Origin: an uncultured Haloferula sp.
GTDB taxonomy: Bacteria > Verrucomicrobiota > Verrucomicrobiia > Verrucomicrobiales > Akkermansiaceae
Direction: 5' to 3'
Length of the DNA stretch: 64,000 nt
Assembly (NCBI GenBank): GCA_965652295.1
Contig: CBFGTS010000004.1
Location: 160,001 to 224,000, forward strand
Below, in pieces: positions 1 to 64,000 of this stretch (positions are counted from its first letter, which is position 1; each line of letters begins with the position of its first letter). The notes below the pieces were generated by a model. It saw only the letters and a program-made list of their open reading frames with translations. It did no database searches and was not told the origin of the DNA. The translations under genes were made by a program, and so were the position numbers.

Positions 1-1493
1 GAAACGACGTGCTTCGCCGCGGGCCGGCCCTCGGTGAGGGTTCCCGTCTTGTCGGTGATGAGATGAGTGACTTTCTCGGCCCGCTCCAGGGCGGCGGCAT
101 CCCGGACCAGCACACCCATCCGGGCTCCGCGGCCGACACCCACCATGATCGACATGGGTGTGGCCAAGCCGAGCGCACAGGGGCAGGCGATGATCAGGAC
201 GGCCACACTGTTGGCGATGGCGTGACTCAACCGCGATTCCGACCCCCACAGCATCCAGCTCGTGAAAGTCAGCACCGCGATCAAGATGACCGCCGGGACG
301 AACCAGCCGGACACCCGATCGGCCAGCCGCTGGATGGGTGCGCGGCTGCGCTGGGCATCGGCCACCATCTGGACGATCTGGGCAAGCAGCGTTTCCGATC
401 CGACTTTCTCGGCGCGCATCAGGAACGCCCCGGTCTGATTGATGGTCGCCCCGACCACGTGGTCGTCGGATTTCTTCACGACCGGCAGCGGCTCGCCGGT
501 GAGCATCGACTCATCCACGGTGCTCTCGCCCTCGGTGATCGAGCCGTCCACCGGAACCTTCTCGCCAGGGCGAACCCGCAGCACGTCGCCGATGCGGACT
601 TCATCCAGCGGGACGTCGGTTTCGGTGCCGTCCGTCACTCGTCGGGCGGTCTTGGCGGCCAGTCCCAACAGCGCTTGTACCGCTTGGCCCGTTTTACTCC
701 GCGCCTTTGCTTCCAGCCACTGGCCGAGGATGACCAGGGTTGTGATCACCGCGGCGGCTTCGAAGTAGAGAGGTACATTCCCCCCATGCCGCAGCGAGTG
801 TGGGAAAAGCCCCGGCATCAGAGCCGCCACGGTACTGTAGAGCCACGCCGAGCCCACACCGAGGGAGATCAGTGTAAACATGTTGAGGCTCCGGTGACCG
901 AGCGACCGCCAGGCTTTTGCGAACAGGAATCCGCCGGGACCGAAGACGACGAAAGTCGCCAGTACCAACTGGGACCACGCGAAAAGGTTGCCCGGCAGGC
1001 GTTCATGGAGTCGCAGCGCGGGCAGCATCTCGCCCATCGCGAGCAGGAACACGGGCAGCGAAAGCACCGCGCTGATCCACAGCTTGCGTTGCAAGGTTCT
1101 CACCTCGTGGTCTTCCTCGTCCTCCTCATCCGCGGGGAGGGATCTGGGCTCCAGGGCCATGCCGCACTTCGGGCAGTCGCCGGGATGGTCCTGTTCAACC
1201 TCCGGATGCATAGGACAGGTGTAGATCGTCTTCCTCGCGGCAGCTTTCCATGCAGGGTTCCGCTCCAAGGCCATGCCGCATTTCGGACAATCTCCCGGAA
1301 CGTCGGATTCGACGCCGGGACACATCGGGCAGAAGTATTTCGCGCCGGACGATGGCTTCACGTCGTCATGATGGTGGTGATCGTGGGGGTCCGAGTGGCA
1401 GCAGGGTTTGGCCGCCGCTTCCTCCGCAGCGGGCTTCGCGCAGCAACTCTTGGTCTTCTGGTGATCCGGTTCGGGATGGCAATGGTCACTCAT
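1..1493 (-). CDS. copA: Heavy-metal (Cu) translocating P1B-type ATPase, 3' part runs off the window start
   Basis: Read by hand from ATG at 1493: [11 protein letters not shown]..., His/Cys-rich N-terminus, [14 protein letters not shown] and [15 protein letters not shown] metal-binding repeats, and the [15 protein letters not shown] motif. Absent from the ORF track because it has no stop in the window. Confidence 0.9.
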
Positions 1494-1932
1494 GGCAGGG
1501 GTCTCCGGTTGGGTGGTTTTTCGATCCGAGGAATTCGGCGATCGGGCAGCCGTGCAGGGCGCCCTTTCCGTTGCAGCGATCGACCAGTGCCCCGAGCGCT
1601 TGTTCCATCGCTTGCAGGGCCTGGATTTTGCCGCGGATGTGATCGAGCCGTGCCTGGGCGAACGACTTCACCTCGCGCCGCGGAGTCAGAATGCTCCCGG
1701 TGAGCTGCAAGAGCTGCTTGATGTCCTGAAGGCTGAAACCCAGCTCCTGTGAACGGCGGATGAAGTGGAGGCGGGCCAGGTCTTTCTCATCGTAGATTCG
1801 GTAGCCGGATCCATTTCGCTCGGGAGGCGGCAAAAGGCCCTTCTGCTCATAGAACCTGAGGGTCTCCGCACCCACGCCGGCCCTTCTTGCCAGCCTGGAG
1901 CGGGTCCACGTCGAGGGTGCTTGTTCTTTCAT
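1486..1932 (-). CDS. MerR-family heavy-metal-responsive regulator
   Basis: [29 protein letters not shown] and C-terminal C..CPI. Start moved to ATG 1932. Confidence 0.9.
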
Positions 1933-1939
1933 CGGTCTC

Positions 1940-1971
1940 ACCCTGCACCCTGTAGCATGATCCAGGGTCAA
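1940..1971 (-). promoter_or_regulatory. MerR-type promoter/operator
   Basis: Minus strand TTGACC followed by the dyad ACCCTG-N10-CAGGGT in an elongated spacer, just upstream of the merR-copA start. Confidence 0.75.
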
Positions 1972-2052
1972 TCGGAAATCATTGGGTGATGAGAATCCGC
2001 ATCCGAGCGGAAGCCTGCTGCGGCCCGGCACCGACGGGCCGCTTGAAGAAAA

Positions 2053-3084
2053 TCAGGCTCGGAGGAACGGTGGCACCGCCACCGAGCCCCCCTTCGCGGG
2101 CGAAATTTCGTCGATGCGTGCGAGGAGGTCCTCGCTGAGTTCGGATGCCTGGAGGGCGGCGAGCGAGTCATCGAGCTGGGCGACGGTGCGGGCACCGATG
2201 AGGGCGGAGACGACGGGCTTTTTCGTCAGCACCCAGCGCAGGGCGAGGTGGTGGAGCGGCATGCCGGCTTCCCGCGCGAGGGCGTCGAGGGCGAGCAGCT
2301 TGTCTTGGGCATCATGGACCTGGCCGGTTTTCAAAAACCCTTCCTCGCGGGCGGCGCGGGAACCGGCGGGGATGCCGTGGATGTATTTGCCGGTGAGCAT
2401 GCCCTGGGCGAGCGGGCTGAAGACGATCGAGCCGATGCCTTTTTCGTCGAGCCAGTCGTGGATGCCTTTGCTTTCCGGCCAACGGTTGAGGATCGAGTAG
2501 GGCGGCTGATAGATAAGGCAGCGCACGCCCATGTCTTTGAGGATGGAAACGGCACGCTTGAGGCGTTTCGGCGGATATTTCGAGAGACCGACGTAGAGCG
2601 CCTTGCCCTGTTGGACGGCGGTGGCGAGGGCCGACATGGTTTCCTCCAGCGGTGTCGCGGGATCCGGGCGGTGGGAATAGAAGATATCGACGTATTCGAG
2701 TCGCAGACGCTTGAGCGATTGGTCGAGCGAGGAGAGGAGGTGCTTGCGCGAGCCCCACTCGCCGTAGGGGCCCTGCCACATATCGTGGCCGGCCTTGGTG
2801 GAGATGATGAGTTCGTCGCGATGGCAGGCAAAGTCCTCGGAAAGATAGCGGCCGACGTTTTCCTCGGCGCTGCCGTAGGGAGGGCCGTAGTTGTTGGCGA
2901 GGTCGAAATGGGTGATGCCGCGGTCGAAAGCGCGGCGGAGGATGGCGCGGGCTTCGTGCTGGTCATCGGTGTGGCCGAAGTTGTGCCAGCAGCCGAGGGA
3001 GATTTCGGGGAGAAGCAGCCCGGACTTGCCGCAACGGCGGTAGGGCATGCGGCCATCGTAGCGGTGGGGATCGGCGGAATACAT
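2053..3084 (-). CDS. Aldo/keto reductase (YghZ/Gpr-like)
   Basis: ISLGCWHNFG, FDLANNYGPPYGSAE, DIFYSHRPD and SPLAQGMLTGKY motifs. Confidence 0.9.
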   Translation of the reverse strand: MYSADPHRYDGRMPYRRCGKSGLLLPEISLGCWHNFGHTDDQHEARAILRRAFDRGITHFDLANNYGPPYGSAEENVGRYLSEDFACHRDELIISTKAGHDMWQGPYGEWGSRKHLLSSLDQSLKRLRLEYVDIFYSHRPDPATPLEETMSALATAVQQGKALYVGLSKYPPKRLKRAVSILKDMGVRCLIYQPPYSILNRWPESKGIHDWLDEKGIGSIVFSPLAQGMLTGKYIHGIPAGSRAAREEGFLKTGQVHDAQDKLLALDALAREAGMPLHHLALRWVLTKKPVVSALIGARTVAQLDDSLAALQASELSEDLLARIDEISPAKGGSVAVPPFLRA

Positions 3085-3096
3085 GGATCGGATAGG

Positions 3097-4347
3097 TTAA
3101 AGCGAGCGCAGCGCGGCGATGCGGACGAGCACCGGCGGGTGGGAGTGATCGAGGAACACCCGCGCCGGATGCGGGGTGAGGTTGGAGAGGTTTTTGACGG
3201 ACAGCTTCTTCAGCGCGGAGATGAGTGACTCGGGCTTTTGGGTCACTTTGGCGGCGTAGGCGTCGGCTTCGAACTCATGCTTGCGCGACCAGACATTGCC
3301 AAACACGCCGAGGATGCGGCTGACGGGGGTGAAAAGGATGGCAAACAGGACGAGACCGACGTGAGGCGAAATCTCCGGCACCATGAAAGCCTCGAACAGT
3401 TCGCGGGCGAAGGCGGAGTCGGGGTCGATGACCTTTCCGAGGAGGAAAAACAGCACGGCGGTCTGGACGATGGCCATGCCGATGCGCTGGACGATGTGGC
3501 GGCACTTGAAGTGGCCGATTTCGTGGGCGAGCACGCCGACGAGTTCATCGGTGCTCTGCTCTTCGACGAGGGTGTCGTAGAGTGCGATCTTCTTGGTTTT
3601 GCCGAAGCCGGTGAAGTAGGCGTTGGCCTTGGTCGAGCGCTTCGAGCCGTCCATGACCGAGATCTCGCCGAGCGGGAAGCCGCACTTCTCGGCCATTTTC
3701 TCGATTTCGGCGCGGGTTTCGCCGTCTTCCATGGGCGTGAATTTGTTGAACAGCGGGAGGATCAGCGAGGGGGCGAGCCAGGTGAGCAGGAGCTGGACGG
3801 TGGTGAAAAGCAGCCAGGCCCAGAGCCAGGCGTTGGGGACGCTGTGGAAGATCCACAGGACGCCGGCGACCAGCGGCAGACCGAGGATGGCGGCGAGCAG
3901 CAGGCCCTTGATCTCATCGGCGACGAAGAGCTTCGGGGTCATGCGGTTGAAGCCGAACCGTTCCTCGATGACGAAGGTCGAGTAGATCGAGAGCGGGAGG
4001 TGGATGAGGTGGTTGCCGAGGAAGAGGAGGCCGAGGAAAAGCATCCCGGCGGGGATGCCATCGCCGAGCCAGCCGCGACAAAGTCCATCGAGCCAGCCGA
4101 AGCCGCCGATGAGCCAGAAGACGATCAGGGAAAAGAGCGAGACGAGTGACTCGATGATGCCGAACCGGGCGTTGACGCGGGTGTATTCGAGGGACTTGGC
4201 GTGCTCGGCGGGGTCGAGGATGCCCTCGAACTCGGCGGGGATCTCCGGCTGGAGGGCGCGGAGGTTGAGCAGGGTGACCACGAAATCGAGGTTCCAGAGG
4301 ACCAGCAGGATGATGAGGATGGCAAGGCCGAGCGCGTTCAATTCCAT
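3097..4347 (-). CDS. M48 (Ste24-like) zinc metallopeptidase
   Basis: ANAYFTGFG, HEIGH zinc motif, EFEADAYA, HSHPP and multiple TM segments. Confidence 0.9.
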   Translation of the reverse strand: MELNALGLAILIILLVLWNLDFVVTLLNLRALQPEIPAEFEGILDPAEHAKSLEYTRVNARFGIIESLVSLFSLIVFWLIGGFGWLDGLCRGWLGDGIPAGMLFLGLLFLGNHLIHLPLSIYSTFVIEERFGFNRMTPKLFVADEIKGLLLAAILGLPLVAGVLWIFHSVPNAWLWAWLLFTTVQLLLTWLAPSLILPLFNKFTPMEDGETRAEIEKMAEKCGFPLGEISVMDGSKRSTKANAYFTGFGKTKKIALYDTLVEEQSTDELVGVLAHEIGHFKCRHIVQRIGMAIVQTAVLFFLLGKVIDPDSAFARELFEAFMVPEISPHVGLVLFAILFTPVSRILGVFGNVWSRKHEFEADAYAAKVTQKPESLISALKKLSVKNLSNLTPHPARVFLDHSHPPVLVRIAALRSL

Positions 4348-4523
4348 GGCGTGCGGGCAGCATGCATTGCGGGCCGCCGGCTGCAAGGGCGGGGAGGGGT
4401 TCCCGGGATTTGGAATCTGGGGCAGCCGGTGGATCGGATCCGTTTCTCCCGAAGTGCCTCTCGGCATCGGGGGGATTGTCCCTTGAGTTTCCCGCGGGGA
4501 AGTCGCAGTTTCCCGGCCTGCCC

Positions 4524-5258
4524 ATGAATCGACCGCTCCTCGCCGTCCTGACCGCCTCCTGTGCCATCGCGTTTTCGCACGCCGCGGAGGTGCCGAAAGT
4601 CCTCAGTGTCCTGCCCGAGGGAAAACTGGTGAAGGGGGCGACGATCGCCGTCGTGCCGCCCAAGGAACTCGATAAATACCTGGAAATCGTCGAGGTCGCG
4701 GCGCGCGAGAATCCGGAGTGGTTCGCCGAGCACTCGAAAAAATCGGCCCCGGGCGTGCCTTTGCCCTACGACGAAAAGCTGGGGCTGACGAAGGAACAGT
4801 ACGACGACTATCTGGCGATCTGGGCGAAGCGCGAATTCCGGGCCGTGGAGCCGATCATCCTCCAGCTCAAGCCGACCGACGACGGAATGTGGAAGATCAC
4901 GACCGCCGGTGGGGCCCATTCGATTTCCACGCTGAAGTATGACCCGAAGAAGGACGTGATCGTTTCGCCCAACGGCGAGATGGAGCGGCTGGAAGATGTG
5001 AAGGCGGAGAAGGATTCGATCCTGGGCGCGTGGGAAGGCCACGAGTGGCGCTTTCAGGAGGAATCGAGCCTGGGCAAGACCAAGGAGAATTTCGCGATCG
5101 GAAAGACCAGCGACGGCGTCTACGGCATGTTGGTTTACCGCATGCAGGAGGTGTCGGCCGAGGGCACGCCGCTCTACGACAACAGCATCGTGATCCGATT
5201 TCCCTTGGGCGATGCGGGGCTCCTCAACGAGGAGGAGCTGCAGAAGCCGGCGCGCTGA
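4524..5258 (+). CDS. Exported hypothetical protein
   Basis: Signal-peptide-like MNRPLLAVLTASCAIAFSHA and typical codon usage. Confidence 0.7.
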   Translation: MNRPLLAVLTASCAIAFSHAAEVPKVLSVLPEGKLVKGATIAVVPPKELDKYLEIVEVAARENPEWFAEHSKKSAPGVPLPYDEKLGLTKEQYDDYLAIWAKREFRAVEPIILQLKPTDDGMWKITTAGGAHSISTLKYDPKKDVIVSPNGEMERLEDVKAEKDSILGAWEGHEWRFQEESSLGKTKENFAIGKTSDGVYGMLVYRMQEVSAEGTPLYDNSIVIRFPLGDAGLLNEEELQKPAR

Positions 5259-5265
5259 TCCGGCG

Positions 5266-5823
5266 ATGAGGATCATCTCTGGAAAGGCGGGTCGGGTGGC
5301 GATCCGGGTGCCCGGCGATGTGGCGCGGCCGACCACGGATTTCGTCCGTCAGGCGGTGTTTTCCATTCTCGGCGAAAAGGTCGAGGGCGCGCGGGTGGCG
5401 GACCTTTTCGCGGGTTCCGGCGCGCTGGGGCTGGAAGCGCTGAGCCGGGGTGCTGCCAGCTGCGAATTCGTGGAGCAGAACCGCAAGGCGACCGGGGTGA
5501 TCCACGCCAATTTGGAGAAGGCTCGGCTCGATGGCGGGCGGGTGACGTCCGGAGACGTCCATGCGTGGGTCAAGCGTGGTTCGGGGAGCTTCGATCTGGT
5601 TTTCGCGGATCCGCCTTATGCAAAGACGAAGCTGGATCGCGATCATCTGGCGGAGTTGTTGGGTTCGCCCGCTGCAGCGGCAATGCTGGCACCGGGGGGC
5701 TATTGGGTGGCCGAGCAGGCGGCCGAGAGCGAACCGCCGCGGGCCGAAGGGCTGCGGTTGCTGGACCGGCGGGTTTACGGCGGCAGCGCCATCCTGCTTT
5801 ACGCTCATCCCGCGGAATCCTAG
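5266..5823 (+). CDS. rsmD: 16S rRNA m2G966 methyltransferase
   Basis: MRIISG..RPTTD..R, DLFAGSGALGLEALSRG and DPPY motifs. Confidence 0.9.
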   Translation: MRIISGKAGRVAIRVPGDVARPTTDFVRQAVFSILGEKVEGARVADLFAGSGALGLEALSRGAASCEFVEQNRKATGVIHANLEKARLDGGRVTSGDVHAWVKRGSGSFDLVFADPPYAKTKLDRDHLAELLGSPAAAAMLAPGGYWVAEQAAESEPPRAEGLRLLDRRVYGGSAILLYAHPAES

Positions 5824-5835
5824 CTTCGCCATCCG

Positions 5836-7098
5836 ATGGAGGGGCCGCTGATCATCTACCGGTTGCTGTTGCCGGTTTACGTGCTGATGGCAGGACCCGG
5901 CTGGTGGCTGAAAATGGTCCGCCGCGGCGGGTTCCGCAGCGGATTGGGCGAGCGGTTCGGCTTCTATCCGGACGAGCTGGAATACGAGCCTTGCGGCGCG
6001 ACGCATGTCCATGCGGTGAGCGTGGGCGAGGCGCTGCTGGCGCTGAAATTGATCCGCGCATGGCAGGTGAAGGAGCCGGCAAAACGCTTCGTGCTGGCGG
6101 TTGCGACGGCCACGGGAAAGCAGGTCGCGATGGCGAATGCTCCGGAGGGCGTGCGGGTGGTGTATCAGCCGGTGGACTTCCGTTTCCTGGTGCGCCGCTA
6201 TGTCGCGCGCTTCGAACCGGAGCAGATCGTGTTGGTGGAGGGGGAAATGTGGCCGCATCTGTTGCTCGAATGCGCCAGGCGGGACGTGCCGGTCCGGCTT
6301 GTCAACGCGCGGATGTCGCCGCGCTCGCGTCGCCGTTATCGCAAGCTGGCTTTTTGGGTGAGGCCGTTTTTCAGGCATCTCGACCGCGTCGCGGTGCAGG
6401 AGGCGGAGGACGCCGCGATCTGGTCGGAGCTGGGTGTCGCGGCGGACAAGGTGCGGGTGACCGGCAGTTTGAAGTTTGATCCGGGACCGCGACGGGAGAT
6501 CGAGGTGCCGGCGGATTTCCGGGCGATGATCGGGGCGATGGATGAGGGGCGGCCGGTGGTGCTGGCGGCGAGCACCCACGCCGGCGAGGAGGCCTTGCTG
6601 GCGGTGGCGATCGACGAGGCGGGTGGCTTTCCGCTGATCGTGCCCCGCCACGCGGAACGTCGCGCGGAGGTCCGGGAGAGCTTGGAAAAGGCGGGCTTCG
6701 CGGTGGCCTTGAGGTCGGGTTTTTCAGCCCCGGCCGGAGCGCGGAAAGTGCTGGTGGTCGATAGCACCGGCGAGCTGCGCGCGTGGACGGCGGCGGCCGG
6801 CGTGGTGATCATCGGGAAGAGCTTTCTCGCCGAAGGCGGACAGAACCCGGCCGAGGCGATCGAAGCGGGCAAGGCCGTGGTGTTCGGTCCGCACATGGAG
6901 AACTTCGAGCCGCTGGCCACGCGGCTGGAGGAGCGGGGTGGCGCGATGCGGGTCGGGGCGGCGGCGCTTCCGGGTAGCCTGCGGGAGCTTTTGAGAAACC
7001 CGGCGCGGCGCGAGGAAATGGCGGAAGCGGGGCGGGAGGTGCTTTCGCAGCACGAGGGTGCGGTGGCGCGGGTGATCGATCTTCTGGGCGGGCGGTGA
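5836..7098 (+). CDS. waaA: Kdo transferase
   Basis: HAVSVGE, VNARMS, GSLKFD, ASTHAGEE, VPRHAER and GGQNPAE motifs. Confidence 0.92.
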   Translation: MEGPLIIYRLLLPVYVLMAGPGWWLKMVRRGGFRSGLGERFGFYPDELEYEPCGATHVHAVSVGEALLALKLIRAWQVKEPAKRFVLAVATATGKQVAMANAPEGVRVVYQPVDFRFLVRRYVARFEPEQIVLVEGEMWPHLLLECARRDVPVRLVNARMSPRSRRRYRKLAFWVRPFFRHLDRVAVQEAEDAAIWSELGVAADKVRVTGSLKFDPGPRREIEVPADFRAMIGAMDEGRPVVLAASTHAGEEALLAVAIDEAGGFPLIVPRHAERRAEVRESLEKAGFAVALRSGFSAPAGARKVLVVDSTGELRAWTAAAGVVIIGKSFLAEGGQNPAEAIEAGKAVVFGPHMENFEPLATRLEERGGAMRVGAAALPGSLRELLRNPARREEMAEAGREVLSQHEGAVARVIDLLGGR

Positions 7099-7205
7099 AG
7101 CCAGACCCTGCCGGAGGTGGGAGGGGCGTTTTTCCTTCCGAGCCCCCCGGAGATTCGTATCACGACGAGTTTGTCATTCCCGGATCGGTCGCTAGAGTCG
7201 CGGGC

Positions 7206-8750
7206 GTGACCGACCCATCCAATGAGCAGGACGACCTGCTGTCGGCGTTCCACCTGGGCCCCTCCTGGGCCCGCGAGAGCGCACCGGTAAAGAAGTACGA
7301 GGATCATCGTGGCGATGACGATCGCCCGCGCCGCGGACGCGGCGGGCCCGGAGGTCCGGGCGGAGGCGGTGGCCGCCGTCAAGGTGGGGGACGCGGGCGG
7401 GATGATCGCCGGGACGACCGTCGTGACGATCGACGGGATGACCGTCGCGGAAAGTTTTCCGGTCGGCGCGACGGTGATCAACGTCGCGAACTCCCCGATC
7501 CGGCGCCGGGCGTGAAGGTCACTCTCCAACCTGCGGCCGAGGCGGCCCACCGGATGGTGAAGGAGATCCAGCACCGGGCGCGGGTCTACTCGCTGTTCGA
7601 CGTTTCGAAGATGTTTCTCAACCATCGCTCCAGCTACCTGCTGGAGGTCGCCATGGACCCGGCGAATCCGCCGATGTTCCGCGGCCTGAAGGACGCCTCG
7701 CTTTTCCTGACGAAGGACGAAGCGGTGGCTCATTTCCTTGCCTCGCCGGTGTTCGGCGAGTGTTACGAGAGCGAGGAGGTCGAAACCGAGGCCCCCGCGG
7801 GGAACTTCCAGGTGGTTGCGAAGTGCGGACTGTCCGGCGAATGGCTCGGCCCGCCGAATTTTCACGCCTATCAAGCGAACCTGCGACGCCTGCATCGCGA
7901 GCGATTTTCCAACATGCCCTTCGATCGCTACGTTTCCAAGGTGCGCACCGAACGGGGCGAGGAGGCGGTGAACGCGTGGCTGGAGAGCATGAAGGTGCGG
8001 ACGCGCTGGCGTCCGAAGGGCGGGGATGACGATTCGTGGACTTTCGAGCGAGCCGAGATGGATCGCGATTTCGTCCAGAACCGTTTCGGGGAATTCTTCG
8101 AGGAAACGCACAAGGCGGAGCTGCCCGGCGATATCGACGCCCGCTCGCTTTCCCTCGGGATTCTCGCCGCGGTGAGAATTGCCGGCAGCCACGCGCGCAA
8201 GCATCCCGCCATGATGATCCCGGCGCTGTGCCGGGCGCTGGAGTCGGATCACCTCGCGATCTTCAAGACCAAAGGCAAACTCTACTGCGGACCGGCTCGA
8301 CCGCATCCGCTGGTGACCTTCGACGACCTTTCGGAGCGTCCCGCGGCGATCGTCCGGTTCCTTGACACGCATCCGGATGCGAAGCTGAAGGAACTCTGGA
8401 AGGAGCTTTTGCCGGAAGGCATCGAGGAACCGCCCAAGGAATGGCTGGTCGACCTCTTCTGGCTGCTTACCCAGGGCCATGTCCTGCTTTTCGACGATGG
8501 AAAATTGGTGCTGCCGAAGCGCAAGCCATCCGCCGCCGCACCCCAGGCCGCATCGCCAAAGGCGAAGAAGAAAAAGAAGAAGCCTGCTGCGAAGAAAGGG
8601 CGCAAGGCGCGCTTCAAGAGCCAGGGCGGACTGGTGCGCGGCATCAGCCGCATGAAGCCCAGCCAGCTCAAGCGCTTGCGCGGGACCGCCCGGCTGTGGG
8701 CCCGTCGCTTGGAGCGGCGCGACAGAATTGCCTCGCTGCAGGACGATTGA
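7206..8750 (+). CDS. Hypothetical protein with RG/DDRR-rich N-terminus and Lys/Arg-rich C-terminus
   Basis: Long ORF with good codon usage. Start set at GTG 7206, downstream of TTGTCA-N16-TAGAGT. Confidence 0.75.
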   Translation: MTDPSNEQDDLLSAFHLGPSWARESAPVKKYEDHRGDDDRPRRGRGGPGGPGGGGGRRQGGGRGRDDRRDDRRDDRRDDRRGKFSGRRDGDQRRELPDPAPGVKVTLQPAAEAAHRMVKEIQHRARVYSLFDVSKMFLNHRSSYLLEVAMDPANPPMFRGLKDASLFLTKDEAVAHFLASPVFGECYESEEVETEAPAGNFQVVAKCGLSGEWLGPPNFHAYQANLRRLHRERFSNMPFDRYVSKVRTERGEEAVNAWLESMKVRTRWRPKGGDDDSWTFERAEMDRDFVQNRFGEFFEETHKAELPGDIDARSLSLGILAAVRIAGSHARKHPAMMIPALCRALESDHLAIFKTKGKLYCGPARPHPLVTFDDLSERPAAIVRFLDTHPDAKLKELWKELLPEGIEEPPKEWLVDLFWLLTQGHVLLFDDGKLVLPKRKPSAAAPQAASPKAKKKKKKPAAKKGRKARFKSQGGLVRGISRMKPSQLKRLRGTARLWARRLERRDRIASLQDD

Positions 8751-8861
8751 TTTTGCGGTTCATGGAGGGGGTGGGATAGGTGGAAGTGGATTTCCCGGGC
8801 TTGTTGCTCCCGGGTCACGCCGCTAGATCGTCGGCAACCCACTCAACCCACTGCACCACTC

Positions 8862-9725
8862 ATGCCCAATCCCTGGACCGGAACCGGAAATCCCTACACC
8901 CGCGCGGAAGTCATCGAACGCCTTCAGGACACTCTTTCCAAGGGTGAGCCGATCATCGCCGCGGGAGCGGGAACCGGCATCAGCGCCAAATTCATCGAAA
9001 AAGGCGGCGCCGATCTGATCATCATCTACAATTCGGGCCGCTTCCGGATGATGGGCCACGGATCGACCGCAGGCATGATGGCTTACGGCGATGCGAACGC
9101 AATCGCCATGGAAATCGGCGAGTTCGAGGTCCTGCCGGTGGTGGAAGAAATTCCGGTGATCTGTGGGGTCCACGCCACCGATCCGCGCCGCCGGATGTGG
9201 CATTGGTTGCTCAAGGTGAAGGAGATGGGCTTCTCCGGCGTGAACAATTTTCCGACCCACACGATCGTCGACGGGCACTTCCGCGGTGTGCTGGAGGAGA
9301 CGGGAATGAGTGTCGAAAAGGAGTTCGACATGGTCGGCCTGGCGGGCCGCATGGATCTCTTTTCCATCGTCTATGTAGGCTCTCCGGAGGAGGCGAAGCG
9401 GATGGCCGAGAACGGTGCAGACGCGATCATCGCCCATGTCGGGACGACGGTCGGCGGTTCGATCGGGGTGACCGGTGCGGTGGCCACTTGGGAAGATACC
9501 GTCCATCGGACGCAGCAGATCATCGATGCCGCCAAGAGCGTTCGGGATGACATTTTCTACCTTTGCCATGGCGGCCCGATCAACACCCCCGAAGATGTGG
9601 AGCGGATGTTGGCGGCGACCGACTGCGTCGGTTTCGTCGGGGCGTCGAGCCTTGAGCGGATGGGGGTGGAGGAGTCGTTGACGAGTCTGACTCGCGAGTT
9701 CAAATCGGTGTCGCTGAAGCGCTGA
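8862..9725 (+). CDS. TIM-barrel signal transduction / PEP hydrolase-like family protein
   Basis: GAGTGISAK..GGADLIIIYNSGRFRM..G, GVNNFPT, CHGGPI and GASSLER motifs. Confidence 0.88.
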   Translation: MPNPWTGTGNPYTRAEVIERLQDTLSKGEPIIAAGAGTGISAKFIEKGGADLIIIYNSGRFRMMGHGSTAGMMAYGDANAIAMEIGEFEVLPVVEEIPVICGVHATDPRRRMWHWLLKVKEMGFSGVNNFPTHTIVDGHFRGVLEETGMSVEKEFDMVGLAGRMDLFSIVYVGSPEEAKRMAENGADAIIAHVGTTVGGSIGVTGAVATWEDTVHRTQQIIDAAKSVRDDIFYLCHGGPINTPEDVERMLAATDCVGFVGASSLERMGVEESLTSLTREFKSVSLKR

Positions 9726-9729
9726 GGTC

Positions 9730-10929
9730 ATGGCGACGATCGCCGTTTTGGGCACCCTCGACTCCAAGGGGGCGGAGCATGCCTACCTCGCGGAACGGAT
9801 TCGCGAGAGAGGGCACGAGACGCTGCTGATCGATGTCGGCAGTGGAGGCCCCCCCACGGTGGCTCCCGATATTTCCCGCGAGGAAGTGGCCGCGGCCGCG
9901 GGCTTGGATTTGGGCCCGTTGCTGAGCCGCCACGACCGGGGCGAATGCGTGACCGCCATCGCGGCGGCGGCACCCGTGATGATCGCCGGGCTCGTGGGTG
10001 AGGGCCGGATTCACGGCCTGATCTCCGCTGGAGGCGGGGGAGGAACCGCGATCGGAACGGCGGTGATGCGTCAGCTGCCGCTCGGGTTTCCGAAGCTGAT
10101 GGTTTCCACGCTCGCGAGCGGGAACACGTCGCCCTACGTGGGAACGAGCGACTTGGTGATGATGCCCAGCATCGTCGATGTCGCGGGTTTGAATTCCGTT
10201 TCGCGCGGCGTGTTCGCACGGGCCGCGGGGGCGATCTGCGGCATGGTCGAAGCACGGATCGAGTCGGACGAGGCGAAACCGCTCGTGGTTGCGAGCATGT
10301 TCGGCAACACCACCGGGTGCATTGAGGAGGCGAAACGGATCATGGAGGAGGCCGGCTATGAGGTGCTGGTTTTCCACGCGACCGGCACCGGCGGGCGGGC
10401 GATGGAGGCTTTGATCGCAAGCGGCATGGTCGCGGGCGTGCTGGACCTCACCACCACGGAATGGGCTGATGAAATGGTCGGCGGAATCCTGTCGGCGGGT
10501 CCGACACGGCTGGATGCGGCGGCTCAGGCGGGAATCCCCGCGGTGATCGCGCCGGGTTGCCTCGACATGGTGAACTTCGGCGAGCGTTCCAGCGTGCCCG
10601 CGCGGTTCGAGCGGCGGAATTTTTACATTCACAATCCGCAGGTGACCCTGATGCGGACCTCGGTGGAGGAAAGCAGGAGTCTCGGAGAGCTCCTCGCGCG
10701 CAAAGCCAACGCTTACCGTGGCCCGGTGGCGCTGGTCCTGCCGGAGGGCGGATTGAGCGCGATCGGGGAAAAGGGTGGTCCTTTTCACGACGGGCAAGCG
10801 GATCAAGCCCTGTTCGACGCCGTGGAACGAGAGGCGAGGATCGAGGTGAACCGTCGCCCGGAGGCCATCAATGACCCGGGTTTTGCAAAATTTTGTGCCG
10901 AGCGGTTGCTGAGTATGCTCGATCGGTGA
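9730..10929 (+). CDS. Tm-1-like ATP-binding domain protein (UPF0261)
   Basis: GTLDSKG, GGGGGT, SIVDVAGLN, FHATGTGG, DLTTTE and LDMVNFG motifs; usual partner of the TIM-barrel gene. Confidence 0.88.
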   Translation: MATIAVLGTLDSKGAEHAYLAERIRERGHETLLIDVGSGGPPTVAPDISREEVAAAAGLDLGPLLSRHDRGECVTAIAAAAPVMIAGLVGEGRIHGLISAGGGGGTAIGTAVMRQLPLGFPKLMVSTLASGNTSPYVGTSDLVMMPSIVDVAGLNSVSRGVFARAAGAICGMVEARIESDEAKPLVVASMFGNTTGCIEEAKRIMEEAGYEVLVFHATGTGGRAMEALIASGMVAGVLDLTTTEWADEMVGGILSAGPTRLDAAAQAGIPAVIAPGCLDMVNFGERSSVPARFERRNFYIHNPQVTLMRTSVEESRSLGELLARKANAYRGPVALVLPEGGLSAIGEKGGPFHDGQADQALFDAVEREARIEVNRRPEAINDPGFAKFCAERLLSMLDR

Positions 10930-11019
10930 GGCGAATGCGCATTTTTTCGCCCTGCTTCTCCGGACGGGTTCATGCAGAGCCTGATTTTCAAATGGTTGCG
11001 GCTGGTGCTGTTAACCAAC

Positions 11020-11571
11020 CTTGATCAAAGCGAGAACCGGACTTTCGTTTGATGAGAAAAATCTGCTGACTTTGAAAATCGCTCTCGCAAGAGCCGATAG
11101 AAGTCAGGGATGACGAGCTTCACTCCAACCCGGGTCCCGATGAGAGGTGACTTCGATCTGGGGGGAAAGAGCTGCCTTGAGGTTGCACTCGGGTGGAGTG
11201 GGCTCGCGTTCCCTGTTCCGGCTTGCGCCAGGGGCGGGAAAAATCGTTTTACCGAGCTGGTTCTCGAAAGAGAGCCCACGGCCTTGGATGCCACCGTGGA
11301 AACGAAGTCGGGGGACTTTCGTCACGCGGATGAGCCCGCCGTGGGTTTAACGACCGGCATGTTTGTGGACAGCGCCGTGGAGGTTCGGGGGAACCATTCC
11401 GGCGCCGTCCAATCCTTCTCCACAGAGAAGCCCGTCCTGAATTCCTCCTGTGGGACCCGGCTGGGGGGCTGGGCCAGGGAGTGGGCTGCTTAGCGGTGCC
11501 CGCAGGACGGGCAATGAAGATGGGACCGTGCGAATTCGGGGGAAGACGCACGAGTCCCATCTTCCTTTTTT
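11020..11571 (+). ncRNA. Candidate large structured ncRNA with five GGGG tetraloops (family unassigned)
   Basis: Nearly continuous helices with G-U pairs valid only on +, GCAA and GAAA tetraloops, multi-branch junctions, and a terminal long hairpin followed by a T-run. No convincing ORF. Confidence 0.7.
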
Positions 11572-11601
11572 AAAGGAGACGGCAATGTCCCGGGCGGAGC
11601 C

Positions 11602-12150
11602 TCACTCCTTGGTCGAATCGGCCTTCGGGTCTTCGGCGGGAACGAACTTCAGGACCGTGCCATTGATGCAGTAGCGTTGATCGGTCGGAGTGTCGAAGCC
11701 TTCGCCGGTGAAGACGTGCCCCAAGTGGCCATCACACACAGCACAGAGGACCTCGGTGCGGGCGTAGCCCAGCTTGTAATCGGTGGAGGTCTTCACGTTC
11801 CGGGCGTTGGCGGGATCGTAAAATGACGGCCAGCCACAGCGACTGTCGAATTTCTCCTTGGAGCTGAACAATTCGGCTCCGCAGCCGGCACAGTAGTAGG
11901 TGCCTGCGCCCTGCTCCTTGAATTCCTTGTAAACCGTGCCGCTGGGGGCCTCGGTGGCGGCCTTGCGCAGGATGGCGTATTGCTCGGCGGTGAGCTCCTT
12001 CTTCCACTGCTCGTCGGTTTTTTCGACGGGAGCGGTTGGCTGTGCGGGTGGGGTATCAGAGGTTTCCATGACGGTTGGTTTCGGAGATTCGTCGCCACAC
12101 GCGGTCAGCGGCAGGCAGGCAATGAGAAGGGGGAGGAACGGCAACTTCAT
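11602..12150 (-). CDS. msrB: Peptide-methionine (R)-S-oxide reductase with predicted lipoprotein signal
   Basis: CAGC, GWPSFY, CAVCDGHLGHVF and RYCING motifs; N-terminal LTAC lipobox. Confidence 0.92.
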   Translation of the reverse strand: MKLPFLPLLIACLPLTACGDESPKPTVMETSDTPPAQPTAPVEKTDEQWKKELTAEQYAILRKAATEAPSGTVYKEFKEQGAGTYYCAGCGAELFSSKEKFDSRCGWPSFYDPANARNVKTSTDYKLGYARTEVLCAVCDGHLGHVFTGEGFDTPTDQRYCINGTVLKFVPAEDPKADSTKE

Positions 12151-12239
12151 GGGGTCATCATGGAGCTGGTGAGCGGTTCGTGCAAGCGGCCCGCAGTGTT
12201 GGGAATTGCCGGCCGGGTGGGGCGGGCACAGGATCGGGC

Positions 12240-12590
12240 ATGTCCGATTCAATCAAGGAGCTGACCCGCCGGGTGCTGGAGTTTTCAACCGCAAGGGAAT
12301 GGGACGCCTACCATAATCCCAAAGATCTGGCGGTGGCGGTGGCCGCGGAGGCAGGCGAGCTGATGCAGCATTTCGTCTGGCAGCAAGGGGAGCAGATTGA
12401 GCGCCGGGTGGCGGAGCGGCGGGACGAGATCGCCGCGGAAATGGCCGACGTGGCGATTCTCCTGATGGAGATGGCGGAACGTTGCGGCATCGACCTGGCG
12501 GATGCAGTGCGGGCGAAGATCGAACTCAACGAAGGTCGCTATCCGGTGGAGAAATCCCGCGGCAACAATCTCAAGTACAACCAGCTTTAG
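12240..12590 (+). CDS. MazG-like nucleotide pyrophosphohydrolase
   Basis: REWDAYHNPKDLAVAVAAEAGEL..EMADV..K..N..RYP. Confidence 0.88.
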   Translation: MSDSIKELTRRVLEFSTAREWDAYHNPKDLAVAVAAEAGELMQHFVWQQGEQIERRVAERRDEIAAEMADVAILLMEMAERCGIDLADAVRAKIELNEGRYPVEKSRGNNLKYNQL

Positions 12591-12607
12591 CGAAGGCGGG
12601 CACCGTA

Positions 12608-12780
12608 CGCAGAAAGACGCGAGTCGGATTCCCCCCGGATTCGCGACTCACGCCTTTTCTGAGCCCGGCTCGGAACTGTGGCTCCGACGAACCGATTTGA
12701 CCTCCCCCCGGAGTCCAAAGCGATCGTCTGGCGGAACTCAGATCCGACGGACATGTGCCGAAGCACGGAGGGAATAAAGG
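12608..12780 (-). ncRNA. Candidate structured ncRNA related to the 11020-11571 element
   Basis: On the minus strand: a GUGC(UUCG)GCAC hairpin, two GGGG-loop hairpins, a GGAGC(CACA)GUUCC hairpin and a 14-bp terminal helix with G-U pairs ending in UUUCU. The 5' end is uncertain. Confidence 0.6.
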
Positions 12781-12942
12781 CGCGATATTTCGGTTTTGCA
12801 AACTATAAGTGCAAGTGAAGCTGGGGTGGATCTACGTAATGGCGGGGGAGCAGGCGATTTCAGGGGGCGGAGCGGTGCGGGGGAATTTTAGAGAGACAAG
12901 GTTGCGGGGTGGAGGGTTTTACGGGACAAGCACGCAAGCAGC

Positions 12943-14652
12943 ATGACCGAATTGTTGATCGATCCCGCGAGGAAGAGTGGATGTGGGGAACTGAAAAAAC
13001 TTGAGGAAGTGGTGGAGAACGCCGCCGTCCGGCAGCGTTCTCCCATCGACGATCTGCTCGATTCCGGTCTGGTGGACGAGGAGCCTTACATGCGGGAACT
13101 CGCCGGGAGCCTGGGCATGGAGTGGCTGCCGAGCATCACGATGCCGGACGCTCCGCTGCCTTTGCGCGAGGCCTGCGGTCCACGGGTGGCCCTGCGCCAC
13201 CGCTTGTTGCCGGTGGCGATCGTGGGGGACGAGGATCATCCTCGCCTGAAATTGGCGACTTTTGACCCTTTCAATCTCATCGCCCGCCAGGAAGTGGCGC
13301 GGGAAATCGAGATGCCGGTGGAGTGGGTCATGGCCTCGCGCCGCCGTATTCATGAATCCCTGCGCCGTCTCTATGGGGTGGGGGCGGACACTTTCGAGCA
13401 GATCCTCGAAGGCCGGGACATGGATTTCTCCAACCTCGAAGCCACCGACGAGGCGAACGTCATCGATGCCGATGACGATGAGGAAGCCAGCGTGGTCAAA
13501 TTCGTCAATCAGATCATCCGCGAGGCGCTCGATCAGAAGGCCACGGACATCCACGTGGAGCCGCTGGCCGACAACCTGCGGATCCGCTACCGGCTCGACG
13601 GCCGGCTGGTGGAGGTGACCGTGCCGGAGAACATCAAGGCGCTGCAAAGCTCGGTGATCGCGCGTCTGAAGATCATGTCGCGCCTCGACATCGCCGAGCG
13701 TCGGCTGCCGCAGGACGGACGGATCAATCTGGAGTTCCAAGGGCAGACGATCGACGTGCGGGTGGCCACGGTTCCGACGGTGGAGGGGGAGAGCATCTCG
13801 CTCCGTCTTCTCAACCAGCAGAAATTCAACGTCGACCGCCTCGGCATGGAGTCTTTTGTCCGGAAGCGGATCGAAAGCCTGCTCAAGCTGCCGAATGGCA
13901 TCATCCTGATCACCGGGCCGACCGGCTCGGGCAAATCCACGAGCCTCTATTCCTTCCTCAGTGAGATCAACAGCCCGGACCAGCGGATCGTGACCATCGA
14001 GGACCCGGTGGAAAACAAGCTGCCCGGCGTGATGCAGATCGCGGTGAAGTCGGACATCGGCCTGACTTTCGCCGCCGGTCTGCGGTCGATCCTGCGGGCG
14101 GATCCGAACACGGTGATGATCGGGGAAATCCGCGACCTCGAAACCGCGGAGATCGCCATCCGCGCGTCTCTCACCGGTCACCTGGTGTTTTCCACCCTGC
14201 ACACGAACGACGCGCTCGGAGGCATCAGCCGTCTGACGGACATGGGCGTGGAGCCATTCCTCGTCTCCGCCGCGGTGCGGGCCTTCCTGGCGCAGCGGTT
14301 GGTGAGAAAACTCTGCGACCACTGCAAGGTGCCCCGCGAGGTGACCCCGGAGGATCGCAAGGAACTCGGTATCCCGCCGGAGATCCAGGGCCAGGCCTAC
14401 GACTCGGTCGGTTGCGATCGCTGCCGCGACACCGGATTCCTCGGTCGGCTTGCCATCTATGAAGTGGTGGTCATCGGTGGCGTCATGCAGGACCTCATCG
14501 CCCACGGCGCTTCGGCGGCGGACATCCGCAAGCAGGCGGTGAAGGAGGGCTATATCCCGATGCGCGGATACGGCTGGTTCAAGGTCATGCAGGGGCTGAC
14601 CACCATGGAGGAAGTGATTTCCGTGACCTCGACGGACGCCGGCGGAGCCTGA
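12943..14652 (+). CDS. gspE: Type II secretion ATPase GspE/PulE
   Basis: ATDIHVEP, DIAERRLPQDGR, GPTGSGKST, TIEDPVE, GEIRD and HTNDA motifs. Confidence 0.92.
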   Translation: MTELLIDPARKSGCGELKKLEEVVENAAVRQRSPIDDLLDSGLVDEEPYMRELAGSLGMEWLPSITMPDAPLPLREACGPRVALRHRLLPVAIVGDEDHPRLKLATFDPFNLIARQEVAREIEMPVEWVMASRRRIHESLRRLYGVGADTFEQILEGRDMDFSNLEATDEANVIDADDDEEASVVKFVNQIIREALDQKATDIHVEPLADNLRIRYRLDGRLVEVTVPENIKALQSSVIARLKIMSRLDIAERRLPQDGRINLEFQGQTIDVRVATVPTVEGESISLRLLNQQKFNVDRLGMESFVRKRIESLLKLPNGIILITGPTGSGKSTSLYSFLSEINSPDQRIVTIEDPVENKLPGVMQIAVKSDIGLTFAAGLRSILRADPNTVMIGEIRDLETAEIAIRASLTGHLVFSTLHTNDALGGISRLTDMGVEPFLVSAAVRAFLAQRLVRKLCDHCKVPREVTPEDRKELGIPPEIQGQAYDSVGCDRCRDTGFLGRLAIYEVVVIGGVMQDLIAHGASAADIRKQAVKEGYIPMRGYGWFKVMQGLTTMEEVISVTSTDAGGA

Positions 14653-14666
14653 TTTTCGGAAACGCG

Positions 14667-15962
14667 ATGCCCTCATTCAACTACAAGGCTCTGGGAGCCA
14701 AAGGTGCGATGCAGACCGGTTTGGTCGATGCCGGAGACCGCGGCGAAGCTCTGCGCTTGTTGGAAAAGCGGGGCTTGCAGCCGGTGCGCCTCCAGCAGGT
14801 CACCTCCGAATCCGCCGCGCGGACCAAGGAAAAAGCGGCGAAGAAAGCTCCTCCGAAGCGACCGAAGGCCCAGCCGGGCGCGAAACCGGCGGAGGCCTCC
14901 GACACCACCGGCCAGCTTAAGCTCAAGCGGCAGGACGTGGTGCTTTTCACCGAGGAGCTCTCCGACATGCTCGGTGCCGGGCTCCAACTCGAGCCGGCCC
15001 TGCGTGCGATGGAAGGCCGCCAGGAGCTGGGCTCGCTCAAGGACGTCGCCCAGCGGATCCGCAACGAGGTGCGGGACGGCACGAACTTTTCCGTAGCGTT
15101 GAAACGGGTGAGCCCGAGTTTCGGCCCGCTTTACTGTTCGCTGGCGGCGGCGGGCGAGGCCTCGGGCGCGCTCGATACCATTCTGCGCCGCCAGGCGCAC
15201 TACCTGAAGACACTCGCCGAGCTCCAGGCGCGCTTGATTCTGGCGATGATCTACCCGGCTTTCCTGGTTCTGGCGGGCATCGGGGTTTCGGTGGTCTTTG
15301 TCACCATTCTGATCCCGCAGCTCACCCAACTCATCGAGTCCGCACCCGGCGGCAAGCTGCCGGGGCCGATCCAGTTGATGGTGACGGTCAGCGATCACCT
15401 CGGCCTCTATTGGTATGTCTATCTGATCCTCGCCGTGGCGGCTGGACTGTTTTTCAAAGCGTGGAAGGACAACGACGCGAACCGGCCGACCTGGGATCGG
15501 ATGAAACTGACGCTGCCCCTGGCCGGGCCGGTGATCTCCAGCCGCTTCTACGTTCAGTTCCTGGAAACGATGGCCAATCTGGTGGGCAATGGCCTGCCGC
15601 TTCTGCGGGCCCTGGAGCTTTCCCGCGATGCGACCCAGAACCTCGCGCTGCGCAGCTCGCTGAATGACGTGATCGATCAGGTCGGCGACGGTCGGGCGCT
15701 GTCGAAGGCCATGGTCCGCACCGGAAATTTTCCGCCGCTGCTGATCGACATGGTGGCGGTGGGCGAGCAGACAGGGAAGATCGACCAATCGCTCCGCCGC
15801 GCCGCGGAACGCTACGACCGGGAGCTCAACAAGGACCTCAACCGCATCATGGCGCTGATCATGCCGACCATCCTGATCATCATGGCCTTGATGATCGGCA
15901 CCATGGCTTACCTGATGATCAACGCGATCTTCCAGACCATCCAGAACCTCAGCGGCCGCTGA
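14667..15962 (+). CDS. gspF: Type II secretion inner membrane protein F
   Basis: GEASGALD..MIYP and VGEQTGKID motifs; directly follows gspE. Confidence 0.9.
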   Translation: MPSFNYKALGAKGAMQTGLVDAGDRGEALRLLEKRGLQPVRLQQVTSESAARTKEKAAKKAPPKRPKAQPGAKPAEASDTTGQLKLKRQDVVLFTEELSDMLGAGLQLEPALRAMEGRQELGSLKDVAQRIRNEVRDGTNFSVALKRVSPSFGPLYCSLAAAGEASGALDTILRRQAHYLKTLAELQARLILAMIYPAFLVLAGIGVSVVFVTILIPQLTQLIESAPGGKLPGPIQLMVTVSDHLGLYWYVYLILAVAAGLFFKAWKDNDANRPTWDRMKLTLPLAGPVISSRFYVQFLETMANLVGNGLPLLRALELSRDATQNLALRSSLNDVIDQVGDGRALSKAMVRTGNFPPLLIDMVAVGEQTGKIDQSLRRAAERYDRELNKDLNRIMALIMPTILIIMALMIGTMAYLMINAIFQTIQNLSGR

Positions 15963-15995
15963 CGTCGCACGCTCGACAAAGCTGGCGGGTTTCTG

Positions 15996-17507
15996 TTGGA
16001 TGCGATCATCCTTGCAAGCTTCCACACACAGGTCGCGTCGGCGATTGGGGCAGCTATCCTGCTTGTGGCGGGACTGTGGTTGGTGGCTCGCTTGATTCTC
16101 AAGCCAGCGGGAAAAAGACCGGGGATGGTGTTCGACTTCGCCGCAGCGGCGATTGCCATCTGGGCCTCGGGAGTATGGTTCTTTCCCGGTCAATCATGAG
16201 TCGGTCACGCCGGTGCGGTGGCTTGGGTCGCAGGGGCGATGCTGGCATGGTCCATCCTCGATCGCCTGATCTTTTCCGCCCATTTCCATAAGAATCGGAA
16301 AGTCCAGGTGCCCGCGATTTTGCGGCAGCTCATCGGCGTGGCGGTGCTGATGGCGGCCATCAGCCTGGTGCTGACACTGGGTTATAAAAAGGAAATCACC
16401 GGCCTGATCGCGACTTCGGGAATCGCGGCGGTGATCGTCGGTTTTGCGATGCAGGACCTGATCTCCAACGTGATCGCCGGTTTCAGCATTCACATGACCC
16501 GCGCCTACAAGGTCGGAGATTGGCTGTTGCTCGACGACGGACGTCGCGCGGAGGTCAGGGAGGTGAACTGGCGTTCGACGCGGCTGATTGACAACGATCA
16601 GGTTTCGTTCGAGCTGCCCAACAACGAGATCGTCAAGGGGCGCATCGTGAATCTCAACCGGCCCAGCGACGAGCATGCGATCCGGATGCGGTTCGGACTC
16701 GACTACGACGTTCCTCCGAGCGTCGCCAAGGCGGCGCTGCTGGAGTCGACGCGCGAGGTGCAGGGCTTGCTGGGGAATCCGGCTCCCAACGTGTTTCTCG
16801 TGGAGTTCGCCGACTCGGCGATCATTTATGAACTCCGGGTCTGGATGCGGCAGGCGCGGCTGTTCAACCAGTGCTGCGACCAGATCCGCACGAACCTCTG
16901 GTATGAACTGAAACGGCGGAACCTGCGCATTCCGTTTCCCATCCGCACGCTGGAAAAACGGACCCCGAACGTCCCGGCGCATCTGGAGAGGGCGCAAGGT
17001 GGGGCCGTGGACACGGTGCGCTCGTCCGGGGTGCTGGCATGCCTGTCCGAGGAACAGGCACGGGAGTTGGTCAGGGCGGGGGAGATCCGACTCCATGGGG
17101 ACGGCGAGGCGATCGTCCGGCGCGACGAGGAAGGCAGCTCGATGTTCGTGGTCCTCGACGGGCGGGTGGCCGTGACCGCCAGGAGCGAGTCCGGCGGGCG
17201 GATCACGCTGGCGCAGCTCGGGGTGGGCGAATGCTTCGGGGAAATGTCGCTGCTCACCGGCGAGAAGCGCTCGGCGACGGTCCGGGCGGAGGGCGACGTG
17301 CTGTTGCTGGCGATCCGCAAGGAGCATCTGGCACCACTCCTCGAGGAGGTCCCCGAGCTGGTCGAACGGATGAGCGAACTTCTGGAACAGCGCCATCTGG
17401 CGACCGTCGAGGCGCAGAAGGGCGGTGCGGCGTGGTCGGGCGCTGACAAGCTGGCCGGCCCGCGGGTCTCGCTGGTGCGGAGAATCCGCTCGTTTTTCGG
17501 AGGCTGA
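15996..17507 (+). pseudogene. MscS mechanosensitive channel with C-terminal cNMP-binding domain, interrupted by an in-frame TGA at 16197-16199
   Basis: GFAMQDLISNVIAG..GDW (MscS) and FGEMSLLTGEKRSATVRA (cNMP). The hydrophobic ORF 15996-16199 is in the same frame as 16218-17507. Confidence 0.6.
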
Positions 17508-17512
17508 CGCTC

Positions 17513-18445
17513 TTAGTCGCGGCGCGTCAGTTCGACGAACACGTCTTCCAGAGTTGATTCCTTGCGGAACAGGCTGCGCACCGGCCATCCCTTGCGGACG
17601 GCGAGTTCGTGGATGCGCTCGCGGGCGTCCGTGCCTGAATCGACGAGGACCTCGATGGCGGCCCAGCCGTCTTCGAGGTCGGAGTGGTTGACCCGCTTCA
17701 CGTGGTCGAGTTGCCCGATGGCTTCAGAAATCTCGGTGGCGTCACCGAGCATTTCCACATGGACCTTGCCGGCGGCGCGCATGTTGTCGACCAGGGCTTT
17801 CGGTGTGTCCTGAGCCCGGATCGTGCCGGAATCGATGATGATCACCCGGCCGCAGGTCATCTCCACCTCGCTGAGGATGTGGGTGGAAAGGAGGATCGTG
17901 TGGGTGTCGCCGAGGCGCTTGATGAGTTCACGGATCTGCCGGATCTGGTTCGGATCGAGGCCGTTGGTCGGCTCGTCGAGGATCAGCAACTGCGGATCGT
18001 GGACCAGGGCGTCGGCCAGGCCGACCCGTTGGCGATAGCCCTTGGAGAGGACTTTGATCATCTTGCGGCGGACCGATTCTAGACCGCAGGTTTCGATGAC
18101 GTGATTCACGCGCTGGCGGGTCTCGCGCGGGCTGAGGCCCTTGAGGCGGGCGCGGAATTTGAGGTACTCGCGGACCCGCATGTCATCGTAAAGCGGCACG
18201 TTTTCCGGCATGTAGCCGATCTTGCGGCGGGCGTTGATCGAGTCGCGGAACACGTCGCAGCCGCCGATCTCGATGCTGCCGGAAGTCGGCGGAAGGTAGC
18301 CGGTGAGCATGCGCATGGTGGTCGTCTTGCCGGCACCGTTCGGTCCGAGGAATCCGACGATCTCCCCCTGGCCGACGGAAAAGCTCAGATCGTCCACGGC
18401 CGTGTGGCGCGCGAACCGCTTGGTGAGGTCTCGGACTTCGATCAT
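17513..18445 (-). CDS. ABC transporter ATP-binding protein (GldA-like)
   Basis: GPNGAGKTT, LSKGYRQRVGLA and LILDEPTNGLD motifs. Confidence 0.9.
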   Translation of the reverse strand: MIEVRDLTKRFARHTAVDDLSFSVGQGEIVGFLGPNGAGKTTTMRMLTGYLPPTSGSIEIGGCDVFRDSINARRKIGYMPENVPLYDDMRVREYLKFRARLKGLSPRETRQRVNHVIETCGLESVRRKMIKVLSKGYRQRVGLADALVHDPQLLILDEPTNGLDPNQIRQIRELIKRLGDTHTILLSTHILSEVEMTCGRVIIIDSGTIRAQDTPKALVDNMRAAGKVHVEMLGDATEISEAIGQLDHVKRVNHSDLEDGWAAIEVLVDSGTDARERIHELAVRKGWPVRSLFRKESTLEDVFVELTRRD

Positions 18446-18585
18446 GTTGGGAAAGGCTCGATTTCCGCAGCTTTTGAGAGGTGTTCGGTTGACGCTGCGC
18501 GGGAGGCCCCTTACCTAAGCGCTGCGCGGCGGGGGCCAAGCGGGAAATGCAAGTCCCCCGGCCGCGCAAGTCGCATCCGTTGCTC

Positions 18586-21348
18586 ATGAATTCCTCGGTT
18601 TCCGCCCGCCAGAACCTGGCTCTTCTGGAGGAGAAGTACGCCCAGTGGAGCGCAGACCCCCAATCGGTGGAGCCGATGTGGGGAGCGTTTTTCGAAGGTT
18701 TCGAGCTGGGCGTGGCGCAGCCGAAAGAACCCGGGGACGCCGCTTCCCAGGCAGCTTCGCCCTCCGGAACCTCTTCGGATTTCGGCTTCTATGGGAAGGT
18801 TGTCAGCCTCGTCTACAACTACCGGACGCTGGGCCACACGCAGGCGGACATCAATCCGCTGGGCGCCGCCGAGCGCAACCCGCGTCTTTCTCCCGAGCAG
18901 TTTGGCTTCACCGGCGCAGATCTGGATCGCGAGGCCTCGAATCCGTTTTTCCGCAATGGCGAGGCGATGAAGCTGCGCGACATGTTCGCGGCGCTTGAGG
19001 CGACCTACTCGGGCGCGATCGGTTTCGAGTTCATGCACATCCACAACACGGTCGTCCGCCACTGGGTGCGCGAGAAGATCGAGTCGCGGGCGCGTCGTGA
19101 GGAGGACCCGAAGGAACGCCAGGCGCTGGCCTTGCTCTGGCTGCTGGAGTCCGAGTTGTTCGAAAGTTTTCTCGGTAAGAAGTTCCTGGGTGAAAAGCGC
19201 TTCTCGATGGAAGGAGGTGAAGGCGCGATGGTGGTGCTGAACTCGATCCTGCGTGCCTGCCCGTCCGCCGGCGTGCTGGAAATCGAGATGGGCATGGCTC
19301 ACCGCGGCCGGCTCAACGTGCTGGCCAACTTCGTCGCCAAATCGTTGCCGACCATCCTTTACGAATTCACGCCGAACTACGTCCCCGACCTCGTGGCGGG
19401 CGATGGCGATGTGAAATACCACCTGGGCTACGAGAGCGTCCGGGAGCTTCCGGACGGCGAAGTCCGTGTGGCGCTTGCCGCCAACCCGAGTCACCTCGAG
19501 GCGGTCAATCCGGTCGTCGAGGGCAAGACCCGCGCCCGCCAGCGCCAGATCGGCGACGACGGCGTGAAGACCGACCGCAAGCGGGTGCTGCCGATCCTGA
19601 TCCACGGCGACGCCGCCTTCGCCGGCCAGGGCTCGGTGGCCGAGGTGCTGAACCTTTCCCAGCTTCCGGGCTATCGCACGGGCGGGACGATCCACCTGAT
19701 CATCAACAACCAGATCGGCTTCACCACGATGCCGGCCGATGCCCGTTCCTCGTCCTACGCGACGGACGTGGCGAAAATGATCGAGGCCCCGATCCTCCAC
19801 GTGAACGGCGAGGAGCCGATGGAACTCTACTGGGCGGCCCGCTTCGCCTTGGAATTTCGCCAGAAGTTCGGCCGCGACGTGGTGATCGACATGTATTGCT
19901 ACCGCCGCCAGGGGCACAACGAGACCGACCAGGCCGCGTTCACCCAGCCGCACATCTATCGTCAGATCCAGTCGCGCGACCCGATCGGCCAGCTTTACAA
20001 GAACCGCTTGGTCGAGGCCGGCACCCTGACCGCTGAAGAGGCGCAGGCGATCGAGGACGAAATCCAGCAGCGGCTCGATGAAGGCTATGAGAAGATGCGC
20101 GAGCACGAGGCCAAGGGCGACCGCACCGTTTTCTCCGGCTCGACCGCCGTGGCCCAGCCCGCCTACCAACACGCCCCGGTGCCGACCGGGGTGGCGCATG
20201 AGATGATCAACCACGTCGGGCGTGTTCTCACGACCGTGCCGGACGGATTCCATCTTCATCCGACCTTGGCGAAACGTTTCGTCCCACGCCGAATCGAGGG
20301 ACTGGAGAAAGGTTCGCCGATCGACTGGGCTTTCGCCGAGGCACTCGCCTTCGGCACCCTGCTGGTGGAAGGAAATCCCGTTCGTCTTTCCGGTCAGGAT
20401 TGTCGCCGCGGCACCTTCTCGCAGCGCCACGCGGTGTTCTACGATTCCGAAACCCGCGAGCGCTACATCCCGCTCCAGCACCTGTCCGACGACCAAGCGA
20501 AGTTCTGCGTCTACAATTCGCTGCTGTCGGAGTTCGCCGTGCTTGGATTCGATTACGGCTATTCGCTCGGCGCTCCGAACATGCTGACCATGTGGGAAGC
20601 TCAGTTCGGCGATTTCTCGAACGGCGCGCAGGTCATCATCGACCAGTTCATTTCCTCCGCCGAGTCGAAGTGGCAGACGCCGAGCGACATCGTTCTGCTG
20701 CTGCCACATGGCTACGAGGGCATGGGGCCGGAACACTCCAGCGCCCGCTTGGAGCGCTTTCTCCAGCTCTGTGCGGAGAAAAACATGATCGTCGGCAACT
20801 TCACCACGCCCGCGCAGTACTTCCATGCCCTGCGGCGGCAGAAGAAGCGTGAGTTCCGCAAGCCGATGGTGCTGATGACTCCGAAGAGTCTGTTGACCCG
20901 TCCGGAGGCGGTTTCGAAAATCGATGATTTCCTTGAGGGTTCCTGTTTCCAGGAAGTGCTGCCGGACCCGAAGGGCTTCGCCGACAACGCGGCGGTGGAG
21001 CGGATCATCTTCTGCACCGGCAAGCTATTCTACGACCTCGCCGCCCACCGCGAGGAGCAGGAGATCGGCAACGCCGCGCTCCTGCGCATCGAGCAGCTCT
21101 ATCCGTTCCACGATGAAATGGTGGCCGCGCTGGTGAGCCAGTATCCGAACGCGTCCCAGTTCGTCTGGGCGCAGGAAGAGCCGCTCAACATGGGTGCGTG
21201 GTCCTACATTTTCCCGCGTCTCGAAAAGGTGCTCGGCCAGAAAGTCCGCTACGCCGGCCGCGGCCGCGCTTCCAGCCCCGCCACAGGCTCGAAGGCGGTG
21301 CACTACCGTGAGCAGAAGGCGCTCATCGAACAGGCCTACTCCGTTTGA
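18586..21348 (+). CDS. sucA: 2-oxoglutarate dehydrogenase E1
   Basis: GMAHRGRLN, GDVKYHLG, HGDAAFAGQG, WEAQFGDF and GPEHSSAR motifs. Confidence 0.96.
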   Translation: MNSSVSARQNLALLEEKYAQWSADPQSVEPMWGAFFEGFELGVAQPKEPGDAASQAASPSGTSSDFGFYGKVVSLVYNYRTLGHTQADINPLGAAERNPRLSPEQFGFTGADLDREASNPFFRNGEAMKLRDMFAALEATYSGAIGFEFMHIHNTVVRHWVREKIESRARREEDPKERQALALLWLLESELFESFLGKKFLGEKRFSMEGGEGAMVVLNSILRACPSAGVLEIEMGMAHRGRLNVLANFVAKSLPTILYEFTPNYVPDLVAGDGDVKYHLGYESVRELPDGEVRVALAANPSHLEAVNPVVEGKTRARQRQIGDDGVKTDRKRVLPILIHGDAAFAGQGSVAEVLNLSQLPGYRTGGTIHLIINNQIGFTTMPADARSSSYATDVAKMIEAPILHVNGEEPMELYWAARFALEFRQKFGRDVVIDMYCYRRQGHNETDQAAFTQPHIYRQIQSRDPIGQLYKNRLVEAGTLTAEEAQAIEDEIQQRLDEGYEKMREHEAKGDRTVFSGSTAVAQPAYQHAPVPTGVAHEMINHVGRVLTTVPDGFHLHPTLAKRFVPRRIEGLEKGSPIDWAFAEALAFGTLLVEGNPVRLSGQDCRRGTFSQRHAVFYDSETRERYIPLQHLSDDQAKFCVYNSLLSEFAVLGFDYGYSLGAPNMLTMWEAQFGDFSNGAQVIIDQFISSAESKWQTPSDIVLLLPHGYEGMGPEHSSARLERFLQLCAEKNMIVGNFTTPAQYFHALRRQKKREFRKPMVLMTPKSLLTRPEAVSKIDDFLEGSCFQEVLPDPKGFADNAAVERIIFCTGKLFYDLAAHREEQEIGNAALLRIEQLYPFHDEMVAALVSQYPNASQFVWAQEEPLNMGAWSYIFPRLEKVLGQKVRYAGRGRASSPATGSKAVHYREQKALIEQAYSV

Positions 21349-21372
21349 TAATCCTATTTCCCCACTGACCCC

Positions 21373-22779
21373 ATGGCTATCGAAGTGAAAGTTCCGGCCG
21401 CAGGTGAATCGATCACCTCGGCGAGTGTCGCGAACTGGCGGATGAAGGACGGCGATCTCGTCCGGGCCGGCGACGTGCTGGTGACGCTGGAAACCGACAA
21501 GGTTTCCAACGAACTCACCGCCGAGGCCGGCGGTCGGATCCGTATTCTGGCTCAGGAAGGCGACGAGGTGGAGATCGGCAGCGTGATCGCCACGATCGAC
21601 ACCGACGTAGCGGTGCCCGCCGAAGAAGAAAAGGGCGACGGAGGGGGTGAGGCGGCTGCCCGTGAGGACGGGGATGAAGGCAAGGTCGTCTCGATCAAAG
21701 TGCCGGCGGCCGGAGAGTCCATCACATCCGCCAACGTTGCCACCTGGCACAAGCGCAACGGGGAGCAAGTGGCCAAGGGCGAGGTGTTGGTGACTTTGGA
21801 GACGGACAAGGTTTCGAGTGAACTCGAAGCGGAGGTTTCCGGGACTTTGAAGATTCTCGTGGCGCAAGGTGAGGAGGTTTCCATCGGCACCGAGATCGCC
21901 CAGATCACCATCGGTCCCGCTCCGGCGGCGACCGCGCCGAAGGAAGCGTCGAAGCCAGCCGAACCGGCTCCGGCCAAGGCGGAGCCATCGAAGTCAGAAG
22001 CCAAAGCCGCGCCCGCTCCTAAGAAGATCTCCCTCCCTGAAGCACCGGAAAAAAAGGCGGATGCCGCCCCCGTCAACGATGGCCGGACGACGCGCAAAAA
22101 GATGAGCATGCTGCGCCGCAAGATCGCGACGCACTTGGTCAACGCCCAACAGACCGCGGCGATCCTGACGACCTTCAACGAGGTCGACATGTCGCAGGTG
22201 ATGAAGCTGCGCAAAGACGTCCAGGAGAGCTTCGTGGCGAAGCATGGCGTGAAGCTCGGCTTCATGTCCTTTTTCGTGAAAGCCGTCGTGCAGGCCCTCA
22301 AGGACGTGCCACAGGTGAACGCCTCGATCGACGGCACGGACATCATTGAAAACCACTTCTACGACATCGGCGTGGCGATCGGCACCGAGAAGGGGCTGGT
22401 CGTGCCGGTGTTGCGGGATTGCGACAAGAAGAGCTTCGCGGAAATCGAAGCCGATATCATCGGCTATGCGACCAAGGCGCGTGAAGGGAAGCTGCAGCTC
22501 GACGATTTGAAGGGTGCGGTGTTCTCCATTTCGAACGGCGGCACCTACGGTTCCTTGCTGAGCACGCCGATCCTGAGCCCGCCGCAGAGCGGAATCCTCG
22601 GCATGCACGCCATCCAACAACGTCCGGTCGCCATCGACGGCAAGGTGGAGATCCGGCCGATGATGTATCTCGCGTTGAGCTACGATCATCGCCTGGTCGA
22701 CGGCAAGGAGGCGGTCACTTTTCTGATCCGCATCAAGGATTGCGTCGAGAATCCGACGCGTCTGCTGTTGGAGATGTGA
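21373..22779 (+). CDS. sucB: Dihydrolipoamide succinyltransferase E2 with two lipoyl domains
   Basis: Two LETDKVS lipoyl motifs, LTTFNEVDM and YDHRLVDG. Confidence 0.95.
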
Positions 22780-22786
22780 AGGTTTG

Positions 22787-22931
22787 GGAGTGCTCCGACA
22801 TGTCGGAGCTTTCCCGGACGAGGCGGTCATGGTTCGTGACCGTCACTTCGGAGCCGACATGTCGGCTCCGGGCCAGCTCGTCAGGCGACTCACGACTTCA
22901 ACCCGAAAGCTCCGTCGTGCCGGAGCACTCC
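22787..22931. repeat. Tri-palindromic REP/MITE-like element, copy 1
   Basis: GGAGTGCTCC...GGAGCACTCC ends and a central GGAGCCGACATGTCGGCTCC palindrome. Confidence 0.8.
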
Positions 22932-22947
22932 GAAAACGGGGCTTCCG

Positions 22948-23586
22948 CTATTTCTTTGAGGCTTCCGCCTTCGATGCCTTCCTCGCCTCCGCGACGAAAT
23001 GGTTGCACGCCTCGCGGCAGAGCAGGGGGATCGCCGGACGGCCGGTGGCGAGATATCCGGGGAAACGGCTTGCCTCACTTTCCTCAAGTGGAGTGTGGGG
23101 ATCGATTTGCCACAGGATCTTCTTCACACAGCAGTTCGAGGGTCCGCACACTTCTCTAACAAGCTGTTGCGCGCCGGGGGTGCTGAGATTTCGGGCAAAG
23201 CGATACATGCCGGTCTGGCGGTTGAGCTTGTCGCGCAGGTGTTGGACGTCCGCGTCTCCTGATTCGAGCGCAAGCCACACACCAATGGCGGCCGGATAGA
23301 ACAGGTCGAGCGCGGCGCGGAGCTGGTCGGCATCGTCGAGCAGCAACAGCCAGCCCCGCTTCAGGGAAAGCTCGCTTTTGGTGAAGCGGTAGTGGCCGTC
23401 TTCCGCCCAGGTCGAAAGCTCACGGGCGGCGGCGGGACCGGTGTGTTTTTCGAGAAAATCCAGACGTTCGACGTCGTCGAGGTGGCAAAGTGCGTAAGGG
23501 ATGCTGGCGGTGTCGGGAAGGATGGCGATTTCTCCGATCTGGCGGATGCCATCGCGGACGGCCTGGGCGAGCTTTTCGGCGATCAT
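22948..23586 (-). CDS. DR2241-family putative Fe-S protein
   Basis: GHYRFTK..LKRGW, RQTGMYR and a C-terminal C..CC...CREAC Cys cluster; ATGA overlap with the upstream CbiX-like gene. Confidence 0.7.
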   Translation of the reverse strand: MIAEKLAQAVRDGIRQIGEIAILPDTASIPYALCHLDDVERLDFLEKHTGPAAARELSTWAEDGHYRFTKSELSLKRGWLLLLDDADQLRAALDLFYPAAIGVWLALESGDADVQHLRDKLNRQTGMYRFARNLSTPGAQQLVREVCGPSNCCVKKILWQIDPHTPLEESEASRFPGYLATGRPAIPLLCREACNHFVAEARKASKAEASKK

Positions 23587-24398
23587 GGGCGGTGCGTGCG
23601 GTCGAAGTCGGCGATCTGGTCGAGAATCACGTCGGCCATGTGGCACTCGGTACCGATGGCGGACGAGTAGTAAAGGGTCTTGCCGCGGAGCGGGTGGAGA
23701 TTGTGTCGAAAGACTTCGCGCTGGCTGGCGGCGGGCCCGACCTCGGGTTCGATGCCGAGGAGCACGGGGATGTCCTGATAGCTGTGGAGACCGTCGGAGA
23801 TGAAGAACGGCACCACCACCACGTTGGGCGTGGTGGCGAGCTTGTCCCACTCCGCGATGAACGGTTGCTCCTCCATGTAGGCATCGAGCACGGCCGCGTA
23901 ACCGGCTCCCGAAGCCATGATCCGGGCCGCCTGATCCTTGATCGCCTTGGTGGAATTCTGGTTCAGTCCCGTGCCATGGCCGACGATGAACAAGGTCGTG
24001 GTGGAGGGATCGACCTCGGGAGCGACCTCCTTGGCGCGGCGGAGAAGCAGGTCGGTCATCGAATCATGGACGCCGACGGGCAGGGTGTAGTGCCAGGTTT
24101 TCCCGTGGCGGAGGGTGGTGGGGCCATCGAGTTCGAGTTCGCGCGGGATGACATCCTGCGTGAAGTAGCCTTCGCTGATGAAGTCGGGGACGACGTAGAT
24201 CTCGTCGGCATCGACCAGGAACCGTGCCTCGCGCATGGACGGCTCTTCTTTCCAGAAACAGCAGTGGACCTCGCGGAAAAGGCCGCGTCGGCGGAGTTCG
24301 TCGGCGTGATCGAAGTAGGGCGTGGACGAATCCGGATTCTCGGTGGATCCGTGGCCGACGATGAGCAGGGCGCAGTCGGGTTTCGGCGCGATGGGCAT
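23583..24398 (-). CDS. CbiX/SirB-like chelatase-fold protein
   Basis: Two LIVGHG motifs, VVPDFISEG and VPFFISDGLH. Confidence 0.82.
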   Translation of the reverse strand: MPIAPKPDCALLIVGHGSTENPDSSTPYFDHADELRRRGLFREVHCCFWKEEPSMREARFLVDADEIYVVPDFISEGYFTQDVIPRELELDGPTTLRHGKTWHYTLPVGVHDSMTDLLLRRAKEVAPEVDPSTTTLFIVGHGTGLNQNSTKAIKDQAARIMASGAGYAAVLDAYMEEQPFIAEWDKLATTPNVVVVPFFISDGLHSYQDIPVLLGIEPEVGPAASQREVFRHNLHPLRGKTLYYSSAIGTECHMADVILDQIADFDRTHRP

Positions 24399-24480
24399 GC
24401 GCCCAAATTGCGCGGCGGTGCCGGGGATGCAAGCGGATTGAAGGATTGCCGGGGGAGAGCCGCGAGCCGAGGATCGCGGC

Positions 24481-25128
24481 GTGCGCAAGCTGCTGTTGTG
24501 GTGGGACGAAACGCTCCGGGGCGGGCCGGAGAACATGGCGGTGGATGAGTGGCTGCTGAAGTCAGCCCGCGAACCGGTGCTGCGGATCTACGGCTGGCGG
24601 GGCGCGTGGGGAAGCTGCGGGTACTTCGTGCCGGCGGCGGAGACAGCCGCGGCGCTGGGTGGCAGTCCGTGGGTGCGGCGATGGACGGGCGGCGGAATCG
24701 TCGATCACCGCTCCGACTGGACTTACACCCTGGTCATTCCGCACAACGAGCCTCTGGCCGGTGCGCGAGGCGGCGAAAGCTATCGCGTCATCCACCGCGC
24801 GCTCGCCACCGCCTTGGCGGAGTCCGGGGCCCGGCTGGCGGGTGAGCTTCCACCGGCACGCGGCGGGCGGTGTTTCGAGAAGGCGGTCGAGCATGATATC
24901 GTGGACCGGGAGGGTCGGAAGATCGCCGGGGCGGGTCAGAGGCGGACGCTTCAAGGGCTGCTGCACCAGGGTTCCTTGGCGTGGCGACCGGATCGCGCTC
25001 AGGTGGAGTTTTTCGCGGCGAACCTCGCCGCTGGCGTCGAGACGCGGATGCTCGTCCCCGATTCCGCCATGGTGGCGGGAATTATCACCGTGCGGTATGG
25101 TCTTCCTGCTTGGAACGAGCGTCGGTAA
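24481..25128 (+). CDS. Lipoate-protein ligase family protein
   Basis: NMAVDE, LRIYGW, VRRWTGGG, KIAGAGQRR and LHQGS motifs. Confidence 0.85.
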   Translation: MRKLLLWWDETLRGGPENMAVDEWLLKSAREPVLRIYGWRGAWGSCGYFVPAAETAAALGGSPWVRRWTGGGIVDHRSDWTYTLVIPHNEPLAGARGGESYRVIHRALATALAESGARLAGELPPARGGRCFEKAVEHDIVDREGRKIAGAGQRRTLQGLLHQGSLAWRPDRAQVEFFAANLAAGVETRMLVPDSAMVAGIITVRYGLPAWNERR

Positions 25129-25157
25129 ACGCTATGAACCCATGATTTCTAAAGGGT

Positions 25158-25173
25158 TGGCCCGGCCCTTGCT
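25158..25173 (+). promoter_or_regulatory. Sigma54 (-24/-12) promoter
   Basis: TGGCCCGGCCCTTGCT, GG-N10-GC, 27 nt before ATG 25201. Confidence 0.7.
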
Positions 25174-25200
25174 AATTTGGAGAACCTCCACGCAAGGCTC

Positions 25201-26631
25201 ATGTTCGAAGGCTACGACCCCGGTCAATTCTACGATGAAATGTTCTCGTCTTCCGACGAGGTCCGAAGGAGTTGTGCGGATGTTCTCGCCAAGTTCGAGA
25301 GGATGTCCGACGAGGATTTCGAGCGTCGCCGCGCTGCCTGTGACGAGCATTTCCTCCGCCAGGGGGTGACCTTCACCGTCTATCACGACGACCGCGGCAC
25401 CGAGCGGATCTTCCCTTTCGACCCCGTGCCCCGGGTGATCCCGGCCGATGAGTGGGAAACGCTCGAGGCGGGCCTCACCCAGCGGATCATCGCGCTGAAC
25501 CTTTTCCTGCACGACATCTACCACGATCAGCAGATCGTTCGCGACGGCCTCGTGCCGCAGTATCACATCGACGGTGCCAAGCATTACCGTTCCGAGTTCC
25601 GGGGCATCGATGTGCCGGGCGACATTTACATCCACATCTGCGGCTCTGATTTGATCCGGGGCGATGACGGCCAATTCTACGTGCTGGAGGATAACGGCCG
25701 CTGCCCCTCCGGCGCGTCCTATCTGTTGGAGAACCGCAACGCGCTCAAGCGGGCTTTTCCCGAGATCTTTTCGGGCTCACGCGTAAGACCGGTGGACGCC
25801 TACCCGGCGGAGGTGCGCAAGATGCTCCACCACGTCTCGCCCCGGCGGGAGGGGGATCCGGTGTGCGTGCTGCTGACCCCCGGTTGCTACAACAGCGCGT
25901 ATTTCGAGCACTGCTATCTGGCGCGCGAGATGGGCATCGAGATTGTGGAAGGGCGCGACCTCGTGGTGATGGATGACTTCGTCTACATGCGCACGACCAA
26001 GGGGCTGGTGCGGGTGGATGTGATCTACCGCCGGATCGACGACGATTTCCTCGATCCCACCGTGTTCCGAAAGGATTCGGCGCTGGGCGTGCCCGGGCTT
26101 ATGCGGGCTTACCGGGCAGGCAACGTCGCGCTGGCCAACGCCGTCGGCACCGGTGTGGCCGACGACAAGGTCATCTACCGCTTCGTGCCGGACATGATCC
26201 GCTACTATCTGGGCCAGGAGCCGATCCTGCCGAACGTGCCCACCTATCTCGCCTCGGAGGAGGAGGACCGGAAATACATCCTCGATCATTTGCCCGAACT
26301 CGTGGTCAAGGCGGCCAACGAGTCCGGCGGATACGGCATGTTGATGGGGCCGGCCGCGACCAAGGCCGAGATCGAGGAGTTCCGGCAACGTATTCTCCAC
26401 GATCCGCGGAACTACATCGCTCAGCCGGTCGTTTCACTTTCGACATGCCCGACCGCAGGCGAAGGGGGCATGGCCGGCCGGCACGTCGATCTGCGACCTT
26501 ACATCGTCTACGGCAAGGATGTGAAAATCGTCCCGGGCGGCCTGACCCGGGTTGCCTTGCGTGAAGGCTCGCTAGTGGTGAACTCCTCGCAGGGCGGGGG
26601 CAGCAAAGACACTTGGGTTCTGAGGGATTGA
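25201..26631 (+). CDS. Circularly permuted type 2 ATP-grasp protein
   Basis: [29 protein letters not shown] and [15 protein letters not shown] motifs. Confidence 0.92.
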
Positions 26632-26634
26632 ACT

Positions 26635-27660
26635 ATGCTATCACGAGTCGCCAACAGCCTGTATTGGATGGTCCGCTATATCGAGCGGGCGGACAACCTG
26701 GCCCGGTTGATCGAGGTCAACGAGCGGGTTTTGCTCGATTTCGGCGTTGATGAGGCAAGCCGGGAGGAGACCTTCTGGCGGCCGATCGTCGCCAGCACCG
26801 GGGACGAGGATCTCTACTTCGAGCTGAATCCCGGCGGGGATGGATCGCGCTCGGTGGTCCATTTCCTGACGTACGACCGGCAGAACCCGAACAGCATTTC
26901 CTCATGCATCGCGCTGGCCCGCGAGAACGCCCGCATGGTGCGTGACCAGCTTTCCGAGGCGCTGTGGGAGGAGATCAACTCCCTCTACCTGTTTGCCAAT
27001 TCCGAGTCGGCGAGGCGGATGTTGGAAAGCGACCGGGCGGACTATTTCAGCGCCATCCGCCGCGGCACGTTCTGCTTCCATGGGATCGCCGCCGGCACCA
27101 CGCCGCGGCGTGAGGCGTGGGCTTTCATGGAGCTCGGCCGCTACCTTGAGCGGGCGGACAAGACGACCCGCTTCCTCGATGTCGCCCATTTCCTCCCCGC
27201 GGAGTACGCCGCTTCGTCCGACCACTGGATCTCCGTCCTCAAGTCCTGTGGCGGCCTTGACGCCTATCGCACGCTCCACCTCGGTCCGGTGGACGGGGAT
27301 GGCGTGGTTGGCTTCATGCTTTTCGAAAGGTCGTTTCCCCGCTCGGTCGCTTTCTGCATCGACCGCGCCGATGAGTGCCTCCACACCATCTCCGGCCGCC
27401 TTCGCGGCGGCTATGGCGATGGGGCCGAGCGCTGCGCCGGCAAGCTTCATGCGGAGCTGTCCTATGGCACGCTGGGTGAGGTCAAGCGGGCCGGGTTGCA
27501 CGCCTATCTCGATCGGCTGCAATCCAGCATCAATGACGTCGGCGGCGAAGTCTTCGAGACCTACGTCTTGCTTCCCGAGCGGATTGACGTGCAACCTTTC
27601 GCCCATGCGTCGTCGGCATCTTCCGCGGCGGCTTGGCAAATGGAACAACAACAACAGTGA
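26635..27660 (+). CDS. Alpha-E domain protein
   Basis: MLSRVANSLYWMVRYIERAD, ARENAR, GRYLERAD and FPRSV motifs; C-terminal Gln run. Confidence 0.9.
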   Translation: MLSRVANSLYWMVRYIERADNLARLIEVNERVLLDFGVDEASREETFWRPIVASTGDEDLYFELNPGGDGSRSVVHFLTYDRQNPNSISSCIALARENARMVRDQLSEALWEEINSLYLFANSESARRMLESDRADYFSAIRRGTFCFHGIAAGTTPRREAWAFMELGRYLERADKTTRFLDVAHFLPAEYAASSDHWISVLKSCGGLDAYRTLHLGPVDGDGVVGFMLFERSFPRSVAFCIDRADECLHTISGRLRGGYGDGAERCAGKLHAELSYGTLGEVKRAGLHAYLDRLQSSINDVGGEVFETYVLLPERIDVQPFAHASSASSAAAWQMEQQQQ

Positions 27661-27662
27661 CG

Positions 27663-28565
27663 ATGGCCGCGGTGGAGTCCCAGCAGGGAAAGGATCGGGA
27701 GCCGGAAAACCTCCAACAGGGGCCGAAGTTCGATGTCCTCCACAGAACGAGCTTCCTCTATGGGGCACCGGTTCACGACAGCGCGAATTCGCTGCACCTG
27801 GAGCCGCGCACCTTTCCTTTTCAGAAAAGGATCATGGCGACCATCCGCGTGTTGCCGGCGACGCGGCTGCGGAGTTACACGGATCTTTTCGGCAACGTCA
27901 CCCACTACTTCGAGGTGGCGCAGGCGCACGATCGCCTGGAAGTCGAGAGCCGCTTCAGGATCGTCAATCTTCCGCTCAAGGTTCCCGTCGAGGCGCGGGA
28001 GGCGGAAATGGATTTCTACCGGGATGCGGAGGTGAAGGATCGCACCTGGGTCTACCTTCAGGAGAGCCGCTATGTCTCGCGGCATGCGGAGCTGTGGCGG
28101 CAGGCGATCGACCTCACCCGCGACGTGCCGAAGGTCTTCGACCGGGCTTCACGGATCATGGAATGGGTGCATGACAAGTTCACCTACGAGGTGGGTAGTA
28201 CCCATGTGAGCACTCACATCGACGATGCGTTTTCCGGTCGAAAAGGGGTTTGTCAGGATTTCACCCACGTTATGCTCGGCCTGTGTCGGGCGATCGATCT
28301 TCCCGCGCGCTACGCCTCCGGCTATCTCTACAATGGTCCGAGTGACACGTTGGTGGGTGCCCAGGCATCCCACGCCTGGCCGGAGGTCTACCTGCCGCTG
28401 GTCGGCTGGGTCGGTTTTGATCCGACCCACAACTGCCTCGCCGATGAGCGGTTCATCAAGGTGGCGGTGGGGCGCGACTACGACGATGTGGCTCCGATCA
28501 AGGGCTCCTACCGGGGCACGGCGAATTGCCGGCTCTCGGTGACCGTGGAGGTGGAGAAGTTGTGA
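27663..28565 (+). CDS. Transglutaminase family protein
   Basis: GVCQDFTH, ARYASGY, SHAWPEVY, FDPT and GRDYDDVAP motifs. Confidence 0.9.
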   Translation: MAAVESQQGKDREPENLQQGPKFDVLHRTSFLYGAPVHDSANSLHLEPRTFPFQKRIMATIRVLPATRLRSYTDLFGNVTHYFEVAQAHDRLEVESRFRIVNLPLKVPVEAREAEMDFYRDAEVKDRTWVYLQESRYVSRHAELWRQAIDLTRDVPKVFDRASRIMEWVHDKFTYEVGSTHVSTHIDDAFSGRKGVCQDFTHVMLGLCRAIDLPARYASGYLYNGPSDTLVGAQASHAWPEVYLPLVGWVGFDPTHNCLADERFIKVAVGRDYDDVAPIKGSYRGTANCRLSVTVEVEKL

Positions 28566-28569
28566 TCTT

Positions 28570-28713
28570 GAGTGCTCCGACATGTTGGAGCTTTTCAGGT
28601 GGGAGCGGGAGTTGCCGGACGGGCTGGTTCGGAGCCGACATGTCGGCTTCGGGGGAGGGGCACGATCGGTGAGCGGCCGGGAGGGGAAAGTGGGTGACAT
28701 GTCACCGCAGTCC
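28570..28713. repeat. Tri-palindromic REP/MITE-like element, copy 2
   Basis: GAGTGCTCCGACATG.., central GGAGCCGACATGTCGGCTTC, third palindrome GGTGACATGTCACC then GCAGTCC. Confidence 0.75.
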
Positions 28714-28729
28714 CAAGGGAGATCTTCAC

Positions 28730-28763
28730 AAAAAAGCGCCCGACGTGGGACACGCCGGGCGCT
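28730..28763 (-). terminator. Rho-independent terminator of the Hsp20 pair
   Basis: Minus strand AGCGCCCGGCGTG/CACGTCGGGCGCT stem followed by a T-run. Confidence 0.75.
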
Positions 28764-28782
28764 GGGAAGCTTGCTCTACCTG

Positions 28783-29169
28783 TTACAGGACCTCGATCCG
28801 CTTCGGTTGCGCGGCTTCGACGAGTGGCAGGGACAGCTTGAGGATGCCGTCCGCCAAGGCGGCGGTGAGCTTCGCGGTGTCGAGGTTTTCGGCGATGCGG
28901 AGCTTGAGTCGGTATCCCTCCGGCGCAGCAGGTCCGTGGACGAGCTTGCCGGGATGGTCATCGGCGGGTCGGACGGCTTCGAGGACGAGCTGGGCGCCTT
29001 GGATTTCCAAGGTGAGGCTGTCCTTCTTCACACCGGGGATCACGACCTCGACATCGACGCCGCCCTCGTGTCGACGGGCGCGCCAATGCGGCTGGACGAA
29101 AGTGATCTCGCGGGTGGAGGTCTCAGGAGTGGTCACGTCGGTGGTGGTGTTTTCGCAGCAAGTATTCAT
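28783..29169 (-). CDS. Hsp20/alpha-crystallin family protein
   Basis: IPGVKKDSL and LADGILKLSLP motifs. Confidence 0.82.
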   Translation of the reverse strand: MNTCCENTTTDVTTPETSTREITFVQPHWRARRHEGGVDVEVVIPGVKKDSLTLEIQGAQLVLEAVRPADDHPGKLVHGPAAPEGYRLKLRIAENLDTAKLTAALADGILKLSLPLVEAAQPKRIEVL

Positions 29170-29193
29170 GGATGTGATGTGGATGTTTGAAGG

Positions 29194-29550
29194 TTAGAGG
29201 ATTTCGATGCGGCGGACTTCCTGGCTGGCGTCGGCCTTCGGCAGGCGCACACGCAGGAGACCGTCGGCGAGCCGTGCGCAGACGGCGGTGGCGTCGACTT
29301 GGCGCCCGAGCGGCAAGCGCCGCTGATCGGTCTCGCCGAGATCGAGGACCAGCACGCGGTCGCGGACTTCGAGTTTCACCGCGTCTTTCGCGATGCCGGG
29401 GACGTCCATTTCAACCGTCCAGCCGTTGTCGTCTTCAAACAGACGAAAGGGGCGGTTGGGCGCTTCGAAATGGCGGATGGCTTGATCCACGAACTGGCTG
29501 AGGTCGTCGAACCAGCCGCGGGTGTTCATCAAATGAGGTGCAAGAATCAT
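29194..29550 (-). CDS. Hsp20/alpha-crystallin family protein
   Basis: DVPGIAKDAV and ARLADGLLRVRLPK motifs. Confidence 0.85.
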   Translation of the reverse strand: MILAPHLMNTRGWFDDLSQFVDQAIRHFEAPNRPFRLFEDDNGWTVEMDVPGIAKDAVKLEVRDRVLVLDLGETDQRRLPLGRQVDATAVCARLADGLLRVRLPKADASQEVRRIEIL

Positions 29551-29578
29551 GGTGTCTGGAATCAGGTTGCCGTCTTTG

Positions 29579-29596
29579 TTGCAGGCGCGATGCCGA
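29579..29596 (-). promoter_or_regulatory. Putative sigma54 promoter of the Hsp20 operon
   Basis: Minus strand TCGGCATCGCGCCTGCAA (GG-N10-GC) about 30 nt before the ATG, with an IHF-like AACCAA-N4-TTA upstream. Confidence 0.55.
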
Positions 29597-29771
29597 ATGC
29601 CGTCGAAGGACTCATTCTGTTGAAAACCAATCGATTAGGTTGAGATGGCAAGGTCGCTTGCTTTCAATCTTTCGGAGCAAATTGACGCAAGAGCGTCATC
29701 TTGTCGGGACGGACTGACGCGGTGGGGAGATTCGGCTTCCGGGCGGGCCGGTGGCTGGGTAGGGAAGGGGC

Positions 29772-30242
29772 ATGATCGACATGCTGGTGCGGCTTTACGA
29801 CCTCCCGGATCCCCGGGTGCTCTACGAAAACGTGGAGGCGCAGGGGATCACGGTGCGCCGGGCCCGGGCCTTCGAGCTGCACACGGTGCGCGAGTTCGTG
29901 CGCGGCAATTTTTCCCCGAAATGGGTGAGCGAGGTGGAGGTGGCCATGAGCCGACAGCCGATCACGTGCTTCATCGCGACGCAGGACCAACAGGTCCTGG
30001 GCTTCGTGTGCTATGAGACGACCTCGCGCGGGTTTTTCGGTCCCACCGGCGTGGCCGAGGCGGCACGCGGCACGGGGGTCGGGAAGGCGCTCCTTTTTAA
30101 GGCTCTCGAAGGCCTCCGCGAGCTGGGATACGCCTACGGCATCATCGGCGGTGTGGGCCCGCGGGAATTTTACGAGAAGGCCTGCGGCGCGATCGAGATC
30201 CCCGGCAGCGACCCGGGAACCTACACCGACCTGCTGCCCTGA
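29772..30242 (+). CDS. GNAT family N-acetyltransferase
   Basis: FGPTGV..ARGTGVGKALL motif A and FYEK. Confidence 0.88.
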   Translation: MIDMLVRLYDLPDPRVLYENVEAQGITVRRARAFELHTVREFVRGNFSPKWVSEVEVAMSRQPITCFIATQDQQVLGFVCYETTSRGFFGPTGVAEAARGTGVGKALLFKALEGLRELGYAYGIIGGVGPREFYEKACGAIEIPGSDPGTYTDLLP

Positions 30243-30246
30243 TCCG

Positions 30247-30933
30247 ATGGGAAAAGGAACGATTCAGGACCCGGGATACGTCTGCGAGGCCTTTGCCCGC
30301 ATCGCGGACCGCTATGTGACCACCAACCACGTGCTCAGTCTGGGCACGGATATTCTCTGGCGGCGGAAGGTGGCGCGGATGGTGCGGCGCTGGAAACCGG
30401 AGCGCCTGCTGGATGTGGCGAGCGGAACGGGCGATCTGGCACTGGAAATCCAGGACGCGTGTCCGGAGACCGACATCATCGCCAGCGACTTCTGTGCCGA
30501 GATGCTGGCCCACGCCCAGAAGCGGGGGATGGCGAAGACGCTGGTGGCGGATGCGCTGGATCTGCCGTTCGCGGACGGCAGCTTCGACGTGGTGACCGTG
30601 GCCTTCGGTCTGAGAAATATGGCCGACTACGCGGCGGCCCTCCAGGAAATGCGCCGGGTCTTGAAGCCGGGCGGCCATCTGCTGGTGCTGGATTTCTCTC
30701 TGCCGGCAGGGCCGCTGCGGCCGCTCTACCGGTGGTATCTCCACAAGGTGTTGCCGAAGCTGGCCGGCTGGCTGACGCGCCAGAAGGACGCCTACGAGTA
30801 CCTCGGAGGTTCGATCGAGGAATTTCCGATGGGCTCGGGAATGACCGCCCTGATGGAGCGCTGCGGATACCACGAGGCGGAGGCCGTGCCGCTGACCTGC
30901 GGAGTGGCCAGCATCTACACGGCGGAGGCGTAG
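30247..30933 (+). CDS. ubiE: Ubiquinone/menaquinone methyltransferase (UbiE/MenG)
   Basis: LDVASGTGD, VAFGLRN, RVLKPGG and AYEYL..SI..FP motifs. Confidence 0.88.
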   Translation: MGKGTIQDPGYVCEAFARIADRYVTTNHVLSLGTDILWRRKVARMVRRWKPERLLDVASGTGDLALEIQDACPETDIIASDFCAEMLAHAQKRGMAKTLVADALDLPFADGSFDVVTVAFGLRNMADYAAALQEMRRVLKPGGHLLVLDFSLPAGPLRPLYRWYLHKVLPKLAGWLTRQKDAYEYLGGSIEEFPMGSGMTALMERCGYHEAEAVPLTCGVASIYTAEA

Positions 30934-31041
30934 GAGGTGGGACGCCCTCGTCCCACAACGGTGGAGCCCTCTCCTCAAAAGATCATCCCCTAACCAATCA
31001 CGCGCTTCCAAGATCGTGGGACGAGGGCGTCCCACCTCCTA
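30931..31041. repeat. Inverted REP doublet
   Basis: Perfect 26-bp inverted repeat, 30931-30956 and 31016-31041, each arm internally palindromic. Confidence 0.85.
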
Positions 31042-32994
31042 GCCTTCGAAATAGGTATAGCCGCTGAGGTTGGTGCGGAAGAGGTCCATCACCTCGCGCC
31101 GTTCCTTGGGGCTGATGCGGCCCTGGGTCACCGCTTTCTCGGCGAAGCCGCGGAACTTGGTGACGAGTTCCTTCGGATCGTACTCCACGTAGGATAGTAC
31201 GTCGGCCACCGTATCGCCCTCGACTTCGTGGGTGTAGACGGGCTTGCCTTGCTCGAGGTGGACGCCGACGACGTTGGTGTCGCCGAGGAGGTTGTGGAGG
31301 TCGCCGAGGGTTTCCTGATAGGCTCCAACGAGGAAGACGCCGACGTGGTAGGGCTCGTCGGGCTTCAATTCGTGGAGGGGAAGGACTTTCGCCACGTCTT
31401 CGCGGTCGATGAAGCGGTCGATCTTGCCATCGCAGTCGCAGGTGATGTCGGCCAGCACGGCGCGCTGGCGCGGGCGTTCGTCGAGACGGTGGATCGGCAT
31501 CACCGGGAAGAGCTGTTTGATCGCCCAGGAGTCGGGGAGGGATTGGAACAGGCTGAAATTTCCGTAGTAGAAGTCGACGAGGCTGTCGGAAAGCTCGCGC
31601 ATGTCCTCGGGGATGACGTCCAGCTCGTGGAGGAGCTTGGAGATCCTCGTCATGATGTGCCAGAACCACGACTCGGCCAGCCCGCGCTCGCGCAGGGTGG
31701 CATTGCCGTAGAAGAACTGGGCGCGGACCTGGTCACGATAGTAGATGGCGTCGTTGAAGCACTCCTGGAGGTTGCGCTTCGAGAGGTCCTTGTTGACGTG
31801 GATGAGGTTGACGAGGTTCTGCGGTGCGTTTTCCGGCACCGGAGGGGCTTCATCGGTGGTCTGGACGGTGGAGACGTCAAGGATGTTGAAAACCAGCACC
31901 GAATAGTAGGCGACGATCGCGCGGCCGGATTCGGAGATGAGGTTCGGGTGCGGCACGGCGGCCTTGTCGCAGACCTGCATGATGGTTTCGATGACGTCGG
32001 TGCAGTATTCGAGCACCGAGTAGTTGCAGGAGCTCTGGAAATTCGTGTGCGAGCCGTCGTAGTCGACCGCCATGCCACCGCCCATGTCGAGCACGCCCAT
32101 GGGGGCGCCTTCCTTGACGAGATCGCAGTACATGCGGGTGACCTCGGTGGCGCCCTCGCGGATGGCGGCGATGTTCGGGATCTGGCTGCCTTGGTGGTAG
32201 TGGAGCATTTTCAGGCACGCGAGGTAGCCGGCGTCCTTGAGGCGATCGACCACATCGATGACCTGGGCGGCGGAAAGTCCGAAGACCGATTTGTCGCCCG
32301 CGCTTTCCTGCCAATGGCCGGAGCCGCGGGTGGAGAGGCGGACGCGGACGCCGAGGTTGGGCAGCACGCCGAGCTTGCGGGAGCGCTCGAGTACAAGGTC
32401 GAGCTCGGAGGGCATTTCCAGCACCAGCATGACCTTCAAGCCCATCTTCTGGGCGTGCAGGGCAAGGTCGATGAACTCCTCGTCCTTGTAGCCGTTGCAG
32501 ATGATGTAAGCCTGCGTGTCATGCATGTGGGAGAGCGCGGCGATCAGCTCGGGCTTCGAGCCTGCTTCGAGGCCGTAGTGGTATCTTTTGCCGAACTCGG
32601 CGATTTCCTCGATGACCTGGCGCTGTTGGTTGACCTTGATCGGGTAAACGCCGCGGTATTCGCCCTTGTAGCCGGTGTTCTTGATGGCCTCGCGGAAGGA
32701 CTCGTTCAGCTCGGCGATCCGGGAGTGGAGCAGATCGCGAAAGCGCAGCAGCACGGGCAGCGCGGTGCCGCGGTCGCGCAGGCCCTCGACGACGTCGTGG
32801 AGGGAAACCTCGCAGGTTTCCTTCGAGTCCTCGTCCTTCGGCAAACGGACGGTCGTGTGACCCTTCTTGTTGACGCCGAAGAAGCCGTGGCCCCAGGCAT
32901 CCACGCCATAGAGCTCGGCGGATTGCTCGGGCGACCAGGCGTTCTTGTCTTTCTTCGGCTTCGATGCGGTGGCGCGGGAAGGCGGCGGAACCAT
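31039..32994 (-). CDS. speA: Biosynthetic arginine decarboxylase
   Basis: VYPIKVNQ, LEAGSKPEL, CNGYKD, SESGRA, FQSLPDSW and DITCDCDG motifs. Confidence 0.95.
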   Translation of the reverse strand: MVPPPSRATASKPKKDKNAWSPEQSAELYGVDAWGHGFFGVNKKGHTTVRLPKDEDSKETCEVSLHDVVEGLRDRGTALPVLLRFRDLLHSRIAELNESFREAIKNTGYKGEYRGVYPIKVNQQRQVIEEIAEFGKRYHYGLEAGSKPELIAALSHMHDTQAYIICNGYKDEEFIDLALHAQKMGLKVMLVLEMPSELDLVLERSRKLGVLPNLGVRVRLSTRGSGHWQESAGDKSVFGLSAAQVIDVVDRLKDAGYLACLKMLHYHQGSQIPNIAAIREGATEVTRMYCDLVKEGAPMGVLDMGGGMAVDYDGSHTNFQSSCNYSVLEYCTDVIETIMQVCDKAAVPHPNLISESGRAIVAYYSVLVFNILDVSTVQTTDEAPPVPENAPQNLVNLIHVNKDLSKRNLQECFNDAIYYRDQVRAQFFYGNATLRERGLAESWFWHIMTRISKLLHELDVIPEDMRELSDSLVDFYYGNFSLFQSLPDSWAIKQLFPVMPIHRLDERPRQRAVLADITCDCDGKIDRFIDREDVAKVLPLHELKPDEPYHVGVFLVGAYQETLGDLHNLLGDTNVVGVHLEQGKPVYTHEVEGDTVADVLSYVEYDPKELVTKFRGFAEKAVTQGRISPKERREVMDLFRTNLSGYTYFEG

Positions 32995-33088
32995 GGCGGG
33001 AAGAAAGGGGTTTTTCCGGGAATTGAAAGGGAAATGGCCACCCACCTCCAGATTGGCAGGTGCCGGGCTCCGCGGATTTCCCCCCCGG

Positions 33089-33814
33089 TCACTCCTCTGG
33101 ATCGCCCGACGGCTTCATCGTGTGGAGAAACGCGATGATCTCCTGTGGCTCCGCGCGCTTGCGGTAGTCGGCGTCGAGGAACGCCCATTTCACGGTGCCG
33201 TCGGGGGCGATGATGTAGGTCGCGGCGAGCGGCAGGGTGCTGTTGCCTGCGTCAGCTCCGTTGAACGCGGTGAGGTCGAAAAAGCGGGCATACAGTTCGC
33301 GGACCTTCGGGGTGAGCTCGAAAGCGACGCCGTATTCCTTGGCCACCGCGTGGTTGAGGTCGGTGAGAACCTCGAAGCCGAGCCCGTTCTTCTCCTTGGT
33401 GGAAAGACTCTTGTCTGGCAGCTCGGGGGTCAGGGCGATCAAGCTTGCGCCTGCGGCCTCGATTTCCGGGAGCCTCTCCTGAAGGGCGGCGAGCGCGATG
33501 TTGCAGTAGGGACACCAGCCGCCGCGATACCAGGTCAGCACCACCGGGCCTTGTTCGAGTTCATCGGAAAGCCGCACTTCCTCGCCCTTCACGTTCTTCA
33601 GGGAAAAGTCCGGGGCCTTGTCGCCGACATTCACGGCCTTTTCGATGATGCCCGATTTGGCCACGGCTTCGATGCCCTTGGCGAATTCGGCGCGTACGGC
33701 CGGGTCGCCTTCGGCGGCGGCCTGCTTGGACCGGGCCTCAAGCCGCTCCGCCAGCGTGTCGGCATGGGCCAGCGAGGCAAGGGCGAGGGCGAACAAGGTG
33801 GGGAGGTGTTTCAT
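33089..33814 (-). CDS. Exported peroxiredoxin-like (AhpC/TSA) protein
   Basis: Signal peptide, GDKAPDF and YRGGWCPYC. Confidence 0.88.
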   Translation of the reverse strand: MKHLPTLFALALASLAHADTLAERLEARSKQAAAEGDPAVRAEFAKGIEAVAKSGIIEKAVNVGDKAPDFSLKNVKGEEVRLSDELEQGPVVLTWYRGGWCPYCNIALAALQERLPEIEAAGASLIALTPELPDKSLSTKEKNGLGFEVLTDLNHAVAKEYGVAFELTPKVRELYARFFDLTAFNGADAGNSTLPLAATYIIAPDGTVKWAFLDADYRKRAEPQEIIAFLHTMKPSGDPEE

Positions 33815-33855
33815 GTCCGGGTGAGAGAGGGTGGGGACGTTCGAATTCCCGGAAT

Positions 33856-36156
33856 CTATTTCCCGCTGCTCTTCAGTTCCTCCGCTTTCCATGGCCGGCC
33901 TGCGCGGTCCTTGGTGGCGGCGCGTTCTTTGGCGACCAGATCGGGGGCAACGGCCGGGGCGCGGTTTTCCCACTCGTTGCGGATGTAGGTGGCGATGTCG
34001 GCGAGGCGTTGATCGGTCATCGCCGGGTTGAAGGACAAGCCGGGCATGTCGGTGGGCGGATGATAGGTTTCGCCGGCAACGGTGACGGGCCCGCTCATGC
34101 CGTGGAGGAGGATGCGGACGAGGACTTCGGGGGACTCGGTGACCCATTCGGATTCGTCGAGCGGTGGACCGAGATTAGGGAGTCCGGCACCATCGGCACC
34201 GTGGCAGCCGAAACAGGCGGCTTCGCCGAGGTAGAGCTCTTTACCGCGCTGGAAGGAGTCGAGGTGGGCACCGTGGAGGGCCGGGCCTTGGGTCTTCGGC
34301 TTGGCCTGGCGCGTCCCGTCTTCGAGCCAGCCGATGAGTTCCTTGTCGTGGGACCTCTGGAGTTCCGCATCGATGAATGCCTGTTCGTGATGGTCGAGCC
34401 CGGAAACGGCGGCTTCGCGCACGAAGCGGAGGTTCTTTTTCTCCACCAGATCTCCCAGAGCGGCGAAGGCGCGGGGGTCTCCGCTGGCACCGAGGGTGCG
34501 CGCGAGGTAGGGCAGGACGGAGTCGTCAAAGCGGAGTTGGATGAGTCCGGAGATGAGGGTGGCCAGCTCGGTGGGTACCAGACGGGTGGCGGCCCAGAGG
34601 GCGGTGGCTTGCAGCTCGGGCTCGCCGGATTTCAGGGCGGGGATGAGGTGGCGGGGTTCCAGCACGCCGAGACCTTCGAGGGTCCAGATGGCGTGGGCGC
34701 GGGCGAGGATCGGTCCGGCCTCGGTGAGCTTTTCAAGGAAGGGAATGACCGCAGGGTCGGCGCGGTCGACCATCAGACGTTGGGCGGTTTCCCGGTGCCA
34801 CGCGTTCTCGTGCATGAGCATTTTCACCAGGGGGAGCGGCTCAAGCGCGGCGAGATCGACCGGCGGTTCGAGTTTTCCACGGGTGGAGCGGAGGCGGTAG
34901 ACGCGGCCGTGGCCGTAACCGGGCTTGTCGAGATCGCGCGAGAGCACCTGCTCGCGCAGGTAGCTGGTCATGTAGGTCTTGTGCTGGACGATGCCGTGGT
35001 AGAGGTCGAGCACGAGCAGCGAGCCATCGGGCGCGTTGTAGACGTTGACCGGACGGAAGCGTTCGTCGGTGGAGGCGAGCACTTCGTTTTTGCCGAGCGG
35101 ATGGGAGCCTTCGAGTTCGCCGTCCTTGCGCTCGATGTGGATGGCTTTGACGAGATTCACGCTGGGTTCGCAGACGAAGGCGGTGTTCTGCCAGGAGGAC
35201 GGGAGGTTGGTGCCGCGGTAGATGGCGATGCCTCCGGCGGCGGTGCAGTGGATGAGTTTGTCGGTCCGTGGATCGAGCATCTGCTCGGAGTAGCCGTTGC
35301 GGCGGTCCATGTAGGCGCGGTTGACGCCGGGGGTGACGCGGATCGGCCAGACTTCATTGCTGCCGACCTGGGTGAAATCCTTGGCCTTCATTTTCACGCC
35401 GGGATTTCCCATCAGGAGGTTGGGAGCGAGCAGATCGCCGAAGAGGAAGGTGGAGTTGTTGTTGTGGTAAAGACGGCCCCAGTCGTCGCGGGCGATGCCC
35501 CACTGGCCGCGGAAGGCGGTGGGTTCGATCTTCCACTCACCGCCGACGCGGCGGATGCGTTTGTCGGATTTGGCGAGGTAGATCCAGTTGTCGAGGTTGC
35601 GCAGCAGACCGTTGGGCTTGTGCTCGACGTTTCCCCCGGAGGCGAAGCGGGCGTCGATGATCTCCGGAACTCCGACCGGTTTGTCACCGTCGCGCTTCAC
35701 CCAGCAGAGGCGGTTTTCATCGATGAAAAGAACGCCGTCTGGAAAGACGCTGAGGGCGCGCGGAAGCAAAAGCTCGTCGAGGAAGACGGTGCGCTTATCG
35801 GTCAGACCGTCGCCGTTGGTGTCTTCGAGGATGACGATCTTGCCCTTGGGGTCGGATTCAAGCTTGCCATCGACGTCCGGCATGAAGCCGGTCATCTCGC
35901 AGACCCACATCCGTCCGCTGGGATCGAAATCGAGGCAGACGGGTTTTTCCACCAGGGGCTCGGTGGCTACGGGCTCGATGGCGAGACCGGAGGCGACCTC
36001 GAAGCTGCGCAGCGCGGCGGGAGGATCGAGCACGGGAGCCGGCGGGATCTTGCTCTCGGGGACGACGGGCGACATGTTGTCGTGCCCGCCGCGATCGCCT
36101 TGCTGGGCGGCGAGAGGGAGGGAAAGGGTGAGGACCAGGAGGGTCGGGAGGCGCAT
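33856..36156 (-). CDS. PVC-type membrane-bound dehydrogenase / heme-binding CxxCH protein
   Basis: Signal peptide, LEDTNGDG, STDERFRPV, GRVYR, HEAT-like region and CFGCH cytochrome c motif. Confidence 0.85.
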   Translation of the reverse strand: MRLPTLLVLTLSLPLAAQQGDRGGHDNMSPVVPESKIPPAPVLDPPAALRSFEVASGLAIEPVATEPLVEKPVCLDFDPSGRMWVCEMTGFMPDVDGKLESDPKGKIVILEDTNGDGLTDKRTVFLDELLLPRALSVFPDGVLFIDENRLCWVKRDGDKPVGVPEIIDARFASGGNVEHKPNGLLRNLDNWIYLAKSDKRIRRVGGEWKIEPTAFRGQWGIARDDWGRLYHNNNSTFLFGDLLAPNLLMGNPGVKMKAKDFTQVGSNEVWPIRVTPGVNRAYMDRRNGYSEQMLDPRTDKLIHCTAAGGIAIYRGTNLPSSWQNTAFVCEPSVNLVKAIHIERKDGELEGSHPLGKNEVLASTDERFRPVNVYNAPDGSLLVLDLYHGIVQHKTYMTSYLREQVLSRDLDKPGYGHGRVYRLRSTRGKLEPPVDLAALEPLPLVKMLMHENAWHRETAQRLMVDRADPAVIPFLEKLTEAGPILARAHAIWTLEGLGVLEPRHLIPALKSGEPELQATALWAATRLVPTELATLISGLIQLRFDDSVLPYLARTLGASGDPRAFAALGDLVEKKNLRFVREAAVSGLDHHEQAFIDAELQRSHDKELIGWLEDGTRQAKPKTQGPALHGAHLDSFQRGKELYLGEAACFGCHGADGAGLPNLGPPLDESEWVTESPEVLVRILLHGMSGPVTVAGETYHPPTDMPGLSFNPAMTDQRLADIATYIRNEWENRAPAVAPDLVAKERAATKDRAGRPWKAEELKSSGK

Positions 36157-36342
36157 GGGCTGTGTTACGAGGGTGGGGCGGAAATCTTTGCGGATGGGCG
36201 GAATTTGTCGGACAAGTTGGCGGTTTTGTCGACGGGGATGGGTCCGCAAGCCGGGGTGTGGCTGGCTGCCCGACGCGCATGCGAGGCAGAGGGGGAGGAG
36301 CTTGTGAGGGGAATCCCGGGCGGCTGGAAGCCGCAGCACGGG

Positions 36343-37575
36343 TCAGCTCAAACGGTTGCGGAAGTCCTCGTAGTGGAACTCGCGGATGGTTTCGAGGCGG
36401 CCGTCTTCGTGCTGGAGGACGATGGAGGGGTGGGGGACGCCGTTGAAGGTCGTCGTTTTCACCATGGTGTAGTGAGCCATGTCGTCGAAGACGAGCACGT
36501 CGCCGGGGATGAGTTCCCGGGGAAAGGCGTAGTCGCCGATGACGTCGCCGGCGAGGCAGGTGGGGCCGCCGAGGCGGTAGACGAACGCGGAGTGCGGAGC
36601 GCGGAGTGCGGAATGGTCCGGGTCGGAAGTCGGGAGGTAGGTTTCGCCTTCAAGGGTGACGGCGGGTTGCAGAGAGTCGCCGCTCCCCGCTCCCCGCTCC
36701 CCGCTCCCCGCTAGAAAAACGTCGGGGCGGTAGGGCATTTCGAGGACGTCGGGCATGTGGGCGGTGCCGGAGACGTCGAGGATGGCGAGGCGATGGCCGG
36801 CGCTTTCGAAGACATCGATGACCTCGCTGCGCAGCACGCCGGTGTGGATGGCGGCGGCTTCGCCGGGTTCGAGCCAGACTTCGACCTGATATTTCTCCTT
36901 CGCCTCACGGACGAGGCGGATGAGGAGCTCCCGGCCGTAGCCGGGCTTGGTGATCCAGTGGCCGCCGCCCATGTTGAGGTAGGTGAACTGCGGGGATCGT
37001 AGTAGATGACCGAACTTGTCGTCGACGGCGGTGAGGGTGCTCTCGAGATCCTCCGAACCTTGTTCGCAGAGGGTGTGGAAATGCAGGCCGCTGAGGCCGG
37101 TGAGGTCGGCGCCTTCGAGCTGATCGGCGGTGATGCCGAGTCGCGATCCGGACACGCAGGGATCGTAGAGCGGAGTCGAACCGGTGGAGTGCTGGGGGTT
37201 GATGCGCAGGCCGCAGTGGAGTTCACCCGATTGGTAGCGCGGGTGGACCATGATGGTTTCGCGGAAGCGGAACCACTGGGATAGCGAGTTGAAGTCGAGG
37301 TGGGTGGTAAACTCCAACAGGGCCTCGATTTCCGCCGCGGTGTAGCCGGGCGAGTAGGTGATGACGGTTTTCCCGAAATGCTCGTAGGCGAGACGGGCTT
37401 CCCACAGACCGGAGGCGCAGCAGCCGTCGAGGTCGTCGCGGATGAAGGGGAAGGCCTTCCAGCAGGAGAAACCCTTGAGCGCGAGCACCAGCTTGCAGCC
37501 GGCGGCTTCCTTGACCTCGCGGAGGATGGCGGCGTTGCGCTTCAGCGCGGCGATGGAAATGACGTAGCTGGCCAC
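36343..37575 (-). CDS. nspC: Carboxy(nor)spermidine decarboxylase
   Basis: LALKGF, HFHTLCEQ, MGGGH, EPGEA, HMPDVLEMPYRP, TCLAGD and YTMVKTTTFNG motifs. Confidence 0.92.
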   Translation of the reverse strand: MASYVISIAALKRNAAILREVKEAAGCKLVLALKGFSCWKAFPFIRDDLDGCCASGLWEARLAYEHFGKTVITYSPGYTAAEIEALLEFTTHLDFNSLSQWFRFRETIMVHPRYQSGELHCGLRINPQHSTGSTPLYDPCVSGSRLGITADQLEGADLTGLSGLHFHTLCEQGSEDLESTLTAVDDKFGHLLRSPQFTYLNMGGGHWITKPGYGRELLIRLVREAKEKYQVEVWLEPGEAAAIHTGVLRSEVIDVFESAGHRLAILDVSGTAHMPDVLEMPYRPDVFLAGSGERGAGSGDSLQPAVTLEGETYLPTSDPDHSALRAPHSAFVYRLGGPTCLAGDVIGDYAFPRELIPGDVLVFDDMAHYTMVKTTTFNGVPHPSIVLQHEDGRLETIREFHYEDFRNRLS

Positions 37576-37701
37576 GCAGGGGATTTAACCGCGAATCGGC
37601 GCGAATGAACGCGAATGTTCGGGAAATGTGGTCTTTTGGCCGGCGGGTGTGGGGTGGGAGAAATGGATCGACCTGTGAAGAGAAGCACCGTATTTGGAGT
37701 C

Positions 37702-37932
37702 ATGGAAAATGCTCCAGTGGACGGCATGATGCCTCTCTTGTTGCTGATCGTGTGCGTGCTGGTCGGTCTGGTCGTGGTGAGCTTGTGGGTTTGGTCGCTG
37801 ATCCACTGCATCCGGAACCGCTACCTCAACGATACCAACCGCCTGATCGGAATCCTGCTGATCGTGCTGCTCGGCATCATCGGCAGCTTGATCTACCTGT
37901 TCCTGCCGAGGGAAAGCGAGCCGCAGAGGTAG
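37702..37932 (+). CDS. Small membrane protein (PLDc_N-like)
   Basis: Two TM helices with WVWSLIHC..N..NRLIGILLIVLLGIIGSLIY. Confidence 0.7.
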   Translation: MENAPVDGMMPLLLLIVCVLVGLVVVSLWVWSLIHCIRNRYLNDTNRLIGILLIVLLGIIGSLIYLFLPRESEPQR

Positions 37933-37936
37933 GCGT

Positions 37937-38079
37937 GGAGTGCTCCGGCATGACGGAGCTTTGGGGTGGGGTTGGAGTCGCCGGGTGAGCTGGTTCGGAG
38001 CCGACATGTCGGCTCCGGGGAGGCGGTCACGAACGACGAGCGACTCGGAAGGGAAAGCTCCGACGTGTCGGAGCAGTCC
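37937..38079. repeat. Tri-palindromic REP/MITE-like element, copy 3
   Basis: Reverse-orientation match to 22787-22931. Confidence 0.8.
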
Positions 38080-38093
38080 GAAGGACCTGCCGA

Positions 38094-39317
38094 TCACGCC
38101 ACCTGGAACGCGGCGGCCTGCTCGGGCGTCAGCTCGACGCACTGCCATGGCAGGCCGTGCTCGTTGAGGTCGGTCATGAAGGAATCCGGGTCGTGCTGTT
38201 CGATGTTCCAGACGCCGTCCTTGCGCCACTGGCCTTCGAGCATCTGCTTGGCTCCGATCATCGCCGGGACGCCGGTGGTGTAGGAAATGGCCTGGCTACC
38301 GACTTCCTCGAAGCACTTCTCGTGATCGCAGATGTTGTAGATGTACACCGCCTTGGGCTGACCGTTCTTGATGCCGGTGATGACGTTGCCGATGCAGGTG
38401 CGGCCCTTGGTGCGCTCGCCGAGGTCGCCGGGGTTCGGAAGCACGGCTTTCAGGAATTGCAGCGGGATGATTTCCTGGCCGTTGTAAACGACGGGGTCGA
38501 TGCGGGTCATGCCGACGTTCTGCAGCACTTCGAGGTGCTTCAGGTAGTTCGGTGAGAAACTCATCCAGAACTGGGCGCGCTGGATCGTCGGGATGTGTTT
38601 CACGAGCGACTCCAGTTCCTCGTGGTACATCCGATAGATCTCGTAGGTCCCGACCTCGTCCGGGCAAGTGAAGCTCTGGTGCTGCGACATCGGCGCGGTT
38701 TCGACGAATTTTCCGTCCTCCCAGTGGCGGCACTCGGCGGTCACCTCGCGGATGTTGATCTCCGGATTGAAATTGGTGGCGAAGGCGTGGCCGTGGTCGC
38801 CACCGTTCACATCGATGATGTCGAGGGTGTGGATTTCATCGAAATGGTGCTTCAGCGCCCAGGCGGTGAAGACATTGGTGACGCCGGGGTCGAAACCGGA
38901 GCCGAGCAGGGCGGAGCGGCCGGCATCCTTGAAGCGGTCCTGATAGGCCCATTGCCAGGAGTATTCGAACTTGGCGACGTCCTTGGGCTCGTAGTTGGCG
39001 GTGTCGAGGTAGTCGCAGCCGGCCTCAAGGCAGGCGTCCATGAGGGCGAGGTCCTGGTAGGGGAGGGCGACGTTGATGAGGAGCTTGGCGCCGGTGGAGC
39101 GGATCAGGGCGGCGGTCTCGGCGACGTTGTCGGCATCGACCTGCGCGGTGGCGATCTCGCGGCCGGTGCGGGCTTTCACGTCGGCGGCGATCGCGTCGCA
39201 CTTCGAGACGGTGCGGGAAGCGAGGGTGATTTCCCCGAAAACCTCGGGCACCATGGCGCATTTGTGGGCGACGACGTTGCCGACGCCTCCGGCGCCGATG
39301 ATCAGGACCTTGTTCAT
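38094..39317 (-). CDS. Carboxy(nor)spermidine dehydrogenase (saccharopine dehydrogenase family)
   Basis: GAGGVG, LPYQD, YLDTANYE, GFDPG, FATNFNPEINIRE and SYTTGVP motifs; upstream of nspC. Confidence 0.92.
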   Translation of the reverse strand: MNKVLIIGAGGVGNVVAHKCAMVPEVFGEITLASRTVSKCDAIAADVKARTGREIATAQVDADNVAETAALIRSTGAKLLINVALPYQDLALMDACLEAGCDYLDTANYEPKDVAKFEYSWQWAYQDRFKDAGRSALLGSGFDPGVTNVFTAWALKHHFDEIHTLDIIDVNGGDHGHAFATNFNPEINIREVTAECRHWEDGKFVETAPMSQHQSFTCPDEVGTYEIYRMYHEELESLVKHIPTIQRAQFWMSFSPNYLKHLEVLQNVGMTRIDPVVYNGQEIIPLQFLKAVLPNPGDLGERTKGRTCIGNVITGIKNGQPKAVYIYNICDHEKCFEEVGSQAISYTTGVPAMIGAKQMLEGQWRKDGVWNIEQHDPDSFMTDLNEHGLPWQCVELTPEQAAAFQVA

Positions 39318-39625
39318 GATGGGCGGGAGTTAGCGGCGGAAAGGCGGTCTGCCAAGGGGAAGGTGAGGCGGTCTTCCCGGAAACAGGGAGCTGGACGGGG
39401 CGGGATCACGAGGATGGGCAGGATGGATTTCGGACCGGGCGAGGCATTTCTCCACGCCATTCCTTCCCGATTCCGTCCCATTCTATCCCGCAACGCTCCT
39501 TCCCCGAAGGATTCTCCCAATCGATCTTTTGCGTCCTCCGGAGGTGAAGATTTTTGCGACAACTTTGGATTCCCGCGGGTTTGATTCCAGCATAAGGGTC
39601 CTCGCGACTTCTGAATCCTGAATCC

Positions 39626-40066
39626 ATGAAAATTCCCCTTCAACCCCGCCGTCGCCGCGCCGCTGGTTTCTCGCTTCTCGAAATGGTCATCGTGCTCGGC
39701 ATCATCGCCGTGATCATCGGTGGCGCGATCACCGTCATGGGCAAGGTGGGCGAAGGCGCGAAGCGGACACAGGTCAGCAGCGACTTCAATTCAATTGGTG
39801 CGGCGCTGCGGATGTATCAGACGAACAACGGCCGTTTCCCGACCACCCAGCAGGGGCTGGACGCATTGGTCAACAAGCCGTCGAGCACACCGGTGCCGAA
39901 GCGCTGGGTGAAGCTGATGGACCGGGTGCCGACCGATCCGTGGCAAACCCCCTACGGTTACAAGTTCCCGGGCTCGGTGGACAACACGACCTTCGAGCTG
40001 ATCAGCGCGGGGCCCGACATGCAGAAGGACACCGAGGATGATATCAGCAGCCAGAAAGACGAGTGA
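39626..40066 (+). CDS. gspG: T2SS major pseudopilin
   Basis: GFSLLE prepilin site, PTTQQGL.AL, DPWQTPY and SAGPD...EDDI. Confidence 0.92.
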   Translation: MKIPLQPRRRRAAGFSLLEMVIVLGIIAVIIGGAITVMGKVGEGAKRTQVSSDFNSIGAALRMYQTNNGRFPTTQQGLDALVNKPSSTPVPKRWVKLMDRVPTDPWQTPYGYKFPGSVDNTTFELISAGPDMQKDTEDDISSQKDE

Positions 40067-40601
40067 TCGTCGGCCCGCGGGCTTCACCCTGCTTGAGTTG
40101 GTGGTGGTCCTCGCGCTGGCGATGATGGTCATCAGCGGTGCCGCGGGGATGATGTATTTCAATCGCGACGAGGCGCGTCTCAACGACGCCATCGGCGAGG
40201 TCGAGATTCTCGCCAAACGCGCCCGCACGCTCGCCACACTCCAGCAGCGGCCCTACGCGCTGGAATTCACGCAAAACCAGGTGAACCTGCTGCCTTTCGC
40301 CCAGGCCCTCATCGAGCCCAACGACCGCGAGGGCGTGGTGGAAATGTCCGGCGACATCTCGCAGCCGCCGGTCACGGCGAGTTTTGCGGTCGAGGAGGAC
40401 TTCCGCCTGCTGGTCCGTCGCTGGGCCACGCGGTCCTGGGATCTTGTCGAGCGCCAGGACCGGCAGATCTGGCGTTTCGATCCGCAAGGGATCTGCGAGC
40501 CCGTGGGCGTGCGGCTGGAAATGGAGAACGGCAACTGGATCGCCGTGCTCTTCCACCCGCTGACCGCCTCGGTGACCGAAACCGAATCCGAAATCCGATG
40601 A
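40038..40601 (+). CDS. T2SS minor pseudopilin (GspH-like)
   Basis: GFTLLE prepilin motif; operon position. Confidence 0.8.
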   Translation: MISAARKTSDRRPAGFTLLELVVVLALAMMVISGAAGMMYFNRDEARLNDAIGEVEILAKRARTLATLQQRPYALEFTQNQVNLLPFAQALIEPNDREGVVEMSGDISQPPVTASFAVEEDFRLLVRRWATRSWDLVERQDRQIWRFDPQGICEPVGVRLEMENGNWIAVLFHPLTASVTETESEIR

Positions 40602-41023
40602 GAAGCGTCCGCCAGCCGAACCGCCGTCGTGGCTTCCTCATGCTTGAGGTGGTCCTGGCGCTCGGGGTTTTCGCGATGGCGGCGACCGCCTTCGCCGTGG
40701 CGCTGGCGCGGACTTCGGATGCCGCTCAGCTGGCCCAGCGGCGGATGCAGATCAACCGCATCCTCGACAGCTCCCTGACCGCCGCGCTTTCGCTGCCGGT
40801 GCTGGAGGAGGGGTCATCGACGGTGGTTCTCGACGAGGAAATCGGAGGAGCCGAGGTGGAGGTGGATACGAAAATCGAACCTCTCGAAGAGCTTCAGAAT
40901 CAGGACGGGGAGTATCTCCAGCAAATGTTCCGCATCCAGGTCATTGCCCACTGGTTCGAGAACGGGGAGTGGCAGGAAGAAGCCGCGGAAACATGGCGCT
41001 ACGCGAGGATGTACCAGCCATGA
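40598..41023 (+). CDS. T2SS minor pseudopilin (GspI-like)
   Basis: GFLMLE prepilin motif; ATGA overlap. Confidence 0.8.
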   Translation: MRSVRQPNRRRGFLMLEVVLALGVFAMAATAFAVALARTSDAAQLAQRRMQINRILDSSLTAALSLPVLEEGSSTVVLDEEIGGAEVEVDTKIEPLEELQNQDGEYLQQMFRIQVIAHWFENGEWQEEAAETWRYARMYQP

Positions 41024-41793
41024 GAACGCCATCCCGTCATTCCCGGCGCAGCGGCTTCACCTTGTTGGAGCTGGTTCTGGCCATCGGCCTGCTCGCCATG
41101 CTGATCGCGATGGTCATGGGCGTGGCCACGCAGAACATCGCGCTCGGCAACGCCGTGGTCCAGCGGCAGAACGAGGTCAGCATGGAGACCGCGTTTTTCG
41201 ATCTCCTTTCGAAGCAATTCTCCGCCTTGCCGGGAAACACCCGCCTCGAACTGGTCAGTCAGGATTCAGGTGCGCAGTACCTTTCCGATCTCACCCTCCA
41301 GAACGTGCCCACCACCTTCACCTGGGGCGGCGGGGAACGGGTAGCGAAGGCGATCCAGCTTTCCACCGTGCGCAGGCGCGATGGCTTCCTCGACATCGTG
41401 CTGCGCTACTACGAACACCCTATTCTGGAGGAAACCACCGAGGCCGACGAGGCCGTGCTGCCGGGCGACAACGAACCGTTTGCGGAGATCGTGCTGCTGG
41501 AGAACATCTACGTTTTCGAATGGGAGGTCCTCGACGGCCGCACCATGGAGTGGGGCTACGACTGGGATCTGCAAGGCCGGCTCCCCCTGCAAATGAAGCT
41601 GACCTACCTCGCCGACCGGGTTTCGGACCCCATCTCGCACGTTTTCTGGATCACGCCGAAGCAGAACCCGGAGGTGGTGATGCGCCAGCTCCAGCAGACC
41701 GCGCGGCAGGGGCAGGGTGGCGGTCAAGGCGGCGGGCAAGGCGGAGGCAACGACGACCCGCCGGTCATTCAACCCCAGATTCCCGGCCAATGA
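41020..41793 (+). CDS. T2SS minor pseudopilin (GspJ-like)
   Basis: GFTLLE motif; ATGA overlap. Confidence 0.8.
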   Translation: MRTPSRHSRRSGFTLLELVLAIGLLAMLIAMVMGVATQNIALGNAVVQRQNEVSMETAFFDLLSKQFSALPGNTRLELVSQDSGAQYLSDLTLQNVPTTFTWGGGERVAKAIQLSTVRRRDGFLDIVLRYYEHPILEETTEADEAVLPGDNEPFAEIVLLENIYVFEWEVLDGRTMEWGYDWDLQGRLPLQMKLTYLADRVSDPISHVFWITPKQNPEVVMRQLQQTARQGQGGGQGGGQGGGNDDPPVIQPQIPGQ

Positions 41794-42716
41794 ACGCACG
41801 CTCCCATCCCCGCGGGGCCGCGTTGTTGGCGGTCATCTGGCTCATCGCGCTGCTCTCGTTCGCCACGGTGGCGGCGGTGCGGGTCGTGGCTTTCGATCTC
41901 GATGTGGCCAACGCCAACATCCACGGCTTCCGCGCCAAACAGCTCGCGGAGATGGGCGTCGCCCTCGGCAGCAATCCCGCCGTGGAACGCAGCGATCCGA
42001 TACTCCAGCAGTATTCCGAGGAAGAGGACGAGGGCTTTCAGGTGCGGCTCCAGTCGGAAGGCGGGAAGTTCAACATCAACCACATCCTCAGCGGGGATGA
42101 CCGGAATCTGCTCAAATCGATGTTCATCGACTGGGGCTTGGAAATCGATGACGCGGGGGCCGTGGTCGATTGCCTGACCGATTGGATCGACTCCAACGAC
42201 GAGGTCTCGATGAACGGGGCGGAGGTTGATTGGTATGAATCCGAAGGCCGGATCAACCAGCCGTTCAACCGGCTTTTCTACAATCTTGACGAAATGCGGC
42301 TGGTCCGCGGGATGGACCTCGTCGAGGCCTACCGGCCGGATTGGCGGAACTGGTTCTGCATCTGGAGCGGTGGCGGGCTCGATCTGAACGAGGCGACGGC
42401 GGAGATGATCGCCGTCGCCGCCGAGGTTTCGCCGCCCGAGGCGGAGATCATCCCCGAAACCGTCCGCGGAGCCGATGGCCTTCGCGATACCGACGACGAC
42501 GCACCTTTCCAGTCCGCCGAGGAAGCGCTTGCACTCCTTGGGGTGGACGGCAGTCTGCGCCCCGAGATCGCCGCCCGTTTTTCGGTCAATGACACGACGA
42601 CCCGTATCGAGAGCATCGGCATGGCCACCGGCGCGAGTCGCAAAATCACCGTCATTGTCCGCAACCGCACCGGCCAACCGGCTGTTTTGGAACGAACCGA
42701 GGAAGTAGTCCCTTGA
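41790..42716 (+). CDS. gspK: T2SS protein K
   Basis: RGAALLAVIW, SEGGKFNIN, DWIDSND..GAE and ELRLV-like motifs. Confidence 0.85.
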   Translation: MNARSHPRGAALLAVIWLIALLSFATVAAVRVVAFDLDVANANIHGFRAKQLAEMGVALGSNPAVERSDPILQQYSEEEDEGFQVRLQSEGGKFNINHILSGDDRNLLKSMFIDWGLEIDDAGAVVDCLTDWIDSNDEVSMNGAEVDWYESEGRINQPFNRLFYNLDEMRLVRGMDLVEAYRPDWRNWFCIWSGGGLDLNEATAEMIAVAAEVSPPEAEIIPETVRGADGLRDTDDDAPFQSAEEALALLGVDGSLRPEIAARFSVNDTTTRIESIGMATGASRKITVIVRNRTGQPAVLERTEEVVP

Positions 42717-43954
42717 GCAAACCCACTGAATTTTCACTCCTTCTGCCTGGCGTGATCGGCTGGGAGATCTGGAAAAAGAACGCCGAAGGCCGCTACGAGC
42801 GGGCTTCGGACGATGATGGCCCCCGTCACGCCGCGGAGCTCTCCGGTCTGCCGGCGGGGCACCTGGCCATGCTTTTCCCGGTCCGCACGCTCCAGGCGTT
42901 GCCTTTCCGCGCCGCGAGCACCGAGGACGAGCTGTTCGAGGACCTCGCGGTGATGCACGCCGAGCGGCTCGGCATCCGCCCGGATCCCATGTCCGGCCAG
43001 CTCAGCGATACCTTCGTGGTCGAAAAGCAGGCGGACAGCACCATACTGCTCCACGTCGTCCTGCAGAACCCCGGCGAAGGTGAGGTGCCGGCCCGCACGC
43101 CGAAGGAGTTCGATCTTTCCCCGCGCGCGTATCATGTCCGCGGCGACGAGGTCTGCCTGTGGAAGGAACTCGGACGCTGGGTTTTCGCCATCTACAAGGG
43201 CGGCAAGCTTCTTTACTGCCAGGCCACCTCGGCCTCCGGCGACGAACCGGGGGACGACGTCCTGCGCGAAGTCCGCCTGGCCGTCAGCCAGCTCAATCTC
43301 CAGGCCCTGCGTGTCCAGCCGACGACGTGCCGCGTCTGGCCGCCGGCCGCCGAGCTGGGTTCCGCCGGGGCGATGGACCGGGTATTCGGGGAAACGATCG
43401 TCGAGCGCCGCCCGGACCCGGTTTTCCCGGAGCCTCCCAGCCGCTTGCTTCCGGCCGACGTCCGCGCCGCCCGTCGCGACCGCCAGAAACGCCAGCAGAT
43501 GCTGGCGCTCGTCGGACTCGTCGCCCTGGCCTATCTCGGCTTCGTCGGCTGGCAGGCCTTCGGGCTGTGGCAGGGCTTCCGCGAGCGGAACGAGCTGGCT
43601 CGACAGGCCGAGCAGGTCTCCGGAGTTTCCGCCGAGTTTCAGGAACACCAGGCGAAGTGGACCGAACTGGGTGTGCTGGTGAACGACCACCAGAGCCTGC
43701 TGGAGGTCATGCGGGAAATCCAGGAATCGATCCCGCGCGGCTCCGGGCTCCGGCTGAAGACCGCCGACCTCAACCTCGCGGAAGAGTCCTTCCGCCTCAA
43801 CGGTTCGTCGCCGCAGTCCGCACCGGTCAACGCCTTTTCGCTCGCCCTCAAGCGCAATCCGAACCTCCGCTCGTGGTTGGACTGGAACACCGAGCCTCCC
43901 GTGAACAAGAGCGGCACCTGGGAATTCAACTTCGGCGCCGTCCCCATCGAGTAA
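42713..43954 (+). CDS. T2SS protein L-like
   Basis: Cytoplasmic domain, single TM and PilN-like C-terminus; operon position. Confidence 0.65.
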   Translation: MSKPTEFSLLLPGVIGWEIWKKNAEGRYERASDDDGPRHAAELSGLPAGHLAMLFPVRTLQALPFRAASTEDELFEDLAVMHAERLGIRPDPMSGQLSDTFVVEKQADSTILLHVVLQNPGEGEVPARTPKEFDLSPRAYHVRGDEVCLWKELGRWVFAIYKGGKLLYCQATSASGDEPGDDVLREVRLAVSQLNLQALRVQPTTCRVWPPAAELGSAGAMDRVFGETIVERRPDPVFPEPPSRLLPADVRAARRDRQKRQQMLALVGLVALAYLGFVGWQAFGLWQGFRERNELARQAEQVSGVSAEFQEHQAKWTELGVLVNDHQSLLEVMREIQESIPRGSGLRLKTADLNLAEESFRLNGSSPQSAPVNAFSLALKRNPNLRSWLDWNTEPPVNKSGTWEFNFGAVPIE

Positions 43955-44012
43955 TGCCTCTTTCGACCGACAACTCCGCTCCCGGCCGGGTTTTCCTGCC
44001 ACAGAACGCCGC

Positions 44013-44549
44013 ATGAACGCCCGCGAAAGAAACCTCCTGATCGTGCTCGGGCTCACCCTTTTCGGGGTGCTCAACTTCGTCGGCTACAACGCGCTCACAA
44101 CCTGGAAAGCCAGGGTCGCCAAGGAGGCCGAGCAGCACCGGCAGACGCTCGAGATCGCCCGCTTCGCCCGCGAGCAGGCGGATGCGGTGCAGGGTGAAAT
44201 CGACTGGCTGGAGAAAAACAAGCCCGAGCCCAAGGAGGCCGAGCTGGTGCCTTCGGAACTCCAGACCTTCGTCACCGGCCGCGCCAATTCCACCGGCCTG
44301 ACCGTCGCCAAGCAGGACATCCTCGATAACATGACCGAGGGCACCTATTTCGAGCGGGCCCGTTTCCGGATCAACGTCACCGGTCGCGAGGACGCCCTCT
44401 ATCGCTGGTTGGTCGAACTCCAGAGCCCCAAGGATTTCCGCGCCGTCACCGCGCTGCGCCTCAGCCCGAACCGCGAGGACGACACCAAGATCGACGCCGT
44501 CGTCCAGGTCGAGCAGTGGTTCCAACCCAAAGCTTCCGAGGAACTATGA
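44013..44549 (+). CDS. T2SS protein M-like
   Basis: MNARERNLL plus N-terminal TM; operon position. Confidence 0.65.
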   Translation: MNARERNLLIVLGLTLFGVLNFVGYNALTTWKARVAKEAEQHRQTLEIARFAREQADAVQGEIDWLEKNKPEPKEAELVPSELQTFVTGRANSTGLTVAKQDILDNMTEGTYFERARFRINVTGREDALYRWLVELQSPKDFRAVTALRLSPNREDDTKIDAVVQVEQWFQPKASEEL

Positions 44550-45046
44550 AGGCCGTCCTTTTCCTCCTTTCCGCCCTCGCGCTGCCCCTCCTGGCGGCAC
44601 CACCGAAGGAGCCGCAGCGTGAGCGGTATACACGATTGTGGAAGGAATCTCCGTTCACGGAGAAGGCGCTGCCCGCACCTGCACCGACGGCCGTGGATCC
44701 TTTCAAAGGCTATTCGCTGGGAGGAGTGTCCAAACTCAAGGACGGTTACTTCGTCGTTGTTCTGAACGAACAAGACCCCGGGAAAAAAATACTGATCGGA
44801 CCGGGCGTTTCATCCGGGTTCGACGTTCTGAGCGTGAACTGGTCGGACACCCACTGGCAGGACACGACCGTCAGGGTGAAGCAGGGAACGAAAACCGGCA
44901 CCTTGTCGTTCGACCCGGTCCAACTGCGGATCGCTGGGTCAACGGTGGGAGCGCTGCCATCGAACAACAGCGGGGCGCTCCAGAACTCGAATCGCGATCA
45001 GGACAGGCAACGCCGACCTCGTCCGCGGGTCTCCACACCACGATGA
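44546..45046 (+). CDS. Exported hypothetical T2SS-associated protein, paralog 1
   Basis: Signal peptide; near-duplicate of the next gene; ATGA overlap. Confidence 0.72.
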   Translation: MKAVLFLLSALALPLLAAPPKEPQRERYTRLWKESPFTEKALPAPAPTAVDPFKGYSLGGVSKLKDGYFVVVLNEQDPGKKILIGPGVSSGFDVLSVNWSDTHWQDTTVRVKQGTKTGTLSFDPVQLRIAGSTVGALPSNNSGALQNSNRDQDRQRRPRPRVSTPR

Positions 45047-45579
45047 AATTCTTCCTTTTCCTGAATCTCGCCCTCGCGCTGCCGCTCCTCGCCGCACCGC
45101 CGAAGGAGCCGCAGCTTACCCGCTACACGCGGCTGTGGACGGACTCTCCGTTCACCGCCAAGCCGCCTCCGCCAACCGCGCCGGAGGCAATTAATCCTTT
45201 CGAGGGTTACTCGCTCGGTGGCGTCACCAAGCTCAAGGACGGCTACTTCGTGGTCGTGCTCAACGACAAGGACCCGGAGAAAAAGGTCCTGATCCGGCCG
45301 GGCTACAAGTCGGAGTTCGAGGTGGTGGACGTCAGCTGGTCCGATACCAATTGGAAGGACACCACCGTGCGCGTGAAGCAGGGATCCAGGACCGGGACCC
45401 TCGCGTTCGATGACGCCCAGCTGAACCTCAAGGCTCCGGTGGCCGCCACTCCGGCGAGCAACGTCAATCCCGCCGCGCAGAACAACAACGCGCAGCAGCA
45501 GAACAACAACAACCGCGGCAACAACGGCCAGCGCCGTCCGCGCCCGCGGGTCGTGGTGCCCCCGAGACCGAACCGGTAA
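45043..45579 (+). CDS. Exported hypothetical T2SS-associated protein, paralog 2
   Basis: Signal peptide; RPRPR C-terminus; directly precedes gspD. Confidence 0.75.
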   Translation: MKFFLFLNLALALPLLAAPPKEPQLTRYTRLWTDSPFTAKPPPPTAPEAINPFEGYSLGGVTKLKDGYFVVVLNDKDPEKKVLIRPGYKSEFEVVDVSWSDTNWKDTTVRVKQGSRTGTLAFDDAQLNLKAPVAATPASNVNPAAQNNNAQQQNNNNRGNNGQRRPRPRVVVPPRPNR

Positions 45580-45627
45580 GCGCCGCTCCGAACATCTCTT
45601 TTCCAACCGATTTCCTTCCTCCGATTC

Positions 45628-48096
45628 ATGCAACTGACCCGCCTCGCCCTGCTTCTTCTCGCCGGGACCGTTTTCGTTTCCGCGCAAGCGCCTCCCGGCC
45701 TGCCTCCGGGGATCAACCCGAACCCCCAGCAGCAGAATCCGGCCGGCGCTCCCGGCGGACTCACGGTGGACATGGCCCCGCCACCCGGGGAGGTGGACCC
45801 CGCCACGGTGATCGAGGAGGACATCATCCAGGCCAAGCTCAACGGTGACGACCTGGCCGAACTCTACCGCCGCTTCACCGGCCGCCGCGTCACGGTCAGC
45901 CCCGAGGCCGCCGCCGCCGAATTCCGCTTCATCCAGCGCGCCCCCATGACCTACGGGGAAGCCGCCCTGCTCTTGAAGAAGGCCGCCCTGCTTGGCGGCT
46001 TCGTGTTTGTGCCCGACGCGAATCCGGGCTTGGAGCATCACGACGTGCTCGTCACCGCCGCCGGAGGCGTCAACCCGAAGGCCGAGGGCGTCGAGGTGAT
46101 CCTCGATCCCGCCGACCTGCCGGAGGACGACCGCGTGGTGTCCTACGTGATGAACCTCAAGGTGATCAAACCCGACGAGATCGTCCGCGTTTTCACCACC
46201 ATTGTCGGTCAGTTCGGCGCTTATGGCTCGATCACGCCCATCCCCAATGCCGGCGCGGTGGTCATCACGGAGAAGACGTCCCTCATCCGCCGCCTCATCG
46301 AGCTCCAGGCGGAAATCGACGTCTCCAGCACCGTGGCGACCCGTTTCATCCCGGTGCAGTATGCCGACGTCACGGAACTGGCCGAAACCCTCAACGAGAT
46401 CCTCAACACCCAGCAGCAACAACAGCGTTCGACCGGGGTGAACCGCGGAGGAAACAACGCTGTCCCGGCCAACAACAATGCGCCGCCGGTTCCGGGTGCC
46501 ACACCGACGGCCGCTGCCGCGACCCCGAGCGGAGCCAGCAGCGCCGCCGAGGAGGTGCCGATCCAGATCGTGCCCGACAGCCGGACCAACCGCATTTTCG
46601 CCATGGGCCGACCGGTCGATATCGTCTTCATCGAGGGTCTGGTGGCCGAGTTCGACGTCAAGACGGACGAACGGAACTATCTCCGCCGGAAACTCCGCTT
46701 CGTCACTGTGGCGGACTTTCTGGACATCGCCGAGCCGGCCCTGATGCGGGCATTCTCGGGCACCGCGGACGGCGCGGGTGGCACTAGTCCCAGCGGGGCG
46801 AATTTCGGAGGCAACTCGGGCTCGAGCCGCAGTTCGAATTTCAACGCCTCCGCCAGCAACAACCGCAGCAATTTTGGAAACAGCAGCATCGGTGGCAACG
46901 CGGGCGGAGCCGGCGGAGCTGGTGGAGCCGGAGGTGGTGGGGGGATCGGTGGAGGCAGCACTCTTCAAGATCCCCAGATCAACAGCGCGCCGGAAGCCCG
47001 CCTGGTGGGTCGCACATTGCTGGTGGCGGACAACATCACGAACTCGCTGCTAGTCCAAGGACCGCCTGCCAGCGTGGAAATCATCAACAACCTCCTTGAT
47101 GAGATCGATGTGAAGGCGGATCAGGTGATGATTTCCGCGGTTTTCGGTCAGCTTTCGTTGGGGGATACCCTGAACTACGGCGTGGATTTCCTGCGCACCG
47201 TTAACGAGGCTCAGATTGCGAAGGGAAATTCGGCGATCGCCGGTGCAGCGGGAGGCGGTACTAATCCGTTTATCAACGCTCAAAGCCTTCTGACGCCGGA
47301 AGATTTTCCCTCGTCCTCCGGGCTCAATCTCTATGGGATGATCGGTGATAACTGGAACGTTTACCTCAACGCGCTGCAGAGCGACAGCCGCTTCGAGGTG
47401 CTTTCTCGCCCGACCATTTTCACGGCTAACAACCGCAAGGGCACGATTTCGTCGGGTCAAAGGATTGCGGTGCCCTCGAACACCAACAGCTACCAAGGCA
47501 ACATTTCGACCAACATCGAATACCAGAATGTCTATCTGACCCTGGAGGTGGTTCCTTTGGTGAACTCGGACAACGAAATCACATTGGAAATCGCGTTGGT
47601 GAACGAGGAGATCGGACAGACCCGGGTCATTGATGAGAATATCGCGGTTCCGGACATTTTGAGCCGTCAGGTGCTGACATCCGTAACCGTTCCCAACGGC
47701 GGAACCATCGCCCTAGGAGGATTGATCACTTCGAAGATCAACGACACGGTCAGCGGAGTCCCGCTGCTCAGTGACATTCCGATTTTGGGAAAATTGTTTT
47801 CGCAGACCGTCCAATCGGAAGACAAATCCGAGCTCCTCGTTTTCATCCAACCGAAGATCATCAAGGACACCACGGATCTCTACGATGCGCAGGTCGATGT
47901 GGATTCTCGCTATGACGTTGCCGAAAAGGCGCGCGACTGGGCGGATCCGCCGGTGATCGTCAACCAAGCCCCTCAGGTGATGCCGGGCAAGGGCGGCGCG
48001 GTCGCGGCTCCGGTCGTCGTGCCGATGGAAGTGGAAGAGGAAGAAGATCGCTCCCGCCGCGTCCTGGGCAGGCCGACCTCCGCGTTCCGACGCTGA
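45628..48096 (+). CDS. gspD: T2SS secretin
   Basis: DSRTNRI, TNSLLV, QVMISA, LSRPTIFT and VPLLSDIPILGKLF..ELLVFIQPKII motifs. Confidence 0.92.
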   Translation: MQLTRLALLLLAGTVFVSAQAPPGLPPGINPNPQQQNPAGAPGGLTVDMAPPPGEVDPATVIEEDIIQAKLNGDDLAELYRRFTGRRVTVSPEAAAAEFRFIQRAPMTYGEAALLLKKAALLGGFVFVPDANPGLEHHDVLVTAAGGVNPKAEGVEVILDPADLPEDDRVVSYVMNLKVIKPDEIVRVFTTIVGQFGAYGSITPIPNAGAVVITEKTSLIRRLIELQAEIDVSSTVATRFIPVQYADVTELAETLNEILNTQQQQQRSTGVNRGGNNAVPANNNAPPVPGATPTAAAATPSGASSAAEEVPIQIVPDSRTNRIFAMGRPVDIVFIEGLVAEFDVKTDERNYLRRKLRFVTVADFLDIAEPALMRAFSGTADGAGGTSPSGANFGGNSGSSRSSNFNASASNNRSNFGNSSIGGNAGGAGGAGGAGGGGGIGGGSTLQDPQINSAPEARLVGRTLLVADNITNSLLVQGPPASVEIINNLLDEIDVKADQVMISAVFGQLSLGDTLNYGVDFLRTVNEAQIAKGNSAIAGAAGGGTNPFINAQSLLTPEDFPSSSGLNLYGMIGDNWNVYLNALQSDSRFEVLSRPTIFTANNRKGTISSGQRIAVPSNTNSYQGNISTNIEYQNVYLTLEVVPLVNSDNEITLEIALVNEEIGQTRVIDENIAVPDILSRQVLTSVTVPNGGTIALGGLITSKINDTVSGVPLLSDIPILGKLFSQTVQSEDKSELLVFIQPKIIKDTTDLYDAQVDVDSRYDVAEKARDWADPPVIVNQAPQVMPGKGGAVAAPVVVPMEVEEEEDRSRRVLGRPTSAFRR

Positions 48097-48246
48097 GTCG
48101 GGTCTTGGAGGAGATTCCCGGATTTGCGGGAGAATGCGCGTCAGCGGGGGCAACCGGGGGCTTGCCAACCCGCGCCCCAGTGAGCATTTTCCGTCCACGC
48201 GTCCTCCCGACGGGGACAAACGTCCGTTTTTTCCAAAAATCCCACC

Positions 48247-49644
48247 ATGTCCGAAATTTCCGTAGAGCAGCTCGATCCGTCCGTTAAGTCACTCTATGAC
48301 AAGGCGCTTGCCGCCGTGCAGAAAAGCAACCCTGGCTATGCCGTGAAGCTCCTGCTTTCGGTGGTCAAGGATGCCCCCGGTTTCCTTGAGGGGCGTCAGA
48401 TGTTGCGCAAGTGCGAGGCGGCCGCCACCGGCGGTGCCAAGAAAAGATCCGGCGGCCTGTTTGGCATGAAGTCCGGCGGCGGCCTGGGCACGATGAAGCT
48501 TTCGTCCGCGGTGAAAAAGGATCCGCTCGCCGCGCTGCCCCAGATCGAAGCCGAACTGGAGACGGACCCCTACAACCCGGAGGTCAACGAGGTCCTTTTC
48601 AATGCTTTCTCAGCCCTCGGCTGGATCGACAGCGCCGCTTTCGCGCTGGAGACCGTGCGCAAGGGGCATCCGGAGCAGACGAAGCTGCTGCACAAGCTGG
48701 CCGATTTCTACCTGGCGAACAGCCGCAGCATGAACGCGGCCGAGGTCTACCGCGACATCATCAAGCAGGACCCGACCGACTCCGTGGCCATCAAGGGCGA
48801 GAAGGACTCCACCGCCCGCGCTTCCATGGAGAAGCAGAAGTGGAGCGAGAACGCCGAGATGAGGGATCTCATGCGGAACAAGGGTGAGTCCGAGGAGATG
48901 GAGAAGCAGGCCCGGACCGGCCTGACCCGCGAGCAGCTCGAAGAGCGCCGCGACGACCTGGCCACGAAGTATGCGGAGGATCAGAACAACCTCGGCGTGG
49001 TCAAGGAGCTCGCCAGCGTCTACGAGCGCTTGGAGGACTGGCCGAACGCGCAGAGTTTCTACGAGTGGGCCTTCGCCCTGAGCAGTGGCGACGTTGCCCT
49101 GCGTGCGAAAGCAGAGGCGATGGGCGACAAGTCCAAGGAGCTGGAAATGGCCGAACTCGAGCGCCGTGCGCAGGAGAATCCCGACGATCCGGAAGTGAAG
49201 GCGATGCTCGAGGAGCGCCGCCAGACGCGCATCAAAGAAGCCGTCGCCGACGCCACCCGGCGGGTGGAACAGAATCCGACCGATCCCGTCATGCGCTACG
49301 AGCTGGGCCGCGCGTTGTATGACGCCGGCGACTTCAGTGGCGCGATTCCCCAGCTTCAGCAGGCCAAGCGCAACCCCCACATCCAGTCGAAGGTGCTGCT
49401 CCTCCTCGGGCGCACGTTCAAGGCCAAGGGCATGCTCGACATGGGCGTGAAGCAGCTTGAATCCGCTTTGGAAGATCTCGTCTCCATGGACAACGTGAAG
49501 AAGGAAGTTCTCTACGAGAAAGGCCTGCTCCACGACGAGATGGGCGACAAGGAAGGTGCCATCGCTTGCTTCAAGGAAATTTACGAAGTGGACTACGGCT
49601 ACCGCGATGTCGCCCAGCGCGTCGAGTCGTCCTACACGAGCTGA
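48247..49644 (+). CDS. Tetratricopeptide repeat protein
   Basis: TPR-like helices and C-terminal IYEVDYGYRDV. Confidence 0.8.
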   Translation: MSEISVEQLDPSVKSLYDKALAAVQKSNPGYAVKLLLSVVKDAPGFLEGRQMLRKCEAAATGGAKKRSGGLFGMKSGGGLGTMKLSSAVKKDPLAALPQIEAELETDPYNPEVNEVLFNAFSALGWIDSAAFALETVRKGHPEQTKLLHKLADFYLANSRSMNAAEVYRDIIKQDPTDSVAIKGEKDSTARASMEKQKWSENAEMRDLMRNKGESEEMEKQARTGLTREQLEERRDDLATKYAEDQNNLGVVKELASVYERLEDWPNAQSFYEWAFALSSGDVALRAKAEAMGDKSKELEMAELERRAQENPDDPEVKAMLEERRQTRIKEAVADATRRVEQNPTDPVMRYELGRALYDAGDFSGAIPQLQQAKRNPHIQSKVLLLLGRTFKAKGMLDMGVKQLESALEDLVSMDNVKKEVLYEKGLLHDEMGDKEGAIACFKEIYEVDYGYRDVAQRVESSYTS

Positions 49645-49676
49645 GAGACGTCTTCTAAGAGAAGAGCTGGTTTTCC

Positions 49677-49711
49677 GCCCGTCTTCCCTCACTGGAAGGC
49701 GGGCTTTTTTT
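49677..49711 (+). terminator. Rho-independent terminator
   Basis: GCCCGTCTTCC/GGAAGGCGGGC stem followed by T7. Confidence 0.85.
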
Positions 49712-49719
49712 GCCTGCGG

Positions 49720-50787
49720 TCAGTTCGGCAGGCTCTGGCGGACGATTTCCTCGAAGCTGCGCTCCCCCAGCACCCAATCGTCGGCCACGGCTTCAGCGAT
49801 GAGCCACTGCCGCGGGTCGTCACAAGTGTCCTCGTGGCGGATGCGCAGCGTCATGCGGAAGGGCACCTTCTCGAGAAGCTTGGGGTTCTCGACGTGGCTG
49901 GCAGCCATCAGCTCGTCGAGATGGAGGCGGTTGCGTGCCTCCACGCGCTCCATGGCGGTGGCGGTGATGCCGTCCTTGGGGCAGTAGGCAAGGAGCGTTT
50001 CCTGGTCTGTGTCGCCGAAGTGCAGGGAAAAACACAACCATCTGGCGTTGTCGGCGTAGTGGCCGTTGAAATAGCGGCCCCGTGAGGCCACGACCCGCAC
50101 CAGCCCTTCCTTGGCATGACCGGCGAGGAGTTCGGCGGCGGGAGGTTCGCAGTAGCGGGCGAAGGCATCGAAGTCCACCTCCCACCGATCGCCGTCGTCC
50201 GGGGTGAGAGCGATCATCCGCATATCGTTCCTGCCGAAACGGAGGTAGAGGCGGTCGATGGGGGCAACCTGGCTTTGCCCGGCTCCCAGCCAGGCGGGCT
50301 CCGGCAGAGGCTGGTGAGCCTTGCGGAGCTCGGCGAGCATTTGCAGGGCATCCGCGGGAGAGATCAGGCCGGGACGGATGAGGAGCCGGACGTCCTCCTC
50401 CCGAGTGGCGTTCAACAGCCGCCGGGAGATGTCCGTCCCCCGGGCCGCGGAGATCCTCGGGGTGAGCGTCGGGCCGACATCCACGGCAGTGCCGACCAGT
50501 GGGGGGAGCTCTGGTCCGCGTTTCTGGGCGATCAAGGTCCACACGATGCCCCCCAGGACCGCCAGGCCGGTCACCGAGCAAACGGCGATGCCCCACCGCT
50601 GGAGTACCGTCGAACGGGCCGGGCGGTGTTTTCTCCCGCGCGAGCGGTGCCGCCGCCGGGCTTCGTAGGTCTGCCGTTCGCCGACTCCAAGAGGGGGGAG
50701 CTGCTCCGCTTCCTTTGGATTCCCCGCCACCCGGTGCTCGATCGCATGTTTCTTGGGGCTCGGCTTCGGGGGGGGCAGGGGGCTCAT
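49720..50787 (-). CDS. Hypothetical membrane-anchored protein
   Basis: Single TM helix; co-oriented 3 nt after the lipoprotein gene. Confidence 0.7.
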   Translation of the reverse strand: MSPLPPPKPSPKKHAIEHRVAGNPKEAEQLPPLGVGERQTYEARRRHRSRGRKHRPARSTVLQRWGIAVCSVTGLAVLGGIVWTLIAQKRGPELPPLVGTAVDVGPTLTPRISAARGTDISRRLLNATREEDVRLLIRPGLISPADALQMLAELRKAHQPLPEPAWLGAGQSQVAPIDRLYLRFGRNDMRMIALTPDDGDRWEVDFDAFARYCEPPAAELLAGHAKEGLVRVVASRGRYFNGHYADNARWLCFSLHFGDTDQETLLAYCPKDGITATAMERVEARNRLHLDELMAASHVENPKLLEKVPFRMTLRIRHEDTCDDPRQWLIAEAVADDWVLGERSFEEIVRQSLPN

Positions 50788-50790
50788 GGG

Positions 50791-51285
50791 TCAGCGGGGG
50801 TGGAGGGTGATCCGGGTCGAATCGTAGCGGTCGTCCGGCCGGAACAGCCAGCCGGGCTGGCGGTCGAGGACCTCGTAGCCGGTCAGCATGAACTCCGGCA
50901 GGACCTGATTGCTGTTGGGGTCGTAGGCCTTTTTGCCGGTGAAATAGCCGCGCAGCTTGTATTCGTGGTTCTGGTCGAAGCCGTAGGTACGGCCTGCGCC
51001 GGCCTCGGGGAGGCGGTCCGGGGCGAGCTTCTTGTCCTCGCGCAGGATCACCAGCTGCGCCCGGTTCCACGATTCGCGCGGGCGGCGCACGTAGCCCCAG
51101 AAGCGGGTTTTCTGCACATAGTAACGTCGCCCGATGAAGTAGTCGCCCTTGGATTCCGAGGCGATCGCCGCTTTCCGCTCCTCGACGGTCGGGCCACCCA
51201 TGTTGCCGCTGCCGAGCGAGCCGGCGCACTGGCAGAGGATCATGGGAGCGAGCACGAGGGAAAGACGGGCGAGGATACGGATCAT
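50791..51285 (-). CDS. Hypothetical lipoprotein
   Basis: Signal with LCQC; conserved-looking FIGRRY..RFWGYVR. Confidence 0.72.
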   Translation of the reverse strand: MIRILARLSLVLAPMILCQCAGSLGSGNMGGPTVEERKAAIASESKGDYFIGRRYYVQKTRFWGYVRRPRESWNRAQLVILREDKKLAPDRLPEAGAGRTYGFDQNHEYKLRGYFTGKKAYDPNSNQVLPEFMLTGYEVLDRQPGWLFRPDDRYDSTRITLHPR

Positions 51286-51446
51286 GTGGTTTAAAAACTA
51301 GAGGGACCGCCTTGCGCGGAGCAAGTGTGAATCAGGTAATGCCGGCGATGGCCGCGCGGACGGAAATGCCGCTTGCAACCCCGGGAGGGCGGGGGTAGGA
51401 CGCCGCTCCGCACGACGCCAAAAGGGCGTCCGACGTTGTCCTATTC

Positions 51447-51920
51447 ATGAAGCTTGCATCCCTTCTGACCCCCGATCAGGTCATTCTGGACATGCGCTCC
51501 GAGGAGCACCTGCCGGCCATCGGGGAGTTGGTGGACCATCTCGTGACCCTTGGCAGGCTGTCTGAAAACCTGCGGGACGAGGTCGTGGCGGCCCTGAACG
51601 CCCGCGAGGAGCAGGTCAGCACCGGTATCGGTTACGGCGTCGCCATCCCCCACGCTTTCTCGGAGAAAATCGAGGAAGTCGTTGCCGTCTTCGGTCGTTC
51701 GAAGAAGGGGATCGACTTCGAGGCGCTGGACAATGGTCCGGTGCGTTTCGTGATCCTTTTCATCGTGCCGAAGAAGGACTACCAGCTCCATCTGCGCACC
51801 CTGGCGGCGATCGCCAAGATGTTCACCAACTGCGAGATCCGCAAGCAGCTCTCCGCTGCGGAGAGCCGGACGGAGATTCTCGATATTTTGGCTGGCAAGG
51901 CGTCGGGGAACGCGGCGTGA
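51447..51920 (+). CDS. PTS EIIA (Ntr/fructose-type) protein
   Basis: RE...STGIG.GVAIPHA and GIDF.ALD..PV motifs. Confidence 0.9.
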   Translation: MKLASLLTPDQVILDMRSEEHLPAIGELVDHLVTLGRLSENLRDEVVAALNAREEQVSTGIGYGVAIPHAFSEKIEEVVAVFGRSKKGIDFEALDNGPVRFVILFIVPKKDYQLHLRTLAAIAKMFTNCEIRKQLSAAESRTEILDILAGKASGNAA

Positions 51921-53674
51921 CTTCCCGCATGACCTTGCAGCGCCAGATCGAGTCCGCCCTCGCGGACGCGTTTGAGAAAGTTCTCGGAGAGAAAATCGAG
52001 GCACCCGTGGTGGCCTCCGCCGACCTTCGCTTCGGCGATTATCAGAGCAATGCCGCGATGGCGCTGGCCAAGAGCCGCCGGACCAATCCGCGCGAGCTGG
52101 CAACCAAGGTGGTGGAAGCTCTCGACCTCGCCGGGATCGGTACCGCCGACATCGCCGGGCCCGGTTTCATCAACATCCGGGTGACCCCGGAAAAATTCGC
52201 CGCCCACGCCGCGGAGCTGCTCGCCGACGAGCGCCTCGGCGTCCCCGCCAGCGGCGATGGCCGCACGGTGGTGATCGATTTTTCCGCCCCGAACGTGGCC
52301 AAACCGATGCACGTCGGCCACATCCGCTCGACGATCATCGGAGACGCACTCGCCCGCATCTCGCGGTTTCTCGGTTACGAGGTCATCACCGACAACCACA
52401 TCGGCGACTGGGGCACGCAGTTCGGCATGATTCTCCACGGCTGGAAGACGATCCTCAACGAGGACGTGCTGGAGGCCGACCCGATTCTCGAATTGCTGCG
52501 GGTCTACCGCGAGGTCAACGCCGCCGCGAAGGCCGATCCGGCGGTGATGGACCTGTGCCGCGGCGAACTGGTCAAGCTCCAGGCCGGGGACCAGGAGAAC
52601 CTCGCCATCTGGCAGCGCTGTGTGGAGCTCTCGAAGCAGGGCTTGCAGAAGATCTACGACCGTTTGGACGTCCGCTTCGACCACTGGCTCGGCGAGAGTT
52701 TCTACAACGAGCGGCTCGGCGGCCTGGTGGAGGAATTCCTGGAAAAGGGCTTGGCGCGCGAGAGCGATGGCGCGGTGTGCGTGTTTGCCAGTGGCGAGCT
52801 GCCGGACGAGCAGGACCCGTTCCGCGTCCACAACAAGGAGGGCTGGGCGGACAACCCCGCGATCATCCGCAAAGCCGACGGCGGTTTCCTCTACGCCACG
52901 ACCGACCTCGCCACGGTCGAATACCGGATCGACGAATGGAAGGCCGACGCCATCTGGTATGTCGTCGGGCTGCCGCAGCAGCTCCACTTCCGCCAGATCT
53001 TCGACGCCTGCCGCCGCTGGGGGAAAACCGGGGATTTCCAGCACGTCGGTTTCGGCTCGATCCTCGGCGAGGACCGCAAGCTGATGAAAACGCGCTCGGG
53101 CGACAACGTCGGCCTGATCGAAGTGCTCGATGAAGCCGTGGAGCGGGCGATGAAGGTCATCGCCGAGAAGAACCCCGAACTGCCGGCCGACGAAGCCGCG
53201 GCGATCGCCGAAACGGTGGGCATCGGCGCGGTGAAGTTCGCCGAGCTTTCCCAGAACCGGCTCAGCGACTACGTGTTCGCCTGGGACCGGATGCTCGCGC
53301 TGCAAGGGGACACGGCTCCCTACCTGCAGAACAGCTTTGTCCGCATCCGCTCGATTTTCCGGAAACTGGACGGGGAGTTCGATCCCTCCGGCGTGGCTCT
53401 CACCCTGGAAGAGGAGCGCGAGGTCAACCTGGCCCGCCTGCTGGTGCGCTATGGTGAGGTGGTGCCTACGGTGCTCGACGACCACCGGCCGAACCTGCTG
53501 GCGAACTACCTGCTCGAAGTGGCGCGCGCTTTCCACTCGTTTTACGAAGCCTGCCCGGTGCTGAAGGTGGACGAGCCGCTGCGCTCCAGCCGCTTGGCGC
53601 TGTGCGAGCTGAGCTCGCGCGTCCTCGAGCACGGCCTCGGTCTCCTCGGCATCCGCTGCCCGGAGAGGATGTGA
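51917..53674 (+). CDS. argS: Arginine--tRNA ligase
   Basis: FGDYQSN, AGPGFIN, PNVAKPMHVGHIRS, GDWGTQFG and MKTRSG motifs. Confidence 0.96.
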   Translation: MTSRMTLQRQIESALADAFEKVLGEKIEAPVVASADLRFGDYQSNAAMALAKSRRTNPRELATKVVEALDLAGIGTADIAGPGFINIRVTPEKFAAHAAELLADERLGVPASGDGRTVVIDFSAPNVAKPMHVGHIRSTIIGDALARISRFLGYEVITDNHIGDWGTQFGMILHGWKTILNEDVLEADPILELLRVYREVNAAAKADPAVMDLCRGELVKLQAGDQENLAIWQRCVELSKQGLQKIYDRLDVRFDHWLGESFYNERLGGLVEEFLEKGLARESDGAVCVFASGELPDEQDPFRVHNKEGWADNPAIIRKADGGFLYATTDLATVEYRIDEWKADAIWYVVGLPQQLHFRQIFDACRRWGKTGDFQHVGFGSILGEDRKLMKTRSGDNVGLIEVLDEAVERAMKVIAEKNPELPADEAAAIAETVGIGAVKFAELSQNRLSDYVFAWDRMLALQGDTAPYLQNSFVRIRSIFRKLDGEFDPSGVALTLEEEREVNLARLLVRYGEVVPTVLDDHRPNLLANYLLEVARAFHSFYEACPVLKVDEPLRSSRLALCELSSRVLEHGLGLLGIRCPERM

Positions 53675-53876
53675 TCGCCACGATCGCCCTTGATGTTGCC
53701 CGCTTCTCCAGATGTCGGCATCGACCCTTTAAAATCTGCGGCCGTTTGCGTTCATCCGTGGTTTACCTCATCCGCCTTCCCGACACGCTTGAGCCTTGGT
53801 TCAGATGGCTCTGAGTGATTTCCCGGAAGGCGGGCTTGCGGGTCGGACGGATCGCTTCTAACGCTTGAGGGAAAGC

Positions 53877-55571
53877 ATGCAGGACGAACGGCCCCGGATT
53901 CCATTTTACGTCATCGGTCACCGCAATCCGGATACCGATGCGATCTGCTCCGCCATCGGCCAGGCCGAGCTGTTGCGGGAAACCGGCACCCCCGAGGCCG
54001 TGGCCGCCCGTTGCGGCGTGGTGCCGCAGCGGACCGCCTGGGTGCTTGAGCAGGCCGGCGTGCCGGAGCCCGAACTGGTCACTGACGTCCGCATCACCGC
54101 CGGCATGATCTGCCGCCGCCATGTGGTCTCCGCGCACGAGGACGATACTTTCCTGCGTGCCTACCGCAGCATGCTTTCCCAAGGAGTCCGCTGCGTGCCG
54201 GTGGTGGACGCGGAGAGAGCGGGCGAGGTGGTGGGCATGCTCCGTTACCTCGATCTGCTGGAGCTGCTGCTGCCGGGCGATGGCTCCAACATGGTCGTCC
54301 GGACCGTCCATGTCTCCATCGCCAAGATCGCCGCCACCCTTCAAGCGGAGTCGGTGGGCGCGCCGTTTCCCCAGGAAAACGGCTCCGAGGATCTCATCAT
54401 GCTCGTCGGTGCCTCGTCGCAGGCCACCGTCAATTCACGCCTCAAGACCGCGACCAAGGAGGGCACCGTGAACCGCTACCTCGTCATCTGCGGCGACCGG
54501 CCGGTGGTGCAGCACTACGCCATCGAGAACGGAGCGCGGATGCTGATCGTCACCGGCGGAAACACCGTCGATCCCGACCTGTGCAAGCTGGCGAAGGAAC
54601 GCGGTGTGGTGGTGCTCCAGTGCCCGCAGGACACCGCCAGCACCACCACCCTGATCCGCTGCTCACGCACGGTGGCGCAGGTGATGGAAACGGACTTCGC
54701 CACCATCAATGACGACGAGCCGGTTTCCCCGTTGCGGAAATCCATGGCCGCCCTCGATCAGGAGCTTTTCCCCGTGATCGATGCCGCCGGCCAGATGGTC
54801 GGCGTGATTTCCAAATCCGACCTCGTCGATCCTCCGCGGGTCCGCGTGGCGTTGGTCGATCACAATGAGTTCGCCCAGGCCGTGCGCGGGGTGGAGGAAG
54901 CCCACGTGGTGGAGGTGACCGATCACCACCGCCTGGCGGGCGACCTCGTGTCCCGCGAGCCGATCCGCTTCCTCAACGAGCCGGTGGGCTCGACCTGCAC
55001 GCTGGTCGCGCGGAAGTTCGTCCACCGGAGTCTCGAACCGACTTCGGGAACGGCGATGTGCCTGTGCGCCGGGATTATTTCCGACACCCTCTGCCTGACC
55101 TCCCCGACCACCACGCAGCTCGACCGCGAGATGCTGGGCTGGCTGGGAAAGATCGCAGGCATGGACCCGGAGAAGTTCACCAAGGATTTCTTCGCCGTGG
55201 GTTCGCTGCTCAGCTCGGGTTCGATCGACGAGGTGCTGAACACCGACCGCAAGGAATTCGAGGAAAGCGGCGCGAAGGTGACCATCGCCCAGATCGAGGA
55301 ACTGGGCCTGCAAGCCTTCCGCAGCCGTCGCGAGGAGCTGGAAGAGGGGCTGAAGGCATTGGTGAGGGACAGCGGATACGATCTGGCGGTCCTTGCCGTC
55401 ACCGATATCGCCAAGCACCGCAGCCTCATCCTCGTCGCCGGCAATGAGCGGATGATCGCCGCGCTGCCCTTCGAACGTCTCGACGCCACCCTCTACGACG
55501 CCCCGGGCGTGGTGAGCCGAAAGAAGCAGATTTTCCCCGCCGTCGGCCAGGCGGTGCAAAGTGCCGGGTGA
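53877..55571 (+). CDS. Mn-dependent inorganic pyrophosphatase with CBS/DRTGG insert
   Basis: GHRNPDTDAICS, LVDHNE, DHH, VGSTCT, IISDT and VVSRKKQ motifs. Confidence 0.92.
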   Translation: MQDERPRIPFYVIGHRNPDTDAICSAIGQAELLRETGTPEAVAARCGVVPQRTAWVLEQAGVPEPELVTDVRITAGMICRRHVVSAHEDDTFLRAYRSMLSQGVRCVPVVDAERAGEVVGMLRYLDLLELLLPGDGSNMVVRTVHVSIAKIAATLQAESVGAPFPQENGSEDLIMLVGASSQATVNSRLKTATKEGTVNRYLVICGDRPVVQHYAIENGARMLIVTGGNTVDPDLCKLAKERGVVVLQCPQDTASTTTLIRCSRTVAQVMETDFATINDDEPVSPLRKSMAALDQELFPVIDAAGQMVGVISKSDLVDPPRVRVALVDHNEFAQAVRGVEEAHVVEVTDHHRLAGDLVSREPIRFLNEPVGSTCTLVARKFVHRSLEPTSGTAMCLCAGIISDTLCLTSPTTTQLDREMLGWLGKIAGMDPEKFTKDFFAVGSLLSSGSIDEVLNTDRKEFEESGAKVTIAQIEELGLQAFRSRREELEEGLKALVRDSGYDLAVLAVTDIAKHRSLILVAGNERMIAALPFERLDATLYDAPGVVSRKKQIFPAVGQAVQSAG

Positions 55572-55581
55572 GGTTCCGAAA

Positions 55582-55619
55582 GGAGCGCCGATTGTGAAAT
55601 CGGCATCGCCTCTCCCCAC
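55582..55619. repeat. REP-like palindrome, left boundary of the low-GC island
   Basis: Inverted copy of 59464-59501 (35/38 identical). Confidence 0.75.
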
Positions 55620-55737
55620 AGCATGTTCCATTGTCGATAGGCAGCTTTGGAGTCGGCGTTTCCGTTTGCAGGATTCCGGGATTCCGGCAGCGCCTCGTCC
55701 GGTCGTGTCAAGGCACAGCGGGCCGGACAGCCGTTCA

Positions 55738-56208
55738 CTAAGCTCCACGACCCGGTCGAGAGCGCGGGTGGTTGGAATCGCCCCAGAAACGGGTCAGAAT
55801 CGCCAAAAGAATCAGTGAGACCGAGCCGAGGAGGGAGAGGCCAAGAATCCAAGTTCCATAAATCCCGCTGCATTCCTGAAAAACGGTATGACTGAAATCA
55901 TGACCCCGGCCTCCAACGGCACGGACAGTGTAAATCGGCCCGAGTAACACTGTGAGCCATAGCCACCAGATCAGACGCTTCCGAAGAAACAGCAGCATGA
56001 TGAAGATGGATGAAAGGAGGAGCGTGTAAACCGGACCAACAACCTGTTCTCCCAGAAGTTGAGAATGAACGCTCGCTGAATATGGCTGCTGGAACTCAAC
56101 GAAGAAATTCTGTGCGCCAATAGTGGGCAGCACGATGCTCGCGGTCGCCGATGCGACGACGAGCAATCCGAGGCAAATCTTTAGAAAGCGATGCGGTTGT
56201 GAATGCAT
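55738..56208 (-). CDS. Hypothetical membrane protein (lower GC)
   Basis: Several hydrophobic segments; start and end uncertain. Confidence 0.5.
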   Translation of the reverse strand: MHSQPHRFLKICLGLLVVASATASIVLPTIGAQNFFVEFQQPYSASVHSQLLGEQVVGPVYTLLLSSIFIMLLFLRKRLIWWLWLTVLLGPIYTVRAVGGRGHDFSHTVFQECSGIYGTWILGLSLLGSVSLILLAILTRFWGDSNHPRSRPGRGA

Positions 56209-56545
56209 TGGGATGTAATGACGAACCTCATAGCACATCAATCGCCTGAGGGAAGTCGAACATTGGCTGGTGATCGAGGGCGCTCATCATGGTGAGCATT
56301 GAACTCGGATCGGGTGGTGACGTCCTCCCGGAAAATGACCCGAGGGGAAGCTTACAGTGGGTTGCTGGGAATGGGAGCGGCGGAACGTGTCCGCCGGGAA
56401 TGGTTTCTGAGAGCGATCTCCTCGCTGTCCTAGCCATCCGGAACCAGCGGGGCGGAGGACGAAATGATCAAAATCTAGGACCCCGATCAGGGTGGTAGGG
56501 GGCCGGTCAGCGAACTACTCCCCGGGACCCGATTTGCCTCCTGCT

Positions 56546-57025
56546 TTATTGGATTGGTTCGGGAATGCAAATATTCGCGACTTCGAGGACGACTTGCTTC
56601 ACTGCGTCGTAATAGTCCTTTACGCGAATGTAGGTAATTCCGGTATTGCGTCCGTGGGCGATACCATTTCTCAGGTTGACCACACTATCTACTGCGGTCT
56701 TGAACTCATCTTGAAGAAAGTCCTCTGCAGCAGTTCGCCATTGGGGATCGAACGAGCCGAGCAACTGAAGCAGCTTCTCTGCATTAGCGTTGGTAAAGTT
56801 CGAGGTCTTCGAATCGACGAATCGTTGAAGGGTCGGTGCCCCACTGCGGCGGGAGTGTTCGAGAAGAAGCTCGGCGATCGCCGTCTCAAGAAAACCTGAA
56901 ACCAGGACACAAAGATACCGAGCGAAATCGGAGCGAATCTCAGCATCAGCGGGAAGAGCATCAACCCTCGCGAAAACTGCATCGAGTCGTTGTTGCTCGC
57001 GGGTCACGGCAGCGCGTCCAGTCAT
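56546..57025 (-). CDS. HEPN domain protein (RiboL-PSP/MAE_28990-like), putative RNase
   Basis: RNGIAH RxxxxH motif and LVSGFLE; 2 nt after the DUF262 gene. Confidence 0.8.
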   Translation of the reverse strand: MTGRAAVTREQQRLDAVFARVDALPADAEIRSDFARYLCVLVSGFLETAIAELLLEHSRRSGAPTLQRFVDSKTSNFTNANAEKLLQLLGSFDPQWRTAAEDFLQDEFKTAVDSVVNLRNGIAHGRNTGITYIRVKDYYDAVKQVVLEVANICIPEPIQ

Positions 57026-57027
57026 AC

Positions 57028-58113
57028 TCAGGGTTTAAATTTAGCCGTCGCAATCTCAATTCTCCGCCTCACCTTCGGCTCTTGGGAGGTTCCGGTGGTG
57101 ATCGCTGATCTGTAATCGTCATCTGCGAGTAATTCAGCATGGCGTGCCCGAAGATCGATGGCATCTAGATCGTGGCCCTCAAGCAAATTGCTCGCGATGC
57201 CGACCATGATTGAATCCACGGCGGCAGCATTGACTGCTCTAGTTGGGCGGAAAGCGTCCTCCCCGATTCCAGTCCTGATCAGCCGAGCCGTGTCCTCAAA
57301 GACTGCTGTAATGTCTGCGTCCGATTGACGTCCAAGAGCGCGATTGGTTGCCATGTAGCGATTCAAAAAATCCTTCATCGGTGCGGCGTAGCTTGTGTGG
57401 AAATAGTAGAGAGCGAAGAACCTAAGTATTAGTTCAACATCCTTAAGTCGCTTGGATCGTGGGCCTACGAGATTCCTCCAGTTCTCGTTCTCGTTAAGTT
57501 GACGAAGCAGTCGGGCAAAGTCCCCATGGTAAAGAGCCATTCGAATCTCCTGGGGCTGCAAACTGATGCCGCCCGTATTTAAGCGTTCGAAGATTATGTA
57601 GATGCTGCTCTGGTCCTCGTCCGGCTGATCCTGCCTCGTAACTGTTGCGTGAACAATGCTGTCATCTAGCCGTCGTCGATCCTCAGTGTCGAGATCCTGA
57701 TAACGACGCCCCTCAAACCGTTCTTGGACGCCAGTCAGTTGATACTCTCGCCCGGCTATCACGCCGTCGTAGAAGGAACGAAGGGTGAATAGACGCTGGT
57801 GACCGTCTAGTACAAGAAATCGACCATCTGCTTCCTTGACCAAGAAAATCCCTGGCACAGGAAGTCCGAGCAGCAACGACTCAATAAATCGATCTGCCTT
57901 CGATCGTGTCCATACATATTCCCGCTGGAAGGGGTCAACTTCGTCGGCCAAATCGTCTTCGTGCTCAAAGGTCGGCACCAGAACGTCTCCATTGCGGACC
58001 TTTCTTACCAGCGACTCAACTGGATAGTCTGCTCCGTAAGATGTGATCGAATAGGTGAAGGGAATCACTTCTCGAGCTTCATCGAGCTCATCGTGGATAT
58101 CGTCTTCTGACAT
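57028..58113 (-). CDS. DUF262 (GmrS/ParB-like) domain protein
   Basis: FQREYVW, FIESLLLGLPVP, DGHQR and FERLNTGG motifs. Confidence 0.88.
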   Translation of the reverse strand: MSEDDIHDELDEAREVIPFTYSITSYGADYPVESLVRKVRNGDVLVPTFEHEDDLADEVDPFQREYVWTRSKADRFIESLLLGLPVPGIFLVKEADGRFLVLDGHQRLFTLRSFYDGVIAGREYQLTGVQERFEGRRYQDLDTEDRRRLDDSIVHATVTRQDQPDEDQSSIYIIFERLNTGGISLQPQEIRMALYHGDFARLLRQLNENENWRNLVGPRSKRLKDVELILRFFALYYFHTSYAAPMKDFLNRYMATNRALGRQSDADITAVFEDTARLIRTGIGEDAFRPTRAVNAAAVDSIMVGIASNLLEGHDLDAIDLRARHAELLADDDYRSAITTGTSQEPKVRRRIEIATAKFKP

Positions 58114-58135
58114 GGTGTAGTGATTTTGTTTTCTG

Positions 58136-58224
58136 GTAAATGTCTAGCTTATCCACAGCGGCGAGGAAAGCCTAAATTCAAACTGATGCGCGTTGCCCGC
58201 CGTTGGATGGAGCGGCTTGATGGG
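58136..58224 (-). mobile_element. Degenerate integron attC-like site
   Basis: Minus strand GCTCCATCCAACGGCGGG...CTCGCCGCTGTGGATAAGC imperfect inverted repeat with extrahelical bases. The AAC/GTT cores are degenerate (ATC/ATT). It ends about 20 nt before the DUF262 ATG. Confidence 0.5.
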
Positions 58225-58291
58225 GGGGTGGACGTTGAGGATTCGCACCCCTGCCTGCGGCATTAACTACTCCTCGGGACCCGATTCGACT

Positions 58292-58888
58292 TCATTGGTT
58301 TCGATGTCGCATTGCCAAGCTGCCTAGTGCACCCAGAAAAAGAATGGCGACGACAGTGGGCTCTGGAACACGAGCGGCTTCAATGGCATCAGCGCCTTCT
58401 GCGACGGTGATTCTTCTTCCATCACTGTTTCCGCGGATATTGGATGCGGTAGTTCCAGTATTGGTCGTGGCAATTGCGACTAGCCAGCCAGAGCCGTCGG
58501 GTTCGAAGTGGAACTGAGCAATAGATTCAAAGGGCTGAAAGAATCCTTCGCCGAACTTCAGATAAGAATAATTCTGGCTGCCGACCATCGCGTCGCCCAT
58601 GAATCCCAAGGGATTATGGTAGAGTACATTGCCGGTGCGACCCGAAGGAATGAGAGTTGCATCTGATCGATAAAAGAATGGATCTCCGAATCCTCCCGCA
58701 ACCGAAAGGTTCACGCCTCCTCCGGTTGCGATATATAATCCTCCAGATCCTGGTCCGACGGACAATGGAGTGGGGTTCGGATTAGTATCGTTTGGAGAGT
58801 CAACGCCGAAGAAATAAACTGTGATTGCTGCAGATGCTGAGAGGCTCGATCCAAGCAGCCCAATCAAGGTTGGTATTGCGGGTTTCAT
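58292..58888 (-). CDS. PEP-CTERM sorting domain protein
   Basis: Signal peptide; C-terminal VPEP, TM helix and basic tail. Confidence 0.85.
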   Translation of the reverse strand: MKPAIPTLIGLLGSSLSASAAITVYFFGVDSPNDTNPNPTPLSVGPGSGGLYIATGGGVNLSVAGGFGDPFFYRSDATLIPSGRTGNVLYHNPLGFMGDAMVGSQNYSYLKFGEGFFQPFESIAQFHFEPDGSGWLVAIATTNTGTTASNIRGNSDGRRITVAEGADAIEAARVPEPTVVAILFLGALGSLAMRHRNQ

Positions 58889-59433
58889 TTTGGCCGGACA
58901 GTTTTATTAGTAGGGTCAAGCATGCTTATATCCAGCGATCCTTTTCGGGGAGGGTGGCTGGGAACTCTCGATTTCACAAGGATTTTTCCGGCTTGGATGC
59001 GTATATCGGCTGACGTGGGGATGTGTTTCGGGGGGCGGAAGCTGGGGGCGATATAGGGATCTTCCGCCGGTGGTGGGTCGTGGGTGCCGCGGAGTCGGGC
59101 ACTGACTATCGTCGCAGGGGATCAAGTCGGGGAGCGAGCGTGCCGGAATGCGAATGAGGTGAAGCCACGGATAGAGGGGTTCACGCAGAATCTTTGAGGG
59201 CCGAGGCCCCATGCAGGCTCCCGAGTCCAAAGTTGCCTTTTCTATCACCGAGAAACGGAGATCTACGGAGATAACGGAGATAACGGAGAAGGCAGGATGA
59301 GAGGTTTCCGGGCCCGGTGGCTTCTGTCATTTTCAGCGCCTCGATCTCCGGAAGGATGCCTCTGCAACCGCGAGCGACCTCGAAGCCTTCTGACGAAAAC
59401 GGGGGGGCGATCCTTGGTGGGGTGGAGAGGTGA

Positions 59434-59977
59434 GGGGCTGTTTATCCTTGAGGAAGAAATCCCGTGGGGTGAGGCGGTGCCGATTTCATAATCGGCGCTC
59501 CGTGGCTCCGTTAGCCTTTGGTCCGCGATCCATGATCTATCATCTGCGATCGATCATCCACGAGAATGAGGAGCGGCAGAACGTGTCCGCAGGAATGGTC
59601 CCTGTCGGCGGTCTTTTCCGGTGACTTCCGGCGAACGCGTTTCGCCGCTCCGTTCCAGTGGCCGAGCGCGCCCGTTATTCGTGCGCGATAGTCTCACGCG
59701 GTCTCGACTCTTCCACGATCTCGTCACCGCCGAGAGGTGGGAAAGAGGAGCGGCGGAACGTGTCCGCCGGGAGTGGTTCCTGTCGGCGGTCTTTTCCGGT
59801 GACTCCTGGCGAACGCGTTTCGCCGCTCCGTTTGTCGATTCCCGGCCTGCGGGGGAAGGCGGTGCCGGTTTGAAAACCGGCGCTCCATTTTGCAGACGCG
59901 GCGGGGTGCGGGGCTGTTTATCCAAGGGGGAAGGTGTCGCGGGGTTGGGGCGATGCCGAATTCATATTCGGCGCTCC
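59434..59977. repeat. Cluster of REP-like repeats
   Basis: Direct repeats of about 82 bp at 59570-59651 and 59747-59829 (partial copy 56374-56408); palindromes at 59464-59501, 59858-59886 and 59950-59977. Confidence 0.8.
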
Positions 59978-60015
59978 CTTGGCCCTCGGCCCACCATCCA
60001 CCATCTACCATCTCG

Positions 60016-61080
60016 TCAGTAGGTCGTGACCGGGGAATCGCCGGTTTCGGTGGTGAGGGCGGGGACCTGGTCGCGGAGCTTGGAGAGTCCGGCGCAGGTT
60101 TTTTGCCAGGCGTCGTCGCTCCAGGTGAGGGGGGCGGCGAGCTTTTTGCGGAAGCGTTTGAGGCGCTTCTCGGTCTCGACCAAGGCGTAGGGGTTCAGCT
60201 TGGCCACGCGGCCGGCGGCGTCGCGGGCGCGGGCGGTGGCGGTGTGGCAGATGAGGGCGAGATCGTTGCCGGCTTCGAGGGCGGCGGTGACGTCGGTGTT
60301 GTCGGGGAATCGATCGGCGATGGCTCCCATGTCGAGGTCGTCGGTGAGGACGAGGTGGCGATCGAAGCCGAGCTGGCCGCGGAGGAAATCGCGGACGATG
60401 CGCGGGGAGAGCGAGGCGGGGAGGTCGGGATCGATGGTCTTGAAGAGGACGTGGGCGAGCATGACGGCGTCGAGCTCCGGCATGAGGGCGGTGTAGGGGA
60501 TGACGTCTTCCTTGAGCAGCTCGGAGAGGGTGGCCTTGGAGACGGGGAGGTCGTGGTGGGGATCGCTGGTGGCGCGGCCGCAGGCGGGGAAGTGTTTGGC
60601 GCAGGATTTGAGGCCGCGTTTGCGCATCCAGCGGTTCCACATGCCGGCGCGGTCGATGACGCGCTGGGGATCGCGGCCCCAAGTACGGGTGCGGAGGGAG
60701 TTGGCGAGACCGGGGTGGTGGTCGAGATCGAGAACGGGGGCGAAGTTCCAGTTCACGCCGAGGAGGCGCAGCAGATCGGCGGTGAGGGCGCCGGCTTCGG
60801 CGATCAGGGAAGGCTGGTTGTGGGCGGCGAACTCGGCGGCGGAGGGGGCCGCGGGGGCGATGGCAGAGGTGCGGGTGACCCGCCCGCCTTCCTGATCGAT
60901 GGCGATGAGCGGCTCGTCGTCACTGAGCGTGCGCAGGTGATCGGTGAGGGCGCGGGTTTGCTCGGGGCTCTCGATATTCCGGGTGAAAAGGATGTAGCCG
61001 ACGGGCTGGAGGTTGGAGAAGAGCCGGGTTTCTTCGTCCGTGAGCGTGGTCCCGGCGATGCCGAGGATGAAGGGCGTCAT
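60016..61080 (-). CDS. nagZ: GH3 beta-N-acetylhexosaminidase
   Basis: ILFTRN, IDQEGGRV, APVLD, KHFP..DPH and TDDLDMGA motifs. Confidence 0.88.
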   Translation of the reverse strand: MTPFILGIAGTTLTDEETRLFSNLQPVGYILFTRNIESPEQTRALTDHLRTLSDDEPLIAIDQEGGRVTRTSAIAPAAPSAAEFAAHNQPSLIAEAGALTADLLRLLGVNWNFAPVLDLDHHPGLANSLRTRTWGRDPQRVIDRAGMWNRWMRKRGLKSCAKHFPACGRATSDPHHDLPVSKATLSELLKEDVIPYTALMPELDAVMLAHVLFKTIDPDLPASLSPRIVRDFLRGQLGFDRHLVLTDDLDMGAIADRFPDNTDVTAALEAGNDLALICHTATARARDAAGRVAKLNPYALVETEKRLKRFRKKLAAPLTWSDDAWQKTCAGLSKLRDQVPALTTETGDSPVTTY

Positions 61081-61092
61081 GGGCCGGTGGGG

Positions 61093-61389
61093 TCAGGTGC
61101 CTTGTTCCCGGGCGAGCATCTCCTCCTCTTCCTCATGGGAGTGGATCTGCAAGGTCGCCTGGACGCTGGCGCGCTCGGCGGCGGCTTTCATTACGGCCCG
61201 GATGGCCGAGGCGCTGAAGCCGTTCCGGCCGATCAGCAGGGCCACGTCGGAGCGTTCGAGAACGAGTTTGAAACGCAGCTTCTGCGGGCCGAGTTCGGCC
61301 ACCTTGAGCTGGGCGCGCTCGGGGTGCTGGATGAACTGGACCGCGATGTACTGGATGAAGTTGCGGATCTGATCGGTGACGACCTGCAT
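61093..61389 (-). CDS. KH domain protein (KhpA-like)
   Basis: DVALLIGRNG GxxG motif; start set at MQVVTDQ. Confidence 0.8.
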   Translation of the reverse strand: MQVVTDQIRNFIQYIAVQFIQHPERAQLKVAELGPQKLRFKLVLERSDVALLIGRNGFSASAIRAVMKAAAERASVQATLQIHSHEEEEEMLAREQGT

Positions 61390-61695
61390 GTCGCGACTGT
61401 GGTCGAAGCCGCCCATGGCAGCAACCTCCGAAGTGGCGGGAGTGCGGGAGGGTGGATCAAGCTCGGGAGGAAAATGGACCAGGATGGATGGGATTTTGGG
61501 GATGGATAGGATGCCGATCCGGCCAGGGCTACTGGGTCCTGACTGTTCGCAGCTCAAATCAGCGAACCTTTTAAGCCTCCTCCCTCGCTACTTTTCCCTT
61601 TTTCCTCGTCACTCGCCATCCTTCCGGGCGCCCGCCCACCCCTTTCCCGGGCTTGATCGCCCTGGGGAGTAAGAGAAGTTCGCAGCGGAAGGCGG

Positions 61696-62700
61696 TCACC
61701 GCCGGCACTTCTCCAGCAGGGACCCGAGGAAACGGGTGATCTGGTGGAGGGCGACGGTGTAGTCGTTTTCCGGCAAGCCGGCGAGGTCGGCGCGGCAGGC
61801 GTCGAGCATGCCGCAGGCGGTATCAACGGCGGACTCGATGGCTCCTTCGTATTCGGCGATGCCGACGAGCACGGAAAGATCGAGCGGCTGCTGCTCGATG
61901 ATCCGCTTGTTGAGCTTGGTGCGCTGGGACTCGGAGGCGGATTCGAGGAGGTTGAGGATCGGCAGGGTGAGCTTGCCCTTTTCGAGGTCGGTGCGGAGGG
62001 TCTTGCCGACCTGCTCCTCGCTGCCGACGAGGTCGAGGCAGTCGTCGTAGATCTGGTAGACGGTGCCGAGGCGCAGGCCGTAGTTGAAGAGCCGCTGCTC
62101 GGTGGCTTCGTCCGCCTCGGAAAGCGCGGCGGCGATGCCGGTGGCGGCGGCGAACAGGGCTCCGGTCTTCATTTCGATGATCCGGAAGTAGTCGGCCTTG
62201 GTCAGCGACAGGTCGAAGCGGCGCTGGGTCTGGACGATCTCGCCCTCACAGACCTCGCGCGAGGCCTTGCCGACCTTGCGGCAGATGGTGATGTCGTCGA
62301 ACTCGGTGGCCAGCGCCAAGGCGTGGGAAAAGAGGGCGTCGCCGAGGAGGACGGAGAGGCCGTTGCCCCATTTGGCGTTCGCGGTGGGGACCATGCGGCG
62401 GGTCACGGCACCGTCGATGATGTCGTCGTGGACCAGCGTGGCCATGTGGATGAGCTCAAGGATGACCCCGAGTTTCCGCTGGTTTTCACCCAGCATGCCG
62501 AATGCGCCGCCGACGAGGATGGAGAGGGCGGGGCGGATGCGTTTCCCGGATGTATTGCAAACGTAGGAGACGTAAGGTTCGACGGCCGGATCGAAGGCGC
62601 GGATCTGGTCCCGGATCGAGGATTCCACCTGGTCGAGGTGGGGACGGACGAGATCGAACGGGAAGCGGTCGCTGGTGGTAAGGGTGGTCGGCATGCCCAT
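61696..62700 (-). CDS. Polyprenyl diphosphate synthase
   Basis: GKRIRP, LVHDDIID, KTGALF and QIYDDCLD motifs. Confidence 0.92.
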   Translation of the reverse strand: MGMPTTLTTSDRFPFDLVRPHLDQVESSIRDQIRAFDPAVEPYVSYVCNTSGKRIRPALSILVGGAFGMLGENQRKLGVILELIHMATLVHDDIIDGAVTRRMVPTANAKWGNGLSVLLGDALFSHALALATEFDDITICRKVGKASREVCEGEIVQTQRRFDLSLTKADYFRIIEMKTGALFAAATGIAAALSEADEATEQRLFNYGLRLGTVYQIYDDCLDLVGSEEQVGKTLRTDLEKGKLTLPILNLLESASESQRTKLNKRIIEQQPLDLSVLVGIAEYEGAIESAVDTACGMLDACRADLAGLPENDYTVALHQITRFLGSLLEKCRR

Positions 62701-62815
62701 GAAAGAGAGGCGTGCGAGACGCTTCCACAAAGGCCGGAAGGCCGCAACCCCGATGTCAAATCGGCTTGAAAGAGCGATCGATTTCCGCGGGTATCGCCGC
62801 TACTATTCAGCCAAT

Positions 62816-63601
62816 ATGAAGCTCAGCACTCTGAAAGTCCTCTGGATCCTCCCCGTCGTGGTCTCAGCCCAGGAGGTGATTCCGCACTTTGGCGTCGGTG
62901 ACAAGCCGGACCATCCCCAGCTTCCCGGGGTGCCGTGGGTGGTGCACGACGGCACCCGTCCGCAGCCACGGGTGGTGGAAAATGCCGGGGCGGTGACGGT
63001 CGCCCCGCCGGCTGATGCGAAGGTGCTTTTCAACGGGAAATCGCTGGATGCCTTCCGCGATCCGAAGTGGCGGGTGCAGCGCGGGGTGATGATCGCGGAC
63101 CGGGAAGACCTCGTCACCAAGGAGGAGTTCGGCGCGTTGCAGTTGCACTTCGAGTGGCGCGTGCCAGCCGGCCGCCCGGTCAAGGAGCAGGGTGGCGGCA
63201 ACAGCGGGGTGTTCCTGATGGGGTTGTATGAGGTGCAGGTTTTGCAGAGTCATGACAACCCGACCTATCCGGATGGTACCGCCGGTTCGCTCTACGGCCA
63301 GCTGCCGCCGCTGGTGAACGCGACCACGGAGCAAGGGGATTGGCAAAGCTACGACATCGTTTTCACGCCTCCGGTCTATGGCGCTTCGGGGGTGGAAACG
63401 CCGGCCCGGGTCACGGTGATCCACAACGGCGTGGTGGTGCAGAACGCGGAGTCCTACCTCGGGCCGACGGTGTGGCGTCAGCTTGCGAGCTACCCGCAGA
63501 GTCATCCGGAAAAGGGTCCGCTGCGGTTCCAGTTCCACGGCGACCCGATCGAGTACCGCAATGTCTGGGTGCGCGATCTGGGCAAGCGGGACGCGGAATG
63601 A
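62816..63601 (+). CDS. DUF1080 (3-keto-disaccharide hydrolase-like) protein
   Basis: LFNGKSL, LHFEW, GNSGVF, YEVQV, WQSYDI, HNGV and YRNVW motifs. Confidence 0.9.
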   Translation: MKLSTLKVLWILPVVVSAQEVIPHFGVGDKPDHPQLPGVPWVVHDGTRPQPRVVENAGAVTVAPPADAKVLFNGKSLDAFRDPKWRVQRGVMIADREDLVTKEEFGALQLHFEWRVPAGRPVKEQGGGNSGVFLMGLYEVQVLQSHDNPTYPDGTAGSLYGQLPPLVNATTEQGDWQSYDIVFTPPVYGASGVETPARVTVIHNGVVVQNAESYLGPTVWRQLASYPQSHPEKGPLRFQFHGDPIEYRNVWVRDLGKRDAE

Positions 63602-63754
63602 GGCGGGGCCGTGTCGGGCGATCCGCGCCCATTCTCAGGGGCGGGTTGGCGGAGGAATGGGTGCGGGAGAATGGAAGCGGCTTGGGAAAGCCGCTCTCCG
63701 GATGCGGATGAGACCGCTTGCACGGCGGGGAAGGGGGTGGCTTAATCGGCGGCG

Positions 63755-64000
63755 ATGAAGACCTCATGCTTCCCATGGACCTATGTGCTCCCCGCCGCGG
63801 CGCTCGCGTTGACCCAATGTCAGGACAAGCAGGAGGCAGAGGGGGGCAAGGACCCTGAATCCACGGCGCTCGTCGAAGAGGTCGCCCAGGGGTTGGGGGA
63901 AATCATCGAGTCGCAGTCGTCGCTTTCAGCCGAGGAGCGAGCGAAGATCGTGCCCATCACGGCACTGGCAAAGGGCGATGTCGATGGGGTGGCGTCCCTG
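63755..64000 (+). CDS. Putative lipoprotein, 5' part only (runs off the window end)
   Basis: MKTSCFPWTYVLPAAALALTQC.., open to the end of the window. Confidence 0.55.
   Translation, partial: MKTSCFPWTYVLPAAALALTQCQDKQEAEGGKDPESTALVEEVAQGLGEIIESQSSLSAEERAKIVPITALAKGDVDGVASL

What the first reader, a model, noticed from the sequence alone, without database searches (positions are those of the whole stretch)
11020..11571. Large structured ncRNA candidate displaying five GGGG tetraloops
Seen: about 550 nt with no credible ORF that folds almost end to end on +. Hairpins lie at 11024-11053 and 11066-11107 (GCAA loop). A helix of about 25 bp with G-U pairs joins 11107-11135 to 11187-11213. A multi-branch domain closed by 11243/11353 contains GGUUCUC(GAAA)GAGAGCC. 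CUUCUC(CACA)GAGAAG lies at 11415-11430, helix 11430-11439 pairs with 11503-11512, and a terminal long hairpin is followed by a U-run. Stems of unrelated sequence are capped by the same GGGG loop at 11160-63, 11310-13, 11387-90, 11463-66 and 11538-41. Inference: selection on RNA structure with a repeated recognition loop, such as a protein sponge, C-rich/anti-SD pairing, a loop-donated G-quadruplex or multimer contacts. From memory, the large MISL motif was reported in Verrucomicrobia, so this may be a member or relative; I cannot confirm that.
Basis: partly seen in the sequence, partly recalled or inferred. Interest (0 to 1): 0.85.

Follow-up and report, generated by a model that had tools for sequence, protein, structure and literature searches.

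The report
New GGGG-loop structured RNA family
This gene-free stretch encodes a roughly 500-base folded RNA, found almost only in Luteolibacter/Haloferula-type soil and water bacteria and in no RNA catalogue searched, whose hairpin tips all end in the same four-G loop, which suggests that one unknown partner reads many tips at once.

Summary
Window 11066-11571 (+) lies between a UPF0261 gene and msrB. It folds far better than shuffles (z -7.28) and carries GGGG loops at all five stated places. It matches no Rfam 15 family. The real MISL RNA of this genome lies on another contig, so MISL membership is rejected.

It is a conserved RNA gene family. A covariance model of the 5' domain finds it in 29 of 35 genomes of the genus, with up to three copies each, and in 1 of 19 genomes of one sister genus. 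It was found in none of 112 genomes from 16 other genera of the family. Helices covary: 29 of 39 pairs show double changes. Across 74 distinct copies, 277 hairpins with 130 different stems carry the motif K-Y-C[GGGG]G-G-M, mostly 75-84 nt apart, and often on the terminator too.

CsrA is absent from all 35 genomes, Hfq is absent here, and I detected no Shine-Dalgarno signal. Four RRM proteins are present.

Best reading (about 0.45): a multivalent platform or decoy for an unknown factor that reads GGGG loops. Untested rivals are pairing with C-rich RNA, self-assembly or G-quartets, and a role tied to a CHAT/two-partner-secretion cluster. The scan had not noted this family before (three look-ups).

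The parts
11037..11063 (+). Promoter-like box: CCGGACTTTCG, then the AT-rich GAGAAAAATC. In most homologues this reads GGATCATC..N7-9..AAAAAWTT.
   Evidence: Conserved upstream of all copies in the alignments. The sigma-70 consensus scan found nothing. The transcription start was not mapped. This is an inference.
11071..11100 (+). Near-invariant 5' block UUUGRAAAUCG - short hairpin (GCAA loop in the window) - CGAUWG. It is either the first helix of the RNA or partly a promoter element.
   Evidence: The pairs AU, UA and CG are invariant in 62 of 62 sequences, so covariation says nothing about them. MFE helix 11078-11085/11090-11098. The block served as the anchor of the pattern scan.
11108..11211 (+). 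5' domain: a long helix (11108-11135 with 11187-11211, about 25 bp) that carries an apical arm.
   Evidence: MFE. On 62 sequences, helices 3-6 of the model have 26 of 26 pairs with changes on both sides.
11153..11172 (+). Loop L1: apical hairpin with G-run 11160-11165 (UCU[GGGG]GGA).
   Evidence: Comparative structure. Closing pairs are CG in 60 of 62 and CG or UG in 61 of 62 sequences. The window's own MFE does not predict it.
11212..11238 (+). Hairpin with a UUGC loop. In many homologues this position holds a GNRA-capped hairpin (GAAA or GCAA).
   Evidence: MFE. Loop lists of homologues.
11256..11358 (+). Multi-branch domain with the GAAA hairpin (11263-11272) and loop L3, GAAGUC[GGGG]GACUUU (11302-11322; GGGG at 11310-11313).
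   Evidence: MFE. L3 has homologous GGGG hairpins with different stems at the same distance from the 5' anchor. In most homologues a loop AUGGGGGAA replaces the window's GAAA hairpin.
11366..11411 (+). Loop L4: a 19-bp hairpin capped by GGGG (11387-11390).
   Evidence: MFE. Compensatory changes among three close relatives. Position conserved across copies.
11416..11429 (+). Short hairpin CUUCUC(CACA)GAGAAG.
   Evidence: MFE. Kept in G021 and G041, with one double change.
11430..11512 (+). Domain closed by helix 11430-11439/11503-11512. It holds loop L5, CCGGCU[GGGG]GGCUGG (11453-11475; GGGG at 11463-11466), and a UAGC-loop hairpin (11483-11501).
   Evidence: MFE. Consensus fold of three sequences.
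11516..11571 (+). Loop L6: intrinsic-terminator-like 20-bp hairpin capped by GGGG (11538-11541), followed by the U-run 11566-11571.
   Evidence: MFE. Double changes in 4 stem pairs among three sequences. In 41 of the 59 homologues where my heuristic found a terminator, its loop is GGGG. One contig of run X18 stops matching exactly at 11571. The simple terminator scan did not call it.

Best explanation
Shown: window ~11066-11571 (+) is a stand-alone gene for a ~500-nt, highly structured non-coding RNA. It belongs to a previously uncatalogued family that is essentially confined to the Luteolibacter/Haloferula genus of Verrucomicrobiota. The family has a covarying 5' domain followed by three to five long hairpin modules about 78 nt apart. 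Each module, the terminator hairpin included, is capped by the same element, K-Y-C[GGGG]G-G-M.

Inferred: the RNA is a multivalent display platform. Its four to seven GGGG tips are binding sites for one trans-acting factor, most likely an RNA-binding protein. These genomes lack CsrA, this genome lacks Hfq, and it has four RRM-type proteins, which makes these the first candidates. The RNA would then either titrate that factor, as a decoy or sponge in the manner of CsrB/RsmZ but with a different loop and a different protein, or form a stable particle with it. Paralogous copies, and other GGGG-loop transcripts in the same genome, would draw on the same factor.
For: It is a real RNA family:
- The fold has z -7.28.
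- Model R1 hits 29 of 35 genus genomes at E<=0.01.
- 62 of 72 pattern loci are confirmed, and all 62 carry Verrucomicrobiota labels.
- In the 5' domain, 79.5% of cells are paired against 29-44% when partners are slid. 29 of 39 pairs have double changes. The covariation score is 0.323 against 0.154 in shuffles (0 of 500 reach it).
- In the 3' half, 16 of 76 pairs have double changes among only three sequences.

The loop itself is under selection:
- 277 GGGG hairpins occur in 72 of 74 distinct copies, with 130 distinct 5-bp stems. The closing pair is C-G in 244 of 277.
- Strict GGGG-tetraloop hairpins average 2.82 per copy against 0.15 in shuffles. CCCC loops average 0.01.
- Independent MFE folds give 3.7 GGGG loops among 8.3 hairpins per RNA (59 of 74 copies).
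- The terminator loop is GGGG in 41 of 59 copies.
- The MISL RNA of the same genome has 0 of 24.

A common trans factor fits better than scaffold-specific contacts:
- The same motif sits on unrelated scaffolds in this genome: a four-copy repeat on C3, C13 and C21, and a ~250-nt mini-copy on C6.
- 14 of the 30 strict motif hairpins lie in the 21% of the genome I called non-coding.

Regulator inventory: CsrA in 0 of 35 genomes, Hfq not found, and four RRM_1 proteins in the own genome.

Precedent: passages of PMC11697453 show an RRM protein, RbpB, as a global RNA binder associated with multicopy sRNA families in Bacteroides.

Weak expression hint: a contig of a metatranscriptome run (X19) covers 11269-11615, while nothing was laid on the upstream UPF0261 gene or beyond 11615 in msrB.
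Against: No partner has been identified. No RNA-binding gene is consistently adjacent. The one adjacency seen, a mini-copy beside an RRM gene in the own genome, is absent at all 9 orthologous RRM loci of other genomes.

The tight 75-84 nt spacing and the conserved scaffold are more than a simple sponge needs. They fit a fixed three-dimensional architecture or self-assembly equally well.

Transcription is not proven. All runs laid were contigs, X19 is a 93%-like relative and runs 44 nt past the terminator, and DNA can be present in RNA libraries.

The strand rests on the U-run, the GNRA loops and a modest excess of G-U over A-C cells (222 against 137).

That RRM proteins bind G-rich RNA is recalled from older cyanobacterial work and was not checked here.
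Confidence: 0.45

Rival explanations
1. The RNA acts by base pairing. The exposed G4-G6 tips pair with C-rich stretches of other RNAs. The RNA would then be a sponge for C-rich small RNAs, or a multi-seed regulator of mRNAs.
For: G-runs displayed in loops are complementary to C-rich seeds. The listing for PMC8959179 (abstract start only, not read further) concerns an sRNA paper that mentions GGGG. That C-rich sRNA loops pair with G-rich leaders, as in RsaE/RoxS or CcnA, is recalled. Start-codon contexts here are C-rich at -1 and -2 (46% and 41% C).
Against: A 4-nt loop closed by a conserved C-G pair is a poor kissing partner. No conserved C-rich partner was found, though I did not search for one systematically. 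Only 21 of 1470 crude start sites have CCCC directly before the ATG. I detected no Shine-Dalgarno use, so anti-SD-type C-rich sRNAs have no obvious role. The top three stem pairs are conserved as well, which suggests that a shape is read, not just a sequence.
Confidence: 0.17
2. The GGGG tips are architectural. They make tertiary or quaternary contacts, so the RNA forms a homo-oligomer like ROOL, GOLLD or OLE, or the tips donate G-columns to inter-hairpin G-quartets.
For: The module spacing is conserved: 78 of about 140 successive loop distances fall in 75-84 nt, although the modules are not alike in sequence. GNRA loops are conserved as well. The size is similar to known ornate RNAs. Passages of PMC12286853 show that GOLLD, ROOL and OLE form homo-oligomers held by conserved loops.
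Against: G-only loops cannot pair with each other by Watson-Crick rules, and the family has no conserved unpaired C-rich receptor (1.6 C-runs per copy; the main one sits in a covarying helix). The same loop motif on unrelated small scaffolds in the genome is hard to explain by scaffold-specific contacts. The number of GGGG hairpins varies between copies (0-7 per copy by the strict count). No G-quadruplex was reported in the ornate-RNA structures (0 occurrences of the word).
Confidence: 0.15
3. The RNA belongs functionally to a conserved gene cluster (TPR-CHAT protease, TpsA-like exoprotein, S8 protease, ShlB-type transporter). It would act on those neighbours, as a leader, a 3' UTR or a regulator of that system.
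For: In 23 of 72 copies with an upstream ORF, a ShlB-type gene precedes the RNA on the same strand. In 16 of 72, a TPR(-CHAT) gene is divergent. In 15 copies, a conserved signal-peptide protein with a TPS-like N-terminus follows on the same strand. One genome has three copies inside a single such cluster. The a-to-b spacing of about 3.2-3.7 kb recurs in several records.
Against: The window's copy is not next to that cluster. Its neighbours are UPF0261 and msrB, and the same msrB neighbour is seen in G041 and, by the alignment, in G021. The own genome's tpsA-like and CHAT genes lie on other contigs, and no copy precedes the tpsA-like gene. Copies keep their own promoter-like box and their own terminator. 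The tpsA-like gene has its own AT-rich upstream region after the RNA's last hairpin. Shared ancestry of one subclade inflates the counts.
Confidence: 0.1
4. It is a member of a known family (MISL, CsrB/Rsm-type sponge, GOLLD, ROOL, OLE, 6S and so on), or it is not an RNA at all (a coding remnant or a REP-like DNA repeat).
For: The loops and the terminator layout resemble Rsm RNAs. Open frames of 127 and 103 aa exist.
Against: No Rfam match at gathering score in the whole window. In the region, the only matches at E<=10 are chance-level (best E 1.4). MISL lies elsewhere. CsrA is absent. There is no Pfam match, and translated similarity appears in all six frames. The locus is single-copy by BLAST in the own genome, the stems are unrelated and TRF finds nothing, so it is not a REP or tandem repeat.
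Confidence: 0.03

Closest known systems
CsrB / RsmX-Y-Z type protein-sponge RNAs
   Same: Stand-alone RNAs that end in an intrinsic terminator and carry many copies of one short purine motif in hairpin loops, the terminator loop included. They occur as several paralogues per genome. This is the closest match for how the RNA may work.
   Different: The motif is C[GGGG]G, not A(N)GGA. GGA at the 3' edge is present in only about 126 of 277 hairpins, and there it lies in the stem. CsrA is absent from 35 of 35 genomes. No Rfam Csr/Rsm model matches. Unlike those sponges, this RNA has a large covarying scaffold and a fixed spacing of about 78 nt.
Large ornate bacterial RNAs of unknown function (ROOL, GOLLD, OLE, MISL, raiA)
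   Same: Several hundred nucleotides long, folded almost end to end, multi-branched, with GNRA loops, a narrow taxonomic range and unknown function. MISL occurs in the same genome.
   Different: No match to any of their Rfam models. MISL is a separate locus with no GGGG loops. None of these families is known to me to carry a repeated G-only tetraloop (recalled). Searches for 'GGGG tetraloop' and 'GGGG loop' found no RNA paper.
RRM-protein-associated multicopy sRNA families of Bacteroides (FopS/GibS with RbpB; PMC11697453, passages read)
   Same: Bacteria without Hfq or CsrA but with small RRM proteins. The sRNA families are multicopy and paralogous. The idea is that the RNA-binding protein and the sRNAs titrate each other.
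   Different: Those sRNAs are 65-70 nt long, with a single-stranded seed and a terminator. They act by pairing with mRNA start regions, and no G-loop motif is described. No binding to RRM proteins has been shown for the RNA here.

Membership tests
MISL RNA (Rfam RF03079) | Match to the Rfam covariance model at or near its gathering score (274.6 bits) | tested here: not met
   No MISL match in window 10850-11700 even at E<=10, and none in the whole window at gathering score. The genome's MISL match is at G000:C14:12554-13447, 255.6 bits, E 1.5e-76.
MISL RNA (Rfam RF03079) | Shared architecture with the genome's own MISL copy | tested here: not met
   The MISL copy is about 890 nt long, and none of its 24 predicted hairpin loops is GGGG. 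The RNA here is about 500 nt long, with four GGGG tetraloops in its MFE and a fifth in the comparative fold.
Csr/Rsm sponge RNAs (CsrB, CsrC, RsmX/Y/Z) | A cognate CsrA/RsmA protein is encoded in the genome | tested here: not met
   PF02599 is found in 0 of 1 own genome and 0 of 35 genus genomes. The control genomes E. coli, B. subtilis and T. maritima were detected.
Csr/Rsm sponge RNAs (CsrB, CsrC, RsmX/Y/Z) | Repeated GGA motifs in hairpin loops | tested here: not met
   The loop is GGGG. The base after G+1 G+2 is C in 143, A in 92 of 277 hairpins, and lies in the stem. The GGA consensus for CsrA is recalled.
Csr/Rsm sponge RNAs (CsrB, CsrC, RsmX/Y/Z) | Match to an Rfam Csr/Rsm model | tested here: not met
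   None among the matches.
GOLLD, ROOL, OLE, raiA, HEARO, 6S, tmRNA, RNase P (Rfam models) | Match to the family's covariance model | tested here: not met
   0 matches at gathering score in the 64-kb window. The 9 weak matches in the region are C/D-box sRNA, miRNA and lncRNA models at E 1.4-7, far below their thresholds.
Homo-oligomeric ornate RNAs (kind, not family) | Forms defined RNA-only multimers through conserved loops | not testable with these tools
   Needs SEC-MALS, native gels or cryo-EM. Only the precedent was read (PMC12286853, passages).
Intrinsic (Rho-independent) terminator at the 3' end | GC-rich hairpin directly followed by a U-run | tested here: inconclusive
   The MFE gives a 20-bp hairpin 11516-11564 followed by C and six U at 11566-11571. 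The tool's simple scan found 0 terminators, because the stem is interrupted beside the loop. No 3'-end mapping is available.

The most novel reading that the evidence does not exclude
The conserved GGGG tips are structural nodes, not protein sites. Four tips, from one molecule or from four copies, would come together as the columns of G-quartet stacks. The RNA would then be a potassium-dependent, loop-donated G-quadruplex assembly, a natural bacterial RNA built around inter-hairpin G-quartets. Such an assembly might scaffold or gate the TPR-CHAT (caspase-like) and two-partner-secretion cluster in which many copies sit.
Probability: 0.08. Interest if true: 0.95.

Novelty: new variant of a known kind. 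Interest (0 to 1): 0.74.

Why it matters
Verrucomicrobiota are abundant in soil, rhizosphere, water and gut, yet little is known of how they regulate genes after transcription. These genomes lack CsrA, this one also lacks Hfq, and I could detect no Shine-Dalgarno signal in it.

A large RNA family that shows four to seven identical GGGG tetraloops on a conserved scaffold, in up to three copies per genome, gives a concrete handle on that question. The loop can be used as bait to find the factor that reads it. Loop mutants give clean controls. Cultured carriers exist among the named records: Luteolibacter sp. Populi, Haloferula rosea KCTC 22201, Haloferula sp. BvORR071 and Luteolibacter marinus NBU1238.

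If the partner is a protein, this would be a Csr-like titration system built from different parts. If the loops make RNA-RNA or G-quartet contacts, it would add a new structural principle to the ornate RNAs now being solved by cryo-EM. Either way the family deserves an Rfam entry.

Tried and rejected
- **MISL membership** was rejected.
- **A CsrA sponge** was rejected.
- **Hfq** was not found.
- **An anti-SD or SD mimic** was judged unlikely. GGAGG occurs upstream of 2.6% of 3508 crude starts against 2.7% in background, and GGAG shows no positional peak in 1470 starts. My start calls are crude, and the assembly has no recognisable 16S 3' end.
- **A coding gene** was rejected.
- **A tandem or REP-like repeat** was rejected.
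- **BLAST alone** found only 7 of 34 other genus genomes. The covariance model was needed.
- **The order-wide R1 search** (151 genomes, stricter filters) found only the own genome, G005 and one partial hit.
- **A periodic triple-CG6 pattern** over 401 genomes of the order gave matches outside the genus at about the rate of the reversed-pattern control. The exception was one true member in a sister genus (G382), plus one unrelated 82-nt tandem repeat.
- **A link to the RRM gene.** The mini-copy beside an RRM gene in the own genome is not seen at the 9 orthologous loci.
- **The second GGGG-hairpin repeat** (C3, C13, C21) has no BLAST relatives in the other 34 genus genomes beyond one 27-nt hit, and no Rfam match.
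- **Sequencing runs.** All four runs laid were contigs. They show presence, not transcript ends. Parts without cover mean nothing. The purine-rich loose end after 11571 in X18 may be a tail or a strain difference.
- **Promoter and terminator scans** found nothing.
- **Literature.** Searches for GGGG tetraloops or loops, for Verrucomicrobia ncRNA, and for Luteolibacter/Haloferula sRNA found no paper describing this RNA. The library lacks most subscription journals.
- **Earlier scan notes** hold nothing similar by sequence or by words.
- **Not done.** I did not use the metagenome scan, structure prediction or complex prediction. None of them takes RNA.

Full report
**The locus.** The finding lies in a 672-nt gap between two convergent genes. 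Upstream is a UPF0261-family gene (9730-10929, +), itself preceded by a PEP-hydrolase-like gene. Downstream is an msrB (SelR) gene (11602-12252, -).

**The fold.** Folding 11020-11575 as RNA gives -269.7 kcal/mol, against -220.6 +/- 6.75 for 100 dinucleotide-preserving shuffles (z -7.28). The opposite strand folds as well (z -7.78), so energy alone does not give the strand.
- In the MFE of 11066-11572, four of the five G-runs are GGGG tetraloops on stems of 8, 19, 9 and 20 bp.
- The fifth (11160-63) is a GGGG loop only in the comparative structure.
- Open frames exist but have no Pfam match.
- Translated similarity to homologues turns up in all six frames, with frame switches. This is the pattern of nucleotide conservation, not of a coding gene.

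**No known family.** Rfam 15 gives no match at gathering score anywhere in the window. At E<=10 the region gives only nine chance-level matches to C/D-box sRNA, miRNA and lncRNA models. That MISL copy has no GGGG loop among its 24 predicted hairpin loops. The MISL copy also serves as an internal control: GGGG loops are not a general habit of structured RNAs in this genome.

**Homologues.** BLAST found the locus once in its own genome and in 7 of 34 other genomes of the genus.
- A seven-sequence alignment of the 5' domain folded into a long helix with an apical GGGG hairpin. 10 of its 39 pairs carried compensatory changes.
- The covariance model built from it (R1) matched 29 of 35 genus genomes at E<=0.01 (26 of 31 high-quality ones), with up to three matches per genome.
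- In an even draw of 151 genomes of the family, it matched 16 of 19 genomes of this genus, 1 of 19 of one sister genus, and 0 of 112 genomes from 16 other genera.
- In 151 genomes of the order, it matched only the own genome, G005 and one partial hit. Stricter filters applied to both of these searches.
- A pattern taken from the conserved 5' block was scanned over one genome for each of 185,579 species and gave 72 loci. R1 confirmed 62 of them.
- All 62 are labelled Luteolibacter, Haloferula, Akkermansiaceae or Verrucomicrobi*. The 10 unconfirmed loci are one Verrucomicrobiae locus and nine from other groups (one labelled Spartobacteria, eight from other phyla), which I read as chance hits.
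- Several carriers are cultured isolates.

**Covariation.** On the 62-sequence alignment of the 5' domain:
- 79.5% of cells form standard pairs, against 29-44% when partners are slid by 1-3 columns.
- 29 of 39 pairs have changes on both sides.
- The covariation score is 0.323, against 0.154 in shuffles (0 of 500 reach it).
- The alignment was fitted to the model, which favours it, but the margin is large.
- The near-invariant 5' block (UUUGRAAAUCG...CGAUWG) never varies. It may be partly a promoter element, so the 5' end is uncertain within about 11066-11085.

In the 3' half, the window and its two closest relatives already show 16 of 76 predicted pairs with double changes. These include the L4 and L5 hairpins and the terminator.

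**The loop motif.** I collected 74 distinct full-length copies.
- G-runs of four or more average 6.85 per copy, against 4.10 in mononucleotide shuffles.
- Strict GGGG-tetraloop hairpins with an uninterrupted stem of at least 4 bp average 2.82, against 0.15. CCCC loops average 0.01.
- Independent MFE folds of the 59 copies for which my heuristic found a terminator gave 8.3 hairpins per RNA, 3.7 of them with GGGG loops.
- Pooling hairpins with at least 3 bp gives 277 in 72 of 74 copies, with 130 distinct 5-bp stems.
- The consensus is K-Y-C[GGGG]G-G-M. The closing pair is C-G in 244 of 277. The second pair is C-G, U-G or U-A. The third is G-C or U-A.
- Stem positions 4-6 pair in 74-84% of hairpins, against 36-45% after shuffling partners.
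- Successive loops lie 75-84 nt apart in 78 of about 140 cases, with a second mode at 105-109 nt.
- The modules have no sequence likeness beyond the loop, and TRF finds no repeat.
- The terminator loop is itself GGGG in 41 of 59 copies, on stems that differ widely.

**Strand and ends.**
- The U-run after the last hairpin, the GNRA loops, an AT-rich box conserved just upstream and an excess of G-U over A-C cells (222 against 137) all point to the + strand.
- The simple promoter and terminator scans found nothing.
- For expression I have only contigs. A metatranscriptome run (X19) has one contig over 11269-11615 from a 93%-like relative. Two runs of uncertain type cover 11177-11571. One contig stops matching exactly at the end of the U-run and continues with a purine-rich stretch.
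- Nothing was laid on the upstream UPF0261 gene or beyond 11615 in msrB in those runs. This is a weak hint, not proof.

**What reads the loops?**
- CsrA is absent from the own genome (98% complete) and from all 35 genus genomes.
- Hfq is not found. Four RRM_1 proteins are present.
- I saw no Shine-Dalgarno enrichment upstream of crude start sites. Positions -1 and -2 are C-rich, and AAATT-type words are enriched.
- The same loop motif also occurs on other scaffolds in this genome: a four-copy repeat unit of about 170 nt with five GGGG hairpins on contigs C3, C13 (twice) and C21, and a mini-copy of about 250 nt on C6. The mini-copy shares the 5' block and has a GGGG terminator.
- Of the 30 strict motif hairpins in the genome, 14 lie in the 21% I called non-coding.
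- One motif on several unrelated scaffolds is most simply explained by a common trans-acting reader. I therefore favour a multivalent platform or decoy for an unknown factor, with RRM proteins as first candidates. A Bacteroides precedent exists for RRM proteins bound to multicopy sRNA families (PMC11697453, passages).
- No partner is shown. The mini-copy's position beside an RRM gene is not repeated at the 9 orthologous loci.

**Rival readings.**
- The fixed spacing and the conserved scaffold fit a defined three-dimensional object. Large bacterial RNAs are known to form homo-oligomers through conserved loops (PMC12286853, passages). Architectural roles, including G-quartet formation, therefore stay open.
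- Pairing with C-rich RNAs is possible, but the short closed loop argues against it and no partner was found.
- A link to neighbouring genes is also open. Of the 72 copies with an upstream ORF, 23 follow a ShlB-type transporter gene and 16 are divergent from a TPR(-CHAT) gene. Fifteen are followed by a conserved TpsA-like secreted protein. One genome has three copies inside one such cluster.
- Flank genes were taken as the longest open frame, which can be the antisense frame, as it was for the window itself. Only Pfam-confirmed or BLAST-clustered flanks are counted.
- The window's own copy, and those of its closest relatives, are not next to that cluster. The cluster genes of this genome lie on other contigs.

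**Verdict.** This is a new, well-supported family of large structured RNAs with an unusual repeated GGGG tetraloop. Its function is unknown. The mechanism I commit to is multivalent display of GGGG tips to a trans-acting factor, at about 0.45.

Noticed in passing
L120:1320-1500; L121:126-300 and 312-470; L122:1380-1560 (G000 contigs C3, C13, C21; outside the window): A second element built from GGGG hairpins. It is a unit of about 170 nt in four copies, with a 13-bp hairpin GGCCCCGGUCUCU[G6]AGAGAGCCGGGGCC, three or four more G-loop hairpins, and a conserved tail (..GTAGATTCnCACGATTTC..CGCAATTCCCTCAnTTGGAGGGG). It has no Rfam match and, by BLAST, no relatives in the other 34 genus genomes beyond one 27-nt hit. 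Two copies lie within about 1.5 kb of a tRNA gene.
   Followed up: partly
L127:1888-2140 (G000:C6 about 125760-126012, + strand): A mini-copy of the family of about 250 nt. It has CTGGAAAT..GCGATTGGAG, then GGCU[GGGG]GGCU, then a 16-bp terminator with a GGGG loop and a T-run. It is transcribed divergently from an RRM-protein gene. R1 did not find it at E<=0.01. The 9 orthologous RRM loci of other genomes lack it.
   Followed up: yes
L042:4349-13300 (G004): Three copies of the RNA sit inside one gene cluster, in the order: RNA-a, TPR-CHAT protease (-), RNA-b, TpsA-like secreted protein (+), S8 protease (-), ShlB-type transporter (+), RNA-c. Parts of this layout recur in many genomes.
   Followed up: partly
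L042:8218-9309 (protein P0001): A 363-aa protein with a signal peptide and an N-terminus that looks like a two-partner-secretion (TPS) domain. The TPS likeness is my reading from memory. It matches no Pfam or NCBIfam model. It is present in 32 of 35 genus genomes.
   Followed up: partly
G000, whole genome (scripts): GGAGG-type words are not enriched upstream of crude start codons. Instead, C is preferred at -1 and -2 (46% and 41%), T is avoided at -1 (7%), and AAATT/AATTT words are enriched. This suggests Shine-Dalgarno-independent initiation and promoters close to the start codons. The gene starts were called crudely.
   Followed up: partly
L152:1500-1900 (G198, another family of the order): A tandem array with an 82-nt period. 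Each unit carries GGAGCC[GGGGGG]CGCAC. Part of the stretch is masked with N. It is unrelated in sequence to the family studied here.
   Followed up: no
window 11571-11572 in run X18: A contig matches up to the last U of the U-run and then continues with about 57 purine-rich letters that are not in the genome. This could be a heteropolymeric 3' tail or a strain difference. The run's type (RNA or DNA) is a guess.
   Followed up: no
L171-L180, the first ~130 nt upstream of the RRM gene: The leader of this RRM-protein gene is conserved across 10 genomes (..GCCTGCC.GCGGCAGGCAT.GGTCGTTTGC..TCGGGTTGAAGCGCAGTGTC.. on the gene's strand). It includes a GC hairpin and may be an autoregulatory or cold-shock-type element.
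   Followed up: no
L144:1240-1760 (G382, sister genus): A bona fide member of the family in a lower-GC genome of a sister genus, with five CC[GGGGGG] hairpins. The periodic pattern found it, and R1 then confirmed it (32.8 bits).
   Followed up: yes
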